A stretch of 50,048 bases of DNA from Girardia tigrina (lineage: Eukaryota). The translations under genes and the position numbers were made by a program. Location of the stretch: NCBI GenBank assembly GCA_001938485.1, contig MQRK01240330.1:1-50048 (forward strand), in the 5' to 3' direction. Below are positions 1-50,048 of this stretch, piece by piece. Numbering within the stretch: the stretch's first letter is position 1; every line of letters starts with the position of its first letter. A model generated the notes under the pieces. It searched no databases, was not told where the DNA came from, and worked only from the letters and a program-made list of their open reading frames with translations.

Positions 1-540
1 ACTTTAGCACTACTTATTGTTCTACAAATACTCTTCTTAAACGCTCTAAATCCTTCAGAATATGGAATTTTAATGATTTGTTTGTATTCTTCGGTATTTT
101 CTTCTTTTAATTGTTTTTTTAACTCATGCATCTGTACATAATTTGTCTAATGTTACCCTAATGTTGTGTTCTATTTGCTTATTTGTATACATATTGTCTC
201 TCAAGCGCCTTCTAAGAATATTTAAACCCTGCTTTGTCAGGGTTCACAACCAGCTAAACTGTATGGTTTAACTAAAATACATAAAGCTGGTCATCCACTC
301 CGCCCTGTTTTATCAATGATTGACACGGTTCAGTACAGACTCGCGAAGGTTCTTGATTCACTATTGAGTCCTTTAATTTCAAATGATTTTGAGATTAGGG
401 ATAGTTTTGATTTCAAAGATTTCATTTTGAATCAGGTACCGAAATGTGATTCTGAGTGTATGGTCTCATTTGATATCTCCAGTTTATTCACAAACGTACC
501 TATCGATGAAACCATTGATTTGTGTGACACAAATACGTGT
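1..540. mobile_element. Penelope-like element fragment with internal inversion
   Basis: 1-~228 is minus-strand post-RT sequence (reverse complement matches 48700-48780). ~240-540 is a plus-strand RT N-terminus (GSQPAKLYGLTKIHK...MVSFDISSLFTNVP), homologous to ORF 42500..43075. Confidence 0.85.
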
Positions 541-2149
541 AGAATTGGAATTAATAAATGTTAATAAACAAACATGTTCGTTATTTCTTTTGGAAATAAA
601 TGTCATTTTATCACCGACTTAAAAGTCACTCTCGTTCTGGATTTCGGTCGACACTTGGTCGAGTCTTTTTATTTTAATCTTTCAAGTCCTCACACTTTTT
701 GAAACCTGCCGAAAACGACGAGCGAACCGGCGTGCCGTCACTGTTTGAGTGCAATCTGGAGAACCGGCCGATTTTCAAAAGATGAGCCAACGACTGAGCG
801 TGGCCTTCGACCAGAAGGGATCACGAAAATTAAGCGGCCGGGAGCGGGATCGAACCGAGAGACTGCCCAGACAACATTATTGTAAATATTTAAATGTAAA
901 TTATGAAAATTGGGAGGCAATTAAGTGAAACGATGCTAAAATTCGGAATGAGAATTTGAATAATTTCCAGAGATTATTGAGTCGGGTTTTCATGAAAAAA
1001 TCTTTTTTTGCAGTAAATGTCTTTCGCTAAAATTATGATATCCTTCTAGTAAATTTGGCGAAATAGTTTGCAACAAAAAATATTATCGTAAATTCGGAGA
1101 CGAAATGTTTTATTTTGCGACGTTTTTTTCCTGATCCATTTTTGAGTTCACAAAGAATAATTTTATAAATAATGAAATAAGAAAAAAAGAGAGAGATTTT
1201 TATTTTTAAAAAAATTTGAAATATAATTTAATACTCCGCTAAATATCCGGGGTAATCTGGATCGGAGGGGACCCAGAAGAGGTAGTATACGTCTGGCTGG
1301 TAATTGGTAAATATTTTTCATTGAAAACGTCAATGAATATTTGGAAAAACTCCCCCAACTTTGGGACATATTTTTAATCGGTCTGTGACCGGAATAAAAG
1401 TCTGGCCGACTTTTGTCATTAATTCGCAAATTAATCAGTCATAAAATTAATTAACTGAAACAACTGGACTCATCGTTTTAGATAACATTAAAACAAACTA
1501 TTTGTATCACAAAATTAAAACAATTTCCCGCTTAAATGTCATTTCTGAGGAAACGAATCCGATTATTTTATATTTTTAAACTTTTACTAACGAGTAGAAT
1601 TTATAGTTTTTAAAATGTTTTGATCTCCATTATAAAACTCTCTGTAACTTTCGACTATTTATATAATAAGTTTGAGAAAAAATGAAAATATTTTACAAAG
1701 ATAATTGTTAAAATACTCAATTTATTTAACACTTAAAAATAGGGAAAATTCTTTTTCATTATTTATTTTTTGAAACATATTTATCCTGGACCAGGATCAT
1801 AGTCTTATCCCTCAACAGAATATACATCCCCTGAATATCACATACGTTCTAAATGGGGAGTACAAAAGAAAAACGATCCTGAAATTCTGTTCTGTAATTT
1901 TCTGAAATAATATTTGTAATTTCATCATTTAGAAATTAGGTAGAAAACAAAAAAATGGTTAATAAATGGAAATATTATGGCATGTTGTTACCTCAGTCAA
2001 TGACAGAATAATTTTATTCACATTAAAAATCATTGAGTAAATTAAAATGTGGTTCTCTATTAATTAATTTGGATGGTTTAACCGTCATCATCAGAAAAAA
2101 TCGACTTTAATTTGAAAGTTACTTATACAGTGAATCAGTTAGTGATTAT

Positions 2150-3926
2150 TAGGGACACTTTTTCGCGACCCAAAAACACATTTTTCGTGATCTACAAATG
2201 TCAAATTTCGCGATTATATCACACTTTCAATATATATTTAGAGATACCAATTATTATGACTTTACAAGTACGATTTTTAACACTGAAGAAGGTTTATTGA
2301 TTTTTCATTTTAAGATAACCTGACAGAGTTAAAATTATAATCATGTAAAAGGAAAATAACAGCGTTTCAGAATGTATTAATAGAAAAAAATTTATCCACC
2401 AAAACAAATCGTTCACTCTACTGCATAATTGAATTACAACATGTTGACAGTTTGGCGGTTATCTGTTTTGAAGGTGGTGTGATGGAAATCCAAAATTGCC
2501 TTGTAGCGACTAAACGAGCACTGGATATTGCAAAAATTCAACTGCCCGCTGATACAACTGGGGTGTGTAATCTGCGATTGACTTCCAGAACGCATAAATC
2601 GGAATAGTAAAGGAGGTCTCCGAAGCACTTTGTTAACTCAGCGTCTTCATTGTGATTTAAACCAAGAATGTTGGCACACTCATTTATGGATGTGTCTTCC
2701 ATTGCACCCACAACAGTAAAATCGAATAACTTCGTAACTCGATATTCAACAATAAAAATCAAATCACCTGGCAGTTTCCCACTGTTTGATGTGTAGAGCT
2801 GCAGTTTGAGAATAGACCGGTTCGAAGCACTTTTAATTGTAGAGGTAGCCGTAGCTTGTTGTATTTGTTTAAGTGAAGCAATTAAGTCAAACAACTTGCT
2901 CATACAATTAACTGAAGTAGAATTTCTCCACATGAACTTCTGTATCAAATTTGTAACACAGGAGCAGTTGCGTGCAATGAAATCAATTTTAGACTGCAGT
3001 TTTCATTCATCTGTAGACAGCAACAAGTAAAGTTGCTGAATAGCAGCAGTATCAAATTCATTCTCCCTCTCTTGTATCCCGAATCCTAGATAATACTTCA
3101 ACATTTTTAGTGATAGTCAACTGATCGAAACCAAGTAACCCAAAGTGTTATACATGGTTCCGGAGGATGAGTTGATGACTTCACATTCTACTGACGGAGA
3201 TACGTCAGAAACTGCACACGTATACCAGCAGCCTTAACCAGAATGGTTTGTACAAGTCTAACTATCTTATCAACATTATCAAACGTTTTATGCTACTCTT
3301 TCCCAACTATGTTCAGAATATGAGCAATGCAAGTGACGCGTTGTGGAGCATCTTTTTCTCTATTCAGCAATTCTTTGTGCTTCTTCCTTTCAAATTTATT
3401 TTGAGTCAAGGCAAATGTGGTCTATTGACTTATTGCAGACCCGACAGAATAGGTCAAATCCATCCTCATATAACATTGCATTTCCAAATTCAACAACACG
3501 CTGAGGTGATGTTATATCTGTACTAGCTATTACGACAATCATTTTAACAAAAATTATTTTTTGTATATAGTCGTGCAATTTGAAGGATTATGTTATTAAC
3601 TTGTGTAATTTAAGATATCAATTTATTTAATTTGTATTTTAAAAATAATTTCATTTACGTCTGTAATTTGAAGGATTAATATTTTTACTTGTCTAATTTG
3701 AAGATCATTTCATTTAATTGTGCGAATTTGAAAATTGATTATGGTCTTTATTTAACTTTTATTAATATTCATAAATAAGAAATTATTATTTGAGAATTCA
3801 GTAACAATTTATTTTATTTTTTACAGTTCAGTCATTTTTTGCAATTTTTCATGCTCACAATACTTTTTCGTGTTTTTTCGCGATTTGGTGCTGTTTTTTC
3901 GTGAACGCGAAAAAAAAGTGACCCTA
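2150..3926 (-). mobile_element. Decayed hAT transposon with CGGBP1-like transposase remnants
   Basis: TIRs tagggacactttttcgcg / cgcgaaaaaaaagtgacccta; exact 8-bp TSD gtgattat (2142-2149, 3927-3934). Minus-strand remnants include LFCRVCNKSIDH (zinc finger) and CSFSRYKAIL (ERSFS-like dimerization motif). Confidence 0.85.
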
Positions 3927-4440
3927 GTGATTATACAATTTATGTCATTATTAAATCATTTAAATACACTCAATAAAGTTATGAAGTTTTGACGTTAATT
4001 TTAGGATCCAAATTAAAATGCATATTACATCTTTTATTTAAAATAAACACATTTTAAATCAAGAACAAATAAACAGTGCAAAACACTTTTGTAACACAAA
4101 AGCACCTGTGTAATATAAAAGAAGATGTTTATATCAAATATGAGAGTCGTATTTGTAAAATTCTAGTTGGCAGATCTGTTGACCATGCATGAATTATAGA
4201 CACGTTAGTTACGAAAATAACCCGGTGATTTTAAGTAACATTTTAGCATAAATGTTGCAGTAAGCTTTATTGCACAATTTTTAATATATATATTATCTTC
4301 GAAGCACTTAGAAGCTGAGTAGATAATGGAGGTCAAACACAAGGGATATTGTGCAATTGCTGAACGCATACACTCTTAAAGACTGTGTGCTAATCCTTTA
4401 TTTGTTGATCTTATAATAGTAAAAACAATACTCATCCATT

Positions 4441-4745
4441 AAAAAATATATTTCGACGGATCTACCGTCATCTTCAGGTCACTAATTAATAATCAATTCA
4501 CCTGTATATAAATACAAAAATGATGATTATGTAATCGATTGCATGAAATCATGCTAATCAAAAATTCTCAATAGACTGCTTGACACTGCCGATTGAACAT
4601 TGATTTTAGGGCAACGTGACCTAATTAACAACGCTTCACACGACACTCCCAATGACTATCAAAATGCTTACACAGAATTTTGAAATTATTAATATTAACA
4701 TCACATTTACATTTTTTCCTATGTTCTGTAATATTACTCTTACTC
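4441..4745 (-). mobile_element. Penelope 3' fragment (GIY-YIG C-terminus, UTR and hammerhead motif)
   Basis: Minus strand reads NITEHRKKCKCDVNINNFKILCKHF...LLIRSRCPKINVQ, homologous to 41460-41640 and 44260-44430. Confidence 0.85.
4445..4480 (-). ncRNA. Minimal type I hammerhead ribozyme motif (Penelope-associated)
   Basis: Minus strand: CTGAAGA-t-gacgg-tagat-ccgtc-GAAA-tata-tt; intact core boxes, 5-bp stem II, palindromic stem III. Confidence 0.7.
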
Positions 4746-5196
4746 TCTTTTCGTAAGTAAATGGGGAGCAATTTGAGTATTTGTAAATAAAAGTATCGCT
4801 TTTAATCCATTACATTGTTGTTTATGTGTATAATACCTTAAATAAACTGAACAGTGTTTTTTTGATTTTTGTGCTGTGTCACTTCAAGTGCGTGGCTTGA
4901 TTGAGCTCAATAGCTCCAATGCCATTGAATCCTGGCCTGGTGCCGAACGAAAAAGAACCAAATTATGACGTCACATTTTTAATTACGTGAAATTATTTAT
5001 TTAAATAAAATTTGTATGAGAGTGCTGCTTTTAATAACTACTTATTTTTTTTATAAGTAGAACATCAAATTGTTTTACACGCCATTAGGTTCGACATCAA
5101 AAGTTGAAGTCATAACACCAAAATTTTATTAATACAACTCAATGAAATTTTTTTCGAACTAATTTTCGAGGAACAATTTTTCTGCTGCACAAACCA

Positions 5197-5198
<2 letters not shown>

Positions 5199-5233
<35 letters not shown>

Positions 5234-5293
5234 NNNNNNNNNNNNNNNNNNNNNNNNNNNNNNNNNNNNNNNNNNNNNNNNNNTATATATATA
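5199..5293. repeat. (TA)n microsatellite spanning a gap
   Basis: Direct reading. Other (TA)n tracts at ~16295-16337, ~25623-25648, ~43199-43242 and ~43835-44116. Confidence 0.95.
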
Positions 5294-6759
5294 ATAAAAA
5301 GAAATGTGAATACTTAATTTATTATTTATTTAATTTGAGAATTTTCAAAATTTAATTTACAACCTTATTAAAATTTCGTTAAAATTCCTTAATTTCTCTT
5401 CATTTAAAAAATCTTCACATCGGAAAGTGTTCATTTTAATCGTTAAACATACATTTTTTTATTTAAAAAAAATATTAAAATAATCTTTTTCAATTTATTA
5501 TTATAAAATTGTCATTAAAAATAATCTTAAAATAGACTTTTTCATCTTTGTTATTATCACATTTTCATTTTTTATTATGATGTTTAAATAATAAAATTAT
5601 TATTTTAGACTTTAATTTAAAATATTTTCAACCTTAATATTTCCCAATTTATTAATTTATAAAGATATATTTTTTTAATATTTTGAAAATTCTTTTAGAG
5701 ATTTTAAATACTAAAATTCAAAAATTTATATGAGCTTCCCAAAATCATAAAATTTTTCAAATTGCCACAAAAAAACTAAACCCAAAGTAAAAAAAATTAA
5801 CATATTTAATTGTACCAACAAAATCAAATAAATCACCAAAAACATTTTTTTTCTAAAAAAACGACAATTTAAATTTTATTTATTTCGAAAAAAAATCACA
5901 ATTAATTTCACAAAGTATTTTAAAATTTCATGTTATATTTTTTTTAGAAAAAAACATTAAAATAGAAAAATCAAATAAATTTATTTAAAATCTCAAAAAA
6001 AATCTAATTAATTTAGTTTTTTTTCTTTTTTTTACTATTATTCATCGGTCTTTTTCCACAAACAAACTCTATTAAATTTCCATAATCGAGACAAAAGTCA
6101 AATGATAAAATAATTATCCAAACAGTGATCTTATTATCTCTACTTACATTTATTACTGATGAGTGGACTGATCTATTATTTCACCTAACTTATTTCCCGT
6201 TCAGAAGCAATCTCAGACCGGTCTCAGGAGTATCAGCAACGTTCCAGTGGTGTGGTCAGACTTATCTAAAATTAAATCTTCTTTTTGATTGTCATTAAAA
6301 CTATTTCTCGTAATCTTCATACACAATTAATGAAATAAAGTGACTCGAGGCAACTTTTTTTAATGAAAGACCTACTTAAGAAAGCGGCGAATAATAAGAT
6401 TTTATTATTTATTTATTGAGATAAGTAATTATTATTATTTTAATATTATTATAATTGTATTCTAATTATAGTTATGAAATTTTGTTTTTTATTTATTATT
6501 ATCAATATTATTTGTATTTTTATTATTTATTTTTATTTTATTAAATATTTCAAAGACAAATTACAAAACTTTTTTTGCCTCAAAATCTCTCTTAATGGAT
6601 AAAGTAAATTTGAAAATTTTTATTTTAATAATTAAATTATTTATTATAATTTTTGATGATTTATTTTTTAAATAATTTTTCTTTGCATTGCATTTTTATC
6701 GGTATATCATTTTATTGATTCTTTATCGCGATTTTTCCATTTTTATAACATGAAAAAAA

Positions 6760-7990
6760 CATTAATTCATGCAATTTTTATTTCAATTTTAACTGAGTAA
6801 AAAGCCGTTGATGTTGCACTTGATATTAACCAAGCATTTGGGGAAGGAACCATAATTGAACGTACAGTCCAATCGGGCTTTGACATATTTTGCGGTGATA
6901 GTGAGAATCTTAAATATAATAAGCTTAATTTTCGACGTCTGAAATCGATAATGACAATTGAAGCAATAGTTAAAAGCAATTCATCGACAACTGCTCGAGA
7001 ACTTGCTTGTCAATTTTTAACGTCACCTAAAACATTGTCGAACCACTTAGAGGCAATCGGTCTGTTAGAAGTCTTCGAGATTGTCATAATAATTTATTCA
7101 AAAACAATAAGATCTTCTAAAAGAAGCTTAAATGAGGAATATCATCAGTATATATATTGATTAATGCCGTCATCAAACTGGGTCAAACATACACTCATTC
7201 ATTTCACCATACACACTATTTCGGTCATGGCCTATTACATAACAATACAGACATCACACGTAGAAGTTCTATGTACTAGAATTTTCTATGATAGAACATT
7301 CCATACATACATTCCGCAATATACATTTATTAGTTTTGATTATAATTCCCCTCACATGGTCAAAGTAAAAAAATCGATAAATGGGTTCCTCATGAACAGA
7401 ACGACTACTAAAGGAAACACTGGCACGAAGTGTTATCGTCACTTCTATTGCGCAATAAAAATGAACCACTTTTAAACCGGATTGTCATTTGAGATGAAAA
7501 CTGGGTTTGTTATAATAATTGGAGAAGCTCAAGTCATTGGATAAATGTTGATGAAGCTAAAAGAAATTTCCGAGCCACAGTTGCACGAATTAAAGGTTAT
7601 ACTATCTGTTAGGTGGTCTGCAACTGGTATTACATTTTACAGAAAAGTACTATGAAAAACAAAAGTAAGAAGAGATACATCAAAAGCTTCAAGTAAAAGA
7701 ACCAGCATTGGTCAACAAAAAGTTCACTTTATCCTCTCATACAATACTCTTTCGCAAGACCTCCAAACTCATAAGTAATTAAAGGACTTATGCTACAATA
7801 TTTTGTCTCATCCTCCAAACTTACTAAGCGATTATCACTTTTCGAGCATTTCAGCCTCTTCCTATGTGGAAATATTTCAATGGACTGAGCAATATTGAAA
7901 GTGCCTTTATTGATTATATTGTCAGCAGAACGAAATGCGTTTTGCGACTGACATAAATTCATTGGTATGGTGTTTGCAAAAAAAATCTGC
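6760..7990 (+). mobile_element. Decayed mariner transposase, interrupted by an insertion
   Basis: Remnants INQAFGEGT, TTARELA...SNHLEAIG, KWVPHE, LNRIVI*DENWVCYNN, with many stops and frameshifts. Confidence 0.8.
7063..7356. mobile_element. Probable solo LTR (294 bp)
   Basis: Begins tgt and ends aca; flanked by cggtc / tggtc (5-bp TSD, one mismatch); splits the mariner coding sequence between HLEAIG and KVKK...WVPHE. Confidence 0.7.
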
Positions 7991-8189
7991 AAACCCCGAT
8001 TTTTCATTATATTTTAACATATAACAACTGTGGTACTAAAAATTTTATTCATTTTTCTTTTGCGGAAGAAACAAAGAGCCAAACCATTTATCTGAAAAAA
8101 CTTAGCGTCACCTGAAAATTTAGATATTACTAAAGAAAGCATAAAATAAAATGAACATAAATTTTATTAAAAATAAATGAAGTTAGTTA

Positions 8190-8630
8190 ATATTTATTTG
8201 CACCGAAATTTACGGTCATGCAGTTCTTGTAGGCGATGCTATTAAACTTGCGCAGCTGCCATTTGAAATTTCGGGTTTACAAACTTTCAGTATTTTAGAA
8301 ATTAATTTCCTTTCGATATCATCAGTCGTCTGTCTCAACCATGATGACACGTACATTTTCGATGGGGCTCATGTCTGGATTGTTCGATGGCCAAAACAGT
8401 CTTGTAAACAGAATTCTCCAAGTACCATTGTCTAACAACTGGTGAGCAACGACACGGTGCATTGTCATCTTGAAACACCCAATAACTGAGGGTAGCCTCT
8501 GTGAAAAAAACTCTCTAGTAGTTTCTAATAACCCAATTTCTAAGATTTCTTCTGAATTAGCTGTTCCTTCTAACCTATGAATTATCTCATTTGTTTTCTT
8601 GAATTACAACCCCAAAGCATAACACTTTAG
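8190..8630 (-). mobile_element. Tc1-family transposase fragment
   Basis: Minus strand encodes VFQDDNAP and WPSNNPDMSPIENV (second D and E of the DDE triad). Confidence 0.8.
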
Positions 8631-8659
8631 GATGTCAACATTTTTGTCGAACACTACTC

Positions 8660-9650
8660 AAATATTTGAACTTTGGGTGTTATTGAAACCACTTTGACAT
8701 CGCCTAGATTCTTGCAAATACTCTTCTTAAATACTTTAAATACTTTAGAATATGGTATTTATATTATTTGTTTGTGCTCTTCAATGTTTTTTTCCTTTAG
8801 TCCCTTCTCAATCCGTGTTTGTGTACATAATTTTTTCAATGTAACCTTTTTCATGTTTTGATCTATCTGTTTGATTGTGTACATCAAGCGTCCTTAAGCT
8901 TATTTAAATCATGGTCTGCGATTGCGATCTAATCTGATTTATAAATTTAATTGTCACGGGTGTAAAAACTCTTACATTGGTGAGATCAGGGATCAACTGT
9001 GCGGCCAGTGGGCATACTTCTACATAGTATCCCTGAGTAACTAGAGATCTCTGTCTCTAGGCTAAAGTGTCCAAGAGCTAGCCGATTATTGCGAACAGCC
9101 GGCAATATATCGTATTCAGGAATGGGCCAGCAATCCATTCACTAGGCTACGCTTTATAATCTGGGTGTGAAGGCTATGGGGAGTAGTGACCCCGCTGTCG
9201 GTGGTTGGGTTGCATCTTAATGATCTGGGATGAATCAATCCCGGTGAAGGGTGTGGTAATGACGTCGTTGCATCTTCGGACAGGCGGAACTAAGGTATGG
9301 ATCCCAACATTGGGGGAGTACCCGTTGAGAACCATCAGCGTCCCAGGCCTCCTAAAAAGCCTCAGGCTTAATACCGTTAAAGGAGTAGAGGTGCACATTC
9401 GAGAGATAAATAGTCATCTCAAAACCAGGATTAATGATCATTCAGAATCGAGTCGATCGAGTAAGGTTACACTTTAAAAATAGAATCTCTTCTGTTTCAT
9501 AGGATGGGTTTTTTGGTTAACAGAAGGACTTTTATTAGCACTCTGAGCGGCAGTTCTGTGAATCATTTTTGATAAGATGCTACAACCCATTAATAAACAT
9601 TCAAAATAGGAACAGTGAGACAATCTCAATTCTAAAAAACTTTAATTAAA
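8660..9650 (+). mobile_element. 5'-inverted Penelope fragment, interrupted by a 408-bp insertion
   Basis: 8660-~8910 is minus-strand linker. From ~8915 plus-strand GIY-YIG (NLIYKFNCHGCKNSYIGE) resumes at ~9400 (EINSHLKTRINDH); collinear with 48835-49142. Confidence 0.85.
8987..9394. mobile_element. Unclassified GC-rich structured insertion with 13-bp TSD
   Basis: Flanks acattggtgagat (8974-8986) and acattcgagagat (9395-9407), 11/13 identical. No TIR, no poly(A) tail, many short inverted repeats. Confidence 0.7.
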
Positions 9651-10937
9651 CTAAATAGAAAAATATTGCGGTTAGTATCCAATAAAATGCAGAAAAATTA
9701 AATAATTACTGATGCAATCTCCAATTTATTAACATTTCATGATCTTACACATTACATTGTAATTCCAAAACAAGTACAGTAATCAGTTTCTTAAAAAAGC
9801 TTTCACAAAATAATTTTTCAAAAGAAAATACATATCTATAAAGTAAAATTGAAATGGAAAATTTTAGTTTGTGAATTACAAGAGCGGTTTTCAAGATTTT
9901 TTACATCCCGGGTCAAAACATCTCTTCCTAACATTGGGTATTTGTTTCAGCTTCATAGACTCAAACAAATGTGAAATGCCAAACATTCTTGAAGAAAAAC
10001 AATGATAATTCAATTATGACTCTCAGAAAAATGTTTAGTTCCTGTAATTACTCATTATGTTTCAGTAATTTATCATAAATTAAACATTCTACTTTAATAA
10101 ACATTAATTTTGAGCTGTTGGGTATCATTTTTCAGTTTCTAAAAAACTTTTCTACTCGTCAAGTAATTCTAAGAGGTTGTTTTGTGAGTCATTATTGATC
10201 AGACATTTTAATTCATTGATTAACATACAATAAAACTAGTAAATCAAAAATTTTTTATATCCATTCTTTATGCGGACAAAACTCTACTTGGCCAACAGAA
10301 TATTTTGTTATCTTTTTTAGAATGGAAAATTACTATTTCATTTTTTAATAAATGTATTATGTTATAAGTAACTATTTATATCTTTTGCTGATGGAAAAAT
10401 TTCATAAAAAAATTGACAACTCCATTTTGCAATTAAATAGTTACTAATAACATAATAAATTTATTATAAAGACTGGAAGTAAAAAGAAAAAATCTATTTA
10501 ATACGGTTTAAACATTTGTGGATAATCGTAACACGTTTTTGGCAATTTTTTAAATTTAATATTTCGATCAAATTTTCACACAGTCATTTATTATCATCGA
10601 GAATGAGTAAGTGAGCAAAGATTGGAGAAAATCGATTGAGTAAAAAGCCTTCAAAAATCGGTTTCTAAATGCCATAGAAAGCAAGCTAATATCAAGCATG
10701 GAAAATGACAAATAAATTATGAGAGATTGTTTTGTGAGTCATTATCGATCAGACATTATAATGCATTGACTAACATACAAAAAGTCTAAAGTGAAAAATA
10801 TAAAATTCGTTAGTTGATTATTTATATTTATTTATAATAATTCAATTCAAACTTGTGCATTAGTTTAAACAAAAAAAATTTAATTGTTAAATTACATAAC
10901 TTTCAATAAAATACGGATCAAATTTTTTTTATATTTA

Positions 10938-11195
10938 TCAATGTAGAAACGGTTGAGAGGATGACGATAAAGTGTCTTTTGAATCTACCGAGGAGGATTG
11001 TGAAAATGCGATGTAATAATTCATATCAGTTTCATGGGTCTCTTTGAATTCGTGCTGCTGTTCTCCTTCACTGTCGGATGAGTGGGATGACTGATTTTGT
11101 GAATGATCCGCTTCGATTCCTGCGTTGCGGCGTGCTGTCGCCATTTCAGCTGCACTTCGCTTGCGCCATTTCGTACGACGATTTTGAAACCATAC
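10938..11195 (-). CDS. Nkx6: NK6 homeobox gene, coding exon 3 (recognition helix and C-terminus)
   Basis: Encodes VWFQNRRTKWRKRSAAEMATARR through to TGA. Acceptor tctttctacaag|GTATGG is phase 0 and joins QVK|VWFQNRR. Total CDS 816 nt = 271 aa plus stop. Confidence 0.95.
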   Translation of the reverse strand, partial: VWFQNRRTKWRKRSAAEMATARRNAGIEADHSQNQSSHSSDSEGEQQHEFKETHETDMNYYIAFSQSSSVDSKDTLSSSSQPFLH

Positions 11196-11731
11196 CTTGT
11201 AGAAAGACATATTTAAATTATAATTTGAAACAAATTTTAAATATATGTTATTTATATTTTGGAATTCCATGTGCAATAATTGTTTCAATATAAATTAAAG
11301 ATATTGTTTTTAATATTTGTGAGAATTTTCAACATTCATTTCAATAAGAAAAGATCTGTTTTAACGTCCAAACCTTTAAAAATGAATCTGAAATCGATAA
11401 CGATCCAGACAAGTTTTGATGAAGAGGTACAGTTACATATAATTATATTGACAACTCTTTTATAGTTTTATTAAAAAATGTTTTTAAAAGTTAGAAGAAA
11501 AAGAATATGAATTGATTTATTTGATATTTTTAATGTAAAAAACATTCAAATAATACTAACAATATATTTGTATTTTCAGAATAATGTAATGAAGCCCATA
11601 ATGTTAGTTATGCTTTTCTCATTATTTGTTTGATATTAGACCTAAGAGAGAACAACATAAATATTCATAAATATCTTAAATTCCCGACGTTTTGAGCATC
11701 TAAACAAAACTGTTATACCGAAATAAGTATA

Positions 11732-12119
11732 ATCATACCAAAAATATTTTTGGTGTACAAGCTTTTATAAGTTGTCATATGATTGTGGTTCTGTATCTAT
11801 TTCACCCACTTCCCACATTATTTTGACTGAATTATCAAAGTCTACTAGGCGAAAACCCGCTTTCTATTTGCATTTAGATGTAGCAAATTTCAAAGCCTAC
11901 TACTGAGGAAAACATGAGAACGACACTAATTACTTTTTGCGACCAAACTAAAGGCGGTAGATGAGCAGTGACAGTGAAAACGTGTTTTTTCACATTGAAT
12001 ACATCAGTCCTGAAAGTTTCATGTCGCCAGGTGAACGGGAAGTGCGTGAATTTTCGATCGCAAGATTTGATGCATCCAGACAGACAAACAAATGAAACGC
12101 AATAAAAGCTTGTAAAAAA
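11732..12119 (-). mobile_element. Helentron-associated (HINE/DINE-1-like) non-autonomous element in Nkx6 intron 2
   Basis: Inverted copy at 46197-46558; subterminal inverted repeats tacaagctttt / aaaagcttgta; (gaca)n tract; terminal hairpin accaaaa...ttttggt. Confidence 0.7.
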
Positions 12120-12515
12120 GGCTGAAACAGCGCCCAAGGTAAGACTTGTTAGACGGACCTCTCGGCTGCCTACTCAGCCTACTCTATATGGGAGCTCCGA
12201 TGCAATATGACTCAAAAGACTTTGTTGCAGATTTAGGTCGGTACACATTTTGTTAATCGAAATAAAACAAACAGAATTTTTTAAAAGTTAAAATGTGGGA
12301 ACAATTTTTATAGAAAACCTAGCTGTAAAATTGAACTTAAAATTAAAGGATAGTATTCACTATTAGTATATCAGTCATTAATTGATCTGATGTTTCTGTT
12401 TTTACAATGGAATGTCTTAATAATAATAATAATTTTTTACGATGTCCTAAAAAACTTGTAATGAATGTTCTCCGTTAGATCAAAGAAAATCAATTAATCT
12501 TTGATTTCATATTAA

Positions 12516-13086
12516 CACTATAACGTTCGCCGCGTAATCAGAATTCTTTTGTTTGGCGTCGGTAGAACGGGCTCGCATGATTTGGCCCGTCGTCGGGGTT
12601 TTTCGAGGTTTTCGATAGGTTATAAAACGTTGTAAATGTAAATATATGTAAGACATTTTGTGCTATATATATTTTAGTCATAAATAATAAATTATTTTTC
12701 TGTGTACTCAATTATTCTTTTTTAAATGATATGAGGCAAAACATTCTCTTAAGTATAAAGCAACTCCATATAACTTACACATCAAATAAGTTTTCTTCCT
12801 TTTTATTTTTAGCTCCCACAGTCCTCCTTCTTCGTTTATGGGTTCTCAGAAATTCATATCGACTAGTGTTGTTTTAAATGTCCGGAAACTTCAATCATCG
12901 AATCACAATGAGACGCACGCCATGCAATAGGACCTCCAAGTTCAATTATTTTCAATAAAAAAGTCATGAAACCGCAGACTTTATAATTTGAGGGGTACCT
13001 TCGCATGCGACACTACTGTGGTATTACCGGCATTTAACCGATTATTTTCATAGGAAACCAACGAGGTGTCCCCGGGCAGCATAGTG
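12516..13086. mobile_element. Possible piggyBac-like non-autonomous element
   Basis: ttaa|cactat...atagtg|ttaa; only 6 bp of TIR match; GC-richer subterminal regions. Confidence 0.5.
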
Positions 13087-13599
13087 TTAAAAGTAAAAGT
13101 ATACGTCAAACTAAATATTCTATGATGGCGAAGTTTGTGACACTTTATACCACAAATGATCCTATTTTTTATTATTTACATAAGAAATATTTACAAAAAT
13201 TTAGAAAGCAAAAGACATTTTTCAAAGTACAAAGTCAAACGTTCTCTTTTATTATTAATAATATAATAACAATAATTATAATAATTTTAGTACAAATAAT
13301 AATTTCTAAAAAAGAAATAAATATCGGACATTCTTTTGAAAAGTCATTAGGTTTCCTCATTTACCCAAAAATTGCTAATTAAATCCTATTTCCAATTTTA
13401 ATTATTTAATTTTGATTTTTTAGTTTACGAAAATTTTTTTTCCATAACCGAAATTAAATTTTCCCAAATTATCATTTTCGCATTTTCCACCAACAAAACC
13501 AAATTTTGATTGCTTTTAAAGTGTTAAAAAAAAATCGAAAAAAAAATTTAATCGAATTGCAAATTATACCCCCTTCTTTTTTCTTCTCTTGTGCAAATT

Positions 13600-13980
13600 A
13601 TTTCTACAGAACCTGACTAATAATACCGTCATGAAACAATTTGATAATCTTTTCTAAAGGTCGTTTTTATTTCCATGTAACACCGGATAAATGCTTCACC
13701 ACCTCGAGGTCTGACATCCCAATTCAGTGGCCACAGCTGCCTTCGTTATCTCAACATGTTGACATTAATAGGTAACAGAAATTAGGTTGACACGGCCACC
13801 TGACACATGTTGTCATTAAATTGTTATATTTGTTTTCTAATTCTCATCTCAATGAACATTTTATTACATTTATTCTTTCCTCTAGGTGGCAAATAACTCT
13901 TCAACATTGCACCCAATTAACCGTATCCATTTCCTATCATTGACTGTTTAATTATTAATTATGCTATTCAAGGCGCCGTT
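13600..13980. promoter_or_regulatory. Candidate intronic enhancer of Nkx6
   Basis: Complex-sequence island in AT-rich intron 2 with five TGACA/TGTCA sites in about 110 bp, E-boxes cagctg and cacctg, and TAAT cores. Confidence 0.4.
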
Positions 13981-14738
13981 CTTTTTTTTAAAAAAAATAA
14001 ATACATACAAAATTATCACTCAGAAATATAATTATTTTTAATAACAATAATAATGACAGTGATCTAAAATTATTGCAATTAAAAATAATTATAATATTTA
14101 TACGAAAAAAAATTAATAGTTAAAAAAATATTTTAAATTGTGTGAATGTGTGCGTGCGCGTGTGCGTGTGCGCAAAAAGTCTGTGAACGAATTAACATTA
14201 TTTAAATAGATTTTAGATAATGCTAATTTAAGAAAATTATTATGACATATTTTGATACCATTCAAGGCCGTCGCGAGGGGGAAGGAAATCGAAACCTTCG
14301 TGTATAAAGACATTGGAAAATTATAATGGGATTTTTTTAATAAGAAAATAAATAAGCTGAAGAAAATTACATTTCGAAAATAGATAAAATAAATTTATTG
14401 ATTAAAATAAAAATAACAATTACTTATTATTATTTAAATCTTTAAATTATTAAATTTTTTTTCGTAATAGTAATAATCTTTATAAAAAAATTAAAAAATA
14501 ACCATTTTAGATATTGAAATTAAATTGAAACTTAATAAACAAAATTAAAAAAAATAAATAACAATACTAATCAAAATCATTTTAATTAAAACTAATTAAA
14601 ATAATTACTAAAAAAAATAAGAAAATTAATTACATTGAATGTACATATAATTTGAACATAAAAACAACATTTCTAATTAAGTTTTTTTAGCAACAAAAAA
14701 AATTTTAAAAATTATAAAAAAAATTTTTTTTCTTTTAC

Positions 14739-14917
14739 CTTCACTTGACTTTCCGACATACCGAGCAAATAAGCCAATCTCGTCCGTTCAGGACCGGCTA
14801 AATATTTCGTTTGTTCGAATTTCTTTTCCAATGCAAAAATCTGCTGCCCTGAAAATGTCGGTCTTGTATGCTTTCGCCGACTCGACTCAATTAATGGAGA
14901 AGAAATCCTCGTTTCAC
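14739..14917 (-). CDS. Nkx6: NK6 homeobox gene, coding exon 2 (homeodomain helices 1-2)
   Basis: Encodes [47 protein letters not shown], diagnostic of Nkx6. Acceptor tttaatag|GT (phase 1); donor GTGAAG|gtaaaag (phase 0). Confidence 0.96.
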
Positions 14918-15522
14918 CTATTAAAAAAAATTTTTTAAAAAACAAAAAAAAACAAAAACAAACTAAATTCTCAATTATTAAAATCGAGAGAAAAGGAAAT
15001 CAATTAAAATAAATTTTCTAAAAATGTTTGATTTATGTCTAATAATATTCTTTCACATAAAGAAATGGTAATTTGATTAAAGAATATAATTCCTGTTCCC
15101 AGAATAGATAGATCATTGACCAGATTGCCCTTAATCAGATCAAAAGCCCGCGATAAAGTTTCTATTCTTTTTTTTCGGGGGAAAACAACAAATCTCAACA
15201 ACTCGAACCAGGGGGGATCGGGATTTAATTGATTTTTATATCATCCAGATTTAATAAATTATTGCGTGCCCGCTCTAAATCTCATAAAAAAGATACGCTC
15301 AGTGACAAAAAAAAATAATCAATGTTTTATTGTTTTTTAATTAAATAAAATTACATTCCCCCATCGAAAAATAAACAACCACAAAAAAAAACAATAGAAA
15401 ATTTATTTTTAATATTTTTTTCTTATTATATTTTCGTTTTTTGTATTATTTTTGTTAATTTTCTTTTACAAAAAAAAAGAAAAATCGTTAATAAATTCGA
15501 TTTTATTTATGTTCCAACTTAC

Positions 15523-15901
15523 TGTGGTTGGAATTTTCTGATTTGGGTTTTTTTGTTCCGGGTAATGAAGACGATTTCGAACAAATGTCCAGGGATTTTT
15601 GGATGGGGTTGGGATAAAATTCGGTTTTCGGGTTCTCTATCCGACTCAGAATGTCCATGATTCCGTGAGGGGTTTTGAATTGGTTATCTAACGGTTGGGG
15701 ACTCGTGGGGATCGATTTCGACACGAAAATCGACTTTAACCATTGGGACGTGTTAAATGCAAAATCCAAATCTTTCGGTAATTCGGGTAAAAATCGTGCC
15801 GCATGGAAATTGGAATAATTAATCGGAAACCCGTTCGAATAATTGTTGGGATGTTGTCTTAAAGTCAAATCCATCAGTTGAGTGATTGTTAAATGTGACA
15901 T
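15523..15901 (-). CDS. Nkx6: NK6 homeobox gene, coding exon 1 (ATG; eh1/TN motif TPHGIMDILS)
   Basis: ORF 15503..15901 contains FKTPHGIMDILSR, the Nkx6-type engrailed-homology motif. Minus-strand donor CACA|gtaagt at 15522; 379 nt gives phase 1, matching the exon 2 acceptor. Confidence 0.88.
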
Positions 15902-15949
15902 TGCAATTTCAAATATTTGCCTTTATCATTTCGCAATAAATTCAGTGTG

Positions 15950-16150
15950 TATTAAAAATTAATTTAAATCAACCAATTAAATCGCCGGAAAGCGTTTTAA
16001 AAATAACATTATCAATTCAATCATGCAGAACGCGTTTTGATTGGTTGAAATTAAACGCAAATTGCACAGACCGAATAACAATTGAATATGTACACAACGG
16101 TCCACCTGTTACGATATGCCGTAATTATTTGCACTTAATCAATTAAATAA
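15950..16150 (-). promoter_or_regulatory. Candidate proximal promoter/5' region of Nkx6
   Basis: Non-repetitive, less AT-rich stretch just upstream of the ATG with CCAAT in both orientations (aaccaat, attggtt), E-box cacctg and Sox-like aacaat. Motif inspection only. Confidence 0.4.
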
Positions 16151-16292
16151 ATACAAATTGATAAGATTTATTTAAATAAATATTTAATAGAAATTAAATA
16201 ATTGACACAATAACAATAATAATCATTTTTTTAATTAATTTGTCATGATCAAAAATATACTGTCTCGCACGGATATGGAAAGTCGGGATTTG

Positions 16293-16343
<51 letters not shown>

Positions 16344-16612
16344 TTTTCTTCTTCTTTTTCTTTTTACTAACACTTTGAAAGATTTTCTTATTTTTTTCTT
16401 GTTGTATTTGTTCGTAAAGAATAAGAAAAGAAAATTAAAAAAATATAATTATTAGGAAGAAAATATTTATTTTTTTTATGTAAGGAAATAATAATAGTCA
16501 AAGAATTTTTTTAAAGATAATTAAATTTAAATCATTTTATTTTGAATAATATGATAAGAAAAATAAACATTTATTTTGGGAATATTTTGTTAAAAGAAAT
16601 ATATGAGTAATA

Positions 16613-17194
16613 CTTAGGCACTCACATGATTTTTTCCAGGGGGGAAAAAATTTTCCTTTGGTAGAATTTTTCTAGAGGGGGGACAAAATTTAAAACTTAT
16701 GGGTAGAATTTTTTGAAAATAGCAAATTATTTAATTATTCAGTTTTGTTCTCATCATATTCAAAATTATAAAAAAATTACATTAATCAACAACAACATGC
16801 ACAATAAACAACATTACAAAGAAAATATTCAAATTGATTGTTATCAGAACAGACATGTTTTTTTCAAAGGTATTTGTCATGGGATATTGTTCCTAAATTA
16901 GTTTTTGTACACCATTTATTTTTCCGGCCATTAGAGACTAAAAATCTTTATGAAAATAATCTTTCATTCCCTGTTATTCATTTAATTGATTATTAATCTA
17001 TTTTTGGAATGTTATTTTTCTCAGCCTATTTATCTAATATATGTTTTTAGATTTTAACAGCCAATATCGTTCTAGCATTCAATTATAATTTTCCGATTTC
17101 TTAGTGAAATATGTTTTTTTAAGTTTTTAAAACATTATTTTTTAAAACAGGGGGGGCCAGTGCCCTACCTTGCATTCCTCTGTTGGCGCCATAG
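16613..17194. mobile_element. Non-autonomous hAT-like repeat
   Basis: Collinear similarity with 26495-26825 plus 27763-27817; inverted similarity to ~19435-19485; G/C-run subterminal motifs. Confidence 0.6.
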
Positions 17195-17699
17195 AGTAAG
17201 GAAGTTTATGGTCGACCAACTGGAAAAAAATCTAGTAAAACTTAATTTAATTTCATCAAATTAAATATATAATTAATTATTAATAATAATTTTTTGATAC
17301 GCGTATTCTCCCAAGAACGCGTCAATTGCATGGAAATGGAATTACTTATATATTAAAAGTTAATATTTTAAGGGGTTAGATACGATGTCTCCCGCCCTCC
17401 CAGGAAATTATTTGTCCAGAATTTAGTATTTTAAAGGTTCATCTTGGGTGGTCTTTATATTATATTAATAATATTTAACATAAAAAAAATTTTTCGATTG
17501 AATTTGTTACAGCAATTGTGTAAATAAAATTTTAAAACAATCTTTATATTATTTATTATTAAATTAGTGTTGATATTTTTTTTCGGTAAACGTATTTATT
17601 TTTAATTAAATTTCAATTTATTCTTATTAAAAAAAAATGATTTTCTTGTTTCTTTTTTTTAAAGAAAGATATTTTTCTTTCGAATTTTCGTTTCGCTTT

Positions 17700-18220
17700 A
17701 ATAAACCAGATGTCAAGGAAAAAATCAAAAAATGTCCTGTCAGATTGTTTTTGTCGGTGGGAAAGATGTGTTACTTCCCAATCAAAGGTCTGTCATCGTT
17801 CATGACACATTTTGGGTATGTCATAACATGGCCAAAACGAGGGGGACGACTCCGTTGAAAAGCTGTCTGATCGGTAAACGCAACACCTGTTACAAATAAA
17901 CACTTCCCGACAAATTAATTTGCTCGTTTCAATCATAATTGATATGTTCTAGTAAATGCGATGATTGTATAATTAACAGACCCCACTTTTTTCGGGCCTG
18001 ATTGTTGTGGAACCTCACGAACAATAAGACCTAATTTGGTGTTATTGTTCTGAATGGATTAGTACGATTGTATAATTCGAAACTCGAAATCAATTATTAT
18101 CCATCAGATTAGATCATCGATCTTTTACAAACCCGATCATACGGGCGACATTCTTTGTGCTCAGTGCCGATCAAAAAATTCATCAAGGATCAACAATCGA
18201 CACGAGCACGCTAATACAAA
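17700..18220. promoter_or_regulatory. Candidate upstream enhancer of Nkx6
   Basis: Complex-sequence island about 2 kb upstream with five TGACA/TGTCA sites in 17710-17825, cacctg, and several aacaat/attgtt motifs; no TE termini seen. Confidence 0.4.
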
Positions 18221-18800
18221 TAATGAAAAGTTATTTATCACCAATTTTTATTATATATTTAATAATTACTTTTCGGATTAAAAAGAAAATAAATACAAAT
18301 AGAAAATATAATCTTATTTAGTTAGAATTTACTATTAACAATTTGAAAGTAGGTTACTTTATAAAATATGACATTGAAGCAATTTATCACAACAATGTTT
18401 GAGTTTCTTTCATGTAATTAAGGGGCCTCTTATATGGGTAACAAATTATCAATGGGGGTACGTTATCAGACGTTAGAGAACGCGATAACCCTTGGTTAAC
18501 TATATCTGTCAAAATTTTTTAGGGGTAGGGGAATATTTTAAGTCTAAGAAAGATTATTAGACAATGTAATGACACTTAGAAGAAATACATATGTAAAGAT
18601 ACTATTTATAATTGTAAGCAACAAAAAGAATAAATAAAAAATATGAATATACAGATTCATATAAAAACCTTACCTTACATTTGTCCTTGAATAGCGAAAA
18701 TAATAGGAACATATCCTATTTTAAATCATGATTACTTAGTCGGGAGTGAGACCTTGCTGCCAATGGATAGACTATCTATGCCATTTATATGGGTGTCCTT

Positions 18801-19490
18801 CATGGGCGCCCCGAAGAGAGAATAAGGGGGCATTTGCCCCCCCCCCTCACTAGAAAATGTGTACAAAAAACAAAATATAAATAATAAATTAAATTTCACA
18901 GCAGATGCTACATTTTTATTTGCGTATTGGAACGATAAACCCATAAATAAAATTCAAAATCTGAGTTTCTTAGATTTAATACAGCATTCGTCAGTATTTT
19001 ATCTTTCTGTTTCTTTGGCCCTTACTCTGACATTGACACTTCCAGCTACTACTTGTACAGTAGAGAGATCATTTAGTACTCTACACAATTGGAAAACCTG
19101 GTTACGGTCAACTATGGTATAGAATAAACTGAATGGCCTTTGCAAGATGAGTGTCCATCGTCATATAATAGATAAAATGCAAGAACAATATTGTATAAGT
19201 GTTCTTAATCGATTTGCGTTAGAAAAGAGAAGGTTCCAATTTCTTTTTACAGAATAATTTGTGGTTGTAAATAAAACACTTTTGAAAAAAATACGTATTT
19301 TGATAAATATCAATTTGAATATTTTCTTTTTAATGTTGTTTATTGTGTAAGCTGTGGTTTATTAATGTGATTTATGTTTTTATGATTTGAAATTGATGAG
19401 AAGGAAAATAAATAAATAAATTACTATATTTAAAAAATTCTACCCAGTAGAAGTTTTATAATTTGCCCCCCCCTAGAAAAATTCTCTCTA
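18801..19490 (+). mobile_element. Internally deleted hAT element with dimerization-domain remnant
   Basis: Encodes LTLPATTCTVERSFSTLHNWKTWLRSTM; left end catgggcgcc. Confidence 0.8.
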
Positions 19491-19494
19491 AGGA

Positions 19495-20150
19495 TCTAAG
19501 CATCTTTATGACTGTGGATCCGATCACGATTGGGTAGTCTTATATCTTAGAAAAAAGATATAAAACAGCTAGTACGAAATGGAAGCCGAAAAAAATTGTC
19601 TAAAAGCACTCAGAGAGATCTTTTAACTTGTGACCGCGAAAATTTGTCGTTCAAGCTTCAGCGAACCATTGGGAAGCAGGACTAGGATAGGAAAACACAG
19701 TAAACGTTATTGCAACACTACTGGAAAAGTATTGGAAGGTCAAAAAGACACCTCTAAAGGGAAACTGGTTACATAGTCACAGAACTGAACTAAGCCATCT
19801 CATAAACGAAAGGAGTCACCACAGAAAGAAATAGATATTGCACCCTTCCGCAGAAAATCTACAGTGCTGGAGAGCCACTCGAAACAAGGTAACCTATTCC
19901 ATTTGTAAATGGAAGTGAGAAAGATTGATCAATCTCAGAAATGAGATTGAACAAACTTTAAATGTTGGAAGCTTCAAGAAGAAAGGTATGGCTTATGATG
20001 AGGTATCGTATGATGGGGAATCCAGAAACGAAAATTCATACGCGTTTTACGCCTGTGAGTCTCTAATAGTCTCTAATAGTCAAATGGCAAGTTATTATCA
20101 GAAGCTATTCGAAGCGCGCCCACTTATTAAGTGGGTGGATAAGACTCGAT
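19495..20150 (+). mobile_element. Possible decayed LINE (RTE-like) fragment
   Basis: YDCGSDHDWVV resembles the SDH motif ending APE endonucleases; the purine-rich sequence after it is full of stops. Confidence 0.35.
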
Positions 20151-20719
20151 AAGTTGTATCGGTATAGATCCAACGAACTGTCATGACCCTTCTGAGAGTT
20201 AACATTTCTGTAAACTCTTGAGCCCCCAGTAGTTATTAAGGGTCAACCATAACCCAATATAATTCGCACTTGATTTTATGTGTTTCTGTGTGAAGGGTTC
20301 AGACGCCTCTCCCTCGCCTGAAATCTGACTATCAGTGCCAAGTTTGAAGGGCCATCGGGTTCGATTTTAAGTCAGGACGGGCTGTGGGCCCCCGACTAGC
20401 TCAGCGGCCCTCGGGGTTGATTTCATTTTATTTTCATTATTGTTCATACTTGTCTAATCTCGGCACCATCTCATTCATTTATATCACTGTATCGTTGTAT
20501 TGGTTGTTTATCCGCTCTGAGTGTGCGTCTCTCATGCATTATGCGACTTGTTCTAAAACGTTTTGACGTCATAGTTGCAGTTTGTCTGCCATTGATATGT
20601 TAGTCGAGATGATTATGAAATTGTCGTTACGAATCTAGTAATATATAGTTATATTAATCAATTATCCATCAATATATATAGTTATATTAATTCATTAGTT
20701 ATTCATCAATATTTAAGAA

Positions 20720-23515
20720 AATCCCCCCATGACCTTTTTTCAGATAATGCCCCCCTCCAGTCCAAGACAAAAGTAATAGACTGGGGGGGCAATTTTTTAA
20801 AATTAATTTTTAAAAATACTTTTGTGATCATAACCTGATGCTTTTGCAACAACAGAAGATTCAAACTTCGCTGTTCTAGCATAAGACTAAACCACAAACA
20901 CACACGTTGGCCCCATCGCAAAAGAAGAATCTATTATCATCACTTCTCAAAATACTATGGAATGGTACAAGGACAGAAAAGTGAATGTAAAATGATAAGT
21001 AGAAAATAGTAGAGCCTGTTTGGAAGCATTTATGTTTGCACCTGCTGAAGGGAAGTGTAAAACACCATATGTGAAAGGGAGAACGTGTGAAAAGTTTGTT
21101 AATGTAGCTTGCAAGTTTGCTCACAATTGTACTGTTTACTTGGATTATTGCAGCCTTATAGATACAACTGTAAAAGTGAAGGCTGTCATAGATCACCTTG
21201 ACTCAATCTTCCATAAGGCAACATGTAGATTTAGAATTTCAGTTAAAAATTCAGTCCTCTCATCACTATTGGCTGAAATTTTAGCAAAAGTACCGTGCGG
21301 AAGTTATGGAGTTTCTTATCTCACTCGTCGTGGACGTTTATAATGACAGTTTGATATGTCCTCCTTCTGCCAACAGCTTGCCTTCAAGGTTTTTAACTCA
21401 AGTTCACAGATCCAAAATTATTAACATTCTCTGCGATGCAGTATCAAATTGAGCCTCCATATTCCACCACTAAACAGATCGGTTTTGTAATTTGAATATC
21501 TACATTTTGTTTATTTTTTTTTAATTTATATAATAAAAAAATTCTTTGTTTTTATTTTTATGCTTTTTATGAATCTTCAAGTTTAGGAGTTTTAATTTAA
21601 TTTTGAATTTTTATTTTATTAATATGTTAATTTAGTTCTTAAATTTGAAATAATTTTTTAAATGTTGTGAAATTGGCGTATACAACAGAAATGAATTCTC
21701 CATCGGAGGAATTTCAACCTCCCTTATTGACATTACATTACAAAGATCCAAACTGCTATCGAGGAGTACTACATACAGTTGCTGGAGAAGTTCAGAAGGA
21801 ACTCACTCGTGAGCTACAGGATTTTGTTGCTTACGTAGTATAAGTTGATAGCAGCGTCAATCGGCAAATGGTGGATTACAAGTAAGTCTCTGTGAGAATA
21901 GTTACAAAAGAGCGTGAAGTAAAGAAAGTCTTCAAAATCTTCGACGAACCTCAAAATATTGGAGCCCTTTGACTGCTGTAAGACACTTAGGAGGCGCTTA
22001 AGACCATGGTCGCACCATCTTCCAAGCTGATTGGTGTTACAACAGATGGCGAAAGAGCTAATACATGGTTAACAAGGGGCTTTTGAAGCTTATGAAGAAC
22101 TGGTTGCTTAGTAATCTATTGATGTTCTGGTGTTTTGTTCACAGGAGTGACCTCGCTTTTAAAAGCATTGAAGGAGGCGTTTCGGAGCTGTGTATCTGAA
22201 TTAAAAAATGCCAAGTCTCTAGCTAACTTTTCCAGGACATCTAAAAAGACAACGAAACTCCTACATCAATTTCAACCAAAGGTGAATCATTTCCCTGCTC
22301 ATTGCGAAGTTTTATTTGCGGAGCACATAATCAACCTTTTAATAGTCATTCTTCATAATCTTTACGGCTGCAAGGAAGTTTTTAAGTTTTTAGAAGTAAA
22401 AGGTGAATTTAAAAAAAAGAGCAACAGCACGGATATATTTGAAGACATGGGCATATGAATCGCATCAAGTTTGGCTTAACGATTTCATAGTTGATGTTTT
22501 GAAAATATTTCGTGATTTGCAAAAGCAGCTACAGCTTGACGATCTGATTATACCAGATAAAATAATCAATAGAGATTCGACACTTCGTAAATTAGACCTT
22601 ATATCCACGGCCCCCTATCCTGGTGGAAAGGAAGAGAAACTACAGCCCCAGGAAACAGAGACTCATTTTATGAGCTGTTAACACGTATATGCCAAATACA
22701 AGAAGTCAGGATGCAGTGCGCCTCGAAATTTTATAATCAGCACAGAATTATCTTGGAGATAGATTTGATGTTTAACAAGAATTAGTCCAAGACATATTAA
22801 CTCTTTTGTAAACAGCAGAACTCGAAATATTTATTAATGCAGAAGTAAAAATAACATGACATTTGTTTTCAGAAGAAATCCAGCGCTTTGCAGATGACTG
22901 TGCTGAGCAATGGTCAATAAATGCTTTACCCTAATTTAAGATGAAATACTTTCTACAGCGCTACTGCGGCGTACTTTTGAAAGTAATATCGTTTTCGGTA
23001 ACACTTACTCCTCACAGCATGCTTCCTCAGATGCTTGATTCTTTGTACAACTTGAACGTTTAAGCCCATCGCACGAGCAAATCAGCTTAGACAGCCAACT
23101 CTGACATAATGATTGCCATGAATATCAAGGGGACCTGCAAGTTTGATCCTCACAGTGTTGAGGTAGTATTCTTGTGTGTGAAAGAAATACGAGAAATAAA
23201 CCCAACCTTGCTATTTATTCACAAAGTGACTTTGTTGCCAATTCTTTTTTTAAAAGTAACATGTGTTGAAGTGTTATGTAATATAACTCGTATCGGACTA
23301 TTTGTAAAATGTTATGGGTCGGGTGACTTGTGTATTTTCTTCTTTTAAATTTAAGAACACTTGATAAAAAACTGTATGGAATAAGAAAATTCATTATAAA
23401 AAACAAGGAAGAATAACTATTTGTATCCGAGATTAAAAGTTACCGAATTTCGGCACATGACCATTTCAGATTGCTTGTGCCCCCCCAGTGAAAATTTCTT
23501 AAAAAAGGCCCTGCC
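20720..23515 (+). mobile_element. Decayed hAT transposase (ZNF862-like type)
   Basis: Remnants IDHLDSIFH, VDSSVNRQ, GVTTDGE, WCFVHRSDLAF (CxxH motif) and MIAMNIKG...FDP; many frameshifts; right end ...ggccctg. Confidence 0.7.
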
Positions 23516-23825
23516 CCCCACCCGAAAAATTTTAATTATGATCTTAATTACCGATATGTTTCGCAGAACATAGAAATTTTTCTTCTTCGAAACATAAAAC
23601 ATGTTGCAGATTAGAAATCCTCCTATATATAGTAATGAACAATGTACCAGTGATATTAGTGGTATTTCGATGGTATAATAAATTTTATTAATAATTAATT
23701 TAATTTTTTTAACTGTAAAAATTAAAAATCAGAAAAGAAAACAAGTATGATGTATTATTAAATCCCCCGCAATATTTTTTGCATACACGCCTGCTAAGTA
23801 AACATGTATCACCACATATTATATA

Positions 23826-24255
23826 CCGTGTTTCCCCGAAAGTAAGACAGTGTCTTACTTTCTTTTTATCCCTAAAAGCCCCACTATGTCTTACTTTCGG
23901 GGTATGTTTTATATTGGGAAAAAAATGTCGAATCTTTTGTTTTAACATAAAATTAACATTTATTAACAACCTGAATAGTATTGTATTCACCACAAAACAG
24001 GTTAATAAAAGGAAGTGCCAAGAATGTCTTGCTACAACATTGCATAACATGTAAAACAATGGCACCCCCCCAGGGTGCGGCCCGCACCCCCAGCCCCACT
24101 CTTTGTACCGCACGCCACTGGAGACAAATCCCCCCGTGTTTCCCCGAAAGTAAGACATATGTCTTACTTTCGGGGTACGGCTTATATTAGCTGACCCTTC
24201 TGAAACACCCGATACGTCTTACAATCGGGAGTGTCTTACTATCGGGGAAACACGG
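23826..24255. mobile_element. Tc1/pogo-type MITE
   Basis: ta|ccgtgtttccccgaaagtaagaca...tgtcttactatcggggaaacacgg|ta; the TIR motif recurs internally in both orientations. Confidence 0.9.
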
Positions 24256-24559
24256 TAAGAATACTTACTGTTATTAGAATACTCACCATTATTAGAATCG
24301 AATTCAAGATGAATAAGAACATTATTTTTTATTCACAGACCTTTTAAAATAAATATAGTAATAAATATGAATACGTTAAAATTTTAATTTAAATTTTATA
24401 ATCTTGCAGTTTTCAAATATACAATTTTACAAATTTAAAGTTTCAGAATTTTAAATTATAACGTTAAAAAGTTTTCGTAAGTACAAAATCCTGGCATTCC
24501 CCTCATTTTTGAATTTTTTGAACTTTCCCACATTGCATAATATTTACTTAACATTTTAT

Positions 24560-25370
24560 CCTTGAATCTATAACACCTAAATAATGTTGGTCTCTATCAT
24601 CAACATATGAAAAAGCAGATGCAAGCATAGATAAACTAACAGAACTATTGCAGAAAAATGAATATTCGAAATCATTTTTAGAGAAACTAACTGATGAGAC
24701 GATAGACAAATTAATGAATAAAGAACATGAGTGTAAAGGCGAATTAAAACCCGATAAATTATCTAATGAAAATTCTAATATTGGATATACGCTAATTGTT
24801 CCTTATTCAGAAGGTTACAATAAAAATTTAAATCGTCTATTTTAAAATCAATCGATAGTAAAAATTTGAATTTAAAAATCATTTCTAAATCTTACAAAAT
24901 TCAAAGTATGTTCAGCAATAAATCTCGTACTCCTTTGAGTTTATGTTCCAATCTGNNNNNNNAATTTTCGTGTAATGGGTGCAACGCTACATACATTGGA
25001 GAGACGTCTCGTCATCTCTGTAAACGGATTCAGGAGCATGGACGATTGGGTAGTGGGATTAATATTGCTGGACATATGAAGGGCCGTAAGTCGGAGGTGA
25101 AAACAACTAATTTTAAAATATTGTGCAATAATTTTAAAAATTATTGGGAAAGAGTTACTTGTGAAGCATTATTGATTAAATCACTTAATCCGTCCATTAA
25201 TGTCCAAACAAGTCGCTCTTCCAATTTTTAGAAAATATTTAATTAGTTGTTATGCAAGATGTTTGCATAATCATCAATTTGCTATATATAAGACAGCGAA
25301 ATTGTTGTTAATTCAGCCTGAAGATGGTGGAAAATCCACCGAAATATATTGCGACAATAAAATTTGAGTT
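24560..25370 (+). mobile_element. 5'-truncated Penelope element (thumb/linker, GIY-YIG, hammerhead motif)
   Basis: ORFs 24648..24845 and 24866..25231 (FSCNGCNATYIGETSRHLCKRIQEH...EALLIKSLNPSINVQ). Confidence 0.92.
25315..25352 (+). ncRNA. Minimal type I hammerhead ribozyme motif
   Basis: CTGAAGA-t-ggtgg-aaaat-ccacc-GAAA-tata-tt, about 85 nt after the GIY-YIG ORF stop. Confidence 0.72.
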
Positions 25371-26825
25371 TAATGGCGTTCTAGATTATAATATTTTTTA
25401 AATAATTAATTAATATTTTAACTATTATTCAATAAGTTTTGAGTGAATATTTTATTAAAATATTTATTTCCCCATTTGCTAAAAAAATAATGAGAATTAA
25501 GGCATTAATCAATTTCGCTTTGAATGCAAATGTACGAAAGTTTTGACAAAGATTGTCTTAAGGACATTCAAAATTGTTGTTTAAATAAAAATATAAAAAG
25601 TCAAATTGGTGTTCTTAATAATAATATATATATATATATATATATATAACTTTTTTAGTAAGATTGTATAAAACATATGAAACGTCGTGGGTACGTGATT
25701 GTATGTGTTGTTATTTATTTATTTTTTTTTCTTTTTTTATTATTTTTATTATTATTAATTTTGTTGATTATATGTGGAATTGTGATATTTCCCTTATTTT
25801 AAAACATTTTATTTTTTATATAGCCCCCATTTATTTCTTCTTTTTGTTGTTGTGAAGCATTATTTTTTTATAAATAAAACTAATTATAGTCCACAAGTTG
25901 AACAACATAGAGTTGCTAATGAATATAATTAAAAGTAAAATTTAAAATTTGATTTCAAAAATTAAAATCAATACACAAATAATTAATCATTAAATGCGGA
26001 AAGAGTGCCATTGCAATTGTTTGACATTATTTTATTTTTGACGCTTTGTTATGCTTGATGAAAAAGTATTCGGTTTGACGACCCTTAACTGACTATTTTC
26101 GACGAACATTATGGACTCTGATATTGCTTTTATTGTAAATCGTGAAAATCCTAACAATGAAATCTGAAAGATCTGTTATAAACATCTGTGATTGATACTA
26201 CCTAAACTAATTTCAGTTTTTACAATTATATTTCCTCCAAATCGGACTCGCTCTTTTTACTGTGATTTATTATTTATTTTGAACTTCTTTTTCCGTTATT
26301 GTTGAAGTACATAATATTTTCACACTTTGTTACTTTTTCACACTATTAATTATTTTTTATTCATCTAAGTGGTTTTATAGAACAAACGTATCAGTCTATT
26401 CATCTATTCTAGATGATTAATTTTTCGCAATAACATTTTTTCTCGATTGACAACATTCGAAAAACGAAATTTTGGCTTTTAAATTATTTCAGTGCCTGGG
26501 AGTCCACAGGCTTTTTTCCATGGGCGGCAAAATTAAAAACTTCTACTGGATAGAACTTTTTGAAAATAACAATCGACTTATTTAGTTTCGTTCTCATCAA
26601 ATTAAAATTTATAAAAACATATTACTCATGTAAACAACATTACAAAGAAAATTTTATGTTGATATTTATCACAACAGTTATGCTTTTTTCAAAAGTATTT
26701 GGCTAAAAGTATTAGGATATTGTTCCTAAATAAGTTTTTGGACACCATTTATTTTTCCAGCCATCACAAAATAAAAATCGTTATGTAAACAATCTTTAAT
26801 TTCTTGTTATTAATTTATTTGATTA

Positions 26826-27762
26826 CTAGAAAAAGACCCGTCATATATGACGGGGGAGCTGAATTTTCGACTTTGCTAGTTTCTGTTTTAATTTTTAAAT
26901 CGTAATTATTATAATTTATTTTTTATTGTTTCGACTTCTGTGTTGATTTAACAGTCAGTCAGTTAAATCTGCTCCCGGAGCCTTTCGGCAAAGGAGCTGT
27001 ATAGACAGAACCATTTCGATGCTGACTATGCAGAGTTATCTCAATTTTATGCGGATTCAATCACTGTTCCTCCACTATTTTGCATTTTGGGGCTGTCTAT
27101 AAATGACGTCACGCAATTTTAGCAGATTTCCAACCTCTTCTTTCCCTCGTCAAATTTCGTCACAGAATTCTTTCTCTAAATACTTCAGCATTTCGATTTG
27201 ACGTCACATTTCCGTCACCTCCCTCCCCAAGTAACACTTCGTCACTAAATTCTGTCTGCTTCCGCCCGCCCCCCCCCTACTACGTGAGTATTTTGTGGAC
27301 GGCCCCTTTATCAGCATATATATGATCATAGTAAAATTTGAGCTTGACCGACAAACCATGAATCAGATGATAACGAAATTTTGCAAATTTAACCTAAATT
27401 GATTTTTAGAAATATAATTAATAAATAAGTGATAAAAAATGGTTATTTATCAAGTAAATTAGTATTTTATTGATATTTTCATAAAAATTTACTCGAAATT
27501 CCTTGTATGAATCGTTAAAATCGTCATTATTCGAAATCAGTGTCAATTAACCATTTATCGACTTGTACGGTTTTCGATCGATTTCATCAGCTTCTGGGCG
27601 TCATTTGGCAAAGGCGCTACACCAAAAAAATTGTATTGACGCGGGCTATCCAGATTTACCGCGATCTTAAATGGATTCACTCTGGTTCATCCGCAATTTC
27701 ACATTGAAAAGCGTGACCGACAAACAAACAAACCAACACACTTTTTAGACAAATTTTATATA
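26826..27762 (-). mobile_element. Non-autonomous Helitron
   Basis: Minus-strand 3' end has hairpin cccgtca-tata-tgacggg then CTAG; inserted between A and T with no TSD (empty site attgatta|ttaat near 16990); (caaa)n tract near the other end. Confidence 0.8.
27089..27306. mobile_element. PIF/Harbinger-like MITE nested in the Helitron
   Basis: TIRs ggggctgtctataaat / ttttgtggacggcccc; ttt on both flanks. Confidence 0.65.
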
Positions 27763-27817
27763 TCAATTTATTTTCGTAGTAGAATTTCGGAATTTTATTT
27801 TTCTTAGCCTATTTATC

Positions 27818-28370
27818 AGTGCACCCGCCAGAACTTTTCTTTGGGGGGAAACAAGAAAACATGGGGGGGAACCGTGATTTTCATGCTCTTTCTTCCATTC
27901 TAAATCTGAGCGGATGCTGATGAGGAAGTAAGGTGATATTCTAGTCATTTATCATTAAGTAAAAAATAAGGGTTTCAAATTGATTAAGAAAGAAATTATT
28001 TTACTCTCGGAAAACTTTTTTCTGTATCTTCACATTAGAGTTATTGACCAAAAAGTGAATGACCATCAGGAAAGCACAAAATGAAATGGAAACACATTTT
28101 TACTAGAATGCAACAAATAAACACACTAATAAATATCAGAATAAAGTAAAACGACAAGGGTATAACTGATTCACAATATCCCATGCATCACAAAAAGGGA
28201 ATAATGGAATGCGAATTCTTGTTCCCTTTTGTTTGTGCCATTTTTGGACAACGTCTCGTGCTTCCTCATATTTTATCTTTTCTGGACCCTCCATTGTGAC
28301 CAGCATACATGCTTCCAAGTGTTCAAGGTACATATGTTGCCTTAAACGTGTTGTAATCCAATTCAAATAA
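27818..28370 (-). mobile_element. hAT 3'-end fragment
   Basis: ORF 28136..28366 TRLRQHM...LEACMLVTMEGP resembles a hAT C-terminal domain; terminus cagtgcacccgccag. Confidence 0.5.
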
Positions 28371-29099
28371 ATATAATTTAGATAAATAGATAAATAATAT
28401 TTATCTAAAATATTTTTTTTAAAATTTTAGCAGCATCCTACTATAATTTGCCAATTTCTTAGGGAAATAATTTTTTTCAAATTCTTTTTAAAAAATTATT
28501 TGTCCACGGATGTGCAAGTGCTTTACCTTGCCCCCTGTGGGCACTCATGATACATTGTAATTTTACTAGAACACTGTTAATTTTGTCAGTTAAATATTTT
28601 TCGAAAATTCTTTTATATTAAATAAAGATTGTATCGCTTGAATTTTCCAATCGATATTCTTGTTTGATATTATATTTATTTAAACATTCATTTTGTTTGA
28701 CTTGATGTATAACCGATCTAATAAAAAATGATGATTAAATGATAATAATCTCCTCAATCAATTTAAAATTGAGATTACTCAGCACAATGAAACCGAGCGT
28801 TCAGATGATCCACTGTGTGCCTCTGCTATTGTCGCTGGTTGTCGGGACAACTCGGGGATCGGCCAGAACATATATTTTTTTCTTCGTCTCTTTCCTTGGG
28901 CGGAAAATATCTATGTACATTTTCTCGAATGCCTCTGTTGAAATAATCTTCGTGGTTTCTTCCTTCTGATTCTCAATAATATGCACAAATTATGAAGAAA
29001 TTGGTTGTTTTTCGGATGATTTCAAAGTAGACAGAACAATTTGATTTGCTTATGGAATGATAATTCAAAGAAAGAAATTGAAAATCTAAGTATTTTGGA

Positions 29100-29580
29100 T
29101 TTAAAACAGCATTCATCATAATGTTATCCTTCAGTTTTTTGACCCTTTGTTTGGCACTTACTCTTCCAACGACTACCTGTACAGTAGAAATGTCTTTCAG
29201 CCCCTACGCAGAGCTAAAACTTGTATGCGATAGACCATGGAAGAGTGCAGCCTGGATGGCCTTTGCATCATGATTTTTTATCGTTATTTAATGGAAGAGA
29301 TTAATGAAACATTTTATGAAGAAGTTCTTGATAATTTTGGATTAGAGAAAAGAAAATTACCATTTTTTTTCAAATAATAAATAATCTTATAAATGTTATT
29401 TAATTTATTTTTTGTTATTTTTTATTTATGTTTAATAAGTGATTTGTATTTTTATAAATTTGAGATTCACGAAAAAAGGTTAATAAATTTTATGTACATT
29501 AAAAGTATATGAATTGTTTTTGTTATTAAAATATTTTTTATGCCCCCACCCCTGGGAAAAATCTTGCGGCCCCAATGTTC
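29100..29580 (+). mobile_element. hAT dimerization-domain remnant
   Basis: ALTLPTTTCTVEMSFS, paralogous to 19015-19260. Confidence 0.7.
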
Positions 29581-30635
29581 AGACGGGTGACATTCAGTAT
29601 CAAAACACATTCGATCAATATTAAACAATCGATTACATAGGAAATACAATTTGTTTTGGATTTAATTTCTAAATCAAACTCTTTAACCCCTGCATGATTT
29701 TTTTTATTTTAAAAAAATATATGATATAGGAAAATAGAAATTAAGAGATACGTATTTTTTATTTTTTTTTAAAAAAAGATTTTTTTCATATAGAACATCC
29801 AAACAAACAGTTTTGTCCATGTATGGCAAGCTATACAGTTAGGGTAATAAGATTATGCAAAATTATTTTGGATCATGATCGACAATGTGATAAGGGGTTT
29901 ATGTCTGCGTTCATTTGAATATAAATATAAATAACAAAAACACATATAATTTCAATATTTAATTTACACATAATCAGATTTATTTTCTTGACAAATAAAC
30001 TTCGGCAAATTATTAAATTATATATAAATTAGTCAAACAATAAATCAGAAGAACAAATTTACAACTGTCTTTGACCGACTATAATTAAATAAAGATGACT
30101 TCTTTGATATTTTGTGAGAAAAAAATTTTTCTTTTAATTCAAACATCTCGATTTTGATGATATTAAAATATTTATAAATAATTATTCCGTAAATATTTTG
30201 TAAAAAAATATTAAATAATACTAAAAGTAAAGTAGGGAGTCTGAGGATACATCTAACTAAAACTATTCATATTTTAAAAATATTTTTGTAATATAAATGA
30301 GAACCTCTCCCGAAAGCCTTCTACCAGACTATGCCTTATTTAACACTTACCTCGATAAACTTCTTAACTTTTCCTACACCCATTATCAAAAATTAAAGAA
30401 ACGCGAACATACTCATAGATGAAATACGACTGATTAATTCTAATCCAAGTGACACCAAAAACAATTTTGTACTTTTAGGTTTTATCTACTGTTTAAAATC
30501 AAAACTTTGTCATAGACGATGGTACTGAAATTATACGAAAAGTAGATAAATTTGAAGCGATCTGATCGTGATCCCACCTGAACGCAATTAATTTTAAGTA
30601 AAAGTAAAAAAAAATAAAAAAAATTTTAGTAAAAA

Positions 30636-31310
30636 ATGGATCCTGTATGATAACCGACGTCGATCTGCACAGTGGTTGGACAAAGATGAAGTACCGAAAC
30701 ACTTTCCAAAACCGAAACTAACACCCCGTAAGGTTATGGTGACAGTTTGGNNNNNNNNNNNNNNNNNNNNNNNNNNNNNNNNNNNNNNNNNNNNNNNNNN
30801 TGATGCTGGAATCATCCACTATAGTTTCTTGAATCCAGGTGAAACAATCACAGCGGAGAGGTACTGTCATGAAATTGATGAAATGCATAAGAAATTGAAA
30901 ACCCTTTGTCCGGGATTGTCAATCGAAAAAGTCCCATCCTTCTTCATGATAACCTCATATTTCAAAAGTGACTCTTCAAAGCTTAATGAGTTGGACTATG
31001 AAAGCCTGCTTCATCCACCATATTCACCAGACCTCTCGCCAACGGATGTCTACTTTTTCAGGCATTTGTACAACTTCCTACGTGAAAAAATTTTCAAAAA
31101 CCAAAATGATGCTCAAAATGCCTTCCAAGAATTCGTCACTTCGAGAACCGATGTATTTTATGCTTATGGAATAAAACAACTTGTTTCTCGTTGGCAAAAA
31201 TGTATTGATGCCAACGGTTCATACTTTGATTAATAAACTTTTGTTTCTGTGAATTTTCACGTCTTTGAAGTTTGAGTCCCAAAACCGCCATTGTTTTTCG
31301 ACCAACCTAA
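30636..31310 (+). mobile_element. 5'-truncated mariner element
   Basis: KWILYDN, PKLTPRKVMVTVW, HPPYSPDLSPTD and RWQKCIDANGSYFD*; right TIR ...accaacctaa|ta. Confidence 0.93.
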
Positions 31311-31600
31311 TATATTATATTTTCTTAAAATATTTATTTTTTTTAATAATTTTATTTATTGTTTTTTTCTTGTTTGTTTGTCTATCTTTCGTGAATCACT
31401 GACTTCTCTTTTCCTTTTTTTGTTTTAGTCTTACCTTTTTATCTATATAAAAGATATAAATTTACTTTTTAAAACATAAATATTTTCAATTTATGAAATA
31501 TAGATATGTACTCAATTTTTATTAATTAAACAATATATGCGAGTTAAAATACATAAAATAAATTTTAAAATATATCTTTTAAACATAAATCCTTAATATA

Positions 31601-32759
31601 TTAGGTTGTTCGATATGAAACGGGTCAAACTTCACACCTTACATTTCAATCGCGTATAACTTAACTTTGAACTATCGTATGAAAATAAATAAGGTATTTC
31701 TTGACAGATATNNNNNNNNNNNNNNNNNNNNNNNNNNNNNNNNNNNNNNNNNNNNNNNNNNNNNNNNNNNNNNNNNNNNNNNNNNNNNNNNNNNNNNNNN
31801 NNNNNNNNNNNNNNNNNNNNNNNNNNNNNNNNNNNNNNNNNNNNNNNNNNNNNNNNNNNNNNNNNNNNNNNNNNNNNNNNNNNNNNNNNNNNNNNNNNNN
31901 NNNNNNNNNNNNNNNNNNNNNNNNNNNNNNNNNNNNNNNNNNNNNNNNNNNNNNNNNNNNNNNNNNNNNNNNNNNNNNNNNNNNNNNNNNNNNNNNNNNN
32001 NNNNNNNNNNNNNNNNNNNNNNNNNNNNNNNNNNNNNNNNNNNNNNNNNNNNNNNNNNNNNNNNNNNNNNNNNNNNNNNNNNNNNNNNNNNNNNNNNNNN
32101 NNNNNNNNNNNNNNNNNNNNNNNNNNNNNNNNNNNNNNNNNNNNNNNNNNNNNNNNNNNNNNNNNNNNNNNNNNNNNNNNNNNNNNNNNNNNNNNNNNNN
32201 NNNNNNNNNNNNNNNNNNNNNNNNNNNNNNNNNNNNNNNNNNNNNNNNNNNNNNNNNNNNNNNNNNNNNNNNNNNNNNNNNNNNNNNNNNNNNNNNNNNN
32301 NNNNNNNNNNNNNNNNNNNNNNNNNNNNNNNNNNNNNNNNNNNNNNNNNNNNNNNNNNNNNNNNNNNNNNNNNNNNNNNNNNNNNNNNNNNNNNNNNNNN
32401 NNNNNNNNNNNNNNNNNNNNNNNNNNNNNNNNNNNNNNNNNNNNNNNNNNNNNNNNNNNNNNNNNNNNNNNNNNNNNNNNNNNNNNNNNNNNNNNNNNNN
32501 NNNNNNNNNNNNNNNNNNNNNNNNNNNNNNNNNNNNNNNNNNNNNNNNNNNNNNNNNNNNNNNNNNNNNNNNNNNNNNNNNNNNNNNNNNNNNNNNNNNN
32601 NNNNNNNNNNNNNNNNNNNNNNNNNNNNNNNNNNNNNNNNNNNNNNNNNGTGTTGACAACATGGGGGGATATTTTGATTAAAAATAAAATGTTATTATTT
32701 AAAAAAAATCGATTTACATTTTACTTTAATTTTGACCCGTTTCATATCGAACAACCTAA
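31601..32759 (+). mobile_element. Mariner element, interior mostly an assembly gap
   Basis: Perfect 29-bp TIRs ttaggttgttcgatatgaaacgggtcaaa with TA on both flanks; C-terminus VDNMGGYFD*. Confidence 0.92.
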
Positions 32760-34501
32760 TAACTATGAAAGTATTATAGAAAAATAAAAGTTTTAAAAGA
32801 CAAAACAAATATTCAATTGCATTTAGTACATCGAGTTTTCAAATAGAAGCAGTGCCAAAGAGGAGAGAGTAAGTCAGGCAAATAGCGTGAACATTGCCAA
32901 TGTAAACATAGAATCTGCATCAACGATGTAACAATAGGCGCAACAGTTGATCAAATTGCTTTCTCAAATAAATTTGGAAAGAGACTTCTTAGGAAAATTC
33001 TAGAATATAAATAGAAAAATACATATAATAATTTGCTCGCATCACATATACTACATATAACGATGATATTGTTTGAAGTTAAGGCTTATCATTTGATTGA
33101 TTTACAAATGTATAAGCTTCTTATATTCCAAATTATATTGTTTTTAGTTTTTTTTAATTTTTTCTTACAACAACATGTTTTCTCCGCTTTATCCCAGTCC
33201 CTGCAGGGGGTCATACTTTAAGGTACCGCCTCCTGCAGGGTGGAATTAGAAAGGAACACATGACGATTATATATTTAATAATTATTTATTTAAGATTATT
33301 ATTATTATATTAATTTATATTATATATATAATGTAAGGGTTATTTATTATTTTTAGATGACAGTTCAGACATTTTCAAAACTTTTATTTAATAACAACAA
33401 TATAAAAAATATTCAAACAAGTTTTCCTAATTAAATTTCAGCGGAATGTTTTTTAAATTTTTAGTGCACAAACCAATAAAATTAAAATAATTGTAAATAT
33501 AAATACGCAGATTTATTATTTTCGAAATTTTGTATTATCTTTAATTTTATAAAATTTTTGAATTTAAAAACTATTTTAATTATAAAAATAAACTATTTTC
33601 AAATAGTTTATATATTAACCACGTATTTAATTTTATATATATTTTTAAATATTGTATTTTCTTTTAAATGAATATTTTATTAATTTTCGTCAATTTTAAT
33701 ATTTATTATGATATTTATTTTTCTTATATTGTATTGCATTTACTTTCTAAAACTTTATTAAATTCTGTTTAACTATTCTTAAGATGTTATATTTAATTTG
33801 TTTCCAAACTATTTAATTTACCAAATACTTTAAATTTCATTCGTTTTTAAATCTATTTAATTTAATACTTTTATAAATTTAAAATCTAAACATTTCTGTC
33901 GAAGTTTCGATTGTCACCTAGAATTTACCATCTCGATTTCATCACTAATCACTTTCATTAAATAACCACCGATCGTAGTCCTAAAGAGGACTGCTTCTCG
34001 CTCTCTCATAACTCTTTTCTCGCTCTCATTCATGTTTTATTTCAAAATCTATCAGATTAACTCATCTCAAGTACTTGTCGATGCATTTAATAGCTCAAAA
34101 TATTCGTGCCGGAGAATCACGAAATAAGTGCTTTAATTATGAACAAGATTCTTCTTTTAATTATGAAAATTTTTAAGCAATGAAACCAGATCACTGAACG
34201 AAAGTTAACCTATAGAATCATTAAGAAAAATGTGAATATTTCAAACCAATTAAACTATAGTTAAATCAAATTAAGTATAAAATGATCCAAGATAATTTTT
34301 ATAACGTAATTAAAATAATTAAAAGAAATCAAATCTAAAATGGAAAATATAACAAAAGATATAAACAATATTAGATTAACTACATTCTTTGGTTTGAAAG
34401 CTTTTGTAATCTTCAAAGTAATTACACAAGATAAAAATTAATTAAATTAATCGTAAAACTATTGCTTCGGAAATTATTTACAACTATTTACTCAGATCTC
34501 A

Positions 34502-34573
34502 CGACTCGATTACACATCCGATTCCAAGGACCACCTCATTCGATCCCTTGGATGCGGAGACGAACTATAATCG
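34502..34573 (-). ncRNA. Candidate pre-miRNA-like hairpin A
   Basis: Long imperfect stem with a 9-nt loop; arms nearly identical to hairpin B. Confidence 0.4.
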
Positions 34574-35107
34574 TATTTCCGATCCTCAAAATCTATTGAT
34601 TCCGCATCACAAAATGTATGACATATTTCATAATTAAATTTAGGATCAAAGTCAAAGTAACTAACCAATTAAATAATTAAATTAAAAATAATAAATAAAC
34701 TAAAAGAAGAAATAAGTTACTTTAAGAATAAATTTCCTACTAAAATCAATCAAAACCCCAGTTAAAGTTATTCAAATCGAATCTAACTAGATTATTATTG
34801 CCATCTTTATTATTATTATTATATTATCCATATTAGTATTATTAGCACTCATATTATATGATCAATAAAACAATTAACTAAATCAACTAGACGAAACCGT
34901 TACTTTAATAAAATTAAAAATCCTTAAAATATAAAATTTAAATGATCAATTGAGCAATTAAACTAATATACTAGACAAAATAATGAAGTTAAATCAATTA
35001 TTAAAATATTTAAGCTTTAAATCCAATGGTATCAAAATTATTAAATTAAATAAATTATTACAATTATATACATAGATCTCAGCGATATCCTCTATTTACA
35101 CTACTAC

Positions 35108-35189
35108 GAATACGACCTGGCTACGCATCCGAGTCCAAGGACCAACCCTCTTGATCCCTTGGACGCGGAGACGAACCACAGAAGTATTC
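35108..35189 (-). ncRNA. Candidate pre-miRNA-like hairpin B
   Basis: Minus strand tggttcgtctccgcgtccaagggatc-aagagggtt-ggtccttggactcggatgcgtagcca, plus a basal gaatac/gtattc stem. Confidence 0.45.
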
Positions 35190-35575
35190 CTGCCCACTTG
35201 GGTCGACGACCTCTATACCCATGATGGTTGTAGTCAGTCTCAATAATTGAATTTTCAATGTTAATATATAGACATGGTCAAAAATAAAAGAAGACATTTG
35301 TATATTACAACGTTTAGGAAAATAATCCGATTAAGACCAATTATGCAATAAATTTATTAATAATTTTTATTAATGACAATACAAATTAGAACTCAGAATT
35401 AAATAATGAAGAACTTTTTAAGAAATCCAAAATCAATATCAATGAATAAATAAACGAGAAAAATAAGGAAAATAAACAAAGTCAATAAAAACTATTAACC
35501 CATACCTCTGAAATCAAATATTATCGTAAGTAACTGAAATGTTAAATTACCAATTTATGTCTGATGAAGTTGGTA

Positions 35576-35683
35576 AAATAAATTGTCGAATAAACTGTCG
35601 GATAAAATGTTAAATAATTTGCAAAGTAAGTTGTCAAAAGACGGTTCCAATAATACGTCAAATAAATTATCAAATAAATTTTG
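35576..35683. repeat. Degenerate 12-bp tandem array (9 units, consensus aaataaattgtc)
   Basis: aaataaattgtc gaataaactgtc ggataaaatgtt aaataatttgca aagtaagttgtc aaaagacggttc caataatacgtc aaataaattatc aaataaattttg. Confidence 0.75.
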
Positions 35684-37924
35684 TGTGCTCGTGATCACTG
35701 GTCAAGACTGGCGAAACGACATCGGGTATTTATACCCTACCGTCCTGATGTAGCACCCGACACACTCGGGCATCCACTCTGCATAATCTCGCGAATATTT
35801 ATTCTGTCAGGATTTACAATCGGTCGAAATGCACCGGATGTCGCGTCTGTTTATCGGTTTGCATCTGCAAACTGGTTTTAACTACTTGTGTTATCAGAGG
35901 CTATTCGACGCTTATCAGTCGGTTAACACAGAATGCAGGGGTAGGGCAGTATTTTCAATTGCTAATTTTGAAACTTTTTAATTTCATTTTATGTTATCAG
36001 GAACTGCCATTCCGACTAATGCAATCATTGGAAATCGGATTATTCAATTATAGATTGTGCCGACTGCTATCGAGGTAATTGTTTATTGTTCGTCTCTCTC
36101 ATTCGGACTGTTTATCTTTATTGCTAGCTACGACATCAACAACATCCTACTGTCACGGCGGCTTACCAAATTACCTCGTGGTTGAATCACCATGATTCAT
36201 GGTCTGTAATTTTTAATCAATCTAATTAAAATTTGTTAAATTTCTGTTTTTTTGCTTTCAAAAGGTTTCAAGGGGTTTCAGAAGGTTTCGGGAAGGTTTC
36301 GGAAGAACTCAGGGGAACCCCTCGCCTGCTCTTCGCTCCAACAGGCTCGGGACCGATTTAAAACTAATGAGGCTAGTCGAGTTAGACTATCCTCACAATT
36401 TTCATCTAAACGTCTCGGGCGTACGGGGTGTGGGCTGTGAAGTAGGGTTTCTTTCGAGTTATATGTTCGATAATGTCGCTGTCGTAACAATTATAACTAT
36501 GCCGTAATTAATAGCAATAACGACGTAATAGATCGAAAAACACTGTATTTGGAAAAAAAGTCGATATTGGTGAAAAGTTCGTATATGTAAAAATAGTCGT
36601 ACGTGAATTAATTTTTTTTGATGGAGGAAAAAGTCGTTTTGCTAACATCGGGGTTGAGATTTATCAGAAATTTGCTTTATTGTTAGAATTTCGATTTTGT
36701 ATCGAAATGTGAAGGGTGAATTTTTGAAACTGTGAATTCTGATAGATATCTGTTTGCGTTGGGGTATTTAGAAAAATATCCAAGGGGATAAAGATTTGTG
36801 GTGTATTTTAAAAATAAAACTTTCCACAATAACTATTTGTTCGATTCTAAAAAATATGATCATAAAAGCCATCAATGAGATTTTGTTTTTGGTAGAAAAA
36901 GTTAATTCATCCAAAAAGTTTAATTGTAGTATAAACAAATCCGATTTCAATAATTTGACATTTAAGGAGTATTCAGGTGGCGCTGATTTTAATGGAGAAC
37001 TATTCACGATTCAAACCCGTTTACTCGTGTTCGATTAGCTTGAAGGAGCTTAAAGGGAAAATAGGAAGACCATCAAAGCTCAATATATTAAAGTCGAAAG
37101 GCAATTTATAATTTGATTGTAAAACTCGGGAACACAGTCTACCTTCGGGAAACAAATTTCATAATTTTTCTACCTTCCAGACATTCCCAAGTTGGGAGTC
37201 CCAACCAACGCCACCTTGTCGCCACTGTACAACTACAAACACCTTACTAACAGTTACATCTAAACTTTGAAAGATTATAATATAATGAACACCATCAAAA
37301 GTATACCTAGTTCATGTTAAGAGATGCTACCTTCATGTAAGAACTATGTCTAACTAAAATTATGATTTTGATGTGTTCAATTGGTAGTAACACCCAGAAG
37401 TCAAAAATGCGTCAAGTGTATGTTAAGATATACTAAACCGTGCAATATTCCTTAACTTAATATGTATGGAATCAACTGACATCAATGAAATCCTTTCATC
37501 ACAATAGGAAATAACCAATAATGATATAATAGAATTTTACCTGGTCAATATCATTTGAAGAAAGGGTTCTAACAGATATTCAAGAGAAAAAAAATTAACA
37601 GCAACAAGGATTAGTGAATGCTTGAGTTTCATTGGCGTTGTAAATGACATTTTTAGAGAAGTCAATCACGATATTGAAAGGAGTTCAAAAATTGCCAACT
37701 TAAGTTCATACAATAAAATTTATTACAAAAACAAATCAGTCCAGCCAAATCAAAAAGTTACTGAAACAGAACCAGAAGACAGAAATTCTGAATTTATCAT
37801 CTGATTCTGAATAATAAATTACTTTTGTACAAATTAAATTTTAAATTAATGCTATTTTTTGTTTATTTTATTTTTATCATATTAATATGAAATTAATAAA
37901 CGCCATTTAAAAATATATTTTTGG

Positions 37925-37962
37925 ATAATATATTTCGACGGTTTAACCGTCATCATCAAGAT
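37925..37962 (-). ncRNA. Hammerhead motif variant belonging to the 41.4-43.1 kb Penelope element
   Basis: Minus strand TTGATGA-t-gacgg-ttaaa-ccgtc-GAAA-tata-tt; about 60 nt from the P-element TSD. Confidence 0.6.
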
Positions 37963-38020
37963 CACTGATTATGTTCTTTTTTATTGCTTTTATATAAGAA
38001 ATGAATGATTATGCAATCAC

Positions 38021-41000
38021 CATGGACCCCTGTATAATAGCATCTGGACTAACAACCACTTCAAATATTTTTTCGCTTTAGACAACATGAGGCCTATAGA
38101 TATGAAGCATATAAATACGTTTTCAACTACTTGTTCAATCTCATATTTAAAAGTACAAACAGATGTGTGTGTTATCATTCTTGAGTGAGTCATTCTCATT
38201 GAAAACCTCTGTGTGTGTATGTGTGTGAACTATGATATGATGAATCAGTCTAGAGTCCTCAGGTATAAGGGTCGGTGCGTGAGGCCTCTTCTCATTTGTT
38301 GATGGAAATTGTACGAAAAAGCCTCATTGTTTTCTCTCATTTTCACATCACATGGGTTTTAAGTGTGCAGCTCCTGGCTGTAAAACAGGTTNNNNNNNNN
38401 NNNNNNNNNNNNNNNNNNNNNNNNNNNNNNNNNNNNNNNNNNNNNNNNNNNNNNNNNNNNNNNNNNNNNNNNNNNNNNNNNNNNNNNNNNNNNNNNNNNN
38501 NNNNNNNNNNNNNNNNNNNNNNNNNNNNNNNNNNNNNNNNNNNNNNNNNNNNNNNNNNNNNNNNNNNNNNNNNTACAAATTCTGATCGGAAGAATAAAAG
38601 ACCAAGAAAGTTATTGAAAAGGTAAGTTATTTCTTTGTAAAATACCTTTTCTATTACTGTGTTCATTGTTATTGAATGATTGCTGTTTTAGATATTTGAA
38701 AGATGATTCGTTTCCATCCAAGTTCCCTGATCTTCCATCGTATTATACATCACAATTGCCTCCCTGCCGACAGTCAAACTCAACGTTTGAGGAGAGATAT
38801 TTACGTGAAGTGCAGAGTAATGATGATGTCTATCAGGAATTCGTGAATAACGACAAAATCCATTCCCTTGAAGAGCTCCACAGGAAATTAATGGAAGAGC
38901 AACATCAAATATGATTCCTCCTTGCTACTCTGCATCATTTCGAGCGTGGAGGATATTCCTAAAATTGATGCTTCAATCCAAGTGCAAAATGATCGATCAG
39001 TGTCAGTGGTTATTTACTCTGCTTCTGTTCCATTTTCTCGATATCAACATTTATTATCTAAGAGAAAACTTGTATATTTCAGCCAAGTTCTGAACCTCAT
39101 GTCTCTTATTAATTCATGGTTGAGTGACAATCCTTCCTCAAATACCAACTGTCATTGGGTCGATATAGCCATTCAATGCTTGCTGAGGCAGTGTGAGAAT
39201 GTTCCCGATTCCTCTGACAACATTGAAGGAGAAACCAATCTTCGTCAACTTGAATTTCAAATCGAGCAGCTGAGACTTTTACAATCCAGCAAACATGCCC
39301 GCCGATACTCTCCCGCTATCATTGTTTTGTCCTACACTTTATTTTCAACGAGTTCATCGTGCTACAGTGTTTTGCTTCATCAGAATATCTTGTGTCTTCC
39401 TTCCATCAATACTCTCCGAAAATTATCTCAAGGAGTTGAAATGAAGAGCGGTGAATCCAATAAGCTATACTTTCAAAGGAGACTCGCCACATTGAATGAA
39501 CAACAGCGGTATGTTACTCTCATTATTGACGAGATTTACATAGCCAGCAAGTTAGAATATTGCGGTGGAAAATTCGTTGGCTTCANNNNNNNNNNNNNNN
39601 NNNNNNNNNNNNNNNNNNTCAGTTTCATGATTTCATCAATAGCTGGTGACTACAGAGATATCGTATCCCTGTTTCCTGTCAGAAAATTGAACACTGATTT
39701 CCTTCATGAAAAATTCCTATCCACAATGCAATTTATTTATTCCATTGGATTCCGAGTTCTCATTGTTTGTGTGGATAATTATTCTGTTAATCGTGCCTTT
39801 TACATCAACAAACTCTGCAATGATACTCTTCAGTCATCCATACCCAATCCATGTGATCCTGATTCTCCTCTATATTTGACTTTTGACACTACCCACAATG
39901 TAAAAAATATTTACAACAATTTCCAATCTAAGAAAGTTTTTGTGTGTCCTCCGTTTTCTCCACAATCATCATCGTTCACTGCCAACTTTCAACATATCGA
40001 AGAGCTCTATTATCTTGAAAGAGACAAATCCGTTAAAATTGCCCATAAATTACGTGCAGCATCTCTGAATCCAACCAACCTTCAGAGGACATCCGTCAAA
40101 CATTCTGCCAGTGTTTTTTGTGAATCAACGGCTCAAGGACTCTCNNNNNNNNNNNNNNNNNNNNNNNNNNNNNNNNGTGGTACTGCCGAATTCCTGCAAA
40201 CGATCATCAAGTATTGGAGCATTCTGAATGTAAGAACACCCTTCATCGGAAAACACAAGCGGGATTTGTATCGTGATCCTATTCGCTCCTCGGCTGATTG
40301 GAAGGCTCCTTTATCTAACTGAATTCCTGGAATTTCTGAGAAAGTGGCAATTCTCACAACAACCATGTTTAACTAAACAGACTTTTACGACTGTTGCACA
40401 CTCCACGCAAGGCTAATCCACGTTGTTCAATATCTACTGGACAGACTCGGCTTCAATTACGTCCTGCCTGGTTCCATTCAATCAGATCCTTTAGAAGAAA
40501 GGATTGGCTGGTACAGAAAGCTCGCTGGTGGTAATTATTATCTGTCCTTGCGCCAGGTTTTGGAGACAGAGAGAAAAATAAAAATGCTGTCTCTTTTGAA
40601 ATTCTGTGGATTGCTTGATAGTCATGTCGCTGAGGGAGACGAACAACCATTCGGAAATGCTGCCACTGTGCAACAAATTGTATCCTCTCTGACATTTGAC
40701 ACAGCACCGTCCTATTCAGACGCCTGTGCTCTATTCTATATATTACAAAAACCATTCTTCACAGACGTGAATGCAGCAGCTGTGAGCAGTTGCTGAAAAG
40801 TAATAACTCTGTCAACCACGAGCTGGAATCTGATGAATTGTCAGAGAATACTTCTGATTTGTTGACATCACTTAACAGAGGAGGTCTCACCTATCCTTCG
40901 GACTATCTGTTTCTCCTCTGTATCAAATGTTGGAATGTTTTCTCTGAAATAAAACAGAAAACAAACCTGACAAAAATGCTTCTTCATTCTTCTTCCAGTC

Positions 41001-41436
41001 GCTCTATGTTCACGGAAATTATGAAACTGGTGCTAGAAAACTACACTGAAATATATTTTCTCGGCTGCGAAAATGGTCACGATCTTCTGTCACAGATTTC
41101 ACGCAGTATGTTCAACATCATGGCAAAAAATACAGTAGCAGACACCAATTCAACATCTGCATGCTCCTCAAATTTGAGAAAAGTTATTAAATTCAATTCC
41201 TAATATGTATAATAATTGTACCTAATTATTGTAATTTGTTCTGTATAGTGTATATAATATTTTATTTGTGATTACAAATCACTGTCTGCATTGGTGATTT
41301 GGTGGAAAATTTGACTTTCATTGAGGAAGACAAGATTATATATTTGGCACATATATTGTCATTACAGAGCGTAGGCCTCAGTTGTCTAACACGATATTCA
41401 GTTGTTAGTCCAGATGCTATTATACAGGGGTCCATG
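38021..41436 (+). mobile_element. Full-length P-element-superfamily (THAP) DNA transposon
   Basis: Perfect 36-bp TIRs catggacccctgtataatagcatctggactaacaac; exact 8-bp TSD gcaatcac (38013-38020, 41437-41444). Confidence 0.95.
38352..41203 (+). pseudogene. THAP-domain P-element transposase, frameshifted
   Basis: THAP start MGFKCAAPGC; intron 38622-38691 (gtaagt...tttag) joins to YLKDDSFPSKF; catalytic motifs LIIDEIYI, VCVDN, FDTTHNVKN and QSDPLEE. Frame breaks near 38915, 40310-40420 and 40745. Confidence 0.88.
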
Positions 41437-41444
41437 GCAATCAC

Positions 41445-43115
41445 TTACGTAAGTCCAATCGAAAACTCTTAACAAATTAGTTGAGAGTGCTGTTTGAACA
41501 TTGATTTTAGGATCGCATGATCTTATCAACAATGTTTCACATGACACTCTCTCCCAATAATTTTTAAAATACTTGCACAAAATCTAAAAATCATTTATAT
41601 TACATTTACACGTTTTTTATGCTCAGTAACATTACTCTTTCCCCCTTTTTGACTGTGTTCTTGGACTCGTTTGCAGAGATGACGGGCAGTCTCTCCGATG
41701 TATGTGGCATTGTACCCATTACATGTGTATTGATAAACAATGTCCGAACACAATCCTAAAGGATTATGTGATTTATTGCAAAACATATTCTCAACTTTAA
41801 ATGATTGAGAAATAATTTTTAAATTTAAAATGTTATCTGTTGATTTCAAGATCGAATTCCTGAGGTGTTTAAAACCCTCGGAGTAAGGTAAGCTTAGAGT
41901 ATACCCAGGTGTAAAGCAGTTTTCAATGTTTAAACTATTAATTTTTTCATTTTTGATTTTTTCTTTTTCGATTATTTTATCTACAGTCTCACGAGTGAGT
42001 CTGTCTATGATGGACTTAGAGTAACCGTTATTATTCAATAACTTGCTCAATGTATCAATACTTTTAATAGATTTTGAAAACGTGGAAGAAAGAGACCAAA
42101 AGCGGTATAACAAACCTTTGATCATATTCCTTTTATATTTAAACTCACAAAAACTGTTTATGGAGGTGTACAAACCAGTATCAGTTTTTTTTCGATATAT
42201 TTCAGTTTCATAATGATCATTTTTCCTTTCAATTAACAAATCAAGGAATGGTAATTTTCCGGTTATTTCCTGTTCTACTGTAAAGATTATATTAGGATGA
42301 ATCGAATTCATGTAATCTAGAAAAGGAAACACATGTTCTCGAGATTCAAAGACTAGAAAGATATCATCCACATATCTCTTATAAAGTAGTGGTTTTTTCC
42401 CCAAAAACAGTTCTAATTTTTCTTCAATGGAAGAAAGAAATATAGAGGCTAACGTCGGAGCCAATGGTGAACCCATCTATTTGTTTGTACCATTCACCAT
42501 TAAATAGAAAATGGACATTTGAAGTAGCAAATGTTAAGAGTTTCTCGAAAAGCAACTTCATCTAAATCAGAATTGTCCAGATTATTCTTACGCCAAAGTT
42601 CACAACATAATTCGATGGTTTCCTGTAACGGAACATTAGTAAATAGACTCGATACATCAAAGGAAACCATAAAATCATTTTCAGTTCGTATTTCAAAATT
42701 AGCAATGGAATTCACAAACTCAAAACTGTCCTTACAAATAAAATCATTAGGAATGAAATATTTTATCTTCGTATCTAGATATTTAGCAATATTGTACTGA
42801 GATGTACGGATCATAGATAAAACCCGTCGCATTGGAACTCCATCTTTATGTACTTTAGGAAGACCGTATAATTTTGCTGGTTGAGAACCAGACACATGAA
42901 GTAAGTCAATAACATCCTTCGTAATGTGTCTTAAAAGGTTTTTTAACAACGAGAACAAGTATTCTTCATCTTTCATTGGAGGTAATTTTCCATTTTTTCT
43001 AAATTTATCAATTTTAAGAAATTGTGGGCAATTTAAAACATTATTCATTTTATTTATGTATTCTAAATTATCCAAGATAAAAAATCCATTACCTTTATCA
43101 AATTTACTAACTCTG
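41445..43115 (-). mobile_element. Penelope-like retroelement (RT + GIY-YIG), 5'-truncated and frameshifted
   Basis: ORFs 42500..43075 and 41595..42476: LYGLPKVHK, SFDVSSLFTNVP, MGSPLAP, RYVDDIF, LPFLD, VYQYTC...YIGET. Confidence 0.95.
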
Positions 43116-43196
43116 ATATCTTTTTTTTATTATTCAATTCATTGTTATTTTTATTTTTATTATTCTTATTTTTACTATTATCATTATTATCTATAT

Positions 43197-43244
<48 letters not shown>

Positions 43245-43831
43245 CATATAGTTTTGCTCGTTCTGTCCCTTTTTGGACAGTGCAGCACACCCCCTGGCCT
43301 CAGAATTCTTCACATTTGATTTGAGATTGGTTTTGAAACAATCGTCGGTTTTCGCAACGTGACTGAGTCTTTGCTTCCGCATCACAATATCGCGTCCGTC
43401 GCACATTATCCACGTTAAGATTGCATTTATTTTCGTCGCTTCGATGAGTGATAATTGTTAAATCAAGTGGTTCAATTGTTCACTAGAGTAACTATTCAAG
43501 TACTTTAAGCCTTTAATTTCGATATCTCTGAAATGACTAATTTGGTTTATTATGACATCGATGTAGTTTCCAATTTGATCGGCACTTTTGCTCGCTCTTG
43601 CGACCATTCGATGCTTAAACGGGTGGAGTTTATCACACCAAAACGATCGGATATAATTTACAAATATCAAAAACGATTCAGTCCTACTGCAATAAAGCAT
43701 TATTTCAATTTTGATATTCATTATAAAAAATCGATTCATAATAATTTTTATTTAATATAAAATCATAATAACTGCGGAGTTACCGCGAAATTATTAAAAC
43801 AATTTTAAACATATTCAAAAAATGATAATTA

Positions 43832-43863
<32 letters not shown>

Positions 43864-44249
43864 NNNNNNNNNNNNNNNNNNNNNNNNNNNNNNNNNNNNN
43901 NNNNNNNNNNNNNNNNNNNNNNNNNNNNNNNNNNNNNNNNNNNNNNNNNNNNNNNNNNNNNNNNNNNNNNNNNNNNNNNNNNNNNNNNNNNNNNNNNNNN
44001 NNNNNNNNNNNNNNNNNNNNNNNNNNNNNNNNNNNNNNNNNNNNNNNNNNNNNNNNNNNNNNNNNNNNNNNNNNNNNNNNNNNNNNNNNNNNNNNNNNNN
44101 NNNNNNNNATATATATGTGTGTATGTACAATTTTAATATTAAAATTAAATTAACCTATTTTTTTCTTACTTTTATGGATAATAGTTTTTAAAAGAAAAAA
44201 AATATTTAAAGCAAAAATTTATTTAAAAACGAAACCGAACACTCAATCA

Positions 44250-44630
44250 GCTGGTTGAGACTGCCGATTGAACATTGCTTTTATGGACAGGCGACCTAAT
44301 TACACTTTAGGTCGCCTTCACGTTACACTCTCTCCAAATAACTATCAATATGTTTACACAGAATTTTGAAATTCTCAATATTAACATCACATTTACATTT
44401 TTTCCTATGTTCTGCAATATTGTTCTTATCCTCATTTCGACTATGTTCTTGAATTTGTTTAAAGGTAAAAATATGTTCATTAATAAATATCTTACACCTT
44501 TAACATTTTTTTCTGATATATAAATGAAATGGTTGCAATGTCACTACTGCAAATCCTTTTTGGAAACGAATTCAAGAACATGGTCACACAGAAGGTAAGA
44601 ACAATATTGTAGAACATAAGAAAACATTTT
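44250..44630. mobile_element. Penelope GIY-YIG fragments in opposite orientations
   Basis: 44260-44455 is minus (matches 4580-4740); 44565-44625 is plus (KRIQEHGHTEGKNNIVEHK). Confidence 0.7.
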
Positions 44631-46196
44631 CATCCGGATTGAAGCTTATCAATATTTATTTAAATTAGTGGATAACCTGCGGGTAATACAATGGAAAAAG
44701 ACGATTTTTCGAAAACAATTATGGGTGTAGGTTATACATTATTTATTATTTACATTACATTATTATTTTTAAAAGGAATTTAATGATCAAAAATTGAGGT
44801 GCGGGTTATAAACGGGTGTGGGTTATCCGCAGTAATTTAGGGAACTAAAATTTTAATCTTGCCAGCACAAGGATTAAGTATATTTTAATTCTATTCTGTC
44901 CTAACTAGGATTTTCTATTCTGTTGAATCTAAAATTATAAACAAAATTATTCTTTTCAGCTGTTTGAAAATATTACAGTCTAATTGGTCAAATAGAGAGC
45001 TCTGATATTTCTCCTCTGGTACTAAACTTGTTTTGGATGAAATACGAAGCTCTCAACCTTCATTTAGATGAGGAGAATCTTTTGGGATGCTTGGTTTCAT
45101 TTGAATGTTGAGCATAAAACATATAACGAAAAGACAAGCTTTCTAGTTTTTTTAAATCTTTCTAGGGTTCTAAGATCATGAATTAGAGTGCAAAACTAAA
45201 CACATTGAAGAGACTACAAGTATTTGAAATGAATTTATCTTCAAAGAAGGGGGACATCACAACAAAACAGGGTACCTACAAGAGAAAAACTGATAAAGTT
45301 TGAAAAATTATTTTTCACAAGCTTATTAAAAACAAGCTTATTTATTATTAAAAGCTGATGAAAAATTAATTTTGTAATTTAATATGCACAATTTTGTTCA
45401 AAAGAAATTATGTCAACAATGATATTTTATTTAAAGACAAAATAAATAAATTATTTTGAGAGCAAGTAAATATTTTCCCAATCAAATAAAAATATTGATA
45501 AATTATATTTTTCCTCATTGTCGGATTGAATGGAAATAGATTTATGTGGAATTTTATTTTATTGCAACATTTTTTTTCCAGAAAAAGGAAAATAAATAAT
45601 TATTTACAACATTGAGTGTTATATTTCCAATTTATTCTGATAAAATCTAAAATTATTTTCCAGAAAATTAAGATTATTCGAAAAAAATATATAAATTGAA
45701 ATAAATTTTTATTTTACTTAAATATCTTTTGTTGTCACTTAATATTATCAAGAGAAAATATTTCTTTCTAAAATTATATTATAAAAATATCTCAACGGAA
45801 TATGTTAAAGACTTTATAATTTAATATTTTTATAATCTTTTTGTTTTAATTACTAAGATTAGGGCTTCAATTTTCTAAAAAATATTTCTACTGATAGATA
45901 ATTTTGTAATTAAAGTTTTCCGAAATCAAAATTAATCTGTCAATTTTATAAAAGAAAAAAATTCTTTTAATCATCACAAAATATTTAAAAAGTAAAATAA
46001 AATTTAAATATATTTTTCATTTTAAAAAATTTTCTAGCGATTTAAAATAATATAAAATATAATAAATTATAATATTTACATAAATTTACATATAAATTTG
46101 ATTTTATTGAAGGAAAAAATATAAAAATTACAAAATAAAATTAAATATTTAATATTGAGGATGTTTTATTTTTCTAATTTTGTATATTAATTAATG

Positions 46197-46558
46197 TTTT
46201 TTATAAGCTTTTATTACGTTTCATTTGTCTGTCTGTCTGGATGCATCAAATCTTGCGATCGAAAATTCACCCACTTCCCGTTCACCTGGCGACATGAAAC
46301 TTTCAGGACTGATGTATTCTAGGTGACAATACACTTTTTCACTGTCACTGCAAAAAAGTAATTAGTGTCGTTCTCATGTTTTCCTCGGTAGTAGGCTTTG
46401 AAATTTTCTACATCTAAATGCAAATAGAAAGCGGGTTTTGGCCTAGTAGACATTGATAATTCAGTCAAAAAAATGTGGGAAGTGGGTGAAATAGATACAG
46501 AACGCAAATATATGACAAATTATAAAAGCTTGTAAACCAAAAATTTTTTTGGTATGAT
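46197..46558 (+). mobile_element. Second copy of the HINE-like element
   Basis: Reverse complement of 11732-12119 with an internal deletion of about 25 bp. Confidence 0.75.
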
Positions 46559-47079
46559 ATTTTATTGGATTTTCGTAATTATTTTGCATTTTGTTCAAAA
46601 TTTTTATTAATTGAAAATTAATACAACTGATAATAAAATTGACTAAAAATTCGGAAATAAAAATAAATCACGAAATATTAGAAACAACTTTAATAAAACT
46701 TTAGCAAATGTTTTGATAAATCCACTTTTTGATGTTGTGTCACTTGTTTTTCTGTTTTACATTTTCTATATATTCTTTAATAAGAAATTTTAAAAATGAA
46801 AGATAACTATGAACCTTCAATTCTGTAGTGAAACTAAATGTTTTTTTGAATAAAATATATTAGAACCTTGTCTTAGAAAATAAAAAATATGTAAACCACA
46901 TACCTTTAATATACAGATGGTTGTTCTTCCAATAATCTTCATTATGTTCAAGGAACTACACGAAGAATAAATCCTCAGTTGGATCCAGTAAAAAACCCAT
47001 TGCTATTCATTGAAGAGAAATAAATACAAGAGATGAAAATATTTCTTGTGTTCAGAGTCTGCTTTTTTGTGCGTAATTT

Positions 47080-48240
47080 TAAAAGTAATATATTAAAACG
47101 CTTGTTTTGTTTGCAAGAACGAGAGGACAAGTTTGTCAATCGAGAAATCCAAAATAAGTTGGAGGTTGAAGTTGAAATATGGGTTCAAGAAGGTTGGTTG
47201 CAAGCTTAATGAGTGGTGCAGAGGATTTATTCCGTTAATGGCCGCTCTACAGCACATTAAGGGCAAGGTTTAGCGAGTGATGGATTCTCGGGAGTTGAAC
47301 TAATTCCTTTCAAGTCATTCGGCGTCCAGTGATGTTTGTAACGAAAAACTTAGGACATAGCGTCAAATGAAGACAAACCTCTGCAAAATTAATTTTAAGG
47401 ACGTGTATGTGTTGTGAGGGATATTGGAATGATGCTTGAATGATGTTGAGTGATTGTTGAATGAGTTTTATAGTATGTTTGATACTAGTTAGTGTTTGGA
47501 GTATGACATCTCTCCCTAGACAATTAAAGTCAATTATTATCGAATTTAAACATTTATACTACTAATTGTATAATAAATTAATTGTTATTTAACAATTAAT
47601 TAAAAATACAATTGTTTTAATCATTGCAGATTTTGGTAAATTTTTGAAGAATCAATTGAAGAAACAAGCCCAGACGCTGATTACAGACCATATTAATCTT
47701 AATAAATCTTGTAATAAGACTTCGGCTGTTAGTATCCTTAATATATGTAGTTACACGTGTCCCGAGAGTTGTGGAACTGCCAGGTCGTGCCATATTACGA
47801 GAAGGAAGTAGTTTAGTTATTGACGTGTGTCTGAAGTTGAATGACGCAATAGAAGAAGATAATTGTTGGCTAAGGAAGGAAGATGACATGTATCGCATCA
47901 ATTTGGTTGAATATGAGGCCGTACTAAATAGAGTTAACATGGCACTGGCATGTAGTTTGAAAGATATCAAAATCATGTGAAACTTCAAAATGGTTTGTTC
48001 GTGGGTGAGGTCAATAATTTTAGGAGATAGACATGTTCAACTACACGGACTATCAGAAGCGCTAGTAAAGCAGCGGCACTTTTTCTGGAGAAACTATGAA
48101 CTCGATGCTCTGACCAGGCTTCCTTAAAATGGTGAAAAGTGTCCCAAAGATGTTTGCTGACAGGAAATGCCGAAATTGCACCAACTCTCGAGGATGTAAA
48201 TGCAGTTTACGCAATTAACCACTGCAGCGTTGATAGAACG
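47080..48240 (+). mobile_element. Decayed LTR-retrotransposon pol fragments
   Basis: RT start FIPLMAALQHIKGKV*RVMDSRELN; RNase H-like IEEDNCWLRKEDD...INLVEYEAVL; integrase zinc-finger-like NHCSVDRT; interrupted by AT-rich sequence at ~47410-47750. Confidence 0.65.
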
Positions 48241-48689
48241 GTTTTCTCAAAAATTGACAAAAGTTTAATAATAATTTATTAAATAAATGAATATTCTCAT
48301 TGAAAAAAAATACAGATTACTCTAATCAAAGATCTAATGATGATAATGAAAGATGGAATCTGTATTAAAAAAATAAACAAAAAAACTCCCAAAAATATGC
48401 AGACAGAGCAAAGATAAATTTTATATTATGGATTTCTTATTTTGAATACATTCTTAAGTTCTAAAAAACATTTTCTACAATTTGATATGTAAAACATACA
48501 TAAAAATAAATTTGGAATTTGTTAATTTCACTTCTCAGCTCTGAATTTTGAGTAGTTTTATACTCAGCAGCTGCCTTCAAAATCATCTCGCCTCACTTCT
48601 TTCTATCCGGATCTCCGTGAAAGTACTTAGGCTGCATCCCGTTTTCACTAAGCCAGTGAAAATAATAATATTTTTTTCAGTATTTTCTT

Positions 48690-49290
48690 CTTTTAATACA
48701 AACAATCATTAAAATTCCATATTCTGAAGGATTTAGAGCGTTTCAGAAGATTATTTATAGAACAATAAGTAGTGCCAAGGTTGGCTCTGTCACGTCCAAA
48801 GTTCAAAGTTTCCTCTCAAACAAATCGAAAACAGTTTGTGATTTGCAAGCTAATCTGGTATATAAATTTAATTGTCACGGGTGTCAAAACTCGTACATCG
48901 GAGAGACAAATCGTCATCTCAAAACCCGGATTAGCAAGCAATCGCAAATGAGTCGATCGAGTTGTTGTAAGGATAGAACCTTATTCATTTCAAAAGATGA
49001 GTTTTCTGTTCTACGAAATGGATTTGATTCACATTACGAACGACGGTTTTGTGAATCTCTACTAATAAGACACTACAACCCATCAATTAACATTCAGAAT
49101 GGGCAAAGTAAGGTTATTTCAATACTTAAAATTTTTAATTAAAATATTTTCGCCATTATTACCCAATAATACTTTAATAAATAATAATATTTATTTCGTA
49201 ATATACTTTTTAAAGTTAATGTATCTATTAAAATTGTATTAAAATTGATGATGATGATGTATATAAACATCTAAACATGTTTATTAATTA
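48690..49290 (+). mobile_element. Penelope 3' fragment (GIY-YIG) with a decayed hammerhead motif
   Basis: ORF 48843..49142 NLVYKFNCHGCQNSYIGETNRHLKTRI...ESLLIRHYNPSINIQ; tgatga-t-gatgt-atataa-acatc-taaa-catg near 49250-49280. Confidence 0.88.
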
Positions 49291-49367
49291 TATAAAAAAA
49301 AGCTTTAATCAAATTATATTTTCAAAATATTAAACTTGCGTTCACAAGACTCAATATTATAAATATA

Positions 49368-49764
49368 CACTCAGGTGCAAAAGTTTGTAAACGCTTGTTG
49401 TTAAATTGTCTTTTGCACCCAACTGCAATTATATTGAAAAAAGCACACCAAAATAATTTTTTACAATAGTCTGGTGACACTTTTTGAGTCCAAACAGTTT
49501 CCACTGCTTTGATCATGTCCTGCAGGGAATTTGGGTGTATGAAAGCAACCTATTTCTTAATCTGGGTCCAAGTATTCTCATTCGGATTGAGATCCGGTGA
49601 GTTGCCTGGTCAAGGACCAAGAATTTGGAAGCCTGACTGGGCTAATCCCTCTCGAACATTGTGGCAAGGTGCTCCACCATGCTGAAAGAAGGTCGTTCTG
49701 TGTAACTCTAGCAGTGTAAAAAGCAGTATAGAAACAAGTGTTTACAAACTTTTGCACCTGACTG
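49368..49764 (-). mobile_element. Internally deleted Tc1 element
   Basis: TIRs cactcaggtgcaaaagtttgtaaac / gtttacaaacttttgcacctgactg with TA flanks; minus-strand FQHGGAPCH and PGNSPDLNPNEN. Confidence 0.9.
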
Positions 49765-50048
49765 TATATATACTAAAACTTTATTAGACTTTTATTGAAG
49801 CAAATATTAAGTAAGCTTATTCCATCTTATGTGACATGAACGAATAACTGCGGTACAAATGAGAAAAGAAAACAAGAGAAGAGAGTTTAAGTATGTGAAA
49901 ATCAAAGAGTATCGCGAGTAAGAGCAAAAATTTTGATCGTTATCAATTAAGGTGTGTCCACTAAAAAAGTGCACAAGTTTTAAAACCATCATAACTTTTT
50001 AATGTAATTGTTGCGGTCGGGAAATGAAATGAAAAAAAAAAAAAAAAA

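Follow-up and report, generated by a model that had tools for sequence, protein, structure and literature searches.

Setting and layout of the two hairpins

The window (the whole stretch of 50,048 nucleotides that was analyzed) contains a three-exon Nkx6 homeobox gene on the minus strand (~15901-10938) and is dense in transposon remnants. For the Nkx6 homeobox exon, the six best BLASTP matches among 121 stored proteins were all from parasitic flatworms, which makes a flatworm the probable host; exon 1 was strongly diverged, with one relative (80% identical) among 1.84 billion representatives. Two long inverted repeats derived from one sequence of ~16-38 nt (23826-24176) are likely transposon termini. 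A mariner transposase remnant was located at 30598-31233, and a separate pair of 34-bp inverted repeats (97% identity) lies around an assembly gap at 31599-32761. Broken transposase-like frames on the plus strand (38892-41203), whose resemblance we take to be P-element/THAP-like, had no Pfam hit in either of the two pieces that were scanned; on the minus strand (41595-43126), a reverse-transcriptase element, also broken, gave a weak RVT_1 hit.

Two hairpins, A and B, were located on the same strand at a distance of 611 bp, in agreement with the original prediction of ~610 bp:

35108-35190, minus strand: hairpin A, 33-pair imperfect stem with a basal segment, pri-miRNA-like, from its fold
34497-34579, minus strand: hairpin B, paralogous to A, with a weaker fold and a higher AT content, 29 pairs in the register of A
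34586-35100, no strand: spacer, AT-rich (20% GC), with minus-strand skews toward G and T (+0.32 and +0.16)

The 62-nt cores had a GC content of 60% (A) and 50% (B), versus 20% between the two hairpins and 20-26% in the DNA around them, as expected of the GC-rich islands in AT-rich DNA that had been described. Both arm consensus strings and the divergent 9-nt loops (aagagggtt vs. gaatgaggt) were recovered as predicted, and the arms were near-identical. Over the 62-nt cores, 49 of 62 bases were identical, and at 9 of the 13 differing positions A has G/C where B has A/T. A 55-nt core matched at 47/55 bases (BLAST E ~1e-11). A 24-nt pattern for the 5' arm, allowing up to 3 mismatches, matched the window twice, a count reached in 0 of 100 shuffles.

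Homology between A and B stops close to the stem base. At the 611-bp offset, no flank homology was detectable (seven blocks, z = -1.3 to 2.2 against shuffles, compared with 13 for the core), and the local alignment scores of the flanks were all under that of the best shuffle. Tandem duplication of a 611-bp unit followed by neutral drift was rejected, as the flanks are not homologous. A covariance model of the pair, run on the window with filters off, recovered no third copy; besides A and B, it listed only their reverse complements and hits with E of at least 3. A and B are duplicated copies of one element of ~80 nt, whose limits are approximately those of the stem.

Other GC- or CpG-rich features lie nearby. 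A third GC-rich hairpin, unrelated to A and B, is located ~1.25 kb beyond B (33179-33246; z = -4.4 plus, -4.8 minus); it passed a pre-miRNA screen on both strands with no strand bias, and may be a DNA palindrome or a transposon remnant. A CpG-rich patch at 33900-34260, with an 8-bp hairpin (~33976-33995) followed by CT-rich repeats, is promoter-like or transposon-end-like. Upstream of A on the minus strand, a CpG- and hairpin-rich island (35560-36760, 38% GC) holds a 12-nt minisatellite (35573-35678), a decamer repeat (~36262-36302), an X-box-like site (36475) and a TATA-like octamer within a palindrome (35737-35724). The island may be a decayed repeat or a promoter.

Folding, strand and divergence between the copies

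Folding of both strands against shuffles, the check proposed with the original prediction, gave a significant result for A and a non-significant one for B. On the minus strand, A (35105-35190) had a minimum free energy (MFE) of -42.4 kcal/mol (z = -5.49, equaled by none of 200 shuffles), and its plus strand had -30.9 kcal/mol (z = -5.35). For B (34494-34579), the minus strand had -24.3 kcal/mol (z = -1.36, 16/200 shuffles as good), its core gave z = -1.17 (28/200 as good), and the plus strand had -20.4 kcal/mol (z = -2.08). A was the lowest-energy 90-nt window in a scan of both strands. In the pre-miRNA screen of the 50 kb, 44 strand-wise hairpins passed (20 plus, 24 minus); A was first by energy among them and B failed on both strands. 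Hairpin shape is thus common in this DNA. A stands out from this background, and B is persuasive only through its paralogy to A.

An imperfect stem of ~30 bp with a basal segment had been predicted for each copy. This held for A, with its 33 pairs; for B, the stem was present only in the register of A (29 pairs, vs. 30 in A over columns 5-40) and was absent from the minimum-energy fold of B, which had fewer arm pairs. Compared with B, 19 of the 33 pairs of A were unchanged and 14 altered; 8 of these changed on one side and stayed paired, all via G·U, and 6 were broken. There were no compensatory pair changes among the 33. Bulges and C·U mismatches were common to both copies, indicating that the arms were already imperfect before duplication. 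Both copies formed an unbranched hairpin with a loop of 11 nt (at least 8 nt being expected) and basal pairs, and the basal stem reached ~12-15 nt, or approximately one helical turn, below the predicted cut, close to the single helical turn given in PMC10954719.

The minus strand is preferred, not proven. The consensus fold of A and B had 26 pairs on the minus strand and 11 on the plus strand, and the minus strand showed 10 columns with a G·U in at least one copy against 1 A·C column (P = 0.006, unweighted, at even odds). This excess weakened to P = 0.07 after weighting for local strand skew, with the strand chosen after the fact. On the minus strand, G and T are also enriched in the DNA around the hairpins; this skew, whose source could be minus-strand transcription, confounds the G·U strand test. 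The minus-strand preference of the original prediction held for energy, pair count and G·U columns, but A had a near-equal z on the plus strand.

Canonical microRNAs are recognized by both arms being present as precise reads of 20-26 nt with homogeneous 5' ends, by 2-nt 3' offsets at the Drosha and Dicer cuts, and by arms that pair with each other at 16 bases or more. Predicted duplexes of 22 nt with 2-nt 3' overhangs were assumed on the fold of A, giving precursors of 55 nt with a GC content of 60% (A) and 51% (B). Segment limits were taken from the fold of A and not from the match between A and B, and the register was chosen by the analyst.

35153-35174, minus strand: predicted 5p arm of A, 22 nt, first base U, seed CGUCUCC, the probable guide; ends placed from the fold; 19/22 paired
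35142-35152, minus strand: predicted inter-arm loop of A, 11 nt
35120-35141, minus strand: predicted 3p arm of A and probable star strand, 22 nt, seed CCUUGGA
34542-34563, minus strand: predicted 5p arm of B, seed of A kept, position 11 differing; 18/22 paired
34531-34541, minus strand: predicted inter-arm loop of B, 11 nt
34509-34530, minus strand: predicted 3p arm of B, seed identical to that of the 3p arm of A

In this shared register, arm pairing on the minus strand was 19/22 in A and 18/22 in B, above the threshold of 16. Both predicted arms begin with U in both copies, the 5p and 3p seeds are identical between copies, and a mismatch at 5p position 10 (the mid-stem motif) occurs in both. 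Seed-match sites elsewhere in the window numbered 2 for 5p and 1 for 3p, about chance level by a rough hand estimate.

Differences between the copies were distributed unevenly. The predicted 5p arms were identical at 21 of 22 positions (position 11 differing) and the 3p arms differed at 4 of 22, including position 9 but none within positions 1-8; the predicted loops differed at 5 of 11 positions, and 8 of the 21 positions in the basal strands were changed. The arms (5/44) therefore carried proportionally fewer differences than loop and basal stem combined (13/32; Fisher P = 0.005) and than the loop alone (5/11; P = 0.019). In PMC2677885, arms more conserved than the loop are the divergence profile of pre-miRNAs, and a strict rule allows changes in one arm only. 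Here the arms were the more conserved part, and both of them carried differences, contrary to the strict form of at most one arm.

Known families and processing motifs

The original prediction had not recognized the arms as any known family, and the Rfam comparison agreed with it: no hit in the window reached the gathering threshold of Rfam 15, and sub-threshold hits (33000-36500; 34440-35260) had E above 2 only, with no miRNA family up to E 10. Viral collections gave no matches. A tRNA identity was rejected, none being found on sequence; readings as SECIS or B-box were rejected by eye against the consensus sequences. The hammerhead core motif consists of CUGANGA and GAAA, and the sole pattern match in 32650-38390 was at 35536, in AT-rich DNA outside both hairpins. 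An exact 21-nt match to a metagenome contig was attributed to chance (it lies inside a prokaryotic coding gene and has no second arm), and a crab miRNA was set aside as it shares only 9 nt.

No row of the list of 36 Dugesia japonica loci (PMC7722302, supplementary file 8) matched either arm. The searched parts of the supplements of PMC7722302, PMC3840308, PMC3245920 and PMC11701709 likewise held no arm match, file 8 of PMC7722302 being the only one known to hold miRNA sequences. The arm strings retrieved no relevant paper in a search of full-text literature; a planarian family already named in miRBase or MirGeneDB could exist. Full-text searches for the seed with Schmidtea, and for CNNC and microRNA with Schmidtea, found no paper.

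A and B resemble duplicated animal pre-miRNAs in their build, which makes them candidate members of that class. The MirGeneDB averages (PMC11701709) are arms of 22 nt with 19 ± 1.6 pairs. Canonical animal pre-miRNAs as described there (MirGeneDB 3.0) share with A and B the 22-nt arms, a loop above 8 nt, 18-19 pairs, U at position 1, the mismatch at 5p position 10, the basal stem and the clustering of paralogs with one seed; unlike them, A and B have no CNNC, basal UG or apical UGU, and have G, not U, at 5p position 9. A and B also differ in having no Rfam family match.

On the minus strand, CNNC at +14 to +19 was absent from both A and B for registers -2 to +2, basal UG was found in neither, and apical UGU occurred in neither predicted loop. 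According to PMC11701709 and PMC10954719, these three motifs are supportive and optional. Chance level for CNNC in this window was 8%. In the D. japonica list (a partial list of 36 rows with one duplicate, from a genus that may not be that of the host), 31/36 precursor rows had CNNC at +15 to +17 by eye (PMC7722302, supplementary file 8), as had 3 of the 4 novel precursors, also by eye; the 5 rows with no visible CNNC included some that were shortened or ended in N. The D. japonica CNNC was often CAUC or CUUC. The D. japonica loci are similar to A and B in precursor size, come from a probably related host and include four species-restricted loci; their rows look AT-rich by eye, in contrast to the GC content of A and B. 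If the host resembles Dugesia, the missing CNNC perhaps counts four- to six-fold against a canonical miRNA. On the opposite strand, CNNC was present at both hairpins:

35194-35197, plus strand: CNNC, at +16 after A if A is read on the plus strand
34584-34587, plus strand: CNNC, at +17 after B if B is read on the plus strand

A candidate microRNA pair and its alternatives

The leading hypothesis is that A and B are a canonical, lineage-restricted microRNA pair on the minus strand, to which we assign a probability of roughly 0.5. It is favored by the divergence profile, the stem geometry, the identical seeds and the G·U bias, and on these points the tandem miRNA pair of the original prediction stands as a hypothesis; the weak fold of B, the lack of compensatory pairs and the missing minus-strand CNNC count against it.

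The G·U bias is of an RNA type, and it would also suit a structured minus-strand RNA outside the canonical Microprocessor substrates. Such an RNA might be cut by Dicer independently of Drosha, might be a hairpin of the endo-siRNA type, or might form a stem bound by protein within a longer RNA, either non-coding or from a mobile element. The absence of all three motifs from the minus strand and the high GC of the hairpins are in keeping with such an RNA. Loops are more often preserved in other structured RNAs, which also tend to have compensatory pairs; no such pair was seen here, and a conserved stem below a free loop is what a miRNA shows. No Rfam family was near threshold, and neither a hammerhead core at the hairpins nor a tRNA was found. 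Non-miRNA Drosha substrates without the three motifs are described in PMC10954719. We consider this explanation unlikely. The hairpins could also be inverted repeats at the DNA level, belonging to a high-copy element: a tiny MITE-like one, or a repeat or cargo sequence inside a transposon. The transposon-rich setting (mariner and reverse-transcriptase hits, many self-repeats), homology that ends at the stem base as in an inserted element, TA near 3 of the 4 stem ends and the decay-like drift of B's core toward A/T point this way. MITEs do give miRNA-like hairpins, as with hsa-mir-548 from Made1 (PMC1784062). Made1, at 80 bp, is like A and B in its size of ~80 nt, its two inverted arms, its short spacer and its homology up to the stem base; A and B are unlike it in having imperfect arms with shared bulges and wobble pairs and no clear target-site duplication. 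The best flanking repeats were of 7 nt (A) and 5 nt (B), which is no convincing target-site duplication, and no transposon end matching A or B was found in the window. Divergence was uneven and not uniform (the P = 0.005 contrast given above), the shared bulges and C·U mismatches place the imperfection of the arms before duplication, and only 2 copies were found within the window; folded as DNA, the two strands gave similar and weak structures, which counts against the repeat. Overall, an origin as a mobile-element repeat appears improbable.

Two further explanations receive little weight. The first, a plus-strand miRNA pair in which B would precede A, or a pair read from both strands, draws on the CNNC at +16 (A) and +17 (B) past the plus-strand 3' arm, each with a chance of 8-19%, and on the plus-strand fold of A (z of -5.35, 17/22 paired). 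It is opposed by the pairing of B (only 15/22), by the 10 G·U columns that become A·C mismatches, by a consensus fold of 11 pairs against 26, and by plus-strand 5p seeds that differ between A and B in a register picked among several; we regard it as very unlikely. The second, a regulatory module of the DNA present in two copies, perhaps an enhancer of the Nkx6 gene ~19 kb away, with palindromic factor sites that mimic a hairpin, would fit a window with a developmental homeobox gene, and two conserved GC-rich blocks around a free spacer could be binding sites. Such a module predicts no 30-pair stem, basal stem or one-strand G·U bias, and we hold it to be highly improbable.

If A and B are the canonical microRNA pair, one Pol II transcript on the minus strand would run through A and then B, and the Microprocessor would cut ~11-13 nt above the basal junction to give the 55-nt precursors, from which Dicer would then free the 22-nt duplexes. 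The 5p arm (21/22 identical, U1, seed CGUCUCC, position-10 mismatch) would be the Argonaute guide from both copies, and the guides from A and B would repress a shared set of targets. Of the two hairpins, A would be processed better, and B may be a poor substrate or in decay. The target site of the seed contains a CpG and would be expected to be uncommon in AT-rich 3' UTRs. A further possibility, which we rate as quite improbable, is a planarian small-RNA locus that escapes the CNNC rule of most listed Dugesia miRNAs, either as a GC-rich pair without the usual Microprocessor signals or by processing of both strands (a wobble-rich stem on the minus strand, CNNC on the plus strand); with both strands processed, the core, being palindromic, would yield CCUUGGA as the 3p seed from either strand.

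Confirmation of the canonical pair would provide a lineage-restricted family of two miRNA genes whose seed contains a CpG, and annotation for a group relevant to regeneration, in which miRNA lists for species other than Schmidtea mediterranea are short (36 loci in that of D. japonica). This would be useful annotation and no new principle. As CNNC appears near-universal by eye in the listed D. japonica precursors, a GC-rich pair that is processed without it would test how strict the dependence of the planarian Microprocessor on that motif is.
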